Shown here: positions 1 to 47,374 of the stretch, one piece after another | How the letters are laid out: every line of letters begins with the position of its first letter | How positions within the stretch are numbered: position 1 is the first letter of the stretch | From: a virus | Virus record (IMG/VR): IMGVR_UViG_3300032770_000004 | Span: 1 to 47,374 of that record | Direction: 5' to 3' (one strand) | Length of the DNA stretch: 47,374 bases | Notes under the pieces: generated by a model | Told to the model about the DNA's origin: nothing | Databases searched by the model: none | Seen by the model: the letters and a program-made list of their open reading frames with translations, nothing else | Made by a program: the position numbers and the translations under genes

Positions 1-2
1 AT

Positions 3-164
3 CCAGATGGCGAGACCATCATCGATACGTACCCTGAAGAACACGAAACTCGGCCTGATACAATGATGGAGGAGCATCAAGCGCTGACTACTATGAGAGT
101 AGCCTCTGAAAATCTCAGCTTGCTTGACAAGAAGCTCCTTAGACTGAAGGGAGTACGTATATGA
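3..164 (+). CDS. C-terminal fragment of a possible phage sigma-factor-like protein (5' end outside window)
   Basis: Frame-3 translation PDGETIIDTYPEEHETRPD...LSLLDKKLLRLKGVRI* resembles sigma70 region 3.2-4.1; its stop overlaps the next ATG (ATGA). Confidence 0.4.
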   Translation, partial: PDGETIIDTYPEEHETRPDTMMEEHQALTTMRVASENLSLLDKKLLRLKGVRI

Positions 165-445
165 GTTATTCGTGTGTAAAGGGAAAGATTGCAGTTGAAC
201 CATTTAACGATACTGCTGTCAAAACTACGGCCATGGGAGGCGGTACAGTGAAGGTCGGAATGATTGTTCAAAAGAACGAGCTAGCTCGTCTGAAGGTGAT
301 TTTCCCCAGCTTCGAATTGTCGGGGAGTTATGTACACGTGCCTTCCGAGTACTATACCCAACCATACGCCAAAAAGATTTACGAGATGGACGGTCAGAAG
401 TTCATCATCATCCCTCTTAACATCGTCGAGATTGTAGAGTACTAA
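161..445 (+). CDS. GroES-like co-chaperonin
   Basis: 94 aa; IAVEP..KTTAMGG..; C-terminal YEMDGQKFIIIPLNIVEIV resembles the GroES/Cpn10 end. Confidence 0.5.
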   Translation: MSYSCVKGKIAVEPFNDTAVKTTAMGGGTVKVGMIVQKNELARLKVIFPSFELSGSYVHVPSEYYTQPYAKKIYEMDGQKFIIIPLNIVEIVEY

Positions 446-1422
446 TGAACTCCCTCCTCCTAGTGGGAGATCCTCACGTAACCGTTGAAGAAATCCCCGA
501 CTGTAACAGGCTTATCGATTGTATTCTAGACGTACTTGGCAAAGTTCCTGTCAAAGGTGTTGTCTTTTTGGGCGACCTCCACCACAACCATGCGCTTGTG
601 CGTATCGAGGTCATGGAGTTCTGGCGTAAGGCCTTTCATCGCATCAAACTCGCCTTTCCAAACATCAACATCTATGCGTTGGTGGGTAACCACGACAGAA
701 GCCATGACTACAGCGTAAAGGCTAACGCTCTACAGTCCTATGCGATTGACGTGATTCAGAGTCCATCTGAAATCATGCGTGGCGTAGTCGCTGCACCTTG
801 GTATCCGGATCCATCCAGCTTCTTGAAGGCACTTGATGGCCAACAAGGCAAGACACTGATTTGTCATCAGACATTCGATGGCAGCAAATACGAGAATGGC
901 TTTTTCGCTAGTGACGGTGTGGATCCAGCGCTTGTCCAATTCGACAACGTAATTGCTGGCCACATCCACGCTCCTCAGATTGTTGGTAAGGTTTGGTACA
1001 TCGGAGCACCTCGATGGAGGATCGCCAGTGATGCTAATACCCCGAGAGCACTATGGGTTTTCGATTTTGACGATGATGGAAATATAGTTGGACGAAAGCC
1101 ATTTCCGACCAGTGGCTGGTGTCGTGAAATATGGCATCTTGTTGACAAAGAAGAGGATCCAATTGAAGTTACTAGGCCAGAAAAGGGAATCTTAAGAGTA
1201 GACATTCATGGATCCGCCGAATGGGTCGAGGCAAAGAAGGCTAAATGGGAGGCGGTTGGGGCACGTGTCGCCACCTTTCCGGTTGTGGCTCGTTCCAGTT
1301 TGGTGAGAGAATCGGAGGGTATCTCCGTGGCTCTTTCTAAGTTTGTGGATGTCTGGGTACCTAAGTACGGTACTTCAATTGACCAGCTCAAGAAGATGGT
1401 CGCAGAGAGAATCAATGTCTGA
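445..1422 (+). CDS. Metallophosphoesterase, Mre11/SbcD/gp47-like recombination nuclease
   Basis: Motifs GDPH, LGDLHH, GNHD, CHQT, GHIH. Confidence 0.85.
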   Translation: MNSLLLVGDPHVTVEEIPDCNRLIDCILDVLGKVPVKGVVFLGDLHHNHALVRIEVMEFWRKAFHRIKLAFPNINIYALVGNHDRSHDYSVKANALQSYAIDVIQSPSEIMRGVVAAPWYPDPSSFLKALDGQQGKTLICHQTFDGSKYENGFFASDGVDPALVQFDNVIAGHIHAPQIVGKVWYIGAPRWRIASDANTPRALWVFDFDDDGNIVGRKPFPTSGWCREIWHLVDKEEDPIEVTRPEKGILRVDIHGSAEWVEAKKAKWEAVGARVATFPVVARSSLVRESEGISVALSKFVDVWVPKYGTSIDQLKKMVAERINV

Positions 1423-1801
1423 TAAATATGCAAAGACTGGATACAACGAATCGCTTGTCAATCTCTTCAACGTGTTGAATAAGCGTGGATACAATAATGA
1501 TCCATCCGATCCCAAATTCGGTGCTTTCGAAATGTATCGTCAGCTCACCATTTGGACTGGCATAGTCTCGCCTCCTCAGCTAGATACTCTGAAGCGTAAT
1601 GGCATGCTGCTTGGTGGTGGCTCTGTCACTATCACGCTCGATACGGATCAGAAGAAGATCAACTTCCTTTATGAGGAGCAAGGAGTACTTCCATATGAAC
1701 AGAAGCTTGAAAAACTCCAGCAGGTGGTGACCGCTACGCTCGGTCCAAACTGGGAAGTATCAACCAACGTGGTTAAGCATGGAAAAGCTGTCACTCGATA
1801 A
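1415..1801 (+). CDS. Hypothetical protein
   Basis: ORF translationally coupled to neighbours; ATG at 1415 preferred over 1343. Confidence 0.65.
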   Translation: MSDKYAKTGYNESLVNLFNVLNKRGYNNDPSDPKFGAFEMYRQLTIWTGIVSPPQLDTLKRNGMLLGGGSVTITLDTDQKKINFLYEEQGVLPYEQKLEKLQQVVTATLGPNWEVSTNVVKHGKAVTR

Positions 1802-2396
1802 AAAGCTTGCGTTGCTATCGGACTTAGAACGCGAAGCTTACGATAAGGTACTGACGTATCCGCCGCTGTCGCCAGTGACGGCAGCGAAGTTCTTTGGCTT
1901 ATTCCTTCAGGGTTATGGGTGTGTTGACATCGCTCGTACCAATCCAGAATTCGGCTCCCTCGCTCTTGGTCTGATTGTACGAGCACGTGTTGAATACGAT
2001 TGGGATACTGAACGTGATGTTTACATCAGGACCATGATGGAACTGATTCGTGTCAAGACCGAGAAGGCAACGTTGGAGGGGATCCAATTCGCTAGTGATG
2101 GTATGGCTGTTTTTCACAAGCTAGTGGGAGATAAGTTTCGCAGGTTCATTCAGACAGGCAACGAAGAAGAACTTGGTGAATTCAAGCATATGAGCTTCAA
2201 GACCTACAAGGAGTTTGTTCAAATCTTCACCAAGCTGACTGGTAAGGATCAAATTGTCATTCCTAGTGCCGAACTTGATTCTCAGGATGGCCCCAAGAGC
2301 GAGCTAAAGGTCGCCTCCTCTGAAGACAAGCCGGTTACAGCCGAAACCGCCGAAGACATGTTCAAGCTTCTTAGCTCGGTGAAGGTAAAGTCGTAA
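1779..2396 (+). CDS. Hypothetical protein, candidate terminase small subunit
   Basis: 205 aa, helical, directly upstream of and coupled to TerL. Confidence 0.5.
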   Translation: MEKLSLDKKLALLSDLEREAYDKVLTYPPLSPVTAAKFFGLFLQGYGCVDIARTNPEFGSLALGLIVRARVEYDWDTERDVYIRTMMELIRVKTEKATLEGIQFASDGMAVFHKLVGDKFRRFIQTGNEEELGEFKHMSFKTYKEFVQIFTKLTGKDQIVIPSAELDSQDGPKSELKVASSEDKPVTAETAEDMFKLLSSVKVKS

Positions 2397-4357
2397 TGGC
2401 TCTTGAGATGCTGTCTGATACTGAGAAACTGCGACGCAGGCTTCTGTTTGTGCCGTGCGAAACCCGAGAGCATCTCAGGGCGTGGATCAAGGAATATCTT
2501 GGTATCGATTTCCCAGATTGTACGGTCAGCGACGAATCCAACAGCAACCCACTCGATAACATTTGGGAGGCGTATGATCGTCTCCGACGCAATGACGTAA
2601 TTGGATTTTCACGTGTGATGGCATACGCCAATCGTGGAGGCTTCAAAACTCTCGGCGCCTCGGTGCTTGAAGTCATGGTCGTGCTCCACCTACGTCGCAA
2701 TGTCGCTCACATGGCTGCTACTCTTGAGCAGTCTTCTGCTTCACAGGAGTATGTGAAGAACTTCTTCAACATTCCCATCATCCAACAATTCGTAGCAGCC
2801 CAGGCCGAAAAACACGTCCGCGTAGTGCGCTTTCAACATAAGGTCACCGGCTATTGTATCACCAAGACGGAATACGGAACGCTCTCTCTTGCTGACAAAA
2901 AGAACTACGTTCGCATTGAGAACTACATCAAGATTGTCGCCTGTACGATGCAGGGCGCCAACTCTAAGCACGTTGAATTTTTCGTTGTTGACGAGGTAGA
3001 CGTCGTCGCTCCTCAGAACGTAAAAGCCTACCAGCAGGCCAAGAATATTCCGGATCCGCGAGACGGAATGCTTCCTCTCACGTTGATGGTCTCTACTAGA
3101 AAGTCACGCACTGGCTTGGTACAGCGTGAAATCGACGAGGCAGAGCATACGAAGCTCCAGTTGCGTCACTGGAACATTATCGACACTACAGAAGCATGTA
3201 AGCCAGAGCGCCACAAGCCCGACTTACCGCGTCAGACATACTACATAAATGATGGCGATGTGAAACACATCACCAAAGAAGAGTATGACATCCTGAATCC
3301 TGCCGAGCAGAAAAAGTACTATCCAACCGAGGGATTTGCTGGCTGCCGTGGATGTCGTCTGTTTGCTGCCTGCAAGGGTCGTCTGGCTACCCATCAGAAG
3401 TCGACCTCTCCGATGCTTAAGCCCATCGAAGATGGCATCGCTAAGTTTCAAGGCGCTCCCAGCCCTGAGTTCATCATCACAGAGTATCTTTGCCGTAAGC
3501 CTGACACCAGCGGTCTAATCTATCCGCGCTTCAACCGCGAGAAGCATATGATTTCTACGGCTCAGATGGCCGAACTAATCACAGGCGATCCAATGCCTCA
3601 GGTAAAAGATAAGGCAGCTCTCTTGGCGCTTATGAAGCTGAAGGGCGCTGAGTTCTATGTTGGTATGGACTTCGGTTTCTCTCACAACTTCTCTGTCGTC
3701 ACTTTTGCTGTTTACGGCCAGTATGCTTTCGTAATCGATGTGTTCTCACAAGCCGGTCTAGAACTGGATGACAAAATCCAGGCATGTGAATATCTCAAGA
3801 CGGTTTATGACAATCCGATGATCTATCCTGATCCTGCTTATCCTGCTGACATTAAGACCTTTCGACGTAAGGGCTTTAAGGTGAAGGAATGGGATAAAGG
3901 CAAGGATTCGGTCAAGGCTGGCATCGAAATCGTGCGCACGCTTCTGTGGAGCGGTAAGAATGCCATTCGTCTCTATCTCATCAAAGAAGATCCAGGTTGC
4001 GAGCTACTGGCTAGTCGAATGGAAAAGTACAAGTTCACTATGGATGCAGCTGGTCTATATACGGATGTTCCAGACAAGACCGAGGACGACGAATGCGATG
4101 CCATTCGATATGGTATCATGAATGTCTTCGGTTCGAAGGGTGCTCTGAAGGTTCAGACAGGTGCTGCCATTGTGGTGGATGAATCTGGGAAGGTCAAGCA
4201 AGTAGCGTCAAATCAACAGCCGGGCCAGCAACAGGATTGGATGACACAAATGATTCGTCAGGCAGTTGGTGGTGGTGGCACAGACAGCAATGATCAGACG
4301 GATAGTAAAGTGCCACCAGCACAAATCAAAAAGGGTCGGTTCTTCTCCGACCTGTAA
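2396..4357 (+). CDS. terL: Terminase large subunit
   Basis: Walker A ANRGGFKT, Walker B FFVVDE, coupling motif VST, RNase H nuclease VGMDFG ... YPDP ... DDECDAIRY. Confidence 0.92.
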   Translation: MALEMLSDTEKLRRRLLFVPCETREHLRAWIKEYLGIDFPDCTVSDESNSNPLDNIWEAYDRLRRNDVIGFSRVMAYANRGGFKTLGASVLEVMVVLHLRRNVAHMAATLEQSSASQEYVKNFFNIPIIQQFVAAQAEKHVRVVRFQHKVTGYCITKTEYGTLSLADKKNYVRIENYIKIVACTMQGANSKHVEFFVVDEVDVVAPQNVKAYQQAKNIPDPRDGMLPLTLMVSTRKSRTGLVQREIDEAEHTKLQLRHWNIIDTTEACKPERHKPDLPRQTYYINDGDVKHITKEEYDILNPAEQKKYYPTEGFAGCRGCRLFAACKGRLATHQKSTSPMLKPIEDGIAKFQGAPSPEFIITEYLCRKPDTSGLIYPRFNREKHMISTAQMAELITGDPMPQVKDKAALLALMKLKGAEFYVGMDFGFSHNFSVVTFAVYGQYAFVIDVFSQAGLELDDKIQACEYLKTVYDNPMIYPDPAYPADIKTFRRKGFKVKEWDKGKDSVKAGIEIVRTLLWSGKNAIRLYLIKEDPGCELLASRMEKYKFTMDAAGLYTDVPDKTEDDECDAIRYGIMNVFGSKGALKVQTGAAIVVDESGKVKQVASNQQPGQQQDWMTQMIRQAVGGGGTDSNDQTDSKVPPAQIKKGRFFSDL

Positions 4358-4381
4358 TCTACGATTCTGGAGATTTTTCAA

Positions 4382-5374
4382 ATGGATGCAATCCTAAACG
4401 TAGTTGTAAAGCTGCTCGCTTTCAGCGATCCGACCAACAATTCGAATCCTAGGTTGCGCCATGTTGACTGGACACGTGACATGAGCGGAATCGCTGTCCG
4501 CGATCCACGTTCGCAAGCATACGAAATCCTTCCAGGTTCAAGCCTCACCGTCTTTAATGGAACCAGGACTACTACCATCGATAGTACAACCGCTTTTACA
4601 GTATCGTTGCTACCTATCAATGGATCTGCTTCGCAGTATCGTTTCACTTACGTTTCGGGTACCGCTCCTGGCTTCCGTACTAGCCGCAGTCTAGCTGTCA
4701 CCGGAGTAGCCATAACGATGACCATGAACACGAATGCCACACTTGGTGTTCATGCCGCCTCTGGAATTTTTGGATCAGTTATCCCCGGCGACTCGGTCTT
4801 CATTCCTAACACGACTACTGGTGATTCTGCCAATGTATTCAGTGTGTTGAATTCTGGTTACTGGCAAGTTCTCTCTGTCGCCAGCGCTACTGACATCACC
4901 CTTGTACGTCCTGTAGGTCAGGCTTTCTCCGGCGCTAACGAAACCCAAACACCTGAATCCAATAGTCAGTTTGTGGCATTCAGTGCCGCAGGCGTTCAGA
5001 TTGGCGATAGCGTCGATATCAACGCCGGCTTCAATACCTCAACCTTGAAGGTCTTCGAGGTAGTCAATGTCACCGATTCTTTCTTCGAGGTGGTTAGCTC
5101 GGCTCCTCTTGCGCTGGATGTAGGCGTGACTCCTGGTGCTTCCGGGATGGCTTTCTATTCGGACTCTAAGCAAATGGTCTATGTCGAGGCCGATCAGGAA
5201 GTCGCTATTCAGATTAATGGAGATACCGGCCAGACGCAACGCGTAGGTTCCTTTGATCCTAGCGATCCAACTCAACCGGGCGTGTATCTAAAGATTGGCC
5301 CCACGTGGTCTTTGACAATTGTGAATCGCTCGGTCTCCTTGGCTAATGTAATTGTCATCCATGCAGCGGAGTAA
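4382..5374 (+). CDS. Virion structural protein (beta-rich)
   Basis: S/T/G/V-rich 330 aa between terL and portal; preceded by GTAATCT motif and GGAG SD. Confidence 0.6.
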   Translation: MDAILNVVVKLLAFSDPTNNSNPRLRHVDWTRDMSGIAVRDPRSQAYEILPGSSLTVFNGTRTTTIDSTTAFTVSLLPINGSASQYRFTYVSGTAPGFRTSRSLAVTGVAITMTMNTNATLGVHAASGIFGSVIPGDSVFIPNTTTGDSANVFSVLNSGYWQVLSVASATDITLVRPVGQAFSGANETQTPESNSQFVAFSAAGVQIGDSVDINAGFNTSTLKVFEVVNVTDSFFEVVSSAPLALDVGVTPGASGMAFYSDSKQMVYVEADQEVAIQINGDTGQTQRVGSFDPSDPTQPGVYLKIGPTWSLTIVNRSVSLANVIVIHAAE

Positions 5375-5376
5375 GC

Positions 5377-7452
5377 ATGTCGAAGAAGAATCGTATTGAC
5401 ATCGGCGCGCTAAGCCCCTTCCAGCAGGAAGTGATTCGTTCCGTTATTGGCGGTAGTAGCCCGACACCTCAAGGAGAAAAGAGGCGTGTAAGTGTTGCTT
5501 TTGCGGATCCATTCTTCGTTGGTTCTTCTGGTGGCGCTCCACTAACTAAGGCCGATACTCAAGCCCATCAAGAAGCCGTTAGCAACAGTGACCCGCTTGT
5601 AAAGTCCATCCTCAACGTCCTCAATGGTCCTGGTGATAGCATTGAACGCCTTGCCTTCCAGGTAAGCCCCTATACTCAGAACACGTATGGCGGCCTATGG
5701 AAGCGCAAGCTTCGTCTACTGCCTGACGAAATTTTGAAGCGCGTTTCGATTCAAGACGACCTTGTCGCCGCTGTTGTCAATACGCGTAGCAACCAAATTG
5801 CAGCCTTTGGTCGTCCACAGCCGGATCGCTTCAGCACCGGCTTCAAGATTGAACCAGAGCCAGGATACACTGAGCACCTTACTTCCGAGCAGAAGCGCGA
5901 GCTTCAGAACAAGATTGCCGATGTAGAGGCACGTCTCCTTACGTGTGGTGAGACTAAGGGTTGGAACGACGAAGACGCTCTTGGCTTCGGACACTTTCTT
6001 TTCATGTCGGCACGCAATGCTGTAGTGTTCGGTAGGATTGCCACAGAAATCATTCATGTTGATACTCCTGGTGGTCGCAAGTTCCACTCGTTTAGGCCTA
6101 TTGACGCCGGAACCATCTATCGCGCTGCTCCTTACAAGAATGCAGCAGAGCAGGTACGTAGAAATGCTTTGCACATGTTGGAGCAGATCAAGAACAAGAA
6201 ACTTCAGCCCGAACGTTACGTTGCTGATGAATACACTTGGGTCCAGGTGATTGATGGTCGTCCGGTACAGGCCTTTACGAGCGAGGAATGTGTAGTCCAC
6301 AACTTCTATCCAACTACGGATGTCGAGCTTGATGGTTATCCCGTTTCGCCTCTAGATACGGTAATCACAGCTGTCACTACGCACATCAATATCGGTGTTC
6401 ACAACAAGCTTTATTTCCAGTCTGGCCGCGCTGCCCGAGGAATGATTGTCATCAAGTCTGATGACATTGATGAATCCATCACTGGATTTATCCGTCAACA
6501 ATTCAATGCCTCTATCAATAGCGTCGGCAACGCCTGGAGAATGCCTATCTTTGGTATTGGAACTGATGATGATGTGGGTTGGTACCCCATCGACAACAGT
6601 AGCCGTGACATGGAATTCCAGTACCTCAGCGACACCAATGCTCGTGTGATTCTTTCCGCATTCCAAATGTCGCCTGAAGAACTTCCTGGATATGCCCACT
6701 TGTCGCGCGGTACTAACAACCAAGCGCTCAGCGAATCCAACAACGAGTACAAGCTCGAAGCTCACCGTGATGTCGGTATTCGTCCGTTGATCGCACAGTT
6801 CCAGAACTTCATCAACGCCACTATCATGCCGTTGATTGCTCCGGAGCTTGCAGATTTCTGCCACTTCAAGTTTGTTGGTCTTGACGTAGACACTGCCGAG
6901 AAAGAAAGCACCCGCCTCCAGCAAGACATGGCCATTCACATGAACATGGACGAAGTACTGGAGAAGGTTGAGAAGAAGCCAGTGGGTCAGCGTTGGGCTG
7001 GTCAATTCTTGCTCAATCCCCAATGGGCTGCCGTTCTCGACAAGTACTTCCTGGTTGGCGACATCATGGAACACTTCTTTGGCATCAAAGGTGCTTCGCA
7101 GGATCCGCGCTTCCAGTTTGTTAACAACCCGATGTGGTTCAATTGGCAGCAACTCATGCAACAGCAACAGCAGATGGAGCAACAGCAACAGCAACAACAG
7201 ATGCAAGCTCAGCAGCAACAACAGATGCAGCAGCAACAGGGTCAAGAGGAACAGGGCGACCTTTCTCAGGGTGTAGACCAGCTTCACGGGCAGCTCAGTA
7301 AAGGCGAGAAGCAGCTCACTCCTAGTCGCAAGGCCCTATTGGCTCATGAACGCCGCATCCTCAAGAATGTACTGAAGGGTTTTGAGGAAGACGTGGCTAA
7401 GGCCACCGAAGACATTCTAGATGCAGCCGATGGACATTTGCCGGAGGAGTAA
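5377..7452 (+). CDS. Portal protein
   Basis: Position after terL; portal-like segments (RPIDAGTI, YPVSPL, NKLYFQSG, RDMEFQ, SAFQMSPEELPG, GIRPLI); C-terminal poly-Q. Confidence 0.88.
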   Translation: MSKKNRIDIGALSPFQQEVIRSVIGGSSPTPQGEKRRVSVAFADPFFVGSSGGAPLTKADTQAHQEAVSNSDPLVKSILNVLNGPGDSIERLAFQVSPYTQNTYGGLWKRKLRLLPDEILKRVSIQDDLVAAVVNTRSNQIAAFGRPQPDRFSTGFKIEPEPGYTEHLTSEQKRELQNKIADVEARLLTCGETKGWNDEDALGFGHFLFMSARNAVVFGRIATEIIHVDTPGGRKFHSFRPIDAGTIYRAAPYKNAAEQVRRNALHMLEQIKNKKLQPERYVADEYTWVQVIDGRPVQAFTSEECVVHNFYPTTDVELDGYPVSPLDTVITAVTTHINIGVHNKLYFQSGRAARGMIVIKSDDIDESITGFIRQQFNASINSVGNAWRMPIFGIGTDDDVGWYPIDNSSRDMEFQYLSDTNARVILSAFQMSPEELPGYAHLSRGTNNQALSESNNEYKLEAHRDVGIRPLIAQFQNFINATIMPLIAPELADFCHFKFVGLDVDTAEKESTRLQQDMAIHMNMDEVLEKVEKKPVGQRWAGQFLLNPQWAAVLDKYFLVGDIMEHFFGIKGASQDPRFQFVNNPMWFNWQQLMQQQQQMEQQQQQQQMQAQQQQQMQQQQGQEEQGDLSQGVDQLHGQLSKGEKQLTPSRKALLAHERRILKNVLKGFEEDVAKATEDILDAADGHLPEE

Positions 7453-8228
7453 TGGCGAAGAATGTACGCCTATCCCCGACAGCCCTTAAGCTGATCGACA
7501 AGGCAGTAGACCTACTCTTTGAACGCGCTAAGGCTCGTCTTTTGGGCCCTGGCGCTCACAAGATGTATGCCCGCAAACAGCTTGTCTTGAAGCTCAATCC
7601 TAAGGATACCTTGACCGGTCTCTATCGCCAAGCTTCTCAATTCGAAGGCATGGATCCAAAAGAGAATGTCATGAAGGGCCTTCTTCGAATCGCAGGTTCA
7701 TATCTCGACGCGACGAAGGAAAAGACCAAAGCCAAAGTTCAGCACTCTGTACAGAGCTTTCTGACTGACGCTATCGCTCAAGGAATCAAGACTGACGCAC
7801 GTACAGTTCTAGGAGGCCAGCTCGCAGAGCTTTGGGGTGACGTCAAAAAGGATGTACGTCGTATCGTCGAGACAGAGACTACAGTAGTACGAAACACCAG
7901 CATCTATGATGCTATCGGCAGAATGTCGGCGCTTGATGGCGTAGAAGATCCAACCGTCTTCTTCGTAACCGTGCGTGACGATGTGCGCTGTGATGAATGT
8001 ACCCGCCTCCACCTTCTCCCAGACGGGACAACGCCTCGTGTTTGGAAGCAATCAGAATTAGGATCCGGATACCATAAAAAAGGAGACCCGAATCCGAAGA
8101 TCGCGGGTCTCCATCCCCACTGCCGTTGCGTTCTTACGGTTCTAATGCGTGGTTACGGTTTTGATTCTGGTGGAATGGTAACTTACAAAGAACCTGACTG
8201 GGACGAATACAAGCATCAAAGGGAATGA
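7452..8228 (+). CDS. Head morphogenesis protein (MuF / SPP1 gp7 family)
   Basis: RIVETET, DDVRCDEC and HPHCRC motifs; follows portal. Confidence 0.85.
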   Translation: MAKNVRLSPTALKLIDKAVDLLFERAKARLLGPGAHKMYARKQLVLKLNPKDTLTGLYRQASQFEGMDPKENVMKGLLRIAGSYLDATKEKTKAKVQHSVQSFLTDAIAQGIKTDARTVLGGQLAELWGDVKKDVRRIVETETTVVRNTSIYDAIGRMSALDGVEDPTVFFVTVRDDVRCDECTRLHLLPDGTTPRVWKQSELGSGYHKKGDPNPKIAGLHPHCRCVLTVLMRGYGFDSGGMVTYKEPDWDEYKHQRE

Positions 8229-8282
8229 ATCTACCTGCGATGTTAACCGCAGATCCCGTTTAGGGGTGCTCGATTCGCGTGT

Positions 8283-8621
8283 TTAAGCCTTGACCTTCTC
8301 GTTGGGTTGAATCAGCGCCCGGGCAGCCGCCATTGCCTGACGAAGCTCGGTGGTGGGCTTGTGGGCGATCACCGTGACATGCGCATCGCCAACCTTGACG
8401 ACCTCAGGACCCGTGAAGTTCTCGACCGCAGTGAGAAGCTTGAGGAGCGTAATGCGAAGCGTTCCGATCGCCTTGTGGTCGATCTTGTAATCGACCTTGG
8501 TCTCGGTGACAGGCTGGGCGGTCGTCGTAGACGCACGGGCTGCCTCCAAGTCCTTCACCTTCTGGCGAAGATACCGCAATTCGGCAATCTGCATTCCATT
8601 CTCGGGCTTGTGGGGCTTCAT
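8283..8621 (-). CDS. Hypothetical protein
   Basis: 112 aa ORF with GAAAGGA SD, downstream of the 9105 gene on the minus strand. Confidence 0.65.
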   Translation of the reverse strand: MKPHKPENGMQIAELRYLRQKVKDLEAARASTTTAQPVTETKVDYKIDHKAIGTLRITLLKLLTAVENFTGPEVVKVGDAHVTVIAHKPTTELRQAMAAARALIQPNEKVKA

Positions 8622-8676
8622 TGTATGGTCCTTTCGGGTTGAACTACATTTAGGCTAACAGGCGTTTCGGGGAATG

Positions 8677-9105
8677 TCAATTGTGGTCGTCATTGTCGGG
8701 GTCGTATTCGGCCTTGAAATAGCCTTCTTCGTGATAGTATTTTGACCAGATGCCGCTTTCGTCGAAGCGCTCGACGGACACGTTTTTGAATCCAGCGTCG
8801 TCGAGGATTTGTCTCATAGCTTCGGCGCCTATGGTGTTGTGGGAATGGATAATCACCTTCTCGGGCCGCTGATCCTTAGGAATGTAGGAAAGCGCCCAGG
8901 CGGCCATCTGGCCGTTGCCTTCGTAATTGTCATCACCCAGGTCGTGGTCGAGGCTGATCAGATCGAAAACGGTCGGGTAATTGTACAGGTAGCGCAAAAA
9001 GGTCGCGATGTTGGTGGCGACGGTGATTTGATAGGTCTTGCTGTTTCTGGCACGAAAGGCATCTGCGCGGGCCTTCATGTCGTCGAGGAAAAGTGCCTGT
9101 TTCAT
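8677..9105 (-). CDS. Cyclic-phosphate-processing receiver-like (REC variant) protein
   Basis: LFLDD ... ISLDHDLG ... IIHSHNxxGAxxM pattern. Confidence 0.75.
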   Translation of the reverse strand: MKQALFLDDMKARADAFRARNSKTYQITVATNIATFLRYLYNYPTVFDLISLDHDLGDDNYEGNGQMAAWALSYIPKDQRPEKVIIHSHNTIGAEAMRQILDDAGFKNVSVERFDESGIWSKYYHEEGYFKAEYDPDNDDHN

Positions 9106-9111
9106 GAGGGC

Positions 9112-9140
9112 ATCTTACTGTAATGGCGTTATTACTGCAA
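9112..9140 (-). promoter_or_regulatory. sigma70-type promoter (TTGCAG-17-TAAGAT), leaderless to ATG 9105
   Basis: Reverse strand reads ttgcag-taataacgccattacag-taagat-gccctc-ATG. Confidence 0.6.
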
Positions 9141-9156
9141 GGTAATCTAATGTGAG

Positions 9157-9810
9157 ATGAAGCCCGTTAACTCACTAAACGAAGAATTTTTCGAGCAAAT
9201 AGATTCAGAAGAAAAGGCTTACTGGCTTGGATTTTTACTGGCGGATGGTGGGGTTAGTCGGAATCAACTTACCGTTTCTTTGGCGATCGAAGATGGGCTC
9301 CATGTTGAAAAGCTTCGTAGTGCTCTCGGTTCTGATGCTCCTCTCAAGAGAATTACCTTTAACAATGCGTGGAAGTCTAAGGATCAAATTCGTCTTGTTA
9401 TCAAGCGAAAGGCTATGGCTGTTCGGCTAGCCAAATGGGGTATCGTTCCAAACAAGATGTTGTATGGCTGGGTACCGGAGCTGCCAAGACCTCTTCAAAG
9501 GCACTTCTGGCGGGGAGTATTTGACGGTGATGGGTACATTTCCATAATGGTTTCGAGGAACGAGGTTGGAATTGGTCTTTGCGGTAACCTTAAGACTATG
9601 GAAGCGTTTGTTGAATTTCTTGGAAAAACACTAGGATTCAGGCCCACAATCCATCCCATTCCAAAGAGAGATGGAGGAGATCCTGTTTGCTTTCGAATCG
9701 TCATCTCTGGGAAAGCAAAGCCCATCTCGGTACTTAGAGTTCTTTATGGTGCTTCGACACTGTACCTGGATCGTAAGGCACGTAAGGTGCATCAGTTAGG
9801 AGTTCAATAA
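9157..9810 (+). CDS. Free-standing LAGLIDADG homing endonuclease
   Basis: Two motifs: YWLGFLLADG and FWRGVFDGDG. Confidence 0.9.
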   Translation: MKPVNSLNEEFFEQIDSEEKAYWLGFLLADGGVSRNQLTVSLAIEDGLHVEKLRSALGSDAPLKRITFNNAWKSKDQIRLVIKRKAMAVRLAKWGIVPNKMLYGWVPELPRPLQRHFWRGVFDGDGYISIMVSRNEVGIGLCGNLKTMEAFVEFLGKTLGFRPTIHPIPKRDGGDPVCFRIVISGKAKPISVLRVLYGASTLYLDRKARKVHQLGVQ

Positions 9811-12800
9811 ATGTCAACAGGATTGCTTTTGGATGGAGTTTTTGCTTCTGAGCATATCGATAGCTCTGGCGAGATCTTGGATATCAAAGGCCTAGACATC
9901 ACGGATTTTGACGAGGGCAAAGGTCTTGCTAATTACGAGCACAAAGGTCATGATGGCAATTCTAACGGAGAAGAGATTGTCGGCAAGATAATTTTCGCTC
10001 GCAAGATTTTCAAGCAATCTGATTGTACCAACGAACGGGAGAAGATGTTCTGGGACAAAGTTGGCTTGCCTTTTCTCTATGGTATTGTCCGTTTGTATGA
10101 TGGAGCGGGCCATGAAGGAGCAAAAGCTCTTGCGGCCATCATTCGTGATAGTCACGCCAATGACGAGCCTATCATTGTGGGTTTCAGTATCGAAGGATCA
10201 ACATTAGAGAAAGATTCCAAGACCAATCGATTAGTTCGATGTATTGCACGCAAGGTTGCGCTGACAGTACGTGCTTGTAACAAGATGGCAATTTCCGGCC
10301 TCCTTGCGGATCCAAATGCACCAGAAGGCTACGAGAAATTCCCAGTAAAGCCCGACCTACTTGCTATGGTACCAGTCGCCAAACAGACTATTGCTAAAAA
10401 GTCTGAAGCTGATCCGATGTACATACGTCTTGGCGGAAGTGAAGCCGTCTATGGTTCGGAAATCACCAAGGCCATGACTGCTGGCAGTTACAATGCAGCT
10501 CCTGGTACTTTGAGTGGCGGGGCTGCTCTTCAGGTCGAAGACCGTACACGTAAGGCTCTTGCCATGGCAGCTCTGCGAGATTGGGACAAAGTTACACCTT
10601 TCCGTAAGTTCATCAAGCACCGTATGCCTGATGCCAGCGACGAATTCCTTGACCACTTCTCGGACCTTGTGGAGCGTCACATGTTCCGTGTCAAGAAGGC
10701 AGAAGAAGTCATCACCTCATTGGCAAAGGCTGGCAAACTCAAGTCACCTCGTGAAGCTGGTATCGCAGCTAAGCCCAAGGAAGAGCCGCGCCTTACCATT
10801 CAGGGTCGCGCTGTGCCGAAGTCGATGGTCACCAAAACCACGTTCGATCCAAAGAGTGGACAGCTCTTCACGCCAAAGGGTATCTTTCAGGCTCAGACTC
10901 CAAGCGCAGTTCACCCGCATCTTGCTCGTCACATGCGAGCAAATGGAATGGATCCTTCGCGGTCGGGCCAACTCTTCGCCAATGAAGTTGCCAAATCACG
11001 TGACGCTCACAAACGCGCTATGAATAACTGGTTCAATGTGAATCAGAAATTCGTAAACGGCAATATCGACCCGGGTCTCGTTAGCCACGCGGTCGCATTC
11101 GCTCTGATGTCTCCTGGTGTTCCTGTACCTATGCAGGAAACCATGTACGGCCACTTTGTCGACTCCCTTAAGAGTCGAGGTCTTGCCAGCATCGTCAATC
11201 CAAAGGATTGGGATGCTGTCTACAAGGATTGGATGGCTCGCAACCGTTCTGGTCTTCCTCAGCATAGCCGCCAGCACTTCTTGGATCTCGAAAAAGAAAT
11301 CCGCTCAAAGAACGGCGCCTTCATCGGGTTCAACAAGCCAGATAAATTTGCGGAATACTTTTCTGGTTATTTGAAAGATCATCACAATGACATTGTTGAT
11401 GCCATTCGACAGGCTAAGGGCGATGCCCATCCTGTTGCCCGCCGCCTTACTGAGGTTCGTGGTATCGCTCCTAAGCTTTCTCGTTATCTTCTCGGCATGA
11501 TGGGCGCCGGTAACATGGTTGTTCCTGATACACACTTTACTCGCCATCTGTTTGGCGCTCGCCCCGATGCTCCAGGTTCGCAGCCCGGCTCAAGTCCAGA
11601 CTCTGAATCGCAGAACTATCTGAAGCACGCTCTCCTTGGCACTGGCGGCGCTCACGACGTTCTCGAAGGAATCGATGATTGGTATCTTCGCAATCATGAT
11701 GCAGTGAAGCATCTACTTGCGGATCCAGAAATGGGTCCATACTTCAAGGGTCGCGAGAATCAAGCAATCTTCCCCGCCTTCTGGTCACACTGGATTAGCA
11801 TTCCGGGTCACGAAGCGGCAGTTGGAACTCCTAACCGTTGGGCACAGAATGCAGGTACTGACCATGCGCCCTTCTGGGATGCCGTAGCTCCGATGCTTCA
11901 AAAGAGCGAGAACTACGATGCTGACCTGCCTATGCGTACTGCCATGCAACATCGCCGCTGGGTAGAACAATACGGCCCCGTCCACGCATTGGGCCTCTAT
12001 TACCAGTATCTTGTACCTCGTCTCCAGGCCAACGATGCTTTGCGTGGCCAAGAAATGGTTCGCAAGTTCCAGTCGATTGATGTCGACCTTCGAAAGGCTG
12101 TACGCGAATCAACAACTCCTAATGAAGAGCGCCAGCCTGAGCGGGTGAAGTTCCGTGGCCATACAGTCTCGCCTGGAGAAATGTTCCCACACAAGGATCG
12201 CTCTAAGCGCTTTTCGGTTCTGGGCACTGATCCAAAAGAGTTCACAGTAGTCCCATCCGAAAAGCTACACAGCTATACCCATCAGGATATGCTCAGGATT
12301 CCACGAGCTGAAGCTGGTGACTACCGTATTCTTCGTTACCCTGAAACGCTTGAAGAGCCTCTGGTGGTGAACGCCCTGACACATGGTGTTGGTGAATACA
12401 ATACCCATCCGGAAGTACAGAACCTTGTACACGGCTTCAATTTTGGTTATCCCAAGGAGTCCGCTCTTCAAGGTAGTCGAGCAGAAACTTCTTTCTGGAG
12501 CAAGACTCCTAATGGCCAGCGTGTCTACGTGAAGGCCGCTCCTGAAGAGGGTTCCTTTAACGAAGCCCGCAAGGAAGGTGTTTACTCTGCTCTTGCTCGT
12601 GAATACTTCGGCCTAGGCAAGTACGTGCCTCGTGTCGGAGTAGTGCGCCATCCTAAGACTGGACAGGAACATGCCATCATCGAGCACATGCCTGGAGAAG
12701 AGTTTGCGCCTGAAGATCCAGCACACGAAGGCGTACTCAATAGACTCAACGATTCCGGTGAACTAGATAAGCTGGGTCTCATGGACATGATTATGGGTAA

Positions 12801-13209
12801 CTCCGACCGTAGCAATGAGAATTACCTAGTGGATCCAGAAAACAACACTCTTCGTCTGATTGACCACAACATTCTTTTTGACAACGCTCCTCGTCATACG
12901 GCAACTCCAATGTATTGGTCAGACCACGAGATGAGCAATATGATTCCTTTGGATTCTTCACAGCTACATCCTGCCGCAGTTCAGTGGGCACACTCCCTTA
13001 AGCCTGATGAGCTAGAATCTATGTTGCGCCGTTACGAGGTTCCAGACGAGCTGGTACAAGGAACTAGAAGGAGACTTGAAAAACTTCAGGGACATTTGAA
13101 GCATCGACCGAATTCTGATCGCGAATCTGCGTGGGTGATTCCACAGGCCCTAGCAGACATGCCTGATGACATTCAAGCAAAGTACTCCAATGAACCGGAG
13201 AAAGAATGA
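9811..13209 (+). CDS. Prohead protease fused to HhH-GPD glycosylase-like and PI3/4K/HipA-like kinase domains
   Basis: N-term FASEHIDSSGE..NYEH..GFSIEG..VALT (HK97-type protease); EVRGIAPKLS..VVPDTHFTR (HhH-GPD); VYVK..E..GNSDRSNENYL..LIDHN (kinase). Confidence 0.8.
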   Translation: MSTGLLLDGVFASEHIDSSGEILDIKGLDITDFDEGKGLANYEHKGHDGNSNGEEIVGKIIFARKIFKQSDCTNEREKMFWDKVGLPFLYGIVRLYDGAGHEGAKALAAIIRDSHANDEPIIVGFSIEGSTLEKDSKTNRLVRCIARKVALTVRACNKMAISGLLADPNAPEGYEKFPVKPDLLAMVPVAKQTIAKKSEADPMYIRLGGSEAVYGSEITKAMTAGSYNAAPGTLSGGAALQVEDRTRKALAMAALRDWDKVTPFRKFIKHRMPDASDEFLDHFSDLVERHMFRVKKAEEVITSLAKAGKLKSPREAGIAAKPKEEPRLTIQGRAVPKSMVTKTTFDPKSGQLFTPKGIFQAQTPSAVHPHLARHMRANGMDPSRSGQLFANEVAKSRDAHKRAMNNWFNVNQKFVNGNIDPGLVSHAVAFALMSPGVPVPMQETMYGHFVDSLKSRGLASIVNPKDWDAVYKDWMARNRSGLPQHSRQHFLDLEKEIRSKNGAFIGFNKPDKFAEYFSGYLKDHHNDIVDAIRQAKGDAHPVARRLTEVRGIAPKLSRYLLGMMGAGNMVVPDTHFTRHLFGARPDAPGSQPGSSPDSESQNYLKHALLGTGGAHDVLEGIDDWYLRNHDAVKHLLADPEMGPYFKGRENQAIFPAFWSHWISIPGHEAAVGTPNRWAQNAGTDHAPFWDAVAPMLQKSENYDADLPMRTAMQHRRWVEQYGPVHALGLYYQYLVPRLQANDALRGQEMVRKFQSIDVDLRKAVRESTTPNEERQPERVKFRGHTVSPGEMFPHKDRSKRFSVLGTDPKEFTVVPSEKLHSYTHQDMLRIPRAEAGDYRILRYPETLEEPLVVNALTHGVGEYNTHPEVQNLVHGFNFGYPKESALQGSRAETSFWSKTPNGQRVYVKAAPEEGSFNEARKEGVYSALAREYFGLGKYVPRVGVVRHPKTGQEHAIIEHMPGEEFAPEDPAHEGVLNRLNDSGELDKLGLMDMIMGNSDRSNENYLVDPENNTLRLIDHNILFDNAPRHTATPMYWSDHEMSNMIPLDSSQLHPAAVQWAHSLKPDELESMLRRYEVPDELVQGTRRRLEKLQGHLKHRPNSDRESAWVIPQALADMPDDIQAKYSNEPEKE

Positions 13210-13562
13210 TGGCTACTTCAAGAGCGTACTATCAGCGGAATAAAAAAGCCATCCAAGCCAAAAACGCTGAACGATACAAGAAAAATCGTGAGCGCTACTT
13301 GAACATCACCCTAGTGGCTCATCGTCTACGCAAGTACGGTGTCACCAACGATCAGTATGAGACAATGAAAAGGGATCAGGAAGGCCGTTGCGGAATTTGT
13401 CGAAAAGTGCCTACTGAAACTCTTGAAATAGATCACAATCACACCACTGGCAAGGTACGTAAACTTCTTTGTAAGCGCTGCAATCTCATGATTGGTTACG
13501 CGCTAGAATCCCCCGAAACTCTACGTAACGCTGCCGCATATTTGGAAGGCCACAATGGCTAA
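13206..13562 (+). CDS. Endonuclease VII-family HNH nuclease
   Basis: KYGVT..Y..M...Q.GRCGIC..IDHNHTTGKVRKLLCKRCN. Confidence 0.88.
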   Translation: MMATSRAYYQRNKKAIQAKNAERYKKNRERYLNITLVAHRLRKYGVTNDQYETMKRDQEGRCGICRKVPTETLEIDHNHTTGKVRKLLCKRCNLMIGYALESPETLRNAAAYLEGHNG

Positions 13563-14685
13563 TGAAAACATTTATTACTGTTTCGGAGTTCATCCCCAGC
13601 CCAACGGGGAGATCCATCACACCCTAAAAGGAAAGTTTTTCTTGCGCGATGGACACTTAAGCGTGCTTGAGGACCATGGTCTAGCTCGTGGCATTGATTT
13701 AGAGAAGGTGCCACCTGCTGAAGCTGCTGCTCGTATCCGCAGAATGACCCATAGCCAGAGACGCATGGTGGTGAATGGAGAAGACCTACGTCAAGGCCTA
13801 CATCCTGACCTTTTGGCAACAACTGAGAAACCGCGCGTGATTCCGGGCGACCTTCGAGAAGCCATGGGCAAACAATTCAAAGACCCAGATGATCAGGTCG
13901 CAATGTACGACTACCATCGACATGGCATGCCTGGACCGCAGGTTCTTGAAATCCACGGCTCGAAGGCTTATCTTGATGGACACGAAGTTTCACCGGAAGA
14001 ACTAACAGCGATCATGTCCAACGTCAAGGCCGGGAAAGCCGAAGTACGACACTCACTAGCAAAACACGAAGGCCTGGAAAAGATTGAACCAGACCTAGCG
14101 AATGCGCTTGGCCATGTGCGCTCGGCGGTACAATCAGGTCACGTTCCTCCTGAGGCATACAAACAGCTATCTCGTAGTTTATTTACCGACACGCTGGTGC
14201 CTACTGTCGGAAACAGAAAGGCGTATCAAGATTTTTTGTCAAGACCAAAAAATGGAATCCACGTTCGAATTGACATGAACGATTTTGGTGATGTCAATAA
14301 AGTTCATGGCCATGAAACAGGTAATCAGGCTATCATTGCTGCGTTTCGAGCCGCACGTGAGGCTGCGGATGAGTCCGTAGGCCGTAAAAATGCAAAGCTT
14401 TTTAGGATCGGCGGCGATGAAGGACATCTATTTGTTCCATCTACCGAGCATGCAGCTTCTTTTGCCCGCGCATTTCGTGCCAAGCTCGAAGCAATTCCTT
14501 CGATTCGTGGAACTCATAGCCTAAGCGCAAGCATTGGCTATGGGCGTACGCCACAGACAGCGGAGGAAGCTCTTATTCAGGCAAAGACCCAAAAGAAGGC
14601 TGGGCTTCATCCGAAAGGTCAAGCGCCGAGCTATGTTCAGGCACATCCTGAATTGCTGCCGCCGCAGCTTTCCTTGAAAGGCTGA
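13555..14685 (+). CDS. GGDEF-domain (diguanylate-cyclase-like) protein
   Basis: TDTL..GNRKAY, RIDMNDFGDVNKVHGHETGNQAI, FRIGGDEG, LSASIG. Confidence 0.82.
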   Translation: MANENIYYCFGVHPQPNGEIHHTLKGKFFLRDGHLSVLEDHGLARGIDLEKVPPAEAAARIRRMTHSQRRMVVNGEDLRQGLHPDLLATTEKPRVIPGDLREAMGKQFKDPDDQVAMYDYHRHGMPGPQVLEIHGSKAYLDGHEVSPEELTAIMSNVKAGKAEVRHSLAKHEGLEKIEPDLANALGHVRSAVQSGHVPPEAYKQLSRSLFTDTLVPTVGNRKAYQDFLSRPKNGIHVRIDMNDFGDVNKVHGHETGNQAIIAAFRAAREAADESVGRKNAKLFRIGGDEGHLFVPSTEHAASFARAFRAKLEAIPSIRGTHSLSASIGYGRTPQTAEEALIQAKTQKKAGLHPKGQAPSYVQAHPELLPPQLSLKG

Positions 14686-15523
14686 TATGGTCATTTCCCG
14701 TATACTGTAGAAACTTGCTAGTTTTAGCTGCCATAAATACGTAAATCCGTCCTTGTGGCCGTACTTTGGCATTAGTTTCCTTCTGTGATCTGATCCAATT
14801 AGCGTACTTGGACACCATCTGAAAATTTCCGCAGAATCCAACCGCTTTTTCAGTAACCCACCCATCTCCATCGACACATCCGCGCCAGTAATGGGGCATT
14901 AAGTGATCTGGTCCAGACCAAGGTTGAACTGTGAAGGTTTTATTTGGCGTAATTGAGTAGCGTGCAAGGTCTGAGACCATTTGCTTGTTTCGAAAGGAAA
15001 TTTTGAACAGTTCGTATCTACCCTTGAAGTACCTTTTGATCGGCGCTGAGGATCCGATTGCTTTCCGGAACTTTTCGAGGTGCTCGCGATCCTTCAGGTT
15101 GATTTGGATACGTGAACCATAGACGTTTCCGTCTGTTGCGATAAAACCGAGCCAGTACGCTTTTTCTGGTGTATCGATTAGTGAAAAGAAATTCTGATTC
15201 ACAAGGAATCGCTTGTAGCCTGGGTCTCGTTTCACAACACCCATCGCAGTTAGTTTTCTGTGGACAGTGGCATAGCTTGCCCCGATTTTGCGGGCAATTT
15301 TCATAATACTTTCGCCCTGTGCATATCGACTTCGTACCTTTTTGGCAGTGGAGTCTGAAATCGAGCAAGGGCGCCCAAGCGGTCTCCCTGTTCGAATTTT
15401 TTCTAGTGTACATTCTTTGCATTGAGATCGACCCAAGTAGAAGTCGTCACGTAAGCTCAGGATATATTTACACTTCGAACACTGTTTTAGATCTAATTGT
15501 TTGTTGATCAATAGTTTGGCCAT
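14573..15523 (-). CDS. LAGLIDADG homing endonuclease with N-terminal Zn-finger and HTH
   Basis: CSKC..CKEC, HTH (IMKIARKIGASYATVHRKL), YWLGFIATDG and YWRGCVDGDG. Confidence 0.88.
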   Translation of the reverse strand: MAKLLINKQLDLKQCSKCKYILSLRDDFYLGRSQCKECTLEKIRTGRPLGRPCSISDSTAKKVRSRYAQGESIMKIARKIGASYATVHRKLTAMGVVKRDPGYKRFLVNQNFFSLIDTPEKAYWLGFIATDGNVYGSRIQINLKDREHLEKFRKAIGSSAPIKRYFKGRYELFKISFRNKQMVSDLARYSITPNKTFTVQPWSGPDHLMPHYWRGCVDGDGWVTEKAVGFCGNFQMVSKYANWIRSQKETNAKVRPQGRIYVFMAAKTSKFLQYTGNDHISLSRKAAAAAIQDVPEHSSALDLSDEAQPSFGSLPE

Positions 15524-15544
15524 GGTGCCCCTCTGATCCGAAAT

Positions 15545-15561
15545 AGATTACGTTGTAATCT
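15545..15561. promoter_or_regulatory. Back-to-back GTAATCT motifs (AGATTAC-gtt-GTAATCT), candidate divergent late promoters
   Basis: Inverted repeat between divergent genes 15523(-) and 15614(+). Confidence 0.55.
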
Positions 15562-15613
15562 CACTTGTTGTCCAGGTTTTCAAAACCACTTTTCCCGTAA
15601 GGAGAACACTTAA

Positions 15614-16054
15614 ATGTCCGCTAAGAGCCTTAATGAAGCCCAGGAAGCCCAGAACGCGCTGTCGAAGCGCTTTGCTACCGTTGGTGCTGTTTCGTTTGAC
15701 ACCGATGGCGAGCCGTACTTCCTGATCGGCGCCGGTACCGCTGGTACCCAGTCGGCTATTGTCAAGTACAAGACCTATCAGCCCCTCGGCGTTGATGGTG
15801 TCGGTCTCACTCCTCGCGCATTCACTCCCGTGACTTGCCAAGTAGTTCTTGAGACTTCTACCATCGCTAACACCCCGCTTCTTACGGGCGCTAACGACAT
15901 CGCTCTCCTTGGTGAACTTGCTCACCGCGGCAACCGCATCGAGCTGTATATGACTGCGAACACCACTGCTGTCAGCACTGCTGGCATCACGACCGCTAAC
16001 CTCAAGGCTACATTCGACCCGGATCTCAAGTACAAGCTGATGGATTCGCAGTAA
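15614..16054 (+). CDS. Putative head structural/decoration protein
   Basis: Strong SD AAGGAG; T/A/G-rich; precedes scaffold and capsid genes. Confidence 0.6.
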   Translation: MSAKSLNEAQEAQNALSKRFATVGAVSFDTDGEPYFLIGAGTAGTQSAIVKYKTYQPLGVDGVGLTPRAFTPVTCQVVLETSTIANTPLLTGANDIALLGELAHRGNRIELYMTANTTAVSTAGITTANLKATFDPDLKYKLMDSQ

Positions 16055-16088
16055 TAGGTTCATCAACTACCAACTGGAGATTTTATCC

Positions 16089-17141
16089 ATGGCAAAGACT
16101 AATTTCAAAGACGAAGAGCTTCGCAGTGTCATTGCAGAAATGGCAGAACAGCTCGAAGGCGCATGGCAGACCTCAAAGCAGGAATTGCTCGCAAAGGCAG
16201 TTCCCGAAGAGTCTGACGACAAGGCGCCTGTAGATCCTAGCTCGTCGGATTCGTCTGCTCCCGCTTCGGACCCTGCTACCGCTGGTCCTGGCCCTGATGC
16301 TGGCGATGCTTCTGCTGCTCCTGCATCGGATGCCTCTGCTCCTGCAAGTGCGGATCCTGCCGCCGATGCAGCCCCACTGACTCCTGAGGCTCTACAGGCT
16401 GAGTATTCTCAGCTCGCGCCCGAGGAACTCGATATGCACATCAAGGCCGCTCTCGCTGCCAAGGAAGCTCTCGCTGCTTCGGCCTCGGCCGTTGCTCCTG
16501 ATGCTGCCTCGGCGGGCGCTCCTCCGATGGCTATGAAGGCTGAAATCGGTGGTCATGAGACCAGCGAGTCGGCTGTTTCGGAAGACACTGTCGATAAGGG
16601 CGAATGGAGTGAATCTTCTTCGTCGTCCGTTGGAAAGGCTGAAATCGGTGGTCATGAGACCAGCGAGTCGGCTGTTTCGGAAGACACTGTCGATAAGGGT
16701 GAGATGAGCGAATCGTCTTCTTCTTCGTCGTCCGTTGGAAAGGCTGAGCTGATTTCTTCGCACAAGAAGGCATCGGGTGGCCAGATGGTCAAGAAGTCTG
16801 AAAAGGCTGTTGATCCTCGCGACGCTAAGATTGCTGAGCTTGAAAGTCTTGTTAAGACCCAAGCCGGAGACATCCAGAATTTGACCAGCGCTGTGAAGAT
16901 GGTTCTTGAACGCCCCGAGCGCAAGGCTATCACCACAATCGCCGCTCTTTCGAAGCACGAAGCGCCCGACCAGGGCAAGAAAGAGTTCACTGCTGCGGAA
17001 GCGCGCGAGTACATTACCTCGCTCGCCCCGCGACTCAACAAGGCTGAGCGCGAACTAATGTTCGACTTTTACGGTGGAAAGGTAAAGGCCGACAAGCTCG
17101 CTCCCATCTTTGAGAAGTACAACGCCTCACCCAAGAAGTAA
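16089..17141 (+). CDS. Capsid scaffolding protein
   Basis: Acidic, low-complexity and coiled-coil; directly upstream of capsid gene; internal repeat. Confidence 0.7.
   Translation: MAKTNFKDEELRSVIAEMAEQLEGAWQTSKQELLAKAVPEESDDKAPVDPSSSDSSAPASDPATAGPGPDAGDASAAPASDASAPASADPAADAAPLTPEALQAEYSQLAPEELDMHIKAALAAKEALAASASAVAPDAASAGAPPMAMKAEIGGHETSESAVSEDTVDKGEWSESSSSSVGKAEIGGHETSESAVSEDTVDKGEMSESSSSSSSVGKAELISSHKKASGGQMVKKSEKAVDPRDAKIAELESLVKTQAGDIQNLTSAVKMVLERPERKAITTIAALSKHEAPDQGKKEFTAAEAREYITSLAPRLNKAERELMFDFYGGKVKADKLAPIFEKYNASPKK
16536..16747 (+). repeat. In-frame tandem repeat (99/105-bp units) in scaffold gene
   Basis: KAEIGGHETSESAVSEDTVDKGE-x-SESSSS-VG repeated; units start at 16536 and 16635, partial at 16740. 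Confidence 0.9.
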
Positions 17142-17171
17142 TCAAACTTTCCTGCTGAAGGAGATAATACA

Positions 17172-18566
17172 ATGATCGGATCTGAAGTTACACAGGCTCT
17201 GCTTAAGGCACTCGAAGCAGGCTCTTACAATGCCGCCCCCCAGACCCTGGTTCAGGGCTCTTCGCTGCAAATCGAGGATCTCTCGGGCGTGATGCAGCTG
17301 GTCACTTTTGATGACTCGCACATCAAGCTCCAGAAGATGCTTAAGGTCGAGTCTTGCAAGAGCACTCTTGCTCAGTTCGATCGTCAGCTGAGCTACGGTA
17401 TCTTTGGTGGTTCTGCCCAGCAAGAAGGTGCAGTTGGACAGGAAGAAGACAGCCAGTTCGTACGTATCGTGGTCCCCATGGCCTTCTACTCGCACGTTCG
17501 TCGTGTGACTGTAGTTGCCAACATGGTTCAGACCGTCGATGGTGTGAAGGCTGAAGACCGTGCCGCTCGCGACGCTGCTATCAAGCTCTCGGCTGATATC
17601 GAATTCGACCTTTTCCGTGGAAAGGCCGACTTCAGCAACGCAGGCGTGTTCGACGGTAACATGAGCGTAATTCCCGCTCTGCCCAACATTCTCGGTCTGG
17701 ATGCCCAGATTCGTATGTCGGACAGCGAGCGCAACGCTCAGGACTTGATGTTCGCAGAGTACGGCTCGTCTCAGACTGCCGTCACCCAGGTTGGTTCGAC
17801 TCTGACCCAGGATGCTATCGAAGACTCGCACGTCAAGAGCACCATGCAGCACGGTAACGCTGATCGCCTCCTGGTTGATCCTCTCGTTCTGTCTGCATAC
17901 AACAAGATTTCGTTCGGTAAGGAACGCATCGTTCTCGCTGGTTCGCCTCAGGACGCTACGTCTGCTGAACTGAAGCGCCAGTGGGTGTCTGGTGGTACTG
18001 TTTCGATTGAAGCCTCGCGCTTCCTCTCGGGCAAGACCTCGCCTGCTGCTCCTCGCTCCAATGGTCCCGGTGCCTGTGTTTCGGCTGTAGGCGCTAACTC
18101 GCCTGCCGGTACTTCGCTCGGAGCTGGTGCGTATTACTACGCCGCTACCGCCGTGAATGAACTGGGTGAAAGCCCGGCCGTGTTCAGCTCGGTAGTGAAC
18201 GCTTCCGCCGGAGATCAGGTGCAGTTGACCATTACTCCTCCTGGTTCGGGCACTGTGCGTTACTTCAACGTGTACCGCACCAAGGCTGGTGGTGCTGCTT
18301 CGAGCGCCAAGTTCATCGGTCGTATTGCTAACTCCGGTTCGGCAACTACCGTGTTCGTCGACTTGGGCAACAAGCTCCCTGGCTTCGTCACTGGATTCCT
18401 CGTTCAGGGTGACACTATGGCGATGAAGGAACTCTCTCCTTACAGCCGCATGAAGCTCGCTGTTACGGATCTCAGCCTGCCTGAAGCGCACTTCCGCTTC
18501 TGCACTCTCGCCGTAATGCAGCCCCGCAAGAACGTCCTTCTGGACAACCTCATCGGCGCGTTCTAA
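17172..18566 (+). CDS. Major capsid protein (HK97 fold) with FN3/Ig-like insertion
   Basis: 464 aa, highly biased codons, strong SD; N-term KALEAG..SLQIEDL like SPO1/Twort-type capsids; YYYAATAVNELGES..YFNVYRT insertion; followed by terminator. Confidence 0.85.
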   Translation: MIGSEVTQALLKALEAGSYNAAPQTLVQGSSLQIEDLSGVMQLVTFDDSHIKLQKMLKVESCKSTLAQFDRQLSYGIFGGSAQQEGAVGQEEDSQFVRIVVPMAFYSHVRRVTVVANMVQTVDGVKAEDRAARDAAIKLSADIEFDLFRGKADFSNAGVFDGNMSVIPALPNILGLDAQIRMSDSERNAQDLMFAEYGSSQTAVTQVGSTLTQDAIEDSHVKSTMQHGNADRLLVDPLVLSAYNKISFGKERIVLAGSPQDATSAELKRQWVSGGTVSIEASRFLSGKTSPAAPRSNGPGACVSAVGANSPAGTSLGAGAYYYAATAVNELGESPAVFSSVVNASAGDQVQLTITPPGSGTVRYFNVYRTKAGGAASSAKFIGRIANSGSATTVFVDLGNKLPGFVTGFLVQGDTMAMKELSPYSRMKLAVTDLSLPEAHFRFCTLAVMQPRKNVLLDNLIGAF

Positions 18567-18590
18567 TCAGTAACGTAGCCTAAAAAGTTC

Positions 18591-18624
18591 AAGCCCCTGG
18601 AGAGATCCGGGGGCTTTTCTTTTT
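18591..18624 (+). terminator. Rho-independent terminator
   Basis: AAGCCCCTGGA-gaga-TCCGGGGGCTT followed by T-tract. Confidence 0.9.
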
Positions 18625-18628
18625 GGTG

Positions 18629-18657
18629 TTGACATTCCGGATTTGTAGGTGTACATT
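18629..18657 (+). promoter_or_regulatory. sigma70-type promoter TTGACA-17-TACATT (leaderless)
   Basis: ATG at 18665, 7 nt after -10. Confidence 0.75.
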
Positions 18658-18664
18658 TAGCACC

Positions 18665-18940
18665 ATGACCGACACCAAGCGTCAGAGCGGTAACGAAGTG
18701 AAAAAGGCTGTCGCGAACTCTCGCGTCAAGAGCGTGAAGTGGTGCGGCCGGTACTGGTACGTGGTGGTGGATGTTCAGGGAGTGGACACCGATGCAAACG
18801 CTGATCAGGTGACGCGAGATGTCCGCAAGGCCTGTGGAGCAGGTGACTGGTCGCGACGTGATGGTGAAGCAGGTGGGCATGACCACCGAGACTTTCAAGC
18901 GCTGCAAGACTTCGTACGATTTCTAGCAAGCCCCTGTTGA
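18665..18940 (+). CDS. Hypothetical protein
   Basis: ORF directly after promoter. Confidence 0.6.
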   Translation: MTDTKRQSGNEVKKAVANSRVKSVKWCGRYWYVVVDVQGVDTDANADQVTRDVRKACGAGDWSRRDGEAGGHDHRDFQALQDFVRFLASPC

Positions 18941-18965
18941 CATTAACCCTAGCCTCGGGTATAGT
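18937..18965 (+). promoter_or_regulatory. sigma70-type promoter TTGACA-17-TATAGT (leaderless)
   Basis: ATG at 18972. Confidence 0.78.
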
Positions 18966-18971
18966 TGATCC

Positions 18972-19478
18972 ATGATCGAGACCGCCCCAGTCCCTTTCAA
19001 GCAGACTCGCCGCAACAACTGTAGTCAAACCTGTGTTGCGATGATTACCGGCAAGAACATCAAGGAGATCAACAAGCTCTACGGCAAGGCCCGTGCCTAT
19101 CGTATGGCCGAGATTCTTCGCAAGCCCCAGCCTGCTAAGACCCGCGCTGTGATTTCTACCACGTATCTGACCGAGACCACGCGCGTGATGCAAATGTTGG
19201 GCTACAATATTGACAGCGATTTTATCGTCTATGACGACGGCGAGCGCTACCCCATCTTTCACAGGGCCGCCAAGACGCCCCCGGCCTTCGAATCCGGCAA
19301 GACCTATCTGGTTCGGGTTGCTTGGTTCCGTAGGGGTAAGGCACGTACGGGTCGTACTCACGGTGGCCACTGTGTGGTTTACCGGGATGGTTGGTTTTAC
19401 GATCCTATCGATGGCATGCTTTCTGCTAAGCCTCCCGAGAACTCAAAGATCACCGACTACTTGAAAATTTGGAAGTGA
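18972..19478 (+). CDS. Peptidase C39-like protein
   Basis: QTRRNNCSQTCVAM ... GHCVVY ... FYDP (Cys-His-Asp). Confidence 0.7.
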   Translation: MIETAPVPFKQTRRNNCSQTCVAMITGKNIKEINKLYGKARAYRMAEILRKPQPAKTRAVISTTYLTETTRVMQMLGYNIDSDFIVYDDGERYPIFHRAAKTPPAFESGKTYLVRVAWFRRGKARTGRTHGGHCVVYRDGWFYDPIDGMLSAKPPENSKITDYLKIWK

Positions 19479-19518
19479 ACTGTTGACAATGACTCTGAGA
19501 ACTGATAGGATCAAAACC

Positions 19519-19782
19519 ATGAGAACTTACATCGCCTACCTTCCTCGTTACGGCAACTTTCTCTGCAAGCTCAAATTCGATGAAGTTGCGCGTCGCGACG
19601 ATACCGATGTCGTGCAGGTGCAGGCCGAGAACCTGGAGCACGTATTCGCCCTGCTGAATCATGGCTCTGGGCAGGAGCTTGATGGCTACATGGGCCGCTC
19701 GCTCTCCGTGGGCGACTTCGTGGTCGATTCTACTGGACGTGCGTGGCTGTGCGATTCCTTCGGCTGGGTGAAGGCGTCATGA
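19519..19782 (+). CDS. YodL-like protein
   Basis: LEHVFALLN..GRSLSVGDFV..WLCDSFGW; behind TTGACA(19483)-17-TAGGAT. Confidence 0.7.
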   Translation: MRTYIAYLPRYGNFLCKLKFDEVARRDDTDVVQVQAENLEHVFALLNHGSGQELDGYMGRSLSVGDFVVDSTGRAWLCDSFGWVKAS

Positions 19783-19997
19783 GCGCCGACAACGGTAGCT
19801 GGCGTGAGGGTAGTTGGGGAGAATCGAGCGCTGAAGGTAGCATGCGGGCCCCCAGCTTTTCTTCTGCTCTGAACACCGAGGTCAAGGGCTTCAACGCTCC
19901 CACCCATCCCCAGCCCAAGGCCAAGAAAGAGGAGGGCGACAACGAGAAGGAAGAGTGGCTCGCCATTCTCAGATTCCTGTCTACGAGGAAACCGTGA
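19779..19997 (+). CDS. Hypothetical protein
   Basis: ATGA-coupled ORF. Confidence 0.5.
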   Translation: MSADNGSWREGSWGESSAEGSMRAPSFSSALNTEVKGFNAPTHPQPKAKKEEGDNEKEEWLAILRFLSTRKP

Positions 19998-20197
19998 AAC
20001 CGACCCCAAAGGCTGAATGGGTTAAGATTGGCGATTGCGTGACGGCTGGTCGCGGTATGAACGGCAACGTGATCAAAATCATTGCCAGGAACAATGGTCT
20101 ACCCACTGTTGTTGTTCTTTGGAGTAGCGGTTCCACTGGTCGACACACCATTACTACACTCCATCGAGTTGTTGACATTCCAGCCGGAAAGGAATAG
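19994..20197 (+). CDS. Hypothetical SH3/KOW-like protein
   Basis: GTGA-coupled; VKIGDCV..G.V..I..VVVLW. Confidence 0.5.
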   Translation: MKPTPKAEWVKIGDCVTAGRGMNGNVIKIIARNNGLPTVVVLWSSGSTGRHTITTLHRVVDIPAGKE

Positions 20198-20206
20198 GGT
20201 ATCACC

Positions 20207-20434
20207 ATGGACATCAAGGACTTTCTGAAGACCATCGATTCGAATCAGTTCGCCGCTCTTCATGAGGCTCTGGATCAGTACGTTTCCAACAACGATCCCG
20301 ACGACGTGTACGATGACACCGATCTGAACAGCCCCAAGAACCAGTTGGCCTGCGCTTTTATGCGAGCCAAGTTCGAGGCTGCACAACGCATGCTGGAGGC
20401 CTGCGATGCGCAGATGGACGCGCTCGCTGGTTAA
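20207..20434 (+). CDS. Hypothetical protein
   Basis: Behind TTGACA(20172)-17-TAGGGT, leaderless. Confidence 0.65.
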   Translation: MDIKDFLKTIDSNQFAALHEALDQYVSNNDPDDVYDDTDLNSPKNQLACAFMRAKFEAAQRMLEACDAQMDALAG

Positions 20435-20436
20435 AT

Positions 20437-20700
20437 ATGAAGAAAATCGACTGGAATCGGGCCTTTCCGAGTGAAGAGCTTAGCGATCTTCAGGCCAAGC
20501 TCGAACTACTCAACAAGCAAGACGCGTTCTTCAGGGATGCTCTTACCTGGGCTCCTGAGCATGTTGTTGCCGCCCCGTTGGTGAACTCACTCAAGCTGAC
20601 AAACGAAATCCATACCCGGCTCGATGCCATTGGTCGAGCTAAGACTGCCATCAAGACGCAGATTGCAGAGATCCTGTTGGAGGTCGCTGATGAAAAATAA
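20437..20700 (+). CDS. Hypothetical protein
   Basis: Operon-spaced ORF. Confidence 0.6.
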   Translation: MKKIDWNRAFPSEELSDLQAKLELLNKQDAFFRDALTWAPEHVVAAPLVNSLKLTNEIHTRLDAIGRAKTAIKTQIAEILLEVADEK

Positions 20701-20959
20701 AATCGCAGTAATGTACGCCGATGCCGGTGACGAACCGTATGTTGTCATCTATTCCAGCAAGAGAGATGCTTGGGACAAAGCCAAACTGTCGATTCCTCAA
20801 AAGGAACGTCGCAAAGCCAAGAAAGCGCTATTCAGCCCCACATGGCGTGGAGCTACCGGTTGGCGTACAAAACACGGACTCGTCATGATCATTACCAAGG
20901 AGTACATGAAGGACCGTATCGAAGAATGGAAACGATACCTCAGATACATGGACTCTTGA
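20690..20959 (+). CDS. Hypothetical protein
   Basis: GGAGG SD, overlaps upstream stop. Confidence 0.6.
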   Translation: MKNKIAVMYADAGDEPYVVIYSSKRDAWDKAKLSIPQKERRKAKKALFSPTWRGATGWRTKHGLVMIITKEYMKDRIEEWKRYLRYMDS

Positions 20960-21127
20960 CAAGCTCGAAATGAGTGATAATCTACGAACCATGAAGATGC
21001 ACCTACCTACAGTCCAAAAGCCAGAAGCCATTGCGGCCACGGTGGAGGTACGTATGTAAGGTCCAGGATACTAGCTGTAACGGTACCTGGACCCATCCGA
21101 TCGAAAGATCTGGTGGGTTTTGTTTTT

Positions 21128-21198
21128 CTGGAGATGCGGTAACAGTAACCACTACGCGTCGGAAGCGTAAATTCTGGGTGCAATTCCCAGTCTCCAGA
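21128..21198 (+). tRNA. tRNA-Pro(CGG)
   Basis: CTGGAGA/TCTCCAG acceptor; TACGC-gtCGGaa-GCGTA. Confidence 0.75.
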
Positions 21199-21225
21199 CT
21201 GATCAACAGATCAAAAATTGAATAC

Positions 21226-21297
21226 GCTCCCTTCGTTTAGTTAGCAAGACAGGGCCCTCGTAAAGCCAATTCGGAAGTGCAATTCTTCCAAGGAGCA
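21226..21297 (+). tRNA. tRNA-Thr(CGT), degenerate
   Basis: ctCGTaa loop; mismatches in stems. Confidence 0.55.
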
Positions 21298-21298
21298 C

Positions 21299-21374
21299 TT
21301 GACAGTAGATCTAGAAGTTGTAGAATACTCGTCACCTCAGAACAACGGTTCCGAGGTTCTTTGACAACTGAATA
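21299..21374 (+). promoter_or_regulatory. tRNA-operon promoter (TTGACA-16-TAGAAT) plus boxB-like hairpin and boxA (GTTCTTTGACAACTGAATA)
   Basis: Same order and consensus as rrn leader antitermination elements. Confidence 0.7.
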
Positions 21375-21385
21375 CGTAGTTTTTT

Positions 21386-21456
21386 GGGTCTGTCGTCTAA
21401 CGTTTAGGACAGCGCCGATAAGGCGTTTATGGGTGGTTTAACTCCCCCCAGACCCA
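21386..21456 (+). ncRNA. tRNA-like RNA with 5-nt anticodon loop (GATAA)
   Basis: GGGTCTG/CAGACCC acceptor, D and T arms present; GCGCC-gataa-GGCGT. Confidence 0.65.
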
Positions 21457-21460
21457 CTTT

Positions 21461-21548
21461 GCTCGCTGGTGTATCGATCCAGCACGCCGGTTTACATTAC
21501 AAATATGTAGACAGGTAGACCGTGGTTCAACTCCACGGGCGAGCACCA
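21461..21548 (+). ncRNA. tRNA-like RNA with ~11-bp extended anticodon arm and encoded CCA
   Basis: GCTCGCT/GGCGAGC-ACCA; CCGGTTTACAT-tacaaat-ATGTAGACAGG; T-loop TTCAACT. Confidence 0.65.
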
Positions 21549-21549
21549 T

Positions 21550-21622
21550 GGAGTTATTGTGTAATGGCTAGCACCCCGGTCTCTTAAACCGCGCAGTCAG
21601 GGTTCGAATCCCTGTAACTCCA
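21550..21622 (+). tRNA. tRNA-Lys(CTT)
   Basis: Cloverleaf; ctCTTaa. Confidence 0.85.
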
Positions 21623-21623
21623 C

Positions 21624-21752
21624 TGATCTGAATGCTCGATTGGATTACATCTCTGCTAAAGATCTAGACCGGTTCAACTCCGGAACAGGGCACTCAATGC
21701 CCTTTTAGTGTAACGGTAGCACAGCAAACATCTAGTCAATTTTGTCAGGTCA
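21624..21752 (+). ncRNA. Y RNA-like (YrlA-type) #1 with permuted tRNA module
   Basis: TGATCTGAATGC..TACAT..T-arm CCGG-TTCAACT-CCGG, loop-closed acceptor AGGGCA-ctcaa-TGCCCT, D-arm, ..TTGTCAGGTCA. Confidence 0.75.
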
Positions 21753-21814
21753 CCTTAATTACTCAGCTAACGCAGGCATCGATCTTGCGTGACTGGTCGG
21801 AGAGACGATCGTTT

Positions 21815-21885
21815 GGGCTAATAGTATAGCGGGAATACGTTGCGCTGGCAGTGCAAAGTTCAGGGTTCGACTCCCTGTTGGTCCA
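21815..21885 (+). tRNA. tRNA-Ala(GGC)
   Basis: G3:U70; ctGGCag. Confidence 0.88.
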
Positions 21886-21886
21886 C

Positions 21887-21944
21887 TGGAGAATGCCTGA
21901 AGGTTTACATACGGCAAAAAGAAACTTTCAAATCCTTGTCTCCA
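21887..21944 (+). ncRNA. Y RNA-like #2 (minimal, no tRNA module)
   Basis: TGGAGAATGC-CTGAAGGTT-TACAT...AACTTTCA-AATCCTTGTCTCCA. Confidence 0.65.
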
Positions 21945-21954
21945 TTTGTTTTAT

Positions 21955-22023
21955 GCCCTGGTAGCTCAAAAGTAGAGCGCCAGTCCTAGACTGGAGGTTG
22001 GAGGTCCGAACCCTCCTCGGGCA
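21955..22023 (+). ncRNA. tRNA-like RNA with 5-nt anticodon loop (cCTAg)
   Basis: Canonical D arm TAGCTCAAAAGTAGAGC; CCAGT-cctag-ACTGG. Confidence 0.65.
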
Positions 22024-22026
22024 CTT

Positions 22027-22098
22027 ACCTGCTTAGTTCAGTAGCAGAACAGCGGCATCACAAGCCGAAGATCGCTGGTGCAAATCCAGCAGCGGGTA
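22027..22098 (+). tRNA. tRNA-Val(CAC)
   Basis: Cloverleaf; atCACaa. Confidence 0.78.
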
Positions 22099-22099
22099 C

Positions 22100-22213
22100 T
22101 AGAGAATGCGGTAGAGAATACATCCTCCACTCTTACGGGGGACGTAGGGTTCAACTCCCTCGACTTTCCCTACTAGATATTGGAACGCAAGACGGTCTTG
22201 CAGTTTGTTTTTC
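22100..22213 (+). ncRNA. Y RNA-like #3 (divergent, contains a T-arm)
   Basis: GAGAATGC-GGTAGAGAA-TACAT..AGGG-TTCAACT-CCCT..TTCCCTACT..TTGTT. Confidence 0.55.
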
Positions 22214-22235
22214 AATGAAGTATGTTGTCTCTTAT

Positions 22236-22312
22236 GGGGTACGGGGCTGCATGGGGTGGCCGCCAAGCTTGCACCTTGGAATTTCAGGTCGGTTCGATTC
22301 CGACGTGCTCCA
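22236..22312 (+). tRNA. tRNA-Ala(TGC)
   Basis: G3:U70; CCAAG-ctTGCac-CTTGG. Confidence 0.85.
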
Positions 22313-22316
22313 CAAA

Positions 22317-22380
22317 GCTGAATGCAGGTAGAATTACATGGAATTGTTATCCCAGAATACATTTTATCGATCTTGTCAGC
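22317..22380 (+). ncRNA. Y RNA-like #4 (minimal)
   Basis: GCTGAATGC-AGGTAGAAT-TACAT...ATTTTATC-GATCTTGTCAGC. Confidence 0.65.
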
Positions 22381-22386
22381 CCTTTT

Positions 22387-22458
22387 TGTTCCAGAGTCTG
22401 TGAAGATAGACAGAGGATTCATATCCCTCTTAAGTTGGTGCAAATCCAACTGGAACAA
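22387..22458 (+). tRNA. tRNA-Met/Ile2(CAT)
   Basis: TGTTCCA/TGGAACA; GAGGA-ttCATat-CCCTC. Confidence 0.6.
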
Positions 22459-22459
22459 C

Positions 22460-22598
22460 TACTCGAATGTCCGTAAAGGTCTACATTCTAACACCGAGGG
22501 TTGGAGCGTCGAGAACTCCCGCCGCAATCTTACGCGGCGTAGCTCAAAGGTAGAGCATCGGTCCCGAAAGGGGTTGACTTTTCAAATTTTGTCGAGTA
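22460..22598 (+). ncRNA. Y RNA-like (YrlA-type) #5 with permuted tRNA module
   Basis: TACTCGAATGT..TACAT..CCGA, T-like arm, CGCCGC-aatcttac-GCGGCG, D arm TAGCTCAAAGGTAGAGC, TCGG..TTGTCGAGTA. Confidence 0.75.
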
Positions 22599-22605
22599 TT
22601 CATAC

Positions 22606-22678
22606 GGTCGGTTAGCTCATGTGGTAGAGCGGCGCCTTTACACGGCGAAGGTCGTGGGTTCGAATCCCTCACCGACTA
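22606..22678 (+). tRNA. tRNA-Val(TAC)
   Basis: Canonical cloverleaf; ttTACac. Confidence 0.9.
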
Positions 22679-22679
22679 T

Positions 22680-22782
22680 GGGGAAGTCGTCTAACAGGAT
22701 AACCCTCCGCAAGGAGAATAAGTAAGACACCGTAACAGCCCTCCTAGGCACGGAGTCGTTGGTGCAAATCCAACCTTCTCCA
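22680..22782 (+). ncRNA. tRNA-like RNA with D-loop hairpin insertion, aberrant anticodon arm and Ala-type acceptor
   Basis: GGGGAAG/CTTCTCC-A (G3:U70, A73); CTCC-gcaa-GGAG in D loop; CCGT..GCC-ctccta-GGC-ACGG. Confidence 0.6.
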
Positions 22783-22891
22783 CTTGAAGTACTAAAGCCT
22801 CCTGACGAAAGAGCCGTTGGCACTAGCGGCTTGATCACTAAATAACTAGAAAACCCTTTGCTGGGGAGGGGCCAAGAACCCAGCGTAGTTT

Positions 22892-22963
22892 GCTCCCGTA
22901 GTACAATAGATAGAACGCAGCCCTGCGAAGGCTGAGATCCAGGTGCGATTCCTGGCGGGAGTA
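22892..22963 (+). tRNA. tRNA-Arg(GCG)
   Basis: CAGCC-ctGCGaa-GGCTG. Confidence 0.8.
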
Positions 22964-23063
22964 CAACGCGATCAATCCAAAAAGATTGCGCCAGTCGCTG
23001 GTGAAGGCCGTTAACCTCACTGGCGCAGCCCGCGAAATGTGACGGCTAGAGTAGCGGGTGTTT

Positions 23064-23140
23064 GGTCCCGTATCAGACCGAGCTTCGAACTCGGATCTTG
23101 TAATTGGATGAAAATGTAGGTTCGAGCCCTATCGGGACTG
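23064..23140 (+). tRNA. D-armless tRNA-Arg(TCG)-like
   Basis: GGTCCCG/CGGGACT-G; no D arm; CCGAG-ctTCGaa-CTCGG; long variable region; T arm. Confidence 0.6.
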
Positions 23141-23146
23141 CCTTCG

Positions 23147-23209
23147 AAGTGCCAGTTGCTTTGCGCTAATTGCCATGCGATAGTGACATATGAGAGACGA
23201 TTTGAATGA
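23147..23209 (+). pseudogene. C-terminal remnant of an HNH endonuclease
   Basis: Translates KCQLLCANCHAIVTYERRFE*, matching KCQVVCANCHAERT of the 23915 and 46347 HNH genes. Confidence 0.7.
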
Positions 23210-23219
23210 GGAAGAAAAT

Positions 23220-23290
23220 GCTCTGTTAGTTCAGTGGTAGAACGACGGTATGACTCACCGTAGGAGCTGGTTCGATTCCAGCACAGAGTA
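23220..23290 (+). tRNA. tRNA-Val(GAC) with atypical loop
   Basis: ACGGT-atGACtc-ACCGT; pyrimidine at position 37. Confidence 0.65.
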
Positions 23291-23320
23291 CTTCGAACGC
23301 GAGATCGAAAACAAAATTGA

Positions 23321-23392
23321 GTCGCTATCGGCTAGGAGTAAGGCTGTCAGATTCTCAATCTGAAGACCTGGGTGCGAATCCCAGTAGCGATA
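23321..23392 (+). tRNA. tRNA-Glu(CTC)
   Basis: TCAGA-ttCTCaa-TCTGA. Confidence 0.85.
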
Positions 23393-23396
23393 TGAA

Positions 23397-23468
23397 GCGC
23401 CTATCGTCCAAAGGCTAGGACACAGACCCGATAAGTCTGATATGTTGGTTCGACTCCAACTAGGCGTA
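23397..23468 (+). tRNA. tRNA-Ile(GAT)
   Basis: CAGAC-ccGATaa-GTCTG. Confidence 0.82.
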
Positions 23469-23682
23469 CATGCACGACCGATAGAACCGGACACACGAAA
23501 CCGGCAAGGTAGGTTCGTAAAGTGGCTTCTACTGCTCCACGTGCAAAAGGTAGAGGACTACAGTCCCTAAGATTGTCGAGCTGATCGCCGTAAGAGGATC
23601 AGGAACACGAGCTGAATGGATTTTCAGGCCTCTCCGGCTACGCGAGGATTAGGGGGTTCGATTCCCTCCGTTAAGTTTCTTA

Positions 23683-23743
23683 GCCGAATGCTCGTAAGTC
23701 TACATTTACTTAAAAATAAACGACTTACAAAATACTTGTCGGC
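23683..23743 (+). ncRNA. Y RNA-like #6 (minimal)
   Basis: GCCGAATGC-TCGTAAGTC-TACAT...GACTTAC-AAAATACTTGTCGGC. Confidence 0.68.
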
Positions 23744-23748
23744 ATTTT

Positions 23749-23821
23749 CTGGGTGAGGTGCATACGGGTGCATACACGGTCGGGATCCGTGGGGGAGCTG
23801 GTTCGATTCCAGCCACTCAGA
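23749..23821 (+). tRNA. tRNA-Pro(GGG)
   Basis: CACGG-tcGGGat-CCGTG. Confidence 0.78.
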
Positions 23822-23825
23822 CTAG

Positions 23826-23897
23826 CAGGGAATGCGGTAATGGCTAACCACTACGTTTTGGATACGTAAATTCTGGGTTCGAATCCCAGTTCCCTGA
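23826..23897 (+). tRNA. tRNA-Pro(TGG)
   Basis: TACGT-ttTGGat-ACGTA. Confidence 0.82.
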
Positions 23898-23914
23898 CAA
23901 GTAATCTTGGAACC

Positions 23915-24244
23915 ATGGCAAAGGTTTCCAAGGAGTATTACCGAGACTGGTATCAAAAGAACAAGGATCGGATTAAAGGACGCAAGAAAGAAGCTCGACA
24001 GAGAGCACGAGCTAAACTTCGTGCGATCGTGGATGTAGCCAAGCAGATTCCGTGTAAGGATTGTGGCGTTCAGTATCCACCATATGTAATGACTTTCGAT
24101 CATCTTGGTGACAAGAAATTTAATGTTGCGGACCTTGGTGGAGTGAGCATTGACGCCCTAAAGGCCGAAATCGCTAAGTGTCAAGTGGTCTGTGCTAATT
24201 GCCATGCTGAAAGAACTCATCGTAGGCGTATTGACAAAGGCTGA
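23915..24244 (+). CDS. HNH endonuclease
   Basis: PCKDCG..FDHL..KCQVVCANCH. Confidence 0.85.
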   Translation: MAKVSKEYYRDWYQKNKDRIKGRKKEARQRARAKLRAIVDVAKQIPCKDCGVQYPPYVMTFDHLGDKKFNVADLGGVSIDALKAEIAKCQVVCANCHAERTHRRRIDKG

Positions 24245-24265
24245 TTTGGATGCTACATTGACACC

Positions 24266-24412
24266 ATGGAAAACGATCTCCGCAATCTTGATTGGGGCGA
24301 GGGGATGAATCAGGCACTGTCGGCGGATCTCAAGGTCGACATTGCGGGCAATCAGGCCCAACTGACTTTGGAGCTGCTCAAGGCTCTGGATCGGAAGAAG
24401 GCCAAAAACTGA
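24266..24412 (+). CDS. Small hypothetical protein (48 aa)
   Basis: Behind TTGACA(24231)-17-TACATT; MENDLRNLDWGEG...RKKAKN*. Confidence 0.55.
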   Translation: MENDLRNLDWGEGMNQALSADLKVDIAGNQAQLTLELLKALDRKKAKN

Positions 24413-24421
24413 GGTACTGAA

Positions 24422-24670
24422 ATGGCAACGTACGCAATTTTTTATGATCATGGCGTCTATGAATATGGTTACGCGACCATGGAGGACGCCGCCAATGAAT
24501 TGGCAGGTCTTACTAACCCCGAGCGATTCTACATAGCTGAATGCTGCCCTGGCAGCACTGCTTACTGTGAAGATGCTGAAAAAGGAAAGTGTCCTTTTTG
24601 TGATCTCGGGGAACAGGACCCCATTGACCCTCAGGACATCGCGGCGTATGATAATGAGGTTGATCTGTAA
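24422..24670 (+). CDS. Hypothetical Cys-containing protein
   Basis: GAGG SD; CC..C..CPFC. Confidence 0.6.
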   Translation: MATYAIFYDHGVYEYGYATMEDAANELAGLTNPERFYIAECCPGSTAYCEDAEKGKCPFCDLGEQDPIDPQDIAAYDNEVDL

Positions 24671-24679
24671 GTAACACTC

Positions 24680-24758
24680 GTCCGGATGGTGGAACGGCAG
24701 ACACGGTGGCCTTAGAAGCCACTGCGCAAGCGTGAGGGTTCGAATCCCTCTCTGGACA
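24680..24758 (+). tRNA. tRNA-Leu(TAG)
   Basis: GTGGC-ctTAGaa-GCCAC. Confidence 0.88.
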
Positions 24759-24827
24759 CTGCGCTCTTAGCCCGAGGCGCGCGATATAAAATTCGGTCAC
24801 TTCGTTGGTGCAGAAGAGCATCATAAT

Positions 24828-24898
24828 GGCGGTATCGTCTAGTGGTAGGACACGAGACTTTCAATCTCAGAACCGGAGTTCGATTCTCCGTATCGCTA
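24828..24898 (+). tRNA. tRNA-Glu(TTC)
   Basis: ctTTCaa; canonical D and T arms. Confidence 0.88.
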
Positions 24899-24948
24899 CT
24901 GTAGTAATGTGCTAACTGTCATCGTGACAGGACGCATAGACAAGAAAT

Positions 24949-25019
24949 TGCCGACAAGCATTAAAGTGATGCAAGGGCCTTTGAAGCCCTGGAACTGGGC
25001 GCAATACCTAGGTCGGTAG
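24949..25019 (+). tRNA. tRNA-Gln(TTG)
   Basis: U1:A72, G73; AGGGC-ctTTGaa-GCCCT. Confidence 0.78.
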
Positions 25020-25024
25020 CTTTT

Positions 25025-25095
25025 GCTCCTATCGGTTAACGGCAGGCCACGGTCTTGGTAAGACTGAAGTCAAGGTTCAATTCCTTGTGGGAGCA
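25025..25095 (+). tRNA. tRNA-Thr(GGT)
   Basis: CGGTC-ttGGTaa-GACTG. Confidence 0.85.
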
Positions 25096-25184
25096 TGTAA
25101 GTTAGGCGTAAGATCGATTGAGAACCGTCCTAACACAGTGGGTGACGATGCGGATCGCAACCGTACGGAATACTCCCACAATTT

Positions 25185-25258
25185 GCCTCATTAGCTCAGT
25201 GGATCAGAGCTGACGCCTTCTAAGCGTATGGTCGGGAGTTCGATTCTCTCATGAGGTG
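25185..25258 (+). tRNA. tRNA-Arg(TCT)
   Basis: ctTCTaa; canonical. Confidence 0.9.
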
Positions 25259-25263
25259 CTGAT

Positions 25264-25337
25264 GTCCCTATAGCTCAGTGGAAAAGAGCAACGCGGTCCT
25301 AACGCGATGGTCGGGAGTTCGATTCTCTCTGGGGATA
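25264..25337 (+). tRNA. tRNA-Arg(CCT)
   Basis: gtCCTaa; paralogous to Arg(TCT). Confidence 0.85.
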
Positions 25338-25399
25338 TAGCCTAGCTTAGATCGGCACGGCGTCTAGCTAGGGCCGCTCGAAAATTGAGCCGTGCTTTC

Positions 25400-25471
25400 G
25401 CCCGTAAAAGATAGGTAGCGATCATCAAGCCTTGTAAACTTGAAAGTTCGGCGCAAGTCCGAATATGGGCA
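25400..25471 (+). tRNA. tRNA-Thr(TGT)
   Basis: GCCCGTA/TATGGGC; ctTGTaa. Confidence 0.7.
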
Positions 25472-25510
25472 CTCCTTGACAAAAACTACGTATTCAGTTA
25501 GACTCTAGCC

Positions 25511-25993
25511 ATGCTCTTCAAGGTCGAAATCCTTCGTGGAATCCCTGGTTCTGGCAAGAGTACTTTCGCCAAGAAGCTCATCGAAGCTCGCAGCAAAGAG
25601 CTGAGTCGCCCTCTTGTCGCATGGGTAGACTATGTCATCGTGTCCGCCGATCAATTCTTCGAGCGTGATGGCGAGTACAAGTTCGATGCGAAGGAACTTG
25701 ATTCTGCCCACAAGATGTGCCTCCAGAACTTCGAGGCCGCTCTTCGTGGCAACATTCCCTACATCATCGTTGACAATACCAATCTGTCAGCGTGGGAAAT
25801 CTCGCCCTATTACCTGCTGGCTGATGCCAAAAACTACAGCGTGCGGATCATTACTGTGCGCGCCCCGCCCGAGGTGGCTCACAAGCGTGGTATTCACGGT
25901 GTGACTTGGAGCAAGACCACCCGGATGTTCGAGCGCTTGATTAAGGGTGAGCAGGAAATGCCCTGGCACTGGAAGAAAGAGAACTACCCATGA
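25511..25993 (+). CDS. P-loop kinase (AAA_33 / N4BP2- or PNK-like)
   Basis: RGIPGSGKST, VSAD, IIVDNTN, KRGIHGV; behind TTGACA(25476)-17-TAGACT. Confidence 0.85.
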   Translation: MLFKVEILRGIPGSGKSTFAKKLIEARSKELSRPLVAWVDYVIVSADQFFERDGEYKFDAKELDSAHKMCLQNFEAALRGNIPYIIVDNTNLSAWEISPYYLLADAKNYSVRIITVRAPPEVAHKRGIHGVTWSKTTRMFERLIKGEQEMPWHWKKENYP

Positions 25994-26199
25994 CCGACTA
26001 TAAGACCACACTCCAACAGATCGCTCTATACGGCCTTATTGGGGCTATATGCGTTCTTGTGTGCGCGGTCTTCTTCGCGGTATGGGTCGCTTATACAAAC
26101 GCAGCCTGGGCCTGGGTAGGCCTGTTTATCGCGGTTTTTGTCGAGGGGTTCCTTTGGACGACTGTGGTGGCCGCTAAGGACTTGTTGACAAAATTCTGA
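25990..26199 (+). CDS. Small membrane protein
   Basis: Two hydrophobic segments. Confidence 0.6.
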   Translation: MTDYKTTLQQIALYGLIGAICVLVCAVFFAVWVAYTNAAWAWVGLFIAVFVEGFLWTTVVAAKDLLTKF

Positions 26200-26219
26200 G
26201 CTTTTGTTAGATTGTCATT

Positions 26220-26576
26220 ATGACGATGATTCAGAGCGCTGGCGAGCTGTTTCCCCTCCCAATCAGAAAGCAGGCAGAAAACATGGCTGCACACGTTACG
26301 ATGGAGACCCTCAAGGAAATCAACAAGCTGGGCCTAGGCGCCGAGGTCGCGGCTATGGCCTACTGCAAGTCCTTGTTCGACTTGGTGGCTGATCCCACGG
26401 ACTGGAAGGGGCCAATCAACAAGTTCATCGACTCCTGGCGCCTGGATTGCAGTCTGGAGGTGCTTTCCTACGCGATCCGCGCTCACACCGGCAACGACGA
26501 TCTCCAGATCGATGTGGTCGCTAACACCATTCACGTTCGTACGGCTGGCTATCGTGCTGGCCCCTGCGGTCCCTGA
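26220..26576 (+). CDS. Hypothetical protein
   Basis: Behind TTGACA(26185)-17-TAGATT. Confidence 0.65.
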   Translation: MTMIQSAGELFPLPIRKQAENMAAHVTMETLKEINKLGLGAEVAAMAYCKSLFDLVADPTDWKGPINKFIDSWRLDCSLEVLSYAIRAHTGNDDLQIDVVANTIHVRTAGYRAGPCGP

Positions 26577-26587
26577 AAGGAAGCTGG

Positions 26588-26773
26588 ATGAAGCGGAGGA
26601 TTGAATTCAAGGTTGGCGACAAGGTAATGACTCGTCGTCCTGACAGTCCTGTGATGACAATCCAGAAGCTTGCGCAGGGCATCAAGGGACCATTGGTGCT
26701 CTGCGCCTGGGGATCTCAGGCATGCATATTTACTGCCGCAGAGCTGATCCTGGCCCCAGACGGTTCGTGTTGA
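26588..26773 (+). CDS. YodC/DUF2158-like small protein
   Basis: FKVGDKV..SPVMTI..VLCAW. Confidence 0.6.
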   Translation: MKRRIEFKVGDKVMTRRPDSPVMTIQKLAQGIKGPLVLCAWGSQACIFTAAELILAPDGSC

Positions 26774-26864
26774 CAAAACCCCGAATCCGGAGCCTGTTGA
26801 CAAACCAATAGGCTCCATGTATACTCCTTCCATACTCGCAGGACTCGCAGGAGTGGATTGATTC

Positions 26865-27107
26865 ATGAGCCAGTATGCCCACGCATCCAGAGCAGCGATC
26901 GATCTCATCCTCGGGAGGCACACGAAGGTCGAAAACTATGGGTTACGAGCCTGTAGCGAAGATCGTGCCACTCCTGGCGATCTGTTGATCCAGCACATTG
27001 TAAATTCTCCTGGCAAAGAGCATCTGCTGCCGCTACCTAGCTGCGAGAGTTGCGCAGCGAAGGTGAAACAAGCTTTGGCCGATGTTGACATTCCCAAAAA
27101 GGCGTGA
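26865..27107 (+). CDS. Hypothetical Zn-binding protein
   Basis: C..C.SC pattern; downstream of promoter at 26797. Confidence 0.55.
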   Translation: MSQYAHASRAAIDLILGRHTKVENYGLRACSEDRATPGDLLIQHIVNSPGKEHLLPLPSCESCAAKVKQALADVDIPKKA

Positions 27108-27145
27108 TACTCTTCTTTCATACTCGCAGTTAAGGAAACAATCCA

Positions 27146-27483
27146 ATGCCCACCTCGCTTCCGAATGCCCGCCAGGACCTCATCACCGCCATCAACGACC
27201 TGCTCCTGGAGAAGCAGCACGGTTTGGCGCACAACCTGATTGATGCTCTCACGATCATCGACAATGTCAACAAGGCTCTTGACGGTGGCGAGCGCATGGG
27301 TCTCACCCAGAAAAGGAGCGTGACCTGATCTGCGGCGGTTTCTTCATCGACGCCATCAAGGCTCTTCGCGAGCGCACCAACATGGGCCTCAAAGAGGCCA
27401 AGGACGTCGTGGACGCGTACCACAAGAGCCTGACGTTCGCTGGTGTCGTTGGCGGTCAGAACACCTACAAGGAACCCCAGTGA
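27146..27483 (+). pseudogene. Ribosomal protein bL12 C-terminal-domain-like gene split by a -1 frameshift
   Basis: Frame 0 stops at 27328; the -1 frame from CAG AAA AGG reads ERDLICGGFFIDAIKALRERTNMGLKEAKDVVD. Confidence 0.7.
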
Positions 27484-27788
27484 GCACCTGTCCACACTGC
27501 GGTCATTCTGGTGAGCCAAGGTCGCATATCTGCCTTGGCCAGAAGCCTCCGGAGCAGAAGTCCAACCACACTCTTCTTGGTACACCGCTCATTCAGCAGA
27601 TTCAGCAGACCTGAGGAACATTGAAGTGATATCTGTACCGTGTCAGACATCCTTACGCGCGAAAGCCCCTTTGGATGGAAGTGTACGGTATGTGCAGAAT
27701 GCACAACGGGTGTTGAAGGTTGAGTTTGATATCGCTTCATTTTTGTCCTCCCGCAGTGATTCTTAATTGACAAGAAAGGAGATTAATC

Positions 27789-28145
27789 ATGGGCTTGGAT
27801 ATGTATCTGGTGGCAACGGCGGGTGACCAAGAGGTCGAGGTTGGTTACTGGTGCAAGGCGAATTCGATTCACGCTTGGTTCGTGGACAACTGTGCCGATG
27901 GGGTGGATGATTGCCAGCCCCATCCGGTGACCCGTGAGCAGCTGTCAGCGCTCCTTGCTCTTGTTGAAGCTGTCCGTAAGGATCCGTCGCGTGGCCCGGA
28001 GCTGTTGCCTACCCGAAGTGGGTTCTTCTTCGGAAGTACCGCATACGATGATGACTATCTTTTCGATCTCAGGTTGACCGCAAAGATTCTTGCCAAAGCT
28101 CTTGCGAGCGACTACTCCGATTTCTATTACCGAGCTTCTTGGTAG
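27789..28145 (+). CDS. Conserved phage protein (MGLDMYL..YWxKANxIHxWF family)
   Basis: Strong SD; motif common in phage proteins. Confidence 0.75.
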   Translation: MGLDMYLVATAGDQEVEVGYWCKANSIHAWFVDNCADGVDDCQPHPVTREQLSALLALVEAVRKDPSRGPELLPTRSGFFFGSTAYDDDYLFDLRLTAKILAKALASDYSDFYYRASW

Positions 28146-28208
28146 TTGACAAAACAAACGAGATCCGCTATCATTCTTCTACACTCGCAGTACCGAAAGG
28201 CAACAAAA

Positions 28209-28574
28209 ATGAACACCCAGACCAATACCCCGGCATTCAAGATGAACAACGGCATGCTCGCGTACGTGTCGGCGCAGCGCAACAAGGTCGCCAAGGCCGC
28301 TCCGAAGCGCAAGCTCTGCCCGGCCTGCAAGTCTGAGCGTGCGATCCAGTTCTTCGGCGTGCGGACCCACCGCAACCCGCTGACTGGCAAGCCGGAGCGC
28401 TTCAGCCTCCAGTCGTACTGCGTCGACTGCCGTGCGAAGGGTTCCAAGCCGGTGGCACGCAAGACCTCGGCCCCGAAGGTGGTGGCTCCCGTGCAGTCCG
28501 AGCGCCCGCTCGATGCAGTGATGGCTGACATGGTGGCTTCCGTGCGCCTTGCGCGGGCCGTTTCTCTGGTGTAA
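28209..28574 (+). CDS. Basic Zn-ribbon protein
   Basis: CPAC..FFG.R..LQSYCVDC. Confidence 0.7.
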   Translation: MNTQTNTPAFKMNNGMLAYVSAQRNKVAKAAPKRKLCPACKSERAIQFFGVRTHRNPLTGKPERFSLQSYCVDCRAKGSKPVARKTSAPKVVAPVQSERPLDAVMADMVASVRLARAVSLV

Positions 28575-28580
28575 AGTAGT

Positions 28581-28670
28581 GTGTGAGGTCCCACTGGGTT
28601 TGGGCTGCTCTCATCGTGAGCATGCAAAGGGTAACCGGTTGCCTCTCCGTTCGATTCGGAGCCTCACATT
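28581..28670 (+). ncRNA. Isolated tRNA-like element
   Basis: GTGTGAGG/CCTCACAT, D stem CCCA/TGGG, TGCTC-tcatcgt-GAGCA, long V arm, CTCCG-TTCGATT-CGGAG. Confidence 0.6.
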
Positions 28671-28704
28671 GAAGTTCCACCCGCAGTATTGAAAGGCAAG
28701 TCCA

Positions 28705-29049
28705 ATGTCGTCGTTCTACCTGAAGTCCAAGCGAACCCCCAATTCTGCCCGACCGAAGGGCGCACGCAACCTCACCCTTCGTGCCGAGAAGGCCCGTCGC
28801 CGCAAGGAAGCTGAAGCTCGTCAGGCAGCCTACTCGGCCCTCTCGCTCGAAGAGAAGATCGCCAAGGTCTTGGCGCGTGGCGGTTCGGCTCACGAGCTGG
28901 GAAAGCTGCTGACTAAGCAGCTGGAGAAGCAGCAGGCGGAACTGTCACTGCCCGGCCAGGGTACTGATCCACTCGCAACTCAGCCACAGCCCGAGAAGAA
29001 GCCGAAGCGTCAGCGCAAGCTGAAGGTCGTTGACACCGAGAATTCGTGA
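28705..29049 (+). CDS. Basic hypothetical protein
   Basis: GAAAGG SD; K/R-rich. Confidence 0.65.
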   Translation: MSSFYLKSKRTPNSARPKGARNLTLRAEKARRRKEAEARQAAYSALSLEEKIAKVLARGGSAHELGKLLTKQLEKQQAELSLPGQGTDPLATQPQPEKKPKRQRKLKVVDTENS

Positions 29050-29088
29050 AGCCGTAGTCAGTCCCACCCTAACCAGCTGTAAAACAAT

Positions 29089-29457
29089 ATGACAATCAAG
29101 AAGATGATGTGCGTGGACGACAAGCCCACGATCGTTGGTGAGCCGATGTACATTCACAAGGGCAGAATCTACGAGATCGAGTTCGAGGACAATCACCCGT
29201 ACGACAACATCGTGCGAGTGCTCAACCCCGATGATGAGGAGGACTTGCGACTGCTCAACCCTGATCGCGCCGCGCAGATTCGGTGGCCCGATGTCGAGCG
29301 TGCTCGCCAGGGATTCGAACTCGCCAGCTTGCTGCGGCGTTCGCCTGCCCATCTGACCCGTGAGCCGACGAAGGATGAACTCCTGAACGATCCCACGATT
29401 CGGCATCGCCAGTCGCCTCGCTACGGAGTGGAGCGTTTCGTCGAAGTCGGTTTTTAA
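29089..29457 (+). CDS. Hypothetical protein
   Basis: ORF with phage-like codon usage. Confidence 0.6.
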   Translation: MTIKKMMCVDDKPTIVGEPMYIHKGRIYEIEFEDNHPYDNIVRVLNPDDEEDLRLLNPDRAAQIRWPDVERARQGFELASLLRRSPAHLTREPTKDELLNDPTIRHRQSPRYGVERFVEVGF

Positions 29458-29476
29458 CCCTAACCAGAGAAAACAC

Positions 29477-29731
29477 ATGGGAATCAACAAGAGCAACAAG
29501 ACGGCAATGAAGATGATGGAGCACTGGACCACGGCTGAAACGCCCAAGGTAATGAGCGGACATCAGACTCATCGGCCCATCGTTCCGGGCGGTCGCGGTC
29601 TCAGCAAGGAGCAGCGCGGTGCAGGTAAGTACGACCGCGATGGTATCAAGCACAAGGTTCGGGCGGCTGCGTTCGCTGTCATCGCACAGAAGCGGGCGGC
29701 TCGTCGAGCAGCCGGTCAGAAGAAGAAGTAA
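29477..29731 (+). CDS. Small basic protein, weakly ArfA-like
   Basis: RGAGKYDR resembles ArfA KGKGSYxR. Confidence 0.5.
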   Translation: MGINKSNKTAMKMMEHWTTAETPKVMSGHQTHRPIVPGGRGLSKEQRGAGKYDRDGIKHKVRAAAFAVIAQKRAARRAAGQKKK

Positions 29732-29758
29732 ACCGTCGAGGCGGGTCCTCGCAGAAGT

Positions 29759-29794
29759 GCCCCCAGGAGGATAAGCTCCTGGGGGTTTTTGTTT
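29759..29794 (+). terminator. Rho-independent terminator
   Basis: GCCCCCAGGAG-gataag-CTCCTGGGGGT followed by T-tract. Confidence 0.9.
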
Positions 29795-29813
29795 GTGGTG
29801 TAATCTTTGGTCT

Positions 29814-31400
29814 ATGAGAATCCAAGGACTAAGCCCACATATTCAGCAGTATCTCGACGACGCTTTCAATCGCATGTTGCAGACTGTTGGCGGTCTTCCC
29901 AATCTCTCCCAGCTCGTTAGCTTGACTGATTCCACGTCGATCTATTCTGGTGGCAGCGAGACGTACTGGGTAGACTGTGTGAATGGCAACGACAACAATC
30001 TTGGCTCTCAGAGTCAGCCCTTTGCCACCATCAATCGTGCCCTGGATCAGATTCCTCTAGCTCCATTGGATCGATTCATCATTAATGTCAACGCGGGCAC
30101 GTACCATGAAACTCTAGACCTCAACTACATCTTCTCTGGTCTTCAGGGCTGTATTGACATTGTCGGACAGAGCTGGCTTCCAGTCACTCCTACTACTGGA
30201 ATCTCTTCCGGTACATTCGACGCAAGCTTTGGATCGCCAACCCTTCCAATCACTGCTTCTGTTACTGGTGCTGGATGGACTGCTTCTGACCTACGCGGCA
30301 AGTTTGTTCAAATCACGAGCGGCTCAAACAACGGCAAGGTTTTCCCGATTGCTGACAATACTGCGACCACAATCGATTTTGCTTTTAATGCAACTGGTGG
30401 TGGTGGATACAATCTTCGAAGCGCGACCTTCAATATCGTAACCCCAGGCGTTATCGTCGTCGGTACTCCTGGTTGGGATCATATCTTCTCTATCAACGGC
30501 TCGTCATTCTCTAGCTTCAGTACTTCGACTACATCTAGTTCGAACGGTGTTCGTTTCTCAAATATGGCCTTCAATCAGGGCACTGGATTCTATACTGGTC
30601 ACCGTATCGGAACTGGCGGTAACGTGCTTTTCCAGTCGTGCTATTTTGGTGTCGGGTCTAATTCCTATGCTTTCTTGACTGGATCTGGCGGCGCAAAGCT
30701 CGCGGCCAATGATTCCTACCTGGAACTCTCTGGATCTGGTGGTGGAGCAATCCTTCTAAGTCCGTATAATACCCTGAGTTTTCAGCGTGTTATTTTGAAC
30801 GGCGGTGCCAATGGAATCGCTGCTACTCAGTATAATGGCGCGGTAGGTATTAGCTTTACTGGTGTCATTCAGAATCAATCTTCCACAGGCATCTCTCTTC
30901 AGGGGGGCGGCTTGTCTGCGTATTCGGGTCTGATCATTCGAAATGTCCCTATTGGAGTTGAAGCCTATGGCGGCGCTGTAGTGGATATTTACACTTTCAA
31001 TGCTGGCGAAAGCGTGATTACAAATGTCACCAACGCTATTGTTTGTGCTCATACAGGTTTCGGTGCCAATGAAGGTGCTGGCAATAGGATCAATCTCGTT
31101 GGTGTTAAAATCACTAACTGCTCTGGTGATGGTATTGCTGTACAGGGATCTCACAACACCATTGACCTGGGTGCTAGTACGATTACCAACTGTACAGGTA
31201 AAGGTGTGAATCTCGGTGCCAGTGCAGTTGCTGGCTTGAATCAGTGCCTCAGTAACACCGGTCTTTCTATGTCATCGAATACCGGTGGAGACTTCTCGAT
31301 TGACGGGACTACTACTTTCAGCCTCGCTAATCTTCGTGCAGCTCCTAATAAGGCTGAGGTCGAGAACACCCTGCGTCTTTCGCGCGTCATCGAGCCCTAA
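29814..31400 (+). CDS. Beta-helix (pectin-lyase-like) tail fibre/tailspike-type protein
   Basis: YWVDCVNGNDNNLGSQSQPFATINRAL; repeated ITNCxGxGI rungs; GTAATCT upstream. Confidence 0.72.
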   Translation: MRIQGLSPHIQQYLDDAFNRMLQTVGGLPNLSQLVSLTDSTSIYSGGSETYWVDCVNGNDNNLGSQSQPFATINRALDQIPLAPLDRFIINVNAGTYHETLDLNYIFSGLQGCIDIVGQSWLPVTPTTGISSGTFDASFGSPTLPITASVTGAGWTASDLRGKFVQITSGSNNGKVFPIADNTATTIDFAFNATGGGGYNLRSATFNIVTPGVIVVGTPGWDHIFSINGSSFSSFSTSTTSSSNGVRFSNMAFNQGTGFYTGHRIGTGGNVLFQSCYFGVGSNSYAFLTGSGGAKLAANDSYLELSGSGGGAILLSPYNTLSFQRVILNGGANGIAATQYNGAVGISFTGVIQNQSSTGISLQGGGLSAYSGLIIRNVPIGVEAYGGAVVDIYTFNAGESVITNVTNAIVCAHTGFGANEGAGNRINLVGVKITNCSGDGIAVQGSHNTIDLGASTITNCTGKGVNLGASAVAGLNQCLSNTGLSMSSNTGGDFSIDGTTTFSLANLRAAPNKAEVENTLRLSRVIEP

Positions 31401-31434
31401 TTGACATTCTTTTGCGAAGTGGTATCATATTCGC

Positions 31435-32052
31435 ATGAGATACCTCGTTCTACTCCTTTTGTTGGGAGCTTGCGACCTTAGGCCCGTGGTATGTCAGACG
31501 CGTTGCGGCATGCAGTTGGTTGGCCCAATCCCTGCAAGGAACGATGGTGATGGTGGCTACTCTGGCGTGCCCTGGTGGACCTGTGAGAACTTCCAGAAGT
31601 TTGAAGATGATGCCTTCGATATTTGGCAGCGCGATGTGGTCGATCACGATCCACGTTTCAACCGTGACAACGCTTGTCAAGCTCTAAACGAGTATCAAGT
31701 AGCTGTCATGCCTGAAGAGTCATGGGTAGACCCCTCCGATGGACCTGTTTATGGCCTTACCGAGTGCTGGGCGCGTGACATTCAGGTGAATGACGTTCCG
31801 CCCTACGCAGGCAGCCTCCTTCACGAAATGTCGCATGCAGTTCAACAGTGCGATCCTCTTCCACCGATTCCACCATGTGATGGCGGCGCTGATTGTATCC
31901 AGGCCCAGTATCACGCCAATTGGATCCCCGATGGTATCTACCTTTCTGTCGATGATATGTACACCTATATCTACCTCGAACAGTGGAATGTCTGCCACCT
32001 TGGCCTACCTCCAGCCGATGGCGGAACTGTTGACGCAGACTTTTGCAACTGA
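31435..32052 (+). CDS. Lipoprotein with HExxH motif
   Basis: MRYLVLLLLLGAC lipobox; LLHEMSH; Cys-rich with DGG motifs; TTGACA(31401)-16-TATCAT. Confidence 0.7.
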   Translation: MRYLVLLLLLGACDLRPVVCQTRCGMQLVGPIPARNDGDGGYSGVPWWTCENFQKFEDDAFDIWQRDVVDHDPRFNRDNACQALNEYQVAVMPEESWVDPSDGPVYGLTECWARDIQVNDVPPYAGSLLHEMSHAVQQCDPLPPIPPCDGGADCIQAQYHANWIPDGIYLSVDDMYTYIYLEQWNVCHLGLPPADGGTVDADFCN

Positions 32053-32066
32053 TATGAAGCCCCCCG

Positions 32067-32234
32067 ATGAATGAGCATTTCAAAGAAGCACGAAGGTTAG
32101 CAGCACAACTCCAGGCCGCCCTCTCCAAGGTTAAGGAGATCGAGGTCGACAGCGTTAAACGCTACATTCCCAAGGCACAAGGCCTAGTGAATGACATTGA
32201 ACACCTGCTGAAAAAGGCAGAGAAGGACGTATGA
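32067..32234 (+). CDS. Small hypothetical protein
   Basis: 55-aa helical ORF coupled (ATGA) to 32231. Confidence 0.45.
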   Translation: MNEHFKEARRLAAQLQAALSKVKEIEVDSVKRYIPKAQGLVNDIEHLLKKAEKDV

Positions 32235-32578
32235 CCGAAGAAGAGAAGACGAGAATCCAAGGCGTAGTAAACGAGTCTCGAAAGGAAATGGCTCGTGTGT
32301 TTCATGACATGTCAGCCAAGCTCGCTGAGCTGTCTACCAAGGCTGATGTCATTTCAAAGGGCCTGCTAGAAAGCGATCCCCGCGTTCAAGATGAAATTGG
32401 CGAATGGGACAAGATGGTCCGAGACTTCAATACGTTGCAGACTGAACTCAAGGCAGTAGCCCTTGACGCTCTCCGCAATGCAATGGCATCAGCCCTTGAA
32501 AAGCTGAAGGAAAAATTGCATATTTCGAATAATGATGATGTAGTAGATGTACCTGATGACAAAACGAAGTGGAACTAA
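32231..32578 (+). CDS. Coiled-coil hypothetical protein
   Basis: ORF track. Confidence 0.65.
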   Translation: MTEEEKTRIQGVVNESRKEMARVFHDMSAKLAELSTKADVISKGLLESDPRVQDEIGEWDKMVRDFNTLQTELKAVALDALRNAMASALEKLKEKLHISNNDDVVDVPDDKTKWN

Positions 32579-32592
32579 AAGGAATACGAAAA

Positions 32593-33111
32593 ATGGGAAT
32601 GAATTTGGAAGATTTGTTGAGTATGTTGCAGTCGGGCGTTCCGGCTCCAACTAAGAGCGGAAGCAAGGCCGCGCGCGTTGCTGCAATCGCGAAGTTGATG
32701 CCTGAGATCAAGTTTGATCTGGACACCGTGAACGAAGAGACCAAGAAGCTTTTTGTTCGCATCGCTGAGCAGACCAAGCAGCTGGCCGAGCATGCGACTA
32801 CCTTGACTCAGGTTTTCAAGGATCACGCCGATCGCCGTAAGCCTGAGGGCGCAGCCGTTAGCGACGCACTTGAGAAGTTCTACGACGCTCTTGATGCTGT
32901 CGAGCTTGGCATCGGTGACTTCGACGTGCTGGTGAAGAAGTACCACAATGCGACCTGCTCGACCTGCTCGACCGACAGCACTGAAGAGAAGACCACGAAG
33001 AACACCACCGAGACCTTCCAAAAGTTCTTGGCTCCTGCTCTGACTTCCGGCAAGACCGACGAGGCTCCTGCCTTCGCTGATGAAGACGACAGCGACGAGA
33101 AGAAGGTCTAA
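32593..33111 (+). CDS. Hypothetical protein
   Basis: Highly biased codons; acidic tail. Confidence 0.7.
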   Translation: MGMNLEDLLSMLQSGVPAPTKSGSKAARVAAIAKLMPEIKFDLDTVNEETKKLFVRIAEQTKQLAEHATTLTQVFKDHADRRKPEGAAVSDALEKFYDALDAVELGIGDFDVLVKKYHNATCSTCSTDSTEEKTTKNTTETFQKFLAPALTSGKTDEAPAFADEDDSDEKKV

Positions 33112-33148
33112 GCTTGACATTTAGACCTTGCCGTGCATAGAGTAAGCC

Positions 33149-33703
33149 ATGAAACTAAACGATAAGATGCAAGTGGCGATGTACTTTGCGAACGCTATTC
33201 ACACCGACGCAAATCAGCTCTATGACGGCAAGGCCTATGTGACTCACCTTCAGGACGTAGTGAATGTCCTCATGGACTTCGATGTCACTGATCGCAGTAT
33301 CCTGGCAGCTGCCTATCTGCATGACATCATGGAGGATTGCAAAGTACCGCGATCTGTCCTTGATGAGCTGTTTGGTGTCGATGTTGGTATGCTCGTCTGG
33401 TGTGTGACTGATGAAGAAGGTGTTAACCGTAAGGAACGCAAGGCTAAGACTTACGGAAAGATCAAGGCGAATGATAATGCTGTTGCCATTAAGTTGGCGG
33501 ATCGCATTGCAAACGTCGAACATTCGATCCAGTCCAAGAACATTCGGATGTTCAAGATGTATCGTAAGGAGATGGCAGACTTCACCGCCGCCCTTTACAC
33601 CCCGAATCTCCTAGAGTCTATGTGGAATCGCCTACGTGAGGCGATTGCTGAGGGCACCCGAGTTTTTGATGCGCACCAAAACAGCAAGCCAGCGATTGCG
33701 TGA
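33149..33703 (+). CDS. HD-domain hydrolase (RelA/SpoT HD, Mesh1/SAH-like)
   Basis: H..Q.Y..KAYVTHL, AAYLHDIMED, VTD, IKLADRIAN. Confidence 0.85.
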   Translation: MKLNDKMQVAMYFANAIHTDANQLYDGKAYVTHLQDVVNVLMDFDVTDRSILAAAYLHDIMEDCKVPRSVLDELFGVDVGMLVWCVTDEEGVNRKERKAKTYGKIKANDNAVAIKLADRIANVEHSIQSKNIRMFKMYRKEMADFTAALYTPNLLESMWNRLREAIAEGTRVFDAHQNSKPAIA

Positions 33704-33854
33704 GCTGGTAAAGTATCACGCTAAAGAACATGGATGGGCTGCTGAGGTCACGGCTGCGTTTGCCGAAGTGATCAAACAGGTCGAGTTCCTAGAGAAGTCC
33801 GTGGAACGGCAAATCAAAGAATTAGGACAAGAACCTCATGATCCCAACGGATAA
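33669..33854 (+). CDS. Small hypothetical protein
   Basis: Fills gap between overlapping neighbours. Confidence 0.45.
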   Translation: MRTKTASQRLRELVKYHAKEHGWAAEVTAAFAEVIKQVEFLEKSVERQIKELGQEPHDPNG

Positions 33855-34110
33855 ACAGATCGAGGACATCCTGAATAGTCCGCACTATGCTGTTTTTGAA
33901 TACATCGATGAGAATGGTGTACTTTGGTATCGGACCTGGTGGTTAGATCGACACCCAGATGGGATTCTTTTCCTAAATGACTTCGCGTTTCCATTAGATC
34001 CTCATCGTATAATCGGCCTGAAGGTTTTCGCGCAAGAATTGCCAAGAAACCTCTCTCGTGATATTAGAGGGTATGTAGCAAGACTACGCGCAGAGGAGAA
34101 GAATGGATAA
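33838..34110 (+). CDS. Hypothetical protein
   Basis: ORF track. Confidence 0.55.
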   Translation: MIPTDKQIEDILNSPHYAVFEYIDENGVLWYRTWWLDRHPDGILFLNDFAFPLDPHRIIGLKVFAQELPRNLSRDIRGYVARLRAEEKNG

Positions 34111-34807
34111 GCACTCCGAGGTAGAAGCAAAGTTCGATGTCACTGATCATTTCGACAAACACAACGATATGATCATCAACATCGACGAAAAGCTAAAGGA
34201 ACTAGTCGTGGATGGCGAAACCTATAAGGTGTCTCGCTACCTCGATATGGCCGGTGTCGATTCGTTCTATAGGATCGGCAAGAAGGTCTTCCGCTACCGT
34301 TCTGATGTCATTACTAAGCAGATCGATTACCACGAGCATGGTGGTTCGACCGTCCGTGTCGCTGGTGCAAATGGCAAGGCCGAGTCTGATGGTTTCCAAG
34401 CCAATCAGTTTCTTCTCACTGTGAAGGAACGCAAGACAAAGAAAAGCCTCTTCAACCGAGCAGAGATTGACATTCCGCTGCGCGCTGAACGAGGCGACTT
34501 CGAGGCTTTCATGTCCATGTTGGACGTTGAGCCTTGGTACCAGATCAAGAAGGAGTACAAAATCTGGCAGCTTGAATCCGGAAATGGCATCAAGGTCTGT
34601 GTGGCCGTCTACACCGTGTATCGTCCTGATGGCTCTGATCGAAAACGCTTCCTAGAGGTGGAGATCGAGAAGGATTCCGCATGTAGTCCAAAGCAGGGAA
34701 TGAGCACACTAAGGAAGTGGGTTACCTTCCTGCGTACTACGTTCGGCCTGGATACTCCTTCCAATCAGTCCCTTTCTGAGCTATACTGTCCGAAAGAAAA
34801 GGAATGA
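34103..34807 (+). CDS. CYTH-domain protein (class IV adenylate cyclase/triphosphatase fold)
   Basis: EVEAKF (ExExK), RYR, LTVK, RAEI, FLEVEIE. Confidence 0.78.
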   Translation: MDKHSEVEAKFDVTDHFDKHNDMIINIDEKLKELVVDGETYKVSRYLDMAGVDSFYRIGKKVFRYRSDVITKQIDYHEHGGSTVRVAGANGKAESDGFQANQFLLTVKERKTKKSLFNRAEIDIPLRAERGDFEAFMSMLDVEPWYQIKKEYKIWQLESGNGIKVCVAVYTVYRPDGSDRKRFLEVEIEKDSACSPKQGMSTLRKWVTFLRTTFGLDTPSNQSLSELYCPKEKE

Positions 34808-34810
34808 AAC

Positions 34811-35272
34811 ATGTCTACCGACGAGGAACTTCAACATCTGCGTAGCTACGTTTCGAAGCTGATTGACCGCTACGAGAATTGGATGCCCAAGGACCCAGCT
34901 GTCAGCCCGCTGTATTCAGCTGGTATGATGGAGGCATTCATGGAAGTTGCCAGGGACCTACATCAGTGCATGCCGCAAGAACCGGGATTTCTTTTCTCTC
35001 CTGTGTTCTCTGGTGGAACAGCCGCAGACCCTCTTCCCGACGAGACCGAGGTGAAGGTGATATTGATCTCCTTGCCGACTGAGGGCAAGGAACTCTACGA
35101 GGTGGTCAAGGTCGTTCGGGCAGTCACTCCAATGTCATTGCCTGATGCCATTCAGATGATTCGCAAGGTCGGGAAAGAGCCGGTCGTCGTCAAGGACCAC
35201 ATGATTCGGCGCGATGCTGTCAAAATCAAGGAAGCCTTCAGGAAGGCGGGGGCGACCGTCGAGCTAGTTTGA
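34811..35272 (+). CDS. Protein with C-terminal ribosomal bL12 CTD-like domain
   Basis: VKVIL..VVKVVRAVTPMSLPDA..PVVVK..DAVKIKEAFRKAGATVEL. Confidence 0.78.
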   Translation: MSTDEELQHLRSYVSKLIDRYENWMPKDPAVSPLYSAGMMEAFMEVARDLHQCMPQEPGFLFSPVFSGGTAADPLPDETEVKVILISLPTEGKELYEVVKVVRAVTPMSLPDAIQMIRKVGKEPVVVKDHMIRRDAVKIKEAFRKAGATVELV

Positions 35273-35303
35273 AGACTAGGTAATCTAGGTACTTGGAGGC
35301 CCA

Positions 35304-35735
35304 ATGTACCTCGACCTAGAGCAGTATTTGATGAAACTGAAGGAGTGTTGGTCACTGGAGGCTGATGTCGTGGAAATTGCAAAAGAGACTTTCCCGGACC
35401 TGAAAGCGTTTCAGGATCCTGATGGAACAGTAAAATTTTGCAGCCCGACAGCTACCAAATTCGCTGATCGATTTGATGTCAAACACGACTCAGAAGGTCG
35501 TACATACGTTACTGCATTCATCATTAATGACAAGGTTCAGGTGTACGCTGATCCTCCGATCCTTTGGGTCGGCAGATACAATACCGAAGGATTCGGGGAG
35601 ATTCCAAATGAAGGGTACCAAGAAAAAGTCGAAGAAGCGTGGAGTAAAGACTTCGCCAAAAAAGTCAAGGACTACTTCCTCCAGCATGCTCCAGCTTATT
35701 GGACAACTGAAAAAGATCGTGTCGGCCGGGAATAA
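35304..35735 (+). CDS. Hypothetical protein
   Basis: GGAGG SD; GTAATCT at 35280. Confidence 0.7.
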   Translation: MYLDLEQYLMKLKECWSLEADVVEIAKETFPDLKAFQDPDGTVKFCSPTATKFADRFDVKHDSEGRTYVTAFIINDKVQVYADPPILWVGRYNTEGFGEIPNEGYQEKVEEAWSKDFAKKVKDYFLQHAPAYWTTEKDRVGRE

Positions 35736-35831
35736 GTTGATAGAACTTCACAAGGATCGCAAGACCTTGCTGGAAGAATTCGATCCAGAAGTGCGTTACA
35801 CAGTTATGAAGAAATATGGAGCGGACTACTG

Positions 35832-36167
35832 ATGAACCTGTTCAAACGCAACATCTTCCACAAACCCATCGGCCTTCAGATGCAGTGGGAACTCAAGAAG
35901 CCAGAGAAGCCCGGCCCCAAGGCCACCAAGAAGCAGCTCCGTGAGTACGCCGCCAAGCTGGATAAGTGGCATGAAGGTAAGGCTGAGGCGCTAGAGAAGC
36001 AACGCAATGAGACACGTCGGCAAGAAGCTGATCGCCGTCGCGAAGAGAATGAACGAGCCAATCGCATCGAGTACGAAGCTCCTGGTGTGGGTCGCCGCTG
36101 GGTGAATGATGGCCGTGGTGGCTACTACGAGTATTCCCGTCACGACGAATATGATGGTGGCCGATGA
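35832..36167 (+). CDS. Hypothetical protein
   Basis: ORF track. Confidence 0.6.
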   Translation: MNLFKRNIFHKPIGLQMQWELKKPEKPGPKATKKQLREYAAKLDKWHEGKAEALEKQRNETRRQEADRRREENERANRIEYEAPGVGRRWVNDGRGGYYEYSRHDEYDGGR

Positions 36168-36496
36168 AGGCTGATCGAATTGTTTCTGGCGATGAGTATG
36201 ATCGTCTTCAGACTACCCGCAAGCTTTGGTGGACTGGTTGGCTGTTCGCTGCCGTGATGGCTGTCGTGTCAATTTATGACACCGCGAAGCTTCGAGTTTC
36301 TCAAGGCGAAATGTGCAAGCTCCAGAAGATGGAACAATCCGTTCGAGAAGTACAGGAAGATCAGCAGAAGATTAATGCCTCGTTCGAGAACAATCTTCAA
36401 CGCCAAGAAGCCCTCAGTGATGTGATCATTGAAGCTAGCGAACGAATCAAAGAGCATCAGAAGTTCGTGGATCTCAATCGAGGCATGAAACAGTGA
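36164..36496 (+). CDS. Single-TM coiled-coil protein
   Basis: TM segment followed by coiled coil. Confidence 0.6.
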   Translation: MKADRIVSGDEYDRLQTTRKLWWTGWLFAAVMAVVSIYDTAKLRVSQGEMCKLQKMEQSVREVQEDQQKINASFENNLQRQEALSDVIIEASERIKEHQKFVDLNRGMKQ

Positions 36497-36636
36497 TTCC
36501 TGTTCTGATCGCGCTCGCGCTCCTCGCTCCTGCCATTTTTTGTATCGCATTCATTTGGCTGGGGCTGATGAACTTTTTTGAGTGGGTCATGAAGAAAGTG
36601 AAGTCGAGCACTTGACATACTACACGGATTCACAAT

Positions 36637-36831
36637 ATGGTCTCGTCAATCATGACGATGACAAAGCTCGAAAAGAAGATGTACGACGCTTTGCAGTTAG
36701 CGCTCTGGGAACTGGTAGATTCCAAGAGTAAGAACGCTAAGGTTCTGGACGAAGTCCTGAACGCTTTGGCAGCAGTAGATCATCGCGAAGAAGTGCTGCA
36801 CCTACCATTGCGCGCGAGCGCGAGACCATGA
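36637..36831 (+). CDS. Small hypothetical protein
   Basis: Behind TTGACA at 36612; start uncertain. Confidence 0.5.
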   Translation: MVSSIMTMTKLEKKMYDALQLALWELVDSKSKNAKVLDEVLNALAAVDHREEVLHLPLRASARP

Positions 36832-36908
36832 TATGGACCTATCGATGGCCAAAGTGGTCGAGATTTTGAATTCACCAGTTTTTAACAATAACCTTAGGAG
36901 AAAAGAAA

Positions 36909-38573
36909 ATGGCAACTGTAGTTTTGACAATTGGACAACTGAAGAACGCGATCACGGAGTCTGGCCTCAAGCCTGCTCCCGATACGCGAGTGTTTGAAGA
37001 TGGCGGCACCGACAAGAACGGGAAGCCGATTCGTACTCCCGTTGGCCACTATTGGCCGTATAACGGCGTTCGTGAGGACTACATCGACGGTACTCGTTAC
37101 AGTGACCAACAGGGCATTCAGATAGATCTCGACAAGCTTGACCGCCGAATCACGGTGCTCATTGCCAAGGACAAGTCTGTTGCTCCGCGAAGTCGTATCG
37201 TCATTCGCAAGTTTCTGGGCATTTTCGAAGAGGTTCAGCTCGACAAACTGCTCGTGAATCCGAGCGAATTCGCTGAGGCACTTCTCACTCTTCCTGAAAT
37301 CGAAGGATTCAATGCAGAGGTGAATTTCCTCGGTCACTGGTATCCGTTGGCGATGTCTTTCGACACCTTCGATACCATGATGGGACCGATTAACTTCTGC
37401 AATGGTGAGTTGGTCATCGATTCTGGATTCTCGGACTACCGCTACTTCAGCGTTGGTACCTCCACCTTCACGGAAGATGGCGTCCCTTGTCCAAAGACTC
37501 TTCGTCAGATCTTCACGGAAAACAATCTACGTACGATCACGAAGGAAACGATCGCTGATTACCACAAGCGCCTGGAGCGTGCGGCTGCCTTCCGAACCCA
37601 CAAGGGTACACAGGTTCTCTTTACGGGCCCCAGCGTGGGCGTCAGCATCTTCGGTTCTCCGCGTATGGTTCTCACTGGTTCTCCTGAAGCGCCTACTAAG
37701 GGCGTCGTCGAGTCAGAATTGGAGAACTCCACTCGCGAGAAGACCCGCTACACCATTCAGCAGGAAGCTACGGTCGCCCAAATGCCTTTCGTCCGTGTCT
37801 TCAGTCTCCAGCTGAAGCGCTACGTGTGGACCGATGTCGACGACCTGAAGATGTACGACTATGATCAGACGGCCATTGACCGCCTGACTCTTCCAGACAA
37901 CATCAACAGCGTGATTCGCAAGGTGTTCGAATCGAGCAATAACGTGCTCGGCGGTGACGTTCTCTCCAACCGCCATGGCGGCATGATCATCTTGGCCAAC
38001 GGTGGCCCAGGCGTCGGCAAGACCCTGACTGCCGAGGTGTTCGCTGAGTTCACCAAGCGCCCCCTCTACGTGATGGAGATCGGTGAAATCGGTACCGACA
38101 TCAACGAGTTGGAGGACAACCTCACGAAGATTTTCGAACGTGTGCAGAAGTGGAACGCCGTACTCCTCTTCGACGAAGCGGACATCTTCCTCCACAAGCG
38201 TGGTGACAATCTCCAGCACAATGCTGTGGTCGGCATCTTCCTGCGTCTCATGGACTACTACCGTGGCTTGCTGTTCATGACCACGAACCGTGGTGACGCA
38301 ATCGATCTCGCCTTCCAGAGTCGAATCACTCTGCGCCTGGAGTATCCGAACCTGGACCTACACGCCCGCAAGAGTGTCTGGACCACGATGTTCAAGCAGA
38401 ACAAGCTCGAAGTGGAAGACACGCTGCCGACCCTCCTGGCCGAAAAGTACTCGACCATCAACGGTCGTCAGATTCGCAATGCCGTCCGCTTGATGAAGGT
38501 TCTGTATCCCAACGGCAACTTCACCATCGCTCAGGCCTCCGAGGCGATTGACTTCACTCCTGGACTGGCGTAA
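36909..38573 (+). CDS. AAA+ ATPase
   Basis: GGPGVGKT, LLFDEAD, MTTNR, DLAFQSRI, NGRQIRN. Confidence 0.9.
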   Translation: MATVVLTIGQLKNAITESGLKPAPDTRVFEDGGTDKNGKPIRTPVGHYWPYNGVREDYIDGTRYSDQQGIQIDLDKLDRRITVLIAKDKSVAPRSRIVIRKFLGIFEEVQLDKLLVNPSEFAEALLTLPEIEGFNAEVNFLGHWYPLAMSFDTFDTMMGPINFCNGELVIDSGFSDYRYFSVGTSTFTEDGVPCPKTLRQIFTENNLRTITKETIADYHKRLERAAAFRTHKGTQVLFTGPSVGVSIFGSPRMVLTGSPEAPTKGVVESELENSTREKTRYTIQQEATVAQMPFVRVFSLQLKRYVWTDVDDLKMYDYDQTAIDRLTLPDNINSVIRKVFESSNNVLGGDVLSNRHGGMIILANGGPGVGKTLTAEVFAEFTKRPLYVMEIGEIGTDINELEDNLTKIFERVQKWNAVLLFDEADIFLHKRGDNLQHNAVVGIFLRLMDYYRGLLFMTTNRGDAIDLAFQSRITLRLEYPNLDLHARKSVWTTMFKQNKLEVEDTLPTLLAEKYSTINGRQIRNAVRLMKVLYPNGNFTIAQASEAIDFTPGLA

Positions 38574-38789
38574 ATGAAGTCTCTGAAGACAATGATGGAT
38601 GTTTAAGGTTACTAAGCTCGGTTTTTGGCGAAGGCGACGAGGCGATGAAGAAAGGCGTTAGCAGTAAGATCCCACATCGATGGTTTCGACCTAAGCGAGC
38701 CAGTTGGTTGCAATACTGCTGGCGTTGTGGTCTAGTCGCACTGAAGAACGAAGCAACACAAAAAGCAATCAAAGAAGGGTGCTTCAAAG

Positions 38790-39137
38790 ATGAAGACGAA
38801 TGAAAATGATACGACACTTTGGGCTACGTACAAGAAACACGCTCCTGGTTTCCTTCTTGGTTGCATGATCGGCATGTGCTGGTTGGGTGCGACTCAAGGC
38901 CGAGCATACTTTCTTACCCCTCTATTGCTGGCTGGCTTGGTATTCATTGACTGGCTACTGGTCACCGGTTTCACTAAGCGCGCTCTCCGTAGGGAAGCCA
39001 AAGAGGTCGATACGACTTCTTCTCGCTCGACAGCCCAGTACGTTCTCCTTAGAGCTTGTGACAAACACGAGCGTTGCATGCGAGATTCCTGCAAGACCTT
39101 GACTGCGCACTGTGAACATTGTGGACACCCGCTCTAA
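38790..39137 (+). CDS. Membrane protein with Cys-rich tail
   Basis: Two TM segments; CDKH..CEHCG. Confidence 0.6.
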   Translation: MKTNENDTTLWATYKKHAPGFLLGCMIGMCWLGATQGRAYFLTPLLLAGLVFIDWLLVTGFTKRALRREAKEVDTTSSRSTAQYVLLRACDKHERCMRDSCKTLTAHCEHCGHPL

Positions 39138-39156
39138 GAGCTGCTATAATGACACT

Positions 39157-39708
39157 ATGACTACTTGGTTTACCAGTGACCCGCATTACGGGCACAAGAA
39201 CATTCTGAAGCTTTGCAATCGCCCTTTTGCTTCTATCGAAGAAATGAACGAGCGCCTGATCGCCAATTACAACTATCTGGTCCACTCTGGTGATAATGTT
39301 TACATTCTGGGTGACTTTAGTTTTGGGGATGCTGCTTTCACGAATTCTGTTCTTTCTCGGCTGAATGGAAACAAGCACCTGATCTTCGGCAACCACGACC
39401 ACGTATTTTTCAAGGACAAGAGTCTTCTGAGTCACTTCGTTTGGGCCAGAGACATGTCCGAGATCAAGGTCCAGGACCAGAGGATCGTCCTTTGTCATTA
39501 CTCGATGCGAGTCTGGAACAAGAGTCATTTTGGCTCTTACCAGCTCTACGGCCATTCCCACGGTACTCTGCCCGACGATCCGAACCTGTTGTCAATGGAT
39601 GTTGGGGTTGATCCTTGTCACTACAAGCCGATCAGCTTCGATGAGGTACGTGCTCACATGGACAAGAAGACCTTCAAGCCGATCGACCATCATGGAGAGA
39701 AGAAATGA
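39157..39708 (+). CDS. Calcineurin-like metallophosphoesterase
   Basis: TSDPH, LGDF, GNHD, LCHY, GHSH; TGGACA-17-TATAAT directly upstream of ATG 39157. Confidence 0.88.
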   Translation: MTTWFTSDPHYGHKNILKLCNRPFASIEEMNERLIANYNYLVHSGDNVYILGDFSFGDAAFTNSVLSRLNGNKHLIFGNHDHVFFKDKSLLSHFVWARDMSEIKVQDQRIVLCHYSMRVWNKSHFGSYQLYGHSHGTLPDDPNLLSMDVGVDPCHYKPISFDEVRAHMDKKTFKPIDHHGEKK

Positions 39709-39962
39709 AGAATCCGGTACGCGCATATGCAAGCTGGCTTGAGAAAATGGCGCTCAGTGATGACTTTCTCGATTACGCAGCTGGTGGATTCTCTTTTATG
39801 GGAATCGTCTTCTTGTTCGTCGTGATCGTTTTCGCGATCGGCGCAGCACTTGTGGCTCCCGGGCCCTGTGTGGATTGGAAGCAGGAACGCTGCCTCGATG
39901 CTAGCGGAGCTATCCACGACTGCCGGGGAGCCTGTCTTAGGCATCAAGGCGAGGCTCCTTGA
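39705..39962 (+). CDS. Small membrane protein
   Basis: TM segment and Cys-rich C-terminus. Confidence 0.6.
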   Translation: MKNPVRAYASWLEKMALSDDFLDYAAGGFSFMGIVFLFVVIVFAIGAALVAPGPCVDWKQERCLDASGAIHDCRGACLRHQGEAP

Positions 39963-39993
39963 CATCGTTCGCGGCTGTGGTAATCTAACGATC

Positions 39994-40065
39994 AGCGGCT
40001 TGGCAGAATAGTTATGCAGCAGCCTCTGAAGCTGCCTTAAGTTGGTGCAAGTCCAACAGCCGCTG
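39994..40065 (+). tRNA. tRNA-Gln(CTG)
   Basis: GCAGC-ctCTGaa-GCTGC. Confidence 0.85.
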
Positions 40066-40066
40066 C

Positions 40067-40246
40067 TTGACAACCCACCTGGGGAGTCATATAGTAGGAA
40101 CAATCATGTTGACTTTGAAATCACATAGTTTCAGTTCGACGACGGGCTTTTCGAGCCTGGATAGTTTTTATTGCCTTGATCTCGCGTAAGCGAGGATCGG
40201 CATACGGCCTAGGCACCCGTGGTGCCGATCCATTGAAAATTGAATA
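40067..40246 (+). promoter_or_regulatory. Promoter TTGACA-17-TATAGT, Ser-rich leader ORF (40106-40189), hairpin and boxA-like element
   Basis: MLTLKSHSFSSTTGFSSLDSFYCLDLA*; GGATCGGCA...TGCCGATCC; CATTGAAAATTGAATA. Confidence 0.55.
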
Positions 40247-40247
40247 A

Positions 40248-40331
40248 GCGGCATTGGCAGAGCAGCAATTGCGATGCGCTGTAAACGCATTGGCCTTTGG
40301 GCCTACGGAGGTGCAAGTCCTTCATGCCGCA
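40248..40331 (+). tRNA. tRNA-Tyr(GTA)
   Basis: ATGCG-ctGTAaa-CGCAT; long V arm. Confidence 0.88.
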
Positions 40332-40334
40332 CAT

Positions 40335-40409
40335 GTCCAAGTGAAGGGAACTGGTATACCTGTACGATTGAGAATCGGACGCTTGTGGGTTCGAATCCCA
40401 CCTAGGACA
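40335..40409 (+). tRNA. tRNA-Leu(GAG), short variable loop
   Basis: ttGAGaa. Confidence 0.78.
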
Positions 40410-40425
40410 CTAAAAATTGAATATT

Positions 40426-40498
40426 GGAGCTTTAGCAAATCTGGTGATTGCACTGGTCTGAAAAGCCGAGAAGGTCGGATCGTAACCGACAGGCTCCA
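40426..40498 (+). tRNA. tRNA-Phe(GAA)
   Basis: ctGAAaa. Confidence 0.78.
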
Positions 40499-40568
40499 CA
40501 AGGCAGTCCTATCGGAGTGTTGGGATAGGACAACGCCCTCCCGAGGCGGGTAGTGGAGGGCAACATAT

Positions 40569-40652
40569 GGTGGTCATGATGTAGTGGAGCCGCAAGGCGT
40601 AGCATGACAGGCTGTGACCCTGTTCGGCTGGGTTCAAATCCCAGTGATCACC
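40569..40652 (+). tRNA. tRNA-His(GTG) with encoded G-1 and D-loop hairpin insertion
   Basis: ACAGG-ctGTGac-CCTGT; GCC-gcaa-GGC in D loop. Confidence 0.8.
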
Positions 40653-40688
40653 CTGTAGTAGTCTTTGACAATTGAATAGCAGTTATTT

Positions 40689-40762
40689 GCCGATGTAGCC
40701 CAAAGGTACGAGGCGCTGCGCTCAGAACGCAGAGGTTGCGAGTTCGAATCTCGCCATCGGTA
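40689..40762 (+). tRNA. tRNA-Leu(CAG), short variable loop
   Basis: CTGCG-ctCAGaa-CGCAG. Confidence 0.82.
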
Positions 40763-40764
40763 TG

Positions 40765-41050
40765 AAGTAGGTGCGACGATCGCTAGGACTGTATGTCTAG
40801 AGGAAAGTCGGGGCTCCGTAAGACACGATACCGGTTAACGGCCGGGTGGCAGTAATGTTACGCAACCTGCAACAGTGACGAACCGATTTAGTTCGGGTGA
40901 AACGGGCAGACTATCGGGAGCAAGCTCGAAACGGGATGGTCCGTCTGGCCATAATCCCAGGTTGAGTGCTTGAGGGATGTGGTAACATATCTCCTAGACG
41001 AATGATCGTCCCTCGCAAGAGGAACAGAACCCCGCTTATGGCCTACTACT
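40765..41050 (+). ncRNA. rnpB: RNase P RNA
   Basis: GAGGAAAGTCGGGCT (CR-I), GCAACAG, GTGAAACGG, CCTAGACGAATGATC, ACAGAACCCCGCTTAT (CR-V); terminal P1 pairing. Confidence 0.92.
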
Positions 41051-41053
41051 TTT

Positions 41054-41506
41054 ATGAAGTGTGAAACTTGTACGAATGAGATTGCTAGATACTCCACGAC
41101 AGGGCTGTGCAAGAGGTGTTATGGCCGTAAGTGGTGGAAAGAAAAGGCAAAAAATCCGGAAGTTCTTCGAAACCGAAGAGAACAACAAAAGCGGCCATTG
41201 CCTCGTTTTCAGCATGCCAAACGATCCGCTGCACACAGAAGAATAGATTGGAATTTGACGTTTGAGGAATGGGTCGAGATCAGTAGTCGTCCGTGTCACT
41301 ACTGCAACAACGAGATGGGGAAGACTGAGGGATATGGTGTCAATTTGGATCGTATCGATTGCTCAAAGGGATATTCTAAAGACAATGTGATTCCGTGTTG
41401 TGGGATTTGCAACAAGATTCGTAACAATTTTTGGACGGTGGACGAAATGAAGGTTGCCGTCAAGGCAGTTCTGGAGTATCGTCGTAAAGTTAGTTTGGAG
41501 GCTTAG
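41054..41506 (+). CDS. HNH endonuclease
   Basis: PCHYC..LDRID..KGYSKDNVIPCCGICN. Confidence 0.85.
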   Translation: MKCETCTNEIARYSTTGLCKRCYGRKWWKEKAKNPEVLRNRREQQKRPLPRFQHAKRSAAHRRIDWNLTFEEWVEISSRPCHYCNNEMGKTEGYGVNLDRIDCSKGYSKDNVIPCCGICNKIRNNFWTVDEMKVAVKAVLEYRRKVSLEA

Positions 41507-41570
41507 CAAATCTGGTGATTGCAGTGGGCTTTTACCCCACCGAGACAGGTTCGATTCCATGTAGCCTTCA
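41497..41570 (+). tRNA. tRNA-Lys(TTT)
   Basis: GTGGG-ctTTTac-CCCAC; overlaps HNH stop codon. Confidence 0.78.
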
Positions 41571-41629
41571 CTTCATGAATGGGAATGCGGGGCACTCCTG
41601 AGGATACGATCTTCGAAACCCTAGCGTAT

Positions 41630-41702
41630 GTGCGAGTGGTGAAACGGTAAACACAGGGGCCTTAAAATCCCCGGATTGTGGGTTCGAATCCCACCTTGCA
41701 TA
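41630..41702 (+). tRNA. tRNA-Leu(TAA), short variable loop
   Basis: ctTAAaa. Confidence 0.82.
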
Positions 41703-41705
41703 CAT

Positions 41706-41778
41706 CCCATCTAAGAATGCTGGTGCGTTCAGCTGCCTGTCACGCAGAGAGAGGTCGGTTCGATTCCGTCAGGTGGGG
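41706..41778 (+). tRNA. tRNA-Asp(GTC)
   Basis: ctGTCac; G73. Confidence 0.75.
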
Positions 41779-41809
41779 CTTTGAGGTATAATCGAGGTAT
41801 AATCAAGGC

Positions 41810-41995
41810 ATGGAGGAAGACCAATTGACATTTCATGCAAGAGGACATTGCTGGTTTGGTTGGGTAAGACACTTCACTGCTGTCTGTCCAGCTGACAGAG
41901 AACCTGATTTGGATTTGTGTTGCGGACTGTGCCAATCAGGCTTTAACGGATGCGGCCCATGGCACTGGAGGGCCAAGAATGAAAGTAGATTCTAA
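41810..41995 (+). CDS. Small Cys-rich hypothetical protein
   Basis: TATAAT 6 nt upstream of ATG. Confidence 0.5.
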   Translation: MEEDQLTFHARGHCWFGWVRHFTAVCPADREPDLDLCCGLCQSGFNGCGPWHWRAKNESRF

Positions 41996-42083
41996 TGGCG
42001 TGAGACAGATCGCGAACTTTAAGACCAAGCACGGCAAGAGTGTTAATGTGCAACTTAAAGTCAACAAGGGAGATGGTCAGATA

Positions 42084-42125
42084 CAGCTTATGGCGAATAC
42101 CAGTCAGCTTATGGCGAATACCAGT
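42084..42125 (+). repeat. 21-bp direct tandem repeat
   Basis: CAGCTTATGGCGAATACCAGT x2. Confidence 0.9.
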
Positions 42126-42233
42126 ATGGCGGCCCTAATTTTGGTTGGGTTCAGGATCTGACAAAGACCTGTTGCGACAAGATGAATTTCGAATTGAAAA
42201 CTGAAGTAGTAACAAGGAAGTACAAGTAACTCT

Positions 42234-42318
42234 GGAGAGTAAACTGGAGAGGATCCAGAACAGCCTGCTAAGCTGATTGCACTCGCAAGGGTGCGAGTTT
42301 CGAGTACTCTGCTCTCCG
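42234..42318 (+). tRNA. tRNA-Ser(GCT), 8/4 fold
   Basis: GGAGAGTA/TGCTCTCC; T stem GAGT/ACTC. Confidence 0.82.
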
Positions 42319-42324
42319 CATTTT

Positions 42325-42409
42325 GGAAGGAAAGATGGCGCTAGATGCCATACCGAGCTTGAACCTCGGGTGCCACGTAAGTGGTCGGGGGCAGATCCTA
42401 TTCCTTCCG
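42325..42409 (+). tRNA. tRNA-Ser(TGA), 8-bp acceptor
   Basis: GGAAGGAA/TTCCTTCC; CCGAG-ctTGAac-CTCGG. Confidence 0.75.
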
Positions 42410-42412
42410 CTT

Positions 42413-42497
42413 GGAGTGAAAGACAGGGATAGTTCCTGTACTCGGCTCGAAACCGATGGTCCTCTTTATGGGGCGCGTGCAACTCGTATTCGCTCCG
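42413..42497 (+). tRNA. tRNA-Ser(CGA), 8-bp acceptor
   Basis: GGAGTGAA/TTCGCTCC; ctCGAaa. Confidence 0.75.
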
Positions 42498-42508
42498 CTT
42501 TATGTAAA

Positions 42509-42597
42509 CGCCATCAGCGCAGGGTGCGCAGGGAGCATTTATACAGCTCTTTCTCCGGACTGGAGACCAAGGCAGGGTTCGATCCCCTGGGTGGCGA
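42509..42597 (+). tRNA. tRNA-Ile(TAT)-like with long variable region
   Basis: CGCCATC/GGTGGCG-A; ttTATac loop; TCTCC..GGAGA variable hairpin. Confidence 0.6.
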
Positions 42598-42778
42598 CTG
42601 ATAAATGCCAGAGACTGAATCTCCTTAACTGGAACGGTGTCCAAAGACCGGTGGCCCGGAAGGGTCCGGCAGCCGGGTAAAATGGCGAGCAGAATTGACT
42701 GCTTGGCTATATCATGGTGTAGGGCTACCAGATGTCGATCGGACGATCGAGGTCTCTTTATATAAACGCCCTGTGTAT

Positions 42779-42865
42779 GGAGCTAGCTGAGGAAGAGGGG
42801 TTCCCACCACGCTGGAAACGTGGTAAAACGAGCAATCGTTTGATGTTCGAGTCGTCCTAGCTCCG
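42779..42865 (+). tRNA. tRNA-Ser(GGA), 8/4 fold
   Basis: GGAGCTAG/CTAGCTCC; T stem GATG/CGTC. Confidence 0.82.
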
Positions 42866-42871
42866 CTTATA

Positions 42872-42942
42872 GACGAGTTCCCTCCAGTGAGGGCAGTGGT
42901 CTGCAAAACTACTTGAGGTCAGTGCAACCCTGACACTCGTCT
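42872..42942 (+). tRNA. tRNA-Cys(GCA)
   Basis: ctGCAaa; U73. Confidence 0.85.
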
Positions 42943-42943
42943 C

Positions 42944-43387
42944 ATGCTGTTTCCATTCATTTGGATCACTACTGAATCGGATCTGCCGAGATCCAATCCT
43001 AGAGGCTTCTTGACACCCAAAGAGGCCAAAGAAGATCTTGACCGTGTACAAGCCGAACGGGCAGCCTGGAGGCAAGAGTTTGCCGCCTGGGTAGCCGCTA
43101 ATCCTGCGCCAGTTATCATAGAACCAGTTCGCACTCACTACCCAAGCCTCGGCAGTGTTCCTGAGTCTGACTCGGCACATCGCCTGAGGGAAGCGAACTC
43201 CAAGCGGCGTGCCGAATGGCACGAAAGACGACAGGCATTCCTCAACCAGATGAATGCGAAGATACCTGCCTATACGGCTAATTCTGAACGTATTTGGTTC
43301 CGCGTGCCGATCGGCAATGTGAGCCCAGAGGACCACCTAGTGGCACATGATATGGAAGAGGAAGCCGGGTTGACAAAACCCGATTGA
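42944..43387 (+). CDS. Hypothetical protein
   Basis: ORF track. Confidence 0.55.
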   Translation: MLFPFIWITTESDLPRSNPRGFLTPKEAKEDLDRVQAERAAWRQEFAAWVAANPAPVIIEPVRTHYPSLGSVPESDSAHRLREANSKRRAEWHERRQAFLNQMNAKIPAYTANSERIWFRVPIGNVSPEDHLVAHDMEEEAGLTKPD

Positions 43388-43408
43388 GCTTGTACTGTAT
43401 AAGGTACC

Positions 43409-43690
43409 ATGACTTCTCCCCATCTGACGATGTGTCTGAGGAATCCGGCCTTTCACGAAGAAGAAGGGGTAACGATCGAGAACGGCAAGGTAATCGCCTT
43501 CGTCAATAGCGATGGGATCGGCAGAATGCTCCACGTCACGGCGTGTGAAGAGCTACCCAACCACTCGGGCCTCCACGTGGTAATCGCCACCGAGCCTAAC
43601 GGCAAGTGCGCGGTCTGCAAGGAGCGCTACGACCAATTCCACAATGACAATGACTCGTTTCGCGCCTGGGTGGCGACCAAGAAGATTTGA
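43409..43690 (+). CDS. Hypothetical protein
   Basis: Behind TTGACA at 43370. Confidence 0.6.
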   Translation: MTSPHLTMCLRNPAFHEEEGVTIENGKVIAFVNSDGIGRMLHVTACEELPNHSGLHVVIATEPNGKCAVCKERYDQFHNDNDSFRAWVATKKI

Positions 43691-43734
43691 CAACCGGAAT
43701 GCCTCCTGGTTTGACAACCGGAATGCCTCCTGGC
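43687..43734 (+). repeat. 24-bp tandem duplication of a -35 element and spacer
   Basis: TTGACAACCGGAATGCCTCCTGG(T/C) x2; second copy followed by CATGCT and ATG 43747. Confidence 0.85.
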
Positions 43735-43746
43735 ATGCTCGCTGTC

Positions 43747-44067
43747 ATGGACCCCAAGCGCTACGCAGAGCTGAAGAAGATCGCCCAGACCGTAATGCGG
43801 GCCTGGAATGGCGGCACTAGCTTCAACGACGCCTATTTCAACACTCCTTTTGGCCAGTACATCCTCTCCGAGCTGGAGAAGGTCATGTATCCTGAGCCTT
43901 CCCCCTTTGGTCGAGATGCTAATGTCCGAGATTTGACTGCTAAAGACGCAGAGCTTTTGGCTAAAGAGCCTAAGCCTTTGAAGATTTTGATACCGGTAAC
44001 CATCGAAGAAGAGAAAACTGTTGACAATCAACCTGTACCTGTGGTAGACCCAAACCCCGAAAGGTAG
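43747..44067 (+). CDS. Hypothetical protein
   Basis: Leaderless start inferred. Confidence 0.6.
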   Translation: MDPKRYAELKKIAQTVMRAWNGGTSFNDAYFNTPFGQYILSELEKVMYPEPSPFGRDANVRDLTAKDAELLAKEPKPLKILIPVTIEEEKTVDNQPVPVVDPNPER

Positions 44068-44073
44068 AAGACA

Positions 44074-44568
44074 ATGTCAAAGCGTTCTAGTGGTCAAATC
44101 AAGGCTCGTGAGGAAGCACGCAAGGAGAAGATGGCCGCCCGGCGTGCCGAGAAGAAGGAACGTGCGGAGGCACACCGAACGGCAGGAATGTCACACGCCG
44201 CTTTTGGTGGCCGCAATCAGTATCGCAAGGCTGCCATTTCGGGGCTCGCGATCGTCCGTACGCGCGTTCACCCGCAGAATTGCGGCAACATGGCCTGCAA
44301 GAAGTGCCAGCCGCTGCTGACTCCTGGCCAGCCGTTCCACCCGGTGCCGAGTACCTACAGCCCCAAGTACATGGATGTGTACAAGTCCTACAACCCGACC
44401 ACTGGGAAGTACACTGAGCTGCCTTTGTTGAGGTCGGAAAGCGCGCAGGCCCGCCGCTATAGCCGGGGCGAGATTGTCAACGACGATGCCCGCAACCTCC
44501 ACCTCACTAGGTGGCCCGAAAACTGGGGCCGCTCCAATAAGGAGCTGGAACGTGCCGACCGAGCGTGA
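44074..44568 (+). CDS. Basic hypothetical protein
   Basis: CGNMACKKC. Confidence 0.65.
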   Translation: MSKRSSGQIKAREEARKEKMAARRAEKKERAEAHRTAGMSHAAFGGRNQYRKAAISGLAIVRTRVHPQNCGNMACKKCQPLLTPGQPFHPVPSTYSPKYMDVYKSYNPTTGKYTELPLLRSESAQARRYSRGEIVNDDARNLHLTRWPENWGRSNKELERADRA

Positions 44569-44772
44569 GTATCTGGTGCTGCGGTATAATTATCAAATGG
44601 GTGATTTCGCGTGGGAAGGACCATATCGCGCCGCCTCGGCACGTGCTGCGGTCGAGCGTTTCACCGAAGGAAAAGCTAATTGGGCGAATGGCCCACGCAT
44701 CGTGAAAGTTGTGAGTAGTGGGGAGCTACTAGAATTTCACCTACAAAAGAACCACATCAAGGAGATCGAGAA

Positions 44773-45180
44773 ATGAGCACGCACGCAAGTATTGCAGTTG
44801 AGCACGAGGACGGAACCATTAGCGCTGTCTATTGCCACTTTGATGGCTACCTGAGTGGTGTAGGCAAGGACTTGGTGGCACACTTCAACAGCCTCAAGGC
44901 GGCCGAAGAGCTGATCAAGAAGGGCGACTTGAGTGGGACCAACAGTTCCGAGGGCAAGCCCAAGTACTACACCGACGACGGCGAAGATTTCGAAGACGTG
45001 AAGCCGCGTTTTTACCAGAACCTCGGGGAATATCTGAAGAAGATCGGTGATGACATTTGCGGCGAGTACGACTACCTTTTCACTGATGGTGAGTGGAAGG
45101 TGCTTTCGAACAGCCGAGTCCGCCTCAAGAACACCAGTAAGCTGATCCCCGTGAAGAACGCCGAAGAGGTTGATGAGTGA
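44773..45180 (+). CDS. Conserved phage protein (ST.a.I..YCHxDGY family)
   Basis: MSTHASI..YCHFDGY..VG..L..EYDYLF. Confidence 0.75.
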   Translation: MSTHASIAVEHEDGTISAVYCHFDGYLSGVGKDLVAHFNSLKAAEELIKKGDLSGTNSSEGKPKYYTDDGEDFEDVKPRFYQNLGEYLKKIGDDICGEYDYLFTDGEWKVLSNSRVRLKNTSKLIPVKNAEEVDE

Positions 45181-45389
45181 TGACCGTCTATGTCGTGTTG
45201 ATGTCAATCGGTGAACACACCACTGCTATCGATGGCGTCTACTCCGACCTAGAGAAGGCCAAGGCGAGCGTTGAAACGAAACACGACAAACCCATTCACT
45301 GGATCGTCCATAACTTTCGCGGCCTTTGCTGCACCGCCCTTTTCTCAAACGGCGTCCTACATAGCATTCATGAACAGGAGGTGCTGTAA
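45177..45389 (+). CDS. Small hypothetical protein
   Basis: VYVVL..IDGVYSDLEKA. Confidence 0.6.
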   Translation: MMTVYVVLMSIGEHTTAIDGVYSDLEKAKASVETKHDKPIHWIVHNFRGLCCTALFSNGVLHSIHEQEVL

Positions 45390-45501
45390 TGCCTTGCAAT
45401 GATGGTGGTCCTTCTTACGAGCAAATTCAAGAACATAACCGACAGGTTATGGGGCTTGTCGAGAAGGAAATCAAGGAACTGAACAAAAAGGAGAAGTAAC
45501 A

Positions 45502-45867
45502 ATGCGACAGGAAGAGATCTTCAAGAAGGTGGTAGAGGGCCTCGCAAAACAGGGTTTTCGACAGTCAGTGAAACCGTCAGTATTCGGTTTACCGACGTGC
45601 TCCTATCGTGGCGTGGAAGGCCGCAAATGTGCTGCTGGTTTCCTGATTCCCGACGAGATCTACAAACCCGAGTTTGAGGGTAAGAATGTTCTCGCCCTCC
45701 AATCGGTGTTTGAGGGATTGGGCTTCACCAAGAGGCAGGTGGAATTCCTGCATCAACTTCAATTTCTTCATGATACCTGCTTATGTCCTGTGGACATGAA
45801 GGATGCGTTTAGGTGGCTTGCTAAACGACTGAAGGTCAAGATGCCCAAGGCTCTGATCGAGGAGTGA
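45502..45867 (+). CDS. Hypothetical protein (paralog A)
   Basis: C.YRG..G.KCA.G.LIP..Y..EG..LQ..HD. Confidence 0.75.
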   Translation: MRQEEIFKKVVEGLAKQGFRQSVKPSVFGLPTCSYRGVEGRKCAAGFLIPDEIYKPEFEGKNVLALQSVFEGLGFTKRQVEFLHQLQFLHDTCLCPVDMKDAFRWLAKRLKVKMPKALIEE

Positions 45868-46241
45868 TGACAATGGAAAAGAACAAAATTTTCGAGAAAG
45901 CCGTGAACGGGCTCGCCAAGCAGAATTTCAAGCAGTCGATGGTGGGTCATCATTGTCGCTACCGTGGTCCTGGTTGGCTCAAGTGCGCGATCGGCCACCT
46001 GATCCCCAACAAGAAGTATCGCATTTGGATGGAAGGGCGGACTATTCAAAGCCTATTGCACACGAAGAAGGATCGACAAAAGCTATTCGGACGCCTAACC
46101 AAGGAACAAATAGGACTTTTGTGTGCGCTTCAGGCTGCTCATGATGCCGATGAGTCTAGCGATCCTGTCGAAATGAAGAGCCAGCTTCGCGTCATTGCAC
46201 ATAAGTTCAATCTCAAGCTCCCTAAAGCTTTGTTGAAGTAA
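45864..46241 (+). CDS. Hypothetical protein (paralog B)
   Basis: Same motif set as 45502. Confidence 0.75.
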   Translation: MMTMEKNKIFEKAVNGLAKQNFKQSMVGHHCRYRGPGWLKCAIGHLIPNKKYRIWMEGRTIQSLLHTKKDRQKLFGRLTKEQIGLLCALQAAHDADESSDPVEMKSQLRVIAHKFNLKLPKALLK

Positions 46242-46248
46242 GCAGTAT

Positions 46249-46329
46249 GCCGGTGTGGTGGAACTAGTAGACACGCACAGCTCAAACCTGTGTGCTAATA
46301 ACGTGTGGGTGCAAATCCCTCCACCGGAA
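46249..46329 (+). tRNA. tRNA-Leu(CAA)
   Basis: CACAG-ctCAAac-CTGTG. Confidence 0.8.
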
Positions 46330-46346
46330 TTGTAATCTTTGGTGAT

Positions 46347-46658
46347 ATGGATCGTAGTCCCTATTACCTAAAGAACAAGGCCAAGTATATGGCCTCTGCT
46401 CGTAAGTCAAGAGAGAAGCGCAAGAAATTTGTTGACGATTTGAAGCGTTCCCCATGCGTAGATTGCGGAGGAACTTTCCAGCCGTGGCAAATGCAATTCG
46501 ACCACCTGGGTGATGACAAATGCGATTCGGTTTCGAATTTAATCAAGACTGCTTCCATGAAAGCGATCGAAGCCGAGATCGCCAAATGCGAATTGGTGTG
46601 TGCTAATTGTCACGCTGACCGTACCTATCAACGTGCCCAAAAGAAACTTACTGGTTGA
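46347..46658 (+). CDS. HNH endonuclease (paralog of 23915)
   Basis: PCVDCG..MQFDHLGD..AEIAKCELVCANCH. Confidence 0.85.
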   Translation: MDRSPYYLKNKAKYMASARKSREKRKKFVDDLKRSPCVDCGGTFQPWQMQFDHLGDDKCDSVSNLIKTASMKAIEAEIAKCELVCANCHADRTYQRAQKKLTG

Positions 46659-46782
46659 CAACTACCTATGACGTTGGCCGACACCATTTTGGCTGGTATA
46701 GCACATGGTACTGGCGTAAGATGATGGGATACGTGGGCTTCTACGCTCACGCCGATCGTAAACTATTCTACCGGAGTAAGCA

Positions 46783-47040
46783 ATGAAAGTACTATATTTT
46801 ACTGCGAAGTGGTGTGGGCCCTGCAAGGCCTTCAAGAAGACCTGGGAAGCTGTCAGTACCTCGGAGCTGAAGGACAAGATGACATTCCAGCTGGTCGACG
46901 TTGACAATGAGACCGAGCTAGCTCAGAAGTATACGATCCGCCAAGTGCCTACGTTCGTGGTACTCGGCGATGATGACAAAGAGGTCAAGCGAGTTTCTGG
47001 TGCGATGCCCGAGGCCGCTTTTAAGGACTGGGTGAAGTGA
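46783..47040 (+). CDS. Thioredoxin
   Basis: FTAKWCGPCK, VDVD, IRQVPT. Confidence 0.92.
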   Translation: MKVLYFTAKWCGPCKAFKKTWEAVSTSELKDKMTFQLVDVDNETELAQKYTIRQVPTFVVLGDDDKEVKRVSGAMPEAAFKDWVK

Positions 47041-47374
47041 ACGCAAAGGAACGTCTTGTAGAAGCCTATGAAAAGGGCTACAGAGTTGATCCGACAGGCA
47101 AACCCATCGGCCTTCGAGGGCAATTAATAGTCGCCCATGCTGACAAAGATGGTTACTTGCGATTCACGATCAAGTTTTCAGACGGGAAATGTTGTGGAAT
47201 TTTGGTTCATCGCTTGGCAGCCTACCAGAAATTCAAGGATGAGTTGTTTAGGCCCGGAATTGAGGTCCGTCATCTGAATGGTAACAAGATAGATAACTCC
47301 GAAAACAACGTGGCTATTGGATCGCACTCACAGAACGAGATGGATAAAGATCCAGTGAAACGTACTGAAGCATC
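47037..47374 (+). CDS. HNH endonuclease (partial, runs off window)
   Basis: DGY..VHRLAA..EVRHLNGNKIDN..N..SQN. Confidence 0.8.
   Translation, partial: MNAKERLVEAYEKGYRVDPTGKPIGLRGQLIVAHADKDGYLRFTIKFSDGKCCGILVHRLAAYQKFKDELFRPGIEVRHLNGNKIDNSENNVAIGSHSQNEMDKDPVKRTEA

Follow-up and report, generated by a model that had tools for sequence, protein, structure and literature searches.

The window analysed here, a 47,374-nucleotide stretch of viral DNA (IMG/VR record IMGVR_UViG_3300032770_000004, positions 1 to 47,374), carries at 9811..13209 (+) a single uninterrupted ORF of 1132 amino acids (aa). The polyprotein encoded by this ORF belongs to the complete 169,962-bp genome of an Mx1-like phage, a relative of Myxococcus phage Mx1, and its gene is placed between those for the portal and the major capsid protein (MCP), a gene order shared with Mx1. 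The neighbouring genes encode a homing endonuclease, an Endonuclease VII-type nuclease, a GGDEF protein and a presumed scaffold protein (Table 1). Elsewhere in the genome there is a second protease gene, of the ClpP type, at 96744-97202 (genome coordinates), with a PF00574 match of 55 bits and matches to ClpP-type 'head maturation protease' PHROGs. Full-length homologues of the polyprotein number more than 100 and are found mostly on viral contigs of 160-177 kb.

Table 1. Polyprotein features and surrounding genes, by nucleotide position in the window (an arrow marks the bond at a candidate cleavage site or at the intein insertion point)
Feature	Position	Strand	Evidence or remark
Portal gene	5377-7452
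Free-standing LAGLIDADG homing-endonuclease gene	9157..9810	+	Pfam PF14528 E 9.4e-9; phrog_4645 E 7e-43; abuts the polyprotein start codon
Prohead serine protease domain, aa 1-170	9811..10320	+	Assemblin/T4 gp21 fold; invariant H44, S126
Disordered protease tail, aa 171-212	10321..10446	+	pLDDT <50 over 181-212; conserved K197↓S-E and RLGGSE motif
MCP-N-terminus-like segment, aa 213-244	10447..10542	+	BLASTP to MCP aa 1-36, 58% identity, E 1e-7; candidate site K220↓A221
Three-helix linker, aa 245-306	10543..10731	+	Conserved; ends in candidate sites K296↓A and K306↓A
HhH-GPD DNA glycosylase/AP-lyase-like domain, aa 362-685	10894..11865	+	Fold match; closest to Ogg2-type enzymes
Intein insertion point of relatives, Y446↓G447	11146..11151	+	No intein in the analysed phage
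HhH + Gly/Pro loop + Asp signature, aa 548-579	11452..11547	+	Contains K555 and D573
Candidate cleavage site K698↓S699	11902..11907	+	pLDDT dip at 698-700 between two helices; motif in 36/51 homologues
Helical-hairpin spacer and junction helix, aa 699-768	11905..12114	+	Ends in candidate site K762↓A763
Small beta-rich domain, aa 779-853	12145..12369	+	Strands predicted over 779-842; conserved together with the kinase module
PI3/PI4-kinase-like (type II PI4K-like) domain, aa 854-1119	12370..13167	+	Fold match; invariant catalytic residues
Endonuclease VII-type nuclease gene	13206..13562	+	Pfam PF02945 E 8.8e-23; wedged between polyprotein and GGDEF genes
GGDEF protein gene	13555..14685	+	Pfam PF00990 E 7.8e-8
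Presumed scaffold protein	16089..17141	+	Acidic, low-complexity; 7 hydrophobic-x-K-[A/S/G] sites; directly upstream of the MCP gene
MCP	17172..18566	+	phrog_752 E 5e-44; 61% identity to Mx1 MCP

Domain assignments within the polyprotein

The AlphaFold model of the 1132-aa polyprotein (pLDDT 85) gave three fold matches. The first-pass annotation had read the chain as an N-terminal HK97-type protease followed by an HhH-GPD domain and a PI3/4K- or HipA-like kinase. Both enzyme assignments are borne out by the predicted folds and by the conservation of catalytic residues, with the HhH-GPD signature located at aa 548-579 and all the quoted kinase motifs present; the protease assignment stands as regards a prohead protease, of which T4 gp21 is the best structural match, and is unproven as regards the HK97 type. 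The three domains are identified at the level of fold only. PDB searches with sequence profiles gave a single marginal match, to PI4K2B (full-length profile, E 0.45), in which the catalytic loop was aligned; the N-domain profile found no protease in the PDB, and a PDB profile search found no glycosylase.

The N-terminal ~200 aa appear to constitute the head-maturation serine protease of the phage. Model residues 1-154 aligned with T4 gp21 (5jbl) at Z 10.9 and rmsd 2.2 over 123 residues (VIA-align), and the varicella-zoster virus (VZV) protease matched the N-terminal domain at Z 9.4 (VIA-align). H44 and S126 were invariant in both the 51-sequence and the 32-sequence sets, and 24 of 32 N-domain homologues matched phrog_1028 'head maturation protease', with a best E value of 2.2e-12. 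When T4 gp21 was compared with the protease domain by hhalign, the match was weak and local, covering 88-114 only (E 0.099). Since neither the polyprotein (E<=1) nor the 32 N domains (E<=0.1) matched Pfam Peptidase_S78/S77, and only phrog_1028 was matched, the label 'HK97-type' is unproven.

Auxiliary ClpP genes are common in large phages. The ClpP-like gene of this genome (96.7 kb) lies ~80 kb away from the head module. The N domain occupies the canonical portal-capsid position and is the only part that stays constant across 67 of 74 related loci; we consequently consider it very unlikely that the ClpP-like gene encodes the real capsid-maturation protease and that the N domain is the processing peptidase of a polyvalent effector. 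Such an arrangement would nevertheless agree with the PF00574 and PHROG matches of that gene and with the assemblin-like peptidases that occur in polyvalent proteins (PMC5512222).

The middle domain, modelled separately, reached a pLDDT of 90.4. Its top 22 structural matches all belong to the HhH-GPD superfamily (Z 15.4 to 7.2) and are followed by generic hairpins. They are headed by Tm1821 Ogg (3n0u; Z 15.4-15.5, 206-207 of 209 residues aligned, VIA-align), with ranks 2-22 taken by EndoIII, Mag1, OGG1, MagIII, AlkA, ROS1, NTHL1, MutY and AGOG, and the best six Foldseek matches were Ogg2 enzymes (probability 1.00). The segment aa 548-579 aligned with residues 113-144 of E. coli Nth (hhalign E 0.0088), placing G551-x3-K555-x17-D573-T-H on the Nth signature, with K555 equivalent to K120 and D573 to D138. 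Among homologues D573 is invariant, as is K555 in alignments A1 and A2; of the 28 A4 sequences, 27 have K555. The polyprotein did not match Pfam PF00730 at E<=1, and an exhaustive profile search reached the phage family only (~219 phage protein clusters). Judged by its model, the middle domain represents a phage-only lineage that has diverged deeply within the HhH-GPD superfamily; in the alignments it retains the paired Lys and Asp of bifunctional glycosylase/AP-lyases, an activity that is predicted for it. Two relatives (P0019 and P0021) carry a PF14890 intein in this domain, inserted directly after ETMY and ending in an HNF...SN↓S block. A glycosylase directed at host DNA, with the phage DNA shielded, was also considered and is unsupported: in the two families checked, neither a ThyA-type hydroxymethylase gene nor a TGT/DpdA gene was found.

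The C-terminal module aligned with PI4KII-alpha (4pla) at Z 19.2 over 240 residues (VIA-align), and Foldseek matched it to 4hne at E 7.6e-5. Residues K908, E922, D999, N1004 and D1018 are invariant in the kinase domain, in which the motifs VYVK (905-908), GNSDRSNENYL (996-1006) and IDH (1017-1019) are found. The polyprotein scored 25.4 bits against Pfam PF00454, under the 27.1-bit cut-off, and its relatives P0105, P0083, P0022, P0018 and P0019 scored 27.5-34.1 bits.

Module exchange and candidate cleavage sites

Cargo variation among homologues, which the first-pass annotation had raised as a point to check, is evident at the related loci, where modules swap behind the protease. With N denoting the protease, L the linker, M the glycosylase and K the kinase, the architectures comprise N-L-M-K, N-L-M-GGDEF, N-L-K, N-L-GGDEF and N followed by unrelated tails. 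The three-helix linker is retained across all architectures, each of which also has a junction with the pattern RKFE..L..LRK↓A ahead of its kinase or GGDEF module. In relatives the GGDEF gene either lies directly downstream of the protease gene or is fused to it; when fused, the GGDEF protein takes the position of the kinase, in-frame after the junction helix, and both of its halves are contained within the protease ORF at loci L012, L014, L016, L018, L026, L031, L032, L041, L046 and L047. A Pfam search with ten unrelated tails of distant relatives returned nothing except DUF6321 in L074. Cargo modules thus recombine behind a conserved protease among related phages. The GGDEF protein of the analysed phage is encoded by a separate gene and its product lacks the junction element; therefore, fusion is not needed for GGDEF function.

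The segment that follows the disordered protease tail resembles the N-terminus of the MCP, and elsewhere in the genome it is matched by MCP aa 1-36 alone (tblastn E 3e-9). These 36 residues of the MCP contain a candidate site of their own, K11↓A12, with the motif common to the polyprotein, and the pairing of the MCP-like segment with the MCP was found again in most related loci. The idea of a general capsid-targeting tag was rejected because the linker helices, the junction and the beta domain occur only once in the genome; the MCP-like segment is shared with the MCP alone.

The linker is formed by helices 245-257, 264-271 and 277-306 and is succeeded by a disordered stretch (308-323); the structural matches of the spacer aa 699-768 were generic helical hairpins only. 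The proposal that L-x-K-[A/S] sites separate the domains (SLAKA, aa 303-307; MLQKS, aa 695-699; DLRKA, aa 759-763) agrees with what the homologues show, in that the K↓A/S junctions coincide exactly with the predicted domain boundaries and are conserved there. The hydrophobic-x-K-[A/S/G] motif is present at K220 in 46/51, at K306 in 42/51, at K698 in 36/51 and at K762 in 37/51 homologues, compared with a mean conservation of ~0.10 in random windows, and it is conserved at these four boundaries and nowhere else in the polyprotein. The exact site shifts locally while the motif is kept, and all four candidate sites lie within, or at most 6 residues from, stretches with pLDDT<50. In a genome-wide per-ORF test, the number of motifs in the polyprotein was not above chance (7 versus 3.95 expected, p = 0.11); the presumed scaffold, with 7 sites versus 2.0 expected, gave p = 0.004 before correction, and the scaffold and portal enrichments were lost after correction for 182 ORFs. 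Because the count is not significant, the argument for cleavage rests on the conservation and placement of the motif.

A motif count at chance level would also be expected of a polyprotein that stays uncleaved, its protease processing capsid and scaffold in trans and its tail serving as a structural core or spacer of the large head; N4 vRNAP-type polyvalent proteins, which are packaged without processing, offer a precedent (PMC5512222). This arrangement seems improbable to us, given that the motif is conserved specifically at four flexible boundaries and that the tail can be lost or exchanged among relatives, and hence fits a structural core role poorly.

Proposed loading route and the fate of the cargo

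We lean towards the explanation that the protease forms the front of a modular polyprotein that loads the glycosylase and the kinase into the prohead, where the chain is cut by its own protease for later injection of the enzymes. According to this proposal, the polyprotein would join the prohead as a part of the core and bring the fused enzymes along. The active protease would then cut the MCP, the scaffold and the polyprotein at K↓A/S sites, with predicted polyprotein fragments of approximately 1-220, 221-306, 307-698, 699-762 and 763-1132. The released glycosylase and kinase would remain with the DNA and pass into the next host at ejection, where the former may act on DNA and the latter on a protein or lipid target. 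That the chain cuts itself, that the cargo stays in the virion and is ejected, and that it counters host defence are all inferred. Counted against this explanation were the motif count (p = 0.11), the loss of the scaffold and portal enrichments after correction, the free-standing GGDEF gene, the ClpP-type gene, the lack of Pfam S77/S78 and PF00730 matches and the weak hhalign match to gp21.

In T4 and HK97, prohead proteases and scaffolds are normally removed from mature heads. The fused enzymes might, by the same token, act in the producer cell or in the prohead and not be delivered, the fusion merely tying their synthesis to late head-gene expression, and they would later be degraded and expelled like scaffold fragments. 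The position of the gene within the late head operon, the free-standing GGDEF partner in the analysed phage and the failure to find, in the two families checked, a base-modification gene that would protect against a co-packaged glycosylase are all compatible with this alternative. It is harder to reconcile with an obligate fusion, in five architectures, to a protease that functions only in the prohead, an arrangement difficult to explain unless the prohead is the destination. Moreover, the conservation of catalytic residues in all three cargo types, together with the intein in the glycosylase domain, indicates selection on enzyme activity. Overall, we regard undelivered enzymes as rather unlikely and retain loading, self-cleavage and injection as the preferred explanation.

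A broader and more tentative extension, which we hold to be possible but not probable, is that the prohead protease of this large phage clade (~130-175 kb) acts as a general, evolvable cargo loader, such that any enzyme following the conserved junction helix with its K↓A site would be loaded, freed and injected. The glycosylase, the PI4K-like kinase, the GGDEF cyclase and the other tails would then constitute an interchangeable set of injected effectors, and the mimic of the MCP N-terminus would be a docking element. If true, this would provide a simple rule for packaging foreign proteins in these capsids.

A few phage proteins are known to be injected with the DNA, but the choice and loading of cargo are understood for only a handful of model phages. 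The loading device proposed here would be the maturation protease itself, with natural module swapping behind a recognisable junction, which makes the proposal directly testable in the cultivable phage Mx1 on Myxococcus xanthus. Furthermore, three activities, namely base excision or nicking, a PI4K-like kinase and a nucleotide cyclase, may act at the onset of infection in a social, developmentally complex host.

Comparison with known systems

The protease shares its fold with gp21 of the T4 prohead core. In T4, the internal proteins IPI-III and Alt are put into the prohead core, trimmed by gp21 at a short consensus and ejected with the DNA; they are separately encoded, carry a short N-terminal targeting peptide and are cleaved after Glu. 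In the polyprotein, by contrast, protease and cargo form one covalent chain, with candidate sites after Lys.

The middle domain resembles the Ogg2 enzymes (Tm1821 3n0u, SsOgg 3fhg, MjOgg 3fhf) and endonuclease III in its HhH-GPD fold and has the 18-residue Lys-Asp spacing of Nth. It differs from them in its identity of 9-16%, insertions of ~115 aa, an N-terminal beta element and the lack of a PF00730 match. The kinase domain shares its fold and the loop N-[ST]-D-R-x-N-x-N-[YW]-L with PI4KII-alpha (4pla/4hne), bacterial CtkA, HipA, CotH and Fam20; unlike type II PI4-kinases and atypical bacterial kinases, it is encoded by a phage, is much smaller and follows a beta domain.

The orthologue in Mx1 is WNM70322.1, 'putative prohead protease' (OR576727.2), with 33% identity over 97% of the length and the same gene order. 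It is annotated as a protease only, the fused domains go unmentioned in the Mx1 genome announcement, and the nucleotide cyclase gene of Mx1 lies one small ORF away. Two papers on Mx1 and myxophages are silent on the protein.

The closest general parallel is provided by the polyvalent proteins of phages and conjugative elements (Iyer, Burroughs, Anand, de Souza & Aravind 2017, PMC5512222), in which unrelated effector-type enzyme domains are likewise combined in one polypeptide with a virion-associated domain and a peptidase that is its proposed processing enzyme, and are subject to shuffling. The polyprotein departs from them in that the peptidase is N-terminal and apparently the phage's own prohead protease and in that the carrier is not MuF; a glycosylase and a PI3/4K-type kinase have 0 occurrences in that publication. 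With at least two effector-type domains, a virion-linked domain and a variable architecture, the polyprotein is a variation on the known theme of polyvalent, capsid-delivered effectors, its delivery being proposed.

Fold and invariant residues of the three domains

The 1132-aa polyprotein is encoded by a single unbroken ORF. A full-length AlphaFold model, generated with 51 homologues as input (pLDDT 85), revealed confident domains separated by low-confidence stretches (aa residues 181–244, 308–323, 698–700 and 768–775). When this model was aligned to 48,161 PDB representatives, aa 1–154 matched T4 gp21 (Z 10.9, rmsd 2.2) and the varicella-zoster virus protease (Z 9.4), aa 362–685 matched the Thermotoga 8-oxoguanine glycosylase Tm1821 (Z 15.5, 206 of 209 residues aligned), and aa 854–1119 found their best match in PI4KII-alpha (Z 19.2), followed by CtkA, Fam20, HipA/HipT and CotH. 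In a second model, restricted to residues 331–765 (pLDDT 90.4), ranks 1–22 were occupied exclusively by HhH-GPD enzymes (Ogg2, EndoIII, Mag1, OGG1, MagIII, AlkA, ROS1, NTHL1, MutY, MIG, AGOG and a queuine-salvage enzyme); a break followed, beyond which generic helical hairpins matched residues 697–765 only. Foldseek searches with the middle domain returned Tm1821, SsOgg and MjOgg at the top (probability 1.00).

The 51-sequence alignment showed invariant residues in the protease (H44, S126), the middle domain (K555, D573, H575) and the kinase (K908, E922, D999, N1004, D1018). Using hhalign, residues 548–579 were placed on residues 113–144 of E. coli endonuclease III, equating K555 with the Schiff-base Lys120 and D573 with Asp138 at identical spacing; the equivalent of K555 was missing in just one of 28 additional sequences. 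The retained lysine suggests a putative bifunctional glycosylase/lyase that nicks DNA; an identity of 9–16% is too low to indicate its substrate. By sequence, the glycosylase branch comprises about 219 phage protein clusters and nothing beyond them, and a search for a ThyA-type hydroxymethylase or TGT/DpdA gene hinting at protected phage DNA found none. The kinase catalytic loop (NSDRSNENYL) closely resembles that of PI4K2B; the polyprotein falls slightly under the threshold of Pfam PF00454, and five relatives exceed it. Both the HhH-GPD and the kinase-like domains proposed in the first-pass annotation are thus borne out at the fold level.

The same annotation had described the N-terminal domain as an HK97-type protease. 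A prohead protease is supported by the structural match to gp21 and by phrog_1028 ('head maturation protease'), which was hit by 24 members of a set of 32 N-terminal domains drawn from varied loci, with E 2.2e-12 as the best value. However, the polyprotein matched none of Pfam S77, S78 and PF00730, nor did the 32 N-terminal domains match S77 or S78, so that family-level labels such as 'HK97-type' are unproven. A gene of the ClpP family (PF00574, 55 bits), located well away from the head genes, hits ClpP-type PHROGs annotated as 'head maturation protease', a caveat on the polyprotein domain being the sole maturation protease.

Candidate junctions and the capsid-protein mimic

The polyprotein contains seven hydrophobic-x-K-[A/S/G] motifs against 3.95 expected (p = 0.11), a count that on its own proves nothing. 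Conservation of the motif is more informative: it is conserved in four windows only, at K220 (46/51 homologues), K296/K306 (42/51), K698 (36/51) and K762 (37/51), against a mean presence of about 0.10 in random windows, and is often retained though the neighbouring sequence and exact position drift. All four fall at low-confidence linkers of the AlphaFold model, in agreement with the earlier proposal that L-x-K-[A/S] sites separate the domains. A junction helix ending in L-R/K-K, followed by A/S, precedes every cargo type. The major capsid protein (MCP) bears the same motif at K11-A12, and the presumed scaffold has it seven times. Furthermore, polyprotein residues 213–244 copy the first 36 residues of MCP with 58% identity; this is the only other copy of the segment in the genome, and most of the related loci contain the same pair.

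Head module, module exchange and homing elements

The source record is a complete virus of 169,962 bp with terminal repeats and 50% G+C, of which the window forms the first 47 kb. The genes around the polyprotein make up its head module.

Features of the head module and related elements (window positions; the ClpP-family gene lies outside the window)
Feature	Coordinates	Strand	Remarks
Large terminase	2396-4357		
Portal	5377-7452		
Weakly MuF-like gene	7452-8228		Directly after portal; PF04233 E 0.0019 (below cut-off), several 'head morphogenesis' PHROGs
LAGLIDADG-type free-standing nuclease	9157-9810		Upstream of polyprotein gene
Polyprotein	9811-13209	+	
Equivalent of the intein insertion point in relatives (Y446/G447)	11146-11151		Glycosylase domain
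Endonuclease VII-type free-standing nuclease	13206-13562		Downstream of polyprotein gene
GGDEF protein	13555-14685		
Presumed scaffold	16089-17141		350 aa, acidic, low-complexity, Ala/Pro/Ser-rich
MCP	17172-18566		phrog_752 E 5e-44; 61% identity to Mx1 capsid protein
MCP inserted segment (aa 305-405)	18084-18386		phrog_19622 ('esterase/lipase') E 2.8e-8; weakly, a head-closure family
ClpP-family protease	G000:C1:96744-97202	+	

The MuF-like gene indicates that the phage may possess a second, MuF-type head-associated carrier. The protein just upstream of the capsid gene, which carries the internal repeat EDTVDKGE..SSSVGKAE twice, is probably the scaffold; no family match was found for it. The inserted MCP segment may be a surface insertion domain.

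Across 120 homologues of the polyprotein and 74 viral loci, only the N-terminal protease and linker (~1–320) are constant, and the cargo varies. Besides the arrangement in the window (glycosylase plus kinase, with a GGDEF gene directly downstream in such relatives), we found the glycosylase fused in frame to the entire GGDEF protein with no kinase within 10 kb (e.g. L012, L014, L016, L018, L026, L031), the kinase alone (loci L037, L038, L042, L043, L065; proteins P0074, P0093) and GGDEF alone (L041). A more distant clade (L053–L074) keeps only the ~165-aa protease domain, followed by tails of 250–1000 aa; a Pfam search of ten tails recognised a single family, DUF6321 (E 2.6e-12), which closes the L074 protein. 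Glycosylase-type domains also occur away from the protease, in P0185 (2933 aa, at 888–1329), in the nearly stand-alone P0235 (448 aa), and in a 1000-aa ORF of L051 with a kinase about 9 kb off. Of isolated phages, only Myxococcus phage Mx1 encodes a homologue (33% identity over 97% of the length, identical gene order), which is annotated as 'putative prohead protease' and is not discussed in the genome announcement.

At least nine relatives (P0019, P0021, P0043, P0052, P0053, P0059, P0060, P0085, P0099) carry an intein or intein-sized insert of 180–385 aa precisely between the equivalents of Y446 and G447, directly behind the conserved ETMY motif. Both proteins scanned (P0019, P0021) matched PF14890 below its gathering score, with typical terminal blocks. 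Stop and start codons of both flanking nuclease genes overlap or abut the polyprotein gene. Since relatives have the GGDEF gene directly after the polyprotein, the downstream nuclease seems to have been inserted between two coupled genes. Because homing elements prefer conserved sites of important genes, the intein and the flanking nuclease genes fit selection on the enzyme.

Proposed mechanism and known systems

The analysis shows the folds with their catalytic residues, the conservation of the junctions and an exchange of modules; the reading best supported by these is that the protease carries its cargo into the prohead. In this process, whose cleavage, retention, ejection and targets we infer, the protease would reach the prohead core still fused to the enzymes, perhaps docking through the capsid-N-terminus mimic (213–244), and would cut itself at the junctions, so that glycosylase and kinase would stay with the DNA.

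In T4, internal proteins are separately encoded and loaded by short targeting peptides, which gp21 removes. Conceptually, the arrangement comes closest to the polyvalent proteins described by Iyer et al. (2017, PMC5512222), where assemblin-like peptidases are rare and 'always' C-terminal, and glycosylases and PI3/4-kinases are both absent from the text. In contrast to both systems, the prohead protease described here is the N-terminal carrier, its candidate junctions come after Lys, and its cargo set consists of a glycosylase, a PI4K-like kinase and GGDEF.

What the first reader, a model, noticed from the sequence alone, without database searches (positions are those of the whole stretch)
21386..22782. 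tRNA mimics with intact elbows but broken anticodon arms, interleaved with the Y RNAs
Seen: four genes keep paired acceptor, D and T arms but have non-decoding anticodon arms. These are 5-nt loops (21386 GATAA; 21955 CCTAG), an ~11-bp arm (21461, with encoded CCA), and a bulged arm plus D-loop hairpin (22680). Random decay would not be expected to spare every other arm. Inference: they are decoys or substrates for anticodon nucleases, RtcB/Rsr repair or other tRNA-shape sensors, forming one non-coding anti-defence module with the Y RNAs.
Basis: partly seen in the sequence, partly recalled or inferred. Interest (0 to 1): 0.75.

Follow-up and report, generated by a model that had tools for sequence, protein, structure and literature searches.

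The report
Non-decoding tRNA look-alikes in a myxophage
A large uncultured relative of Myxococcus phage Mx1 carries, among its tRNA and Y RNA genes, tRNA-shaped RNAs that cannot read codons; two of the four are kept in related phages, so they are probably working RNAs, but what they do is untested.

Summary
The window is the start of a 170-kb Mx1-like phage genome. All four elements exist at the stated coordinates.

- **m1 (21386-21456), m2 (21461-21548), m4 (22680-22782):** each folds as a clean cloverleaf with an anticodon arm that cannot decode.
- **m3 (21955-22023):** weaker. Its acceptor stem is imperfect and its lowest-energy fold is not a cloverleaf.
- **"Intact elbows":** not supported. 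m1 and its relatives lack G18G19 and C56.

Comparison with relatives:
- **m1** has a counterpart in another phage. A sister subfamily occurs in a third phage and in cultured Mx1. All have capped anticodon arms (loops GAUAA, GAAA, GAAA, GGUAA) and compensatory stem changes.
- **m4** has enlarged homologues (153 and 168 nt) at the same position in two relatives. All three keep G3:U70 plus A73, the alanine identity set.
- **m2** has no homologue that I could find.
- **m3** resembles a relative's near-normal tRNA-Lys and may be decaying.

Across the phages, 7 of 11 look-alikes encode a 3' CCA, against at most 4 of 147 ordinary tRNA calls.

So m1 and m4 belong to conserved, non-decoding tRNA-like RNA families. 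The decoy function is plausible but untested. The genome has no RtcB. The Ro60 gene, the large tRNA set and the m1-type RNAs occur together or not at all in five complete genomes.

The parts
21299..21326 (+). Sigma-70-type promoter (TTGACA, 16 nt, TAGAAT) about 60 nt upstream of m1
   Evidence: Best promoter match in 20900-25500, 11 of 12 positions. A similar TTGACA/TTGACG box sits at the same place, after tRNA-Thr(CGU), in L081 and L080.
21386..21456 (+). m1: tRNA-like RNA of subfamily A1, with a 6-bp anticodon stem capped by the 5-nt loop GAUAA and no encoded CCA
   Evidence: Rfam tRNA 39.2 bits. Cloverleaf lowest-energy fold, z = -3.6. Reciprocal best match to L080 16985-17059. Stem pairs tabulated.
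21461..21548 (+). m2: tRNA-like RNA with an anticodon arm of about 11 bp, a 7-nt loop without U33, and an encoded ACCA; tRNA-Lys(CUU) follows after 1 nt
   Evidence: Cloverleaf lowest-energy fold, z = -4.2. The model built from it (R1) finds no homologue in 24 loci or in the rest of the genome.
21955..22023 (+). m3: degenerate tRNA-like gene with a 5-bp stem, a 5-nt loop CCUAG and an imperfect acceptor, 3 nt before tRNA-Val(CAC)
   Evidence: Rfam tRNA 39.8 bits, with a 2-nt gap in the anticodon loop and a 1-nt gap in the acceptor 3' strand. Lowest-energy fold is not a cloverleaf, z = -1.9.
22680..22782 (+). m4: expanded tRNA-like RNA of class D, with a D-loop insertion (GCAA-capped hairpin), a bulged anticodon arm, G3:U70 and A73
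   Evidence: Rfam tRNA 32.7 bits. The model built from it (R2) finds L081 13573-13723 at 36.8 bits, E 7e-7. Segment check and pair table.
21550..21623 (+). tRNA-Lys(CUU), the ordinary tRNA right after m2
   Evidence: ARAGORN, Rfam 56 bits. Syntenic with the tRNA-Lys(CUU) and the following Y RNA in L080.
22027..22099 (+). tRNA-Val(CAC), the ordinary tRNA right after m3
   Evidence: ARAGORN, Rfam 58 bits.
22606..22678 (+). tRNA-Val(UAC), the ordinary tRNA 1 nt before m4
   Evidence: ARAGORN, Rfam 60.5 bits.
22474..22586 (+). Best YrlA-like Y RNA of the interleaved set
   Evidence: Rfam YrlA 33.4 bits, E 1e-4 to 1e-6, below the gathering score of 69.

Best explanation
m1 and m4, and probably m2, are working RNAs shaped like tRNAs that take no part in decoding. 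m3 is more likely a tRNA gene in decay.

Proposed mechanism, with each step marked as shown or inferred:

1. They are transcribed with the neighbouring tRNAs and Y RNAs from the promoter at 21299. This is inferred from the promoter match and the 1-4 nt spacing.
2. They are cut out like tRNAs, by RNase P at the 5' end and by trimming at the 3' end. This is inferred from established knowledge that an acceptor stem plus T arm is enough for RNase P to cut.
3. In most family members they end in a CCA written in the gene. This is shown.
4. Their anticodon arm is a closed, very stable helix with a GNRA-type cap or an expansion. It cannot pair with a codon and has no normal anticodon loop for a nuclease to cut. 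The structure is shown by the sequence and by covariation; the consequences are inferred.

My best guess at the function is that they work off the ribosome as tRNA-shaped ligands. They would bind host proteins that recognise the acceptor, T arm and CCA half of tRNA. These could be tRNA-directed defence nucleases or toxins, processing or modification enzymes, or, for m4, alanyl-tRNA synthetase. The effect would be that of a decoy or competitor during infection. This step is inference only.
For: **Conservation of the non-decoding arm.**
- m1 and L080 16985-17059 are reciprocal best matches (R3 45.3 bits).
- Outside the anticodon arm I counted them 42 of 54 identical by hand, from the segments checked.
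- Their arms share no alignable sequence, yet both are fully paired (6 bp + GAUAA, 8 bp + GAAA).
- A sister pair, L081 13143-13215 and Mx1 44788-44861, has 7 bp + GAAA and 5 bp + GGUAA.
- In all four, every acceptor, D and T pair is a standard pair. Acceptor positions 3 to 7 and T positions 2 and 3 show changes on both sides.

**Class D (m4).** The three members lie at a syntenic position, after tRNA-Val/Met and before tRNA-Arg(GCG). All stem pairs are standard, the T stem and acceptor positions 4-7 covary, and G3:U70 with A73 never changes. The L080 member has the same acceptor stem as that phage's tRNA-Ala(GGC).

**Encoded CCA.** 7 of 11 look-alikes against at most 4 of 147 ARAGORN tRNA calls, Fisher p = 2e-7.

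**Tetraloops.** All three tetraloops that cap anticodon stems are GNRA (GAAA, GAAA, GUGA). A random tetraloop has a 1 in 32 chance of that.

**Stability.** m1, m2 and m4 fold better than shuffled sequence, z = -3.0 to -4.2.

**What decay looks like.** L010 12756-12830 keeps only the acceptor and T arm.

**Context.**
- The genome has a strong promoter upstream, its own RNase P RNA, a nucleotidyltransferase of the CCA-adding type and Ro60.
- Several of the phage tRNAs have unusual anticodon loops, 8 of 132 without U33. Variation of this kind has been proposed as escape from anticodon nucleases (PMC10264068).
Against: - No expression, processing, binding or charging data exist.
- The comparison rests on 3-4 sequences per family, aligned by hand. 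MAFFT misaligned them, so no formal covariation statistic was run.
- The single-sequence models score ordinary Glu and Ile tRNAs as high as the family members, so common descent of all four class A members is not proven.
- m1 itself lacks an encoded CCA. Its loop equals the tRNA-Ile loop minus 2 nt, which a recent deletion could also produce.
- m2 has no homologue.
- m3 looks damaged.
- Nothing points to a particular target protein, and no defence nuclease of the unknown host has been identified.
- Class A lacks the canonical elbow nucleotides, so proteins that read the elbow may not bind it.
Confidence: 0.5

Rival explanations
1. All four are plain tRNA pseudogenes left over from rapid turnover of the tRNA array, with no function of their own.
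For: - tRNA content varies widely between close relatives, from 7 to 35 or more genes, so genes are gained and lost often.
- m1's loop is the tRNA-Ile loop minus nt 32-33.
- m3 has an imperfect acceptor and a weak fold. Among its closest matches by sequence, and next to its syntenic position in L081, is a gene with a 7-nt UUU loop.
- m2 has no homologue.
Against: - Counterparts of m1 and m4 in phages whose flanking DNA no longer aligns keep every stem paired through changes on both sides.
- The anticodon stems are longer and more stable than in tRNAs and are capped by GNRA loops.
- Encoded CCA is enriched (p = 2e-7).
- m4's insertions are structured and shared between relatives.
- A truly decayed copy looks different (L010 12756-12830).
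Confidence: 0.12
2. They are processing punctuation. The tRNA-shaped modules exist only to give RNase P and 3' nucleases cutting sites that release the neighbouring Y RNAs and tRNAs from one long transcript.
For: - Spacing to neighbours is 1-4 nt.
- One strong promoter lies upstream.
- The phage has its own RNase P RNA.
- From my own knowledge, tRNA-like elements act as processing signals for mascRNA/MALAT1, for the MHV68 tRNA-miRNA units and for mitochondrial transcripts.
Against: - Real tRNAs already flank every Y RNA, so extra modules are not needed.
- Punctuation needs only the acceptor and T arm, yet the D and anticodon arms stay perfectly paired and the anticodon arms are strengthened.
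- A conserved encoded CCA and the Ala identity pair are not explained.
Confidence: 0.13
3. Class D (m4), and perhaps others, are charged with an amino acid. m4 would take alanine through G3:U70 and serve as a non-ribosomal aminoacyl carrier, or would act on alanyl-tRNA synthetase, EF-Tu or ribosome-rescue pathways.
For: - G1-C72, G2-C71, G3:U70 and A73 do not change in the three class D members while positions 4-7 vary.
- The L080 member shares its acceptor with tRNA-Ala(GGC).
- The two relatives encode CCA.
- Established knowledge: AlaRS charges acceptor minihelices that carry G3:U70.
Against: - m4 itself has CUU, not CCA, after A73.
- No enzyme that depends on aminoacyl-tRNA was looked for or found nearby.
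- L081 carries a true tmRNA as well, so class D is not a tmRNA substitute.
- Class A has no G3:U70.
Confidence: 0.15
4. They are partners or substrates of the phage Ro60/Y RNA system, for example RNAs handed to host PNPase or bound in the Ro60 ring.
For: - They share an array with six Y RNA-like genes.
- Ro60 and class A are both present in this genome and in Mx1, and both absent in three complete relatives.
- m2's arm holds the 9-mer GGUUUACAU, which is also in Y RNA unit 2.
- A phage Ro60 with Y RNAs binds host PNPase (PMC12135203).
Against: - The co-occurrence is confounded with the presence of the large tRNA set.
- None of the four has the GAAUGC/CGAA 5' motif or the permuted YrlA topology.
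- The 9-mer occurs 4 times in the genome against about 1.3 expected, so it is only a weak signal.
Confidence: 0.1

Closest known systems
YrlA-type bacterial and phage Y RNAs (Rfam RF02553; PMC4201824; phage Ro60-Yrl complex PMC12135203)
   Same: - Non-decoding RNAs with tRNA-like D and T arms.
- Found in phages that encode Ro60.
- In M. smegmatis, YrlA is cut by RNase P and receives CCA.
- Here they lie in the same array as YrlA-like genes.
   Different: - YrlA is circularly permuted: its ends lie in the Ro60-binding stem and its acceptor is closed by a loop.
- m1 to m4 have normal tRNA topology, with open acceptor ends, and the anticodon arm is the closed part.
- They have no CGAA/GAAUGC motif and no YrlA hit.
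Small stable RNAs of the phage T4 tRNA cluster (species 1 and 2, also called RNA C and D).
   Same: Non-tRNA stable RNAs encoded inside a phage tRNA gene cluster. They are co-transcribed and processed with the tRNAs, and their function is still unknown.
   Different: No sequence relation was tested. The T4 RNAs are not described as full cloverleaves with capped anticodon stems.
Phage tRNAs with altered anticodon loops that escape anticodon nucleases (PMC10264068)
   Same: Phage tRNA-cluster genes whose anticodon loops depart from the host's. Several true tRNAs here also lack U33.
   Different: Those tRNAs still decode. The look-alikes here have 4-5 nt loops or expanded arms and cannot.
tmRNA tRNA-like domain (RF00023)
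   Same: Class D has G3:U70, A73, a T arm, an encoded CCA in the relatives, and a non-decoding replacement of the anticodon arm.
   Different: - No tmRNA hit over the cut-off, and ARAGORN finds no tmRNA.
- A real D stem is present.
- No tag reading frame was seen.
- L081 has a separate true tmRNA.
Eukaryotic and viral tRNA-like small RNAs (mascRNA, RF01684; MHV68 viral tRNA-like RNAs). Properties recalled from memory.
   Same: Cloverleaf-like RNAs processed by the tRNA machinery. They receive CCA but are not used in translation.
   Different: Different domain of life and no homology. The mascRNA model hits only true tRNAs here, and only weakly.

Membership tests
tRNA (Rfam RF00005) | Scores at or above the curated gathering score of 29 bits | tested here: met
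   m1 39.2, m3 39.8 and m4 32.7. m2 is the exception, with no hit at E up to 10.
tRNA (functional decoder) | 5-bp anticodon stem with a 7-nt loop, U33 and a purine at position 37 | tested here: not met
   m1 has 6 bp + 5 nt. m2 has about 11 bp + 7 nt with A at 33. m3 has 5 bp + 5 nt. m4 has a bulged arm with a 6-nt loop. ARAGORN at default settings calls none of them.
tRNA (canonical elbow) | G18 G19 in the D loop and U54, U55, C56 in the T loop | tested here: not met
   m1: no GG, and U56. m2: a single G in the D loop, with a canonical T loop. m3: a single G, and C55. m4: GG is present, but position 55 is G (sequences). Eight accepted tRNAs of this phage also have G55.
YrlA Y RNA (RF02553) | Permuted order (stem, T arm, closed acceptor hairpin, D arm, stem) with the conserved 5' CGAA-type motif | tested here: not met
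   No YrlA hit overlaps m1 to m4 at E up to 10. Their ends lie in the acceptor stem. The GAAUGC motif occurs only in the six Y units.
tmRNA (RF00023) | tRNA-like domain with G3:U70 plus pseudoknots and a tag reading frame; detected by Rfam or ARAGORN | tested here: not met
   m4 has G3:U70 but no tmRNA hit, and ARAGORN -m finds nothing. L081 has both a class D RNA and a true tmRNA.
tRNA pseudogene | Stem-breaking changes build up, and the defect is not conserved in relatives | tested here: inconclusive
   Not met for m1 and m4: their counterparts keep all stems and also keep non-decoding arms. Met in part for m3: acceptor mismatch and deletion. Cannot be judged for m2, which has no homologue.
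Substrate of alanyl-tRNA synthetase (class D only) | G3:U70 wobble pair with A73 in an acceptor helix ending in CCA | tested here: met
   G3:U70 and A73 are present in all three class D members. CCA is encoded in L081 and L080 but not in m4. Actual charging cannot be tested with these tools.
Decoy for anticodon nucleases or other tRNA-directed defence enzymes | Binds or absorbs the enzyme and protects the phage | not testable with these tools
   No sequence feature defines this class, and the host and its defence genes are unknown.

The most novel reading that the evidence does not exclude
Mx1-like phages carry at least two conserved families of purpose-built tRNA mimics. Class A would be an uncleavable, CCA-ended tRNA body that blocks host tRNA-directed defence enzymes. 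Class D would be an alanine-accepting tRNA-like RNA with expanded D and anticodon domains that works off the ribosome. Together with Ro60, the Y RNAs, a phage RNase P RNA and a CCA-adding-type enzyme, they would form one RNA-based counter-defence toolkit.
Probability: 0.2. Interest if true: 0.85.

Novelty: new variant of a known kind. Interest (0 to 1): 0.62.

Why it matters
Phage tRNA clusters are usually read as codon supplements, or more recently as replacements for tRNAs that host nucleases have cut. Conserved members of such clusters that cannot decode at all point to a third role, in which the tRNA shape is itself the active part. One family member lies in the cultured phage Mx1 (44788-44861, not annotated in the GenBank record). 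That makes the question testable in Myxococcus xanthus. Class D would also be a natural example of a heavily expanded tRNA body that keeps the alanine identity pair.

Tried and rejected
- **BLAST against phages and relatives.** Megablast of 20900-25500 against GenBank phages found nothing. blastn of the cluster against 140 related loci found only a few tRNAs and one Y RNA, so orthology had to be read from synteny and structure.
- **Home-made cloverleaf scanner.** It gave about 500 hits in 170 kb, nearly all noise, and I dropped it.
- **MAFFT alignments.** Those of the families (A1, A2, A3, A7) were out of register in the anticodon arm or the 3' acceptor strand. I therefore did not run the count of structure pairs or fold_alignment. 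I tabulated pairs from hand segmentation, checked letter for letter against the sequences.
- **Single-sequence models.**
  - R1 (m2) found no homologue.
  - R2 (m4) found the L081 member but not the larger L080 member, and nothing in four further complete genomes.
  - R3 (m1) scores Ile and Glu tRNAs as high as family members, so it cannot define the family.
- **IMG/VR pattern scans.**
  - Class D: three matches, none a clear class D member. One is a tRNA-Ala-like gene with an extra hairpin in an unrelated phage, one overlaps an ordinary tRNA-Tyr call, and one has no tRNA features.
  - Class A T arm: nothing.
  - m2's arm and 3' end: only chance palindromes or nothing.
- **m4 as tmRNA:** rejected.
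- **m2's arm as a Ro60 site:** rejected for lack of the CGAA/GAAUGC motif. The shared 9-mer is only weakly enriched.
- **m3 as an amber suppressor:** relaxed ARAGORN calls CUA. I rejected this because it needs a 4-bp stem and a loop with C33.
- **The look-up of encoding contigs was closed.** The only known near relative, a Logan contig of 15,956 bp carrying capsid protein P0002 at 90% or more identity, could not be fetched.
Full report
**Setting**

The window is the first 47 kb of a 169,962-bp IMG/VR virus record with direct terminal repeats. Its major capsid protein (17172-18566) is 61% identical to that of Myxococcus phage Mx1. Closer uncultured relatives reach 73-82% identity.

From 21128 to 25338 the + strand carries a dense array of RNA genes:
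- 18 tRNAs called by ARAGORN;
- further tRNA-model hits;
- six units that begin with GAAUGC...UACAU. Three of these give sub-threshold YrlA hits of 33.4, 26.5 and 25.3 bits against a gathering score of 69.

A second tRNA cluster starts at 39994 and includes a bacterial-type RNase P RNA (154.9 bits). Elsewhere the genome encodes a TROVE/Ro60 protein and a nucleotidyltransferase of the CCA-adding family. It has no RtcB and no tmRNA.

**The observation**

All four elements are present at the stated coordinates.

| Element | Coordinates | Rfam tRNA | Anticodon arm | Other features | Fold z-score |
|---|---|---|---|---|---|
| m1 | 21386-21456 | 39.2 bits | 6-bp stem, 5-nt loop GAUAA | clean cloverleaf; T stem has one bulged U | -3.6 |
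| m2 | 21461-21548 | no hit | 3+8 bp, 7-nt loop without U33 | cloverleaf; canonical T arm; encoded ACCA; tRNA-Lys(CUU) starts 1 nt later | -4.2 |
| m3 | 21955-22023 | 39.8 bits | 5-bp stem, 5-nt loop CCUAG | acceptor has a mismatch and a 1-nt deletion; lowest-energy fold is not a cloverleaf | -1.9 |
| m4 | 22680-22782 | 32.7 bits | 4 bp, 4-nt internal loop, 3 bp, 6-nt loop | 32-nt D-loop insertion with a GCAA-capped hairpin | -3.0 |

(Rfam scores; m4 anatomy.)

The statement that the elbows are intact does not hold.
- m1 has no G18G19 and has U at position 56.
- m2 and m3 have one G in the D loop.
- m3 has C55.
- m4 has G55.

m1's best paralogue in the window is tRNA-Ile(GAU) at 23397, whose loop is CCGAUAA. 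m1's loop is the same minus nt 32-33. One recent deletion could produce that picture.

DNA similarity outside the tRNAs is essentially gone, but gene order is kept in the two nearest relatives with enough sequence. These are L081 (82% capsid identity) and L080 (78%). Both have the promoter box after tRNA-Thr(CGU), and both share the series Lys, Val, Arg(GCG), Val(GAC), Glu(CUC).

*Class A (m1 and relatives).*
- L080 16985-17059 is the reciprocal best match of m1 among about 150 tRNA-like sequences (R3 45.3 bits).
  - It shares m1's D arm, which begins UCGU.UAA.
  - It shares the unusual GGGUGG/CCCCC T stem with a bulged U.
  - Outside the anticodon arm I counted the two as 42 of 54 identical, by hand from the segments checked.
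  - Its anticodon arm has a different sequence, 8 bp capped by GAAA.
- A second pair is L081 13143-13215 and Mx1 44788-44861, the latter not annotated in GenBank.
  - Their 5' thirds are 22 of 25 identical (hand count from the same segments).
  - Their arms are 7 bp + GAAA and 5 bp + GGUAA.
- In all four RNAs every acceptor, D and T pair is a standard pair. Acceptor positions 3-7 and T positions 2-3 change on both sides.
- Three of the four encode ACCA. m1 does not.

*Class D (m4 and relatives).*
- L081 13573-13725 (153 nt) and L080 17964-18131 (168 nt) sit directly after a tRNA and, in L081, directly before tRNA-Arg(GCG), as m4 does.
- Their lowest-energy folds are expanded cloverleaves. The D stem encloses a multi-hairpin insertion, with a GAAA cap in L081. 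The anticodon stem opens into a three-way junction.
- The two larger members share sequence in the D insertion, and m4 looks like a reduced version.
- All stem pairs are standard, and the T stem and acceptor positions 4-7 covary.
- G1-C72, G2-C71, G3:U70 and A73 never change.
- The L080 member has exactly the acceptor of that phage's tRNA-Ala(GGC).
- Both relatives encode CCA. m4 has CUU instead.
- The m4 model finds the L081 member at E 7e-7. It finds nothing comparable in four other complete genomes, including Mx1.

*m2.* Neither the loci nor the rest of the genome holds a homologue. Its 3' half resembles the L081 class A member: about 72% identity (hand count from the alignment), compensatory T-stem changes, and the same ending GAGCACCA (R1 19.4 bits, E about 0.03). 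That is only a hint.

*m3.* Its matches are ambiguous.
- By sequence its top matches are ordinary Val, Ile and Thr tRNAs.
- L081's 'tRNA-Lys(UUU)' at 13060 ranks fifth. It shares m3's rare T loop starting UCC, has a 7-nt loop with A33, and encodes CCA.
- That gene lies two genes before tRNA-Val(CAC) in L081, close to m3's syntenic position.
- L080 16905-16979 (5 bp + GUGA, encoded CCA) is another match.

Since one candidate counterpart keeps a 7-nt loop and m3's own acceptor is damaged, decay is at least as likely as function for m3.

**Patterns across the set**

- Seven of 11 look-alikes encode CCA, against at most 4 of 147 ARAGORN calls in the same sequences (Fisher p = 2e-7).
- All three tetraloops capping anticodon stems are GNRA.
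- The two pentaloops are GAUAA and GGUAA.
- A copy that really has decayed, L010 12756-12830, keeps only the acceptor and T arm.

Ro60 and class A are both present in this genome and in Mx1. Both are absent from three complete relatives that also have only 7-11 tRNA hits. The sample is small and confounded with the size of the tRNA set.

**What this most likely is**

- m1 and m4 belong to two conserved families of tRNA-shaped RNAs under selection for an L-shaped body with a closed anticodon arm.
- m2 fits the pattern (perfect fold, encoded ACCA) but stands alone.
- m3 is doubtful.

What is shown:
- the structures;
- their conservation and covariation;
- the CCA enrichment;
- the alanine identity set in class D;
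- the genomic context.

What is inferred:
- co-transcription from the promoter at 21299 (11 of 12 match);
- release by RNase P and 3' trimming;
- action off the ribosome.

I favour a role as tRNA-shaped ligands for host proteins that read the acceptor, T arm and CCA half, acting as decoys or competitors. I put about 0.75 on 'functional RNA' for m1 and m4, and about 0.3 on the decoy mechanism specifically. Some true tRNAs here lack U33, which fits pressure from anticodon nucleases as proposed in PMC10264068. This is context, not proof. The rival readings are charging of class D with alanine, processing punctuation, partnership with Ro60, and plain pseudogenes; they are weighed in their own sections.

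**Comparison with what is known**

Phage Ro60 with Y RNAs is established (PMC4201824; PMC12135203). YrlA is a permuted tRNA mimic, and the elements here are not members of that family: they have the wrong topology, no motif and no hit. They are not decoding tRNAs and not tmRNA.

The nearest analogies are the unexplained small stable RNAs in the T4 tRNA cluster, and tRNA-like RNAs such as mascRNA or the MHV68 viral tRNAs. Both analogies are recalled from memory. My four literature searches on tRNA-like RNAs, phage tRNAs and phage Ro60 found no description of phage tRNA-cluster genes with GNRA-capped anticodon stems and encoded CCA. The Mx1 genome announcement reports only 22 tRNAs (PMC10720576). 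I class this as a new variant of a known kind, the tRNA-mimic non-coding RNA.

**Limits**

- Families have three to four members, aligned by hand.
- No formal covariation statistic was run.
- There are no expression data.
- The host is inferred only from similarity to Mx1.

Noticed in passing
window 40764-41053 (+): A bacterial class A RNase P RNA (Rfam 154.9 bits, whole model matched in only 290 nt) lies directly after tRNA-Leu(CAG) in the second tRNA cluster. A phage-encoded RNase P RNA seems unusual; one literature search found no report of one.
   Followed up: partly
window, tRNAs at 21128, 21226, 22027, 22892, 39994, 40248, 46248 (and 23321): Eight accepted tRNAs have the T loop UGCRAxU (G at position 55 instead of U). 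Seven of the eight also lack the GG pair in the D loop, while almost all tRNAs with UUCRAxU have it. This looks like a covarying alternative elbow.
   Followed up: partly
window 23397-23469 and 23749-23822; L081 13060-13139: True tRNAs without U33: Ile(GAU) has loop CCGAUAA, Pro(GGG) has UCGGGAU, and in the relative L081 Lys(UUU) has UAUUUAA plus an encoded CCA. Across the phages compared, 8 of 132 ARAGORN calls lack U33.
   Followed up: partly
window 23064-23140 (+): A fifth odd tRNA-like gene (Rfam tRNA 33.5 bits). It has an acceptor, a T arm and a normal-looking anticodon arm (loop CUUCGAA, anticodon UCG), but no D stem and a variable region of about 21 nt. It is not part of the finding.
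   Followed up: no
window 22387-22458 (+): A tRNA-Met/Ile2-like gene (CAU anticodon, 7-bp acceptor, the same T arm as m4) that is missed by default ARAGORN and by the Rfam tRNA model. It is found by relaxed ARAGORN and by model R2. In L081 and L080 a tRNA-Met(CAU) directly precedes the class D RNA.
   Followed up: partly
window 22738-22749 (loop of m4's anticodon-position hairpin) and 22705-22716: m4's terminal loop reads CUCCUA, like the anti-Shine-Dalgarno end of 16S rRNA. Its D-loop hairpin pairs CUCC with GGAG. This could be chance.
   Followed up: no
L081 16808-17170; L065 14103-14498: Two relatives carry a true tmRNA (115.9 and 138.5 bits), while this genome has none over the cut-off.
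   Followed up: yes
L001 25588-25651 (Mx1 44587-44650): Mx1 has a 63-nt tRNA-like gene whose anticodon arm is cut down to about 10 nt (3 bp plus a 4-nt loop), with Rfam tRNA 31.5 bits. This is another non-decoding tRNA shape in a cultured phage.
   Followed up: partly
window 23915-24244 (+): An ORF of 109 aa inside the tRNA array contains a ...CANCH... motif typical of HNH endonucleases. A similar stretch lies in L080. It was not run against Pfam.
   Followed up: no
L147 3970-4084 (IMGVR_UViG_3300020213_000034): An unrelated phage tRNA cluster holds a tRNA-Ala(UGC)-like gene with a normal anticodon arm and an extra hairpin of about 40 nt inserted between the acceptor and the D arm.
   Followed up: no

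What the first reader, a model, noticed from the sequence alone, without database searches (positions are those of the whole stretch)
21624..23743. Array of six Y RNA-like genes with a shared scaffold and swappable modules
Seen: six spacers in the tRNA array (21624, 21887, 22100, 22317, 22460, 23683) share the layout [stem]GAATGY-NN-[8-9 bp stem]-TACAT-[variable]-[stem']-..TTGTC[stem']; #3 ends in TTGTT. The stems covary (GCCGA/TCGGC, GCTGA/TCAGC, CTCGA/TCGAG, GGAGA/TCTCC). The variable part is a complete circularly permuted tRNA (T arm, loop-closed acceptor stem, D arm) in #1 and #5, a T-arm domain in #3, and a short loop in #2, #4 and #6. Established: bacterial YrlA Y RNAs have a GNCGAA-type Ro60/Rsr-binding helix and a permuted tRNA-like domain, and act with Rsr, PNPase and RtcB-linked RNA repair. 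Inference: the phage expresses a diversified Y RNA panel that sponges or retargets a Ro60 protein. No Ro60/TROVE gene is in this window.
Basis: partly seen in the sequence, partly recalled or inferred. Interest (0 to 1): 0.9.

Follow-up and report, generated by a model that had tools for sequence, protein, structure and literature searches.

The report
Phage Y RNA panel in tRNA operon
A 170-kb relative of Myxococcus phage Mx1 hides five clear and one decayed Y RNA genes between its tRNA genes. They are the likely partners of a Ro60 ring protein that the phage itself encodes 82 kb away, so this is a known kind of particle in an unusually large, modular and tRNA-embedded form.

Summary
Six + strand spacers (21624-23743) share one two-helix handle: outer stem ending in GA, AUGY bulge, 7-9 bp inner stem, UACAU, variable interior, A-rich strand, UUG, UC plus outer stem. 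Five are significant under a covariance model built almost entirely from other phages (E 7e-18 to 4e-6). Copy 3 is degenerate (12 bits) and ends in TTGTCTCT, not TTGTT.

The Y RNA reading is supported, but not the idea of sponging a foreign Ro60. The phage encodes its own full-length Ro60/Rsr at genome position 105266-106852 (minus strand).
- Among Mx1-like genomes, only the two with Ro60 (this one and Mx1) carry the handle. Twelve near-complete Ro60-less relatives have none.
- In 80 other viral Ro60 loci the same handle occurs 92 times, always on the Ro60 strand, often in arrays of 2-7.
- Covariation is overwhelming (99.3% of cells paired, against 66.6% when shuffled).

Interiors differ: permuted tRNA mimics (1, 5), a T arm plus hairpins (3), short loops (2, 4, 6). 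Most copies sit flush between tRNAs, so tRNA-processing enzymes probably release them (inferred).

Phage Ro60/Y RNA pairs are published. The six-member modular panel far from Ro60 is a variant. This scan has noted similar arrays in other phages.

The parts
21624..21752 (+). Y1: long Y RNA. Handle (outer stem UGAUCUGA/UCAGGUCA, inner stem GAUUGGAU/AUCUAGUC) plus a permuted tRNA-like interior (T arm CCGG-UUCAACU-CCGG, loop-closed acceptor AGGGCA/UGCCCU, D arm GUGU-AACGGUA-GCAC).
   Evidence: Fold (z -2.7). R2 handle model 34.1 bits, E 4e-6. The re-permuted interior is called a tRNA by ARAGORN at the 95% threshold. It starts 1-2 nt after tRNA-Lys.
21887..21944 (+). Y2: short, YrlB-like Y RNA made of the handle and a 17-nt A-rich loop.
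   Evidence: R2 55.8 bits, E 1.5e-11. Rfam YrlA 26.5 bits. Fold. It starts flush after tRNA-Ala(GGC) and ends 9-10 nt before the next tRNA.
22100..22233 (+). Y3: degenerate copy. The 5' half is intact (AGAGAAUGCGG-UAGAGAA-UACAU) and the 3' end is UUGUCUCU, but the inner stem is mismatched. The interior holds a T arm and two hairpins.
   Evidence: R2 only 12.3 bits, with two non-pairs in the inner stem. The outer stem is recovered by the fold. It is flush between tRNA-Val(CAC) and tRNA-Ala(UGC).
22317..22380 (+). Y4: short Y RNA made of the handle and a 26-nt loop.
   Evidence: R2 37.7 bits, E 5e-7. Fold. It lies 3 nt after tRNA-Ala(UGC) and 6 nt before tRNA-Met(CAU).
22460..22598 (+). Y5: long YrlA-type Y RNA. 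Handle plus a permuted tRNA-like interior (T arm, acceptor CGCCGC/GCGGCG closed by a loop, UA, D arm GCUC-AAAGGUA-GAGC).
   Evidence: Rfam YrlA 33.4 bits, E 1e-4, with the T, acceptor and D arms aligned. R2 35.2 bits, E 2e-6. It is flush after tRNA-Met and ends 7 nt before tRNA-Val(UAC).
23683..23743 (+). Y6: short Y RNA. It is the only copy with the full published GNCGAANG motif (GCCGAAUG).
   Evidence: R2 81 bits (it was the seed of R1). Rfam YrlA 25.3 bits. Fold z -2.8. It ends 5 nt before tRNA-Pro(GGG).
21550..21623 (+). tRNA-Lys(CUU), whose 3' end abuts Y1. It stands for the tRNAs that bracket the Y RNAs: 21815-21886, 21954-22024, 22027-22099, 22236-22313, 22387-22459, 22606-22678 and 23749-23822.
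   Evidence: ARAGORN and Rfam tRNA calls.
21299..21326 (+). Sigma-70-like promoter (TTGACA-16-TAGAAT, 11 of 12 matches) upstream of the tRNA/Y RNA run.
   Evidence: This is a consensus match only.
40764..41053 (+). Phage-encoded RNase P RNA (class A). It is a candidate enzyme for cutting at the tRNA 5' ends that would define the Y RNA 3' ends.
   Evidence: Rfam RF00010, 154.9 bits, E 4e-48. The link to Y RNA maturation is inference.

Best explanation
These are phage-encoded Y RNAs of the YrlA/YrlB type, five intact and one decayed. They are the RNA partners of the phage's own Ro60/Rsr ring protein (529 aa, genome 105266-106852, minus strand).

The RNAs are transcribed with the tRNAs as one precursor (inferred). 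They are then probably released by the tRNA-processing machinery. RNase Z-type or exonucleolytic trimming at the upstream tRNA 3' end would define the Y RNA 5' end. RNase P cutting at the downstream tRNA 5' end would define the Y RNA 3' end (inferred from the flush junctions).

The constant handle docks on Ro60: outer stem, AUGC bulge, inner stem with a conserved G-C and G.U, UACAU, and the A-rich...CUUG strand. This is inferred by homology to YrlA and from the genomic linkage. The interchangeable interior decides what the particle is tethered to.
- The tRNA mimics (Y1, Y5) would recruit tRNA-binding enzymes, or act as tRNA decoys.
- The short forms (Y2, Y4, Y6) would act as gates or tethers to an exoribonuclease such as host PNPase, as shown for Deinococcus Rsr and for Thermus phage phiLo.

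The result would be a set of differently targeted Ro60 particles that reshape RNA decay, quality control or repair in the infected cell, alongside the phage's tRNA set, RNase P RNA, PNK-like kinase and RNA ligase.
For: The protein.
- TROVE plus vWA_Ro60 domains.
- Full-length match to D. radiodurans Rsr 2NVO, E 9e-21, and matches to phiLo Ro60 9KOP and to human and Xenopus Ro60.
- PHROG 850, E 4e-44.
- 50-81% identical homologues in soil bacteria and phage contigs.

The handle is of YrlA type.
- Consensus comparison.
- Sub-threshold YrlA hits for Y5, Y2 and Y6.

Linkage to Ro60.
- In 80 IMG/VR Ro60 loci, the strict descriptor finds 92 handle elements. All are on the Ro60 strand and none on the other. 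49 of 91 lie within 1 kb of the gene. Copy number is 1-7 per locus.
- All 38 R1 hits lie on the + strand; in the fetched loci that is the Ro60 strand.

Structure. On 38 sequences, 99.3% of cells are paired against 66.6% when shuffled, and 11 of 12 pairs show compensatory changes. Controls with the partner columns slid collapse to 30-58%.

A near-independent model. R2 was built from 36 foreign and 2 local sequences. It finds exactly Y6, Y2, Y4, Y5 and Y1 in the 47-kb window and nothing else at E below 0.1.

Phyletic pattern.
- Only this genome (6 copies) and Mx1 (2 copies) have both Ro60 and the handle.
- Twelve relatives that are at least 90% complete have neither.

Flush tRNA junctions.

Published precedent: Chen 2014 (PMC4201824) and phiLo 2025 (PMC12135203).
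Against: - No expression, end-mapping or binding data exist for these RNAs.
- No copy reaches Rfam's YrlA cut-off (best 33.4 bits against 69).
- The strict GNCGAANG motif is met only by Y6.
- The array lies about 82 kb from Ro60 and on the other strand, unlike the published rule of within 4 kb on the same strand.
- Sub-threshold YrlA hits are unspecific: tandem tRNAs in relatives also score, and 13 of 14 control genomes ring.
- The A6 alignment was fitted to the model's structure, which inflates pairing counts somewhat.
- Y3 may be non-functional.
- The partner of each interior module is pure inference.
Confidence: 0.8

Rival explanations
1. One reading: the RNAs act mainly on the host's Ro60, as sponges or retargeting decoys, not on a phage protein.
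For: The phage Ro60 is 50-53% identical to bacterial Rsr proteins, including one labelled Myxococcales (P0101). A host Rsr could therefore recognise the same handle. Six copies expressed from a tRNA operon would be abundant.
Against: The phage carries its own Ro60. The handle is absent from all 12 near-complete relatives that lack Ro60, which would not be expected if the target were a host protein. In other phages the handle sits directly beside the phage Ro60 gene.
Confidence: 0.1
2. They are processing or spacer structures of the tRNA operon (precursor-folding or cleavage guides) with no role after tRNA release. The resemblance to Y RNA would come from their descent from tRNA.
For: They fill the inter-tRNA spacers almost exactly. 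The interiors look derived from tRNAs. Rfam YrlA also hits plain tandem tRNAs.
Against: The conserved part is the non-tRNA handle. That handle recurs next to Ro60 genes in loci with no tRNAs at all (for example L121, L146, L116 and L156). Relatives with equally dense tRNA arrays but no Ro60 lack it.
Confidence: 0.05
3. The tRNA-like copies (Y1, Y5) are permuted tRNA genes, or decoys aimed at host tRNA-targeting defence nucleases, and act independently of Ro60.
For: The re-permuted Y1 and Mx1 copy A interiors are recognised as cloverleaf tRNAs. The phage carries a large tRNA set, a PNK-like kinase and an RNA ligase noted elsewhere in the genome. A Ro60-like protein of phage Bas63 counters a defence system (PMC11482910).
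Against: There is no anticodon loop: the anticodon stem continues into the Ro60 handle. The acceptor stem is closed by a loop and there is no free CCA end. The short copies have no tRNA part yet keep the handle.
Confidence: 0.05

Closest known systems
YrlA / YrlB Y RNAs bound by bacterial and mycobacteriophage Rsr (Rfam RF02553; Chen et al. 2014, PMC4201824)
   Same: - A terminal helix with the CGAAUG-type 5' strand and the A-rich...UUGUC 3' strand.
- Long forms carry a permuted tRNA-like domain (T arm, loop-closed acceptor stem, D arm).
- Short forms lack that domain, like YrlB.
- A Ro60 gene is present in the same genome.
- At least two Y RNAs per genome.
   Different: - Six copies instead of one to three.
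- About 82 kb from Ro60 and on the opposite strand, not within 4 kb on the same strand.
- Embedded flush between tRNAs.
- The C of CGAA is replaced, with compensation, in four of the six copies.
- Scores are far below the Rfam cut-off.
- An extra conserved UACAU follows the inner stem.
Thermus phage phiLo Ro60 with Yrl1 and Yrl2 (PMC12135203; PDB 9KOP, 9L5Y)
   Same: A phage-encoded Ro60 with several phage-encoded Y-like RNAs of stem-bulge-stem design containing CGAA. That study showed a ternary complex with host PNPase, which is the basis for the mechanism proposed here.
   Different: In phiLo the two RNAs lie just upstream of Ro60 and no tRNA-operon embedding is described. The protein match is only E 5e-14 over residues 23-371.
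Deinococcus radiodurans Rsr-Yrn1-PNPase (RYPER)
   Same: Ro60 ring plus Y RNA acting as gate and tether. The protein is the best solved match (2NVO, E 9e-21).
   Different: Yrn1 has a different arrangement of its tRNA-like arms and a different handle sequence.
tRNA-linked release of non-coding RNAs (mascRNA/MALAT1, gammaherpesvirus 68 tRNA-miRNA units, plant tRNA-snoRNA precursors). This comparison comes from my own knowledge.
   Same: A neighbouring tRNA structure would supply the RNase P or RNase Z cut that defines the end of a non-tRNA RNA.
   Different: Here both ends of most Y RNAs are bracketed by tRNAs in a bacterial virus. Processing has not been shown.

Membership tests
YrlA (Rfam RF02553) | Score at or above the curated gathering cut-off (69 bits) | tested here: not met
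   Best scores are Y5 33.4, Y2 26.5 and Y6 25.3 bits. Y1, Y3 and Y4 give no hit.
YrlA (Rfam RF02553) | GNCGAAN0-1G motif near the 5' end (Chen 2014) | tested here: inconclusive
   Y6 has the full motif (GCCGAAUG). Y5 has CUCGAAUG. Y1-Y4 keep GAAUG, but the C-G pair is replaced by U-A or A-U with compensation. Across 38 family members that pair is C-G in 25 and compensated in 13.
YrlA (Rfam RF02553) | Permuted tRNA-like domain: T arm, loop-closed acceptor stem, D arm | tested here: met
   Met for Y1 (ARAGORN at the 95% threshold after re-permutation) and for Y5 (aligned to the model's three arms). Partial in Y3 (T arm only). Absent in Y2, Y4 and Y6, which resemble YrlB.
YrlA (Rfam RF02553) | Encoded within about 4 kb of Ro60 on the same strand | tested here: not met
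   Ro60 lies at genome 105266-106852 on the minus strand, and the array at 21.6-23.7 kb on the plus strand. No handle is found near Ro60 (locus L098). In Mx1 the distance is 11.6 kb on the same strand. In 35 other phage loci the same handle does lie next to Ro60.
Y RNA in the functional sense (Ro60-bound RNA) | Physical binding to Ro60, and dependence on Ro60 for stability | not testable with these tools
   Only genomic co-occurrence is available.
Phage handle family modelled here (R2) | Two covarying helices around GAAUGC / UACAU / CUUGUC | tested here: met
   Five of six copies score E 4e-6 or better. Y3 scores 12.3 bits.
Ro60 / Rsr (the protein partner) | TROVE HEAT-repeat ring plus C-terminal vWA domain | tested here: met
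   PF05731 at 1.3e-8 and PF25045 at 1.8e-19. Match to 2NVO over residues 12-514 of 529.

The most novel reading that the evidence does not exclude
The six RNAs would be a natural adaptor library. One phage Ro60 ring would be loaded with interchangeable RNA modules, each directing it, and a recruited host exoribonuclease, to a different client. The tRNA-mimic members would serve as decoys or sensors against host tRNA-cleaving or other nucleic-acid defence systems. Ro60/Y RNA arrays would then be a widespread, undescribed phage counter-defence organ, in line with Bas63 gp130 countering Ppl.
Probability: 0.15. Interest if true: 0.8.

Novelty: new variant of a known kind. Interest (0 to 1): 0.5.

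Why it matters
What the tRNA-like domain does, and why cells keep several Y RNAs, are open questions in Ro60 biology. This work offers a way to approach them.

- Natural panels of Y RNAs share one docking handle but carry different interiors. They recur in dozens of phages, so interior type can be compared against partner proteins and hosts.
- Cultivable phage Mx1, with its own Ro60 and two such RNAs, gives a direct experimental system in Myxococcus xanthus.
- Published search rules (within 4 kb of Ro60, tandem-tRNA regions discarded) and the Rfam model miss these genes.
- At least one of these RNAs is currently annotated as a protein, in Mx1.

Tried and rejected
- Rfam at gathering threshold: no YrlA hit. 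Very narrow cmscan windows lost even the sub-threshold hits.
- Megablast of the array against GenBank phages: no match.
- MAFFT alignments of the copies (A1, A2) were not in structural register, so I did not use them for a model.
- A single-sequence model (R1) found only the short forms.
- The 54 loci around the capsid gene of Mx1-like relatives held no handle.
- Sub-threshold YrlA hits in relatives G003, G005, G029, G036 and G042 turned out to be tandem tRNAs, so I rejected them.
- Searching viral contigs with the single Ro60 protein found nothing. An alignment of homologues was needed.
- No RtcB in this phage or in Mx1.
- Minus-strand and distant descriptor hits in the genome look like chance.
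- The supplementary tables of Chen 2014 and the 2020 Annual Review were not available.
I could therefore not inspect the contig of the 81%-identical Ro60 (P0002).
Full report
**What is there**

The window is the first 47 kb of a 169,962-bp virus record with direct terminal repeats. It is an uncultured relative of Myxococcus phage Mx1: the structural genes are syntenic at 32-61% identity, and the Ro60 proteins are 45% identical.

Between 21.1 and 25.5 kb lies a dense + strand run of tRNA genes.

| Copy | Coordinates |
|---|---|
| Y1 | 21624-21752 |
| Y2 | 21887-21944 |
| Y3 | 22100-22233 |
| Y4 | 22317-22380 |
| Y5 | 22460-22598 |
| Y6 | 23683-23743 |

Each has the same parts in order:
- an outer stem whose last two pairs are G-C and A-U (the GA of GAAUG with the UC of UUGUC);
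- a 5' bulge AUGY plus 1-5 nt;
- an inner stem of 7-9 bp;
- UACAU;
- a variable interior;
- the 3' strand of the inner stem;
- a 7-10 nt A-rich strand ending in UUG;
- the 3' strand of the outer stem.

Minimum-free-energy folds recover this two-helix handle in five copies, and the outer helix in Y3.

**More than chance**

- A strict descriptor finds five copies in 2.1 kb. Shuffled genomes give 0.06 hits per 170 kb on both strands.
- I compared the six copies plus the two Mx1 copies. Each 5' strand pairs with its own 3' strand at 54 of 56 inner and 28 of 32 outer positions. Strands taken from different copies pair at about 4.0 of 7 and 1.6 of 4. The permutation P is about 1e-4.
- The three outer-stem pairs next to GA/UC take the forms C-G, U-A, A-U and G-C.

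**Identity of the handle**

The consensus line of Rfam YrlA is cggCgaAUGCuuggGgaaCUA ... ccaaAaAcUuGucGccg. That is the same design and largely the same letters. Y5, Y2 and Y6 give sub-threshold YrlA hits of 33.4, 26.5 and 25.3 bits against a cut-off of 69.

Such hits alone prove little. The same search rings in 13 of 14 control genomes. In Mx1-like relatives it hits plain tandem tRNAs, where the T arm of one tRNA and the D arm of the next imitate the permuted domain. Chen et al. 2014 already warned about this artefact (PMC4201824).

**The protein partner**

- It is 529 aa, with TROVE and Ro60-type vWA domains.
- It matches D. radiodurans Rsr (2NVO) end to end at E 9e-21.
- It also matches human and Xenopus Ro60 and the Ro60 of Thermus phage phiLo.
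- It has thousands of homologues. The nearest are 50-81% identical and come from soil bacteria and phage contigs.

Mx1 has the orthologue at 56915-58564.

**Linkage of handle and Ro60**

1. Within the Mx1-like group, a protein search over 30 records found Ro60 only in this genome, in Mx1, and as a distant 26% form in one partial contig.
   - Handle searches by pattern, by Rfam YrlA and by my family model R2 found the handle only in this genome and in Mx1.
   - Mx1 has two copies, at 45171-45292 and 45521-45624, also inside its tRNA array. The second is annotated as a hypothetical protein.
   - Twelve relatives that are at least 90% complete have no match at E of 0.1 or better.
2. Outside the group, an alignment of Ro60 homologues retrieved 80 IMG/VR loci. 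The strict descriptor found 92 handle elements in them.
   - All 92 are on the Ro60 strand and none on the other.
   - They occur in 35 loci.
   - 49 of 91 lie within 1 kb of the gene.
   - Copy number within the 10-kb flanks is 1 to 7.
   - Of the 81 non-identical elements, 31 are 80 nt or shorter and 33 are longer than 110 nt.
   - 19 of the 33 long ones contain a T-loop motif.
   - 29 of 91 lie within 15 nt of a same-strand tRNA.
3. The single-sequence model R1 gave 38 hits at E of 0.01 or better in 1.28 Mb. All are on the + strand, which in the fetched loci is the Ro60 strand.
   - On that alignment, 99.3% of cells form standard pairs against 66.6% when shuffled.
   - 11 of 12 pairs show changes on both sides, in 138 cells against 34 when shuffled.
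   - Sliding the partner columns drops pairing to 30-58%.
   - The alignment was fitted to the model, so these counts lean towards the structure. The margin is nevertheless very large.
   - One inner-stem G-C is invariant, and the neighbouring pair is G.U in 24 of 38 and A-U in 11. These are likely recognition features.
4. Model R2 was built from that alignment (36 foreign sequences and 2 from this window). Run without filters over the whole window, it returns exactly five hits and nothing else below E 0.1:

| Copy | R2 bits |
|---|---|
| Y6 | 81 |
| Y2 | 55.8 |
| Y4 | 37.7 |
| Y5 | 35.2 |
| Y1 | 34.1 |

Y3 reaches only 12.3 bits, with two broken inner-stem pairs. I read Y3 as a decaying or highly divergent copy.

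**The interiors**

- **Y5** aligns to the T arm, loop-closed acceptor stem and D arm of YrlA.
- **Y1 and Mx1 copy A.** I cut the acceptor-closing loop and capped the connecting stem with an artificial anticodon loop, inside a script. ARAGORN then calls a cloverleaf tRNA for Mx1 copy A at default settings and for Y1 at the 95% threshold. Y5 fails, probably because of a C.A mismatch in its T stem. The unpermuted sequences are not called at these thresholds.
- **Y3** has a T arm with the same loop as Y1 (UUCAACU), plus two hairpins.
- **Y2, Y4 and Y6** have 17-26 nt loops, like the short YrlB-type partners described in Salmonella and M. smegmatis.

The phrase "shared scaffold and swappable modules" is therefore accurate, both here and across the wider family.

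**Position among the tRNAs**

| Copy | Distance after the upstream tRNA end | Distance before the next tRNA |
|---|---|---|
| Y1 | 0-3 nt | 62 nt |
| Y2 | 0-3 nt | 2-10 nt |
| Y3 | 0-3 nt | 2-10 nt |
| Y4 | 0-3 nt | 2-10 nt |
| Y5 | 0-3 nt | 2-10 nt |
| Y6 | follows a tRNA-like element with a good T arm (23652-23669) | 2-10 nt |

A strong sigma-70-like promoter lies upstream at 21299-21326. The phage has its own RNase P RNA at 40764-41053. A PNK-like kinase gene follows the array at 25511-25993. No RtcB is present.

**Mechanism**

*Shown:* the elements exist, their helices covary, they belong to a handle family that tracks Ro60 genes, and this phage encodes Ro60.

*Inferred:*
- co-transcription with the tRNAs;
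- release by RNase P and by tRNA 3'-end processing;
- docking of the handle on Ro60;
- interiors acting as alternative tethers or gates, by analogy with the Rsr-Y RNA-PNPase complex of Deinococcus and with phiLo Ro60-Yrl-PNPase (PMC4201824; PMC12135203).

A defence-related role is conceivable. A Ro60-like protein of phage Bas63 counters the Ppl system, and its authors suspected Y RNAs among the neighbouring tRNA genes (PMC11482910). A Listeria phage also has three highly expressed candidate Y RNAs upstream of an Rsr-like gene (PMC12282133).

**Comparison and novelty**

Phage Ro60 with Y RNAs is published: 22 phages in Chen 2014 and phiLo in 2025. What I did not find in the papers searched:
- panels of six or more Y RNAs with exchanged interiors;
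- their placement inside tRNA operons far from Ro60;
- any mention of them for Mx1.

The published search rules (within 4 kb, same strand, tandem-tRNA regions discarded) would have missed them.

Notes from this same scan describe similar multi-RNA arrays beside Ro60-like genes in other phages. My survey shows independently that arrays with this very handle are common. I therefore rate this a new variant of a known kind, of moderate interest.

**Limits**

- There are no expression or binding data.
- E-values from my models are rough, by the tool's own statement.

Noticed in passing
window 40764-41053 (+): A compact bacterial class A RNase P RNA (154.9 bits, E 4e-48) begins immediately after tRNA-Leu(CAG), which spans 40688-40763. 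Phage-encoded RNase P RNA is uncommon.
   Followed up: partly
window 21458-21549 (+): A tRNA-like RNA with normal acceptor stem and T arm, but an anticodon arm lengthened to about 11 bp (UUUACAU/AUGUAGA) and an encoded CCA. The fold z-score is -4.3. ARAGORN does not call it.
   Followed up: partly
window 22679-22785 (+): A 105-nt tRNA-like RNA. It has an 8-bp acceptor stem and a T arm (GUUGG-UGCAAAU-CCAAC), with extra hairpins in place of a normal D/anticodon region. The fold z-score is -2.6.
   Followed up: no
window 21954-22024 (+): A tRNA with anticodon CUA, which would read amber codons (ARAGORN at a relaxed threshold; Rfam tRNA 39.8 bits). It could be a phage suppressor tRNA.
   Followed up: no
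window 23470-23682 (+): An unresolved 210-nt spacer before Y6. It contains a good T arm (GGGGG-UUCGAUU-CCCUC) and a GCUGAAUGG word, but no recognisable tRNA or Y RNA handle.
   Followed up: partly
window 25511-25993 (+); also 23915-24244 and 41054-41506: A PNK-like ATPase (PHROG 2071 and 505) lies directly after the first tRNA/Y RNA array. HNH or endonuclease VII genes are inserted within the arrays.
   Followed up: partly
L013 3022-3125 (Mx1 OR576727.2 45521-45624): The second Mx1 Y RNA is covered by an annotated 40-aa hypothetical protein (WNM70101.1, 45524-45646). This is probably a mis-annotation.
   Followed up: yes
alignment A6 (38 handle RNAs from Ro60 phages): One inner-stem pair is an invariant G-C. 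The neighbouring pair is G.U in 24 of 38 sequences and A-U in 11. Together with UACAU, these are likely Ro60 contact points shared by the whole phage family.
   Followed up: partly
L082, L083, L084, L085, L086 (Mx1-like relatives): Rfam YrlA gives 15-28 bit hits on ordinary tandem tRNA pairs. This is a systematic false positive of that model in phage tRNA arrays.
   Followed up: yes
L099 (G012:C1:39034-40533): A partial Mx1-like contig carries a distant Ro60 (26% identity, with one in-frame TAG) and no handle of this type. It may use a different Y RNA.
   Followed up: no
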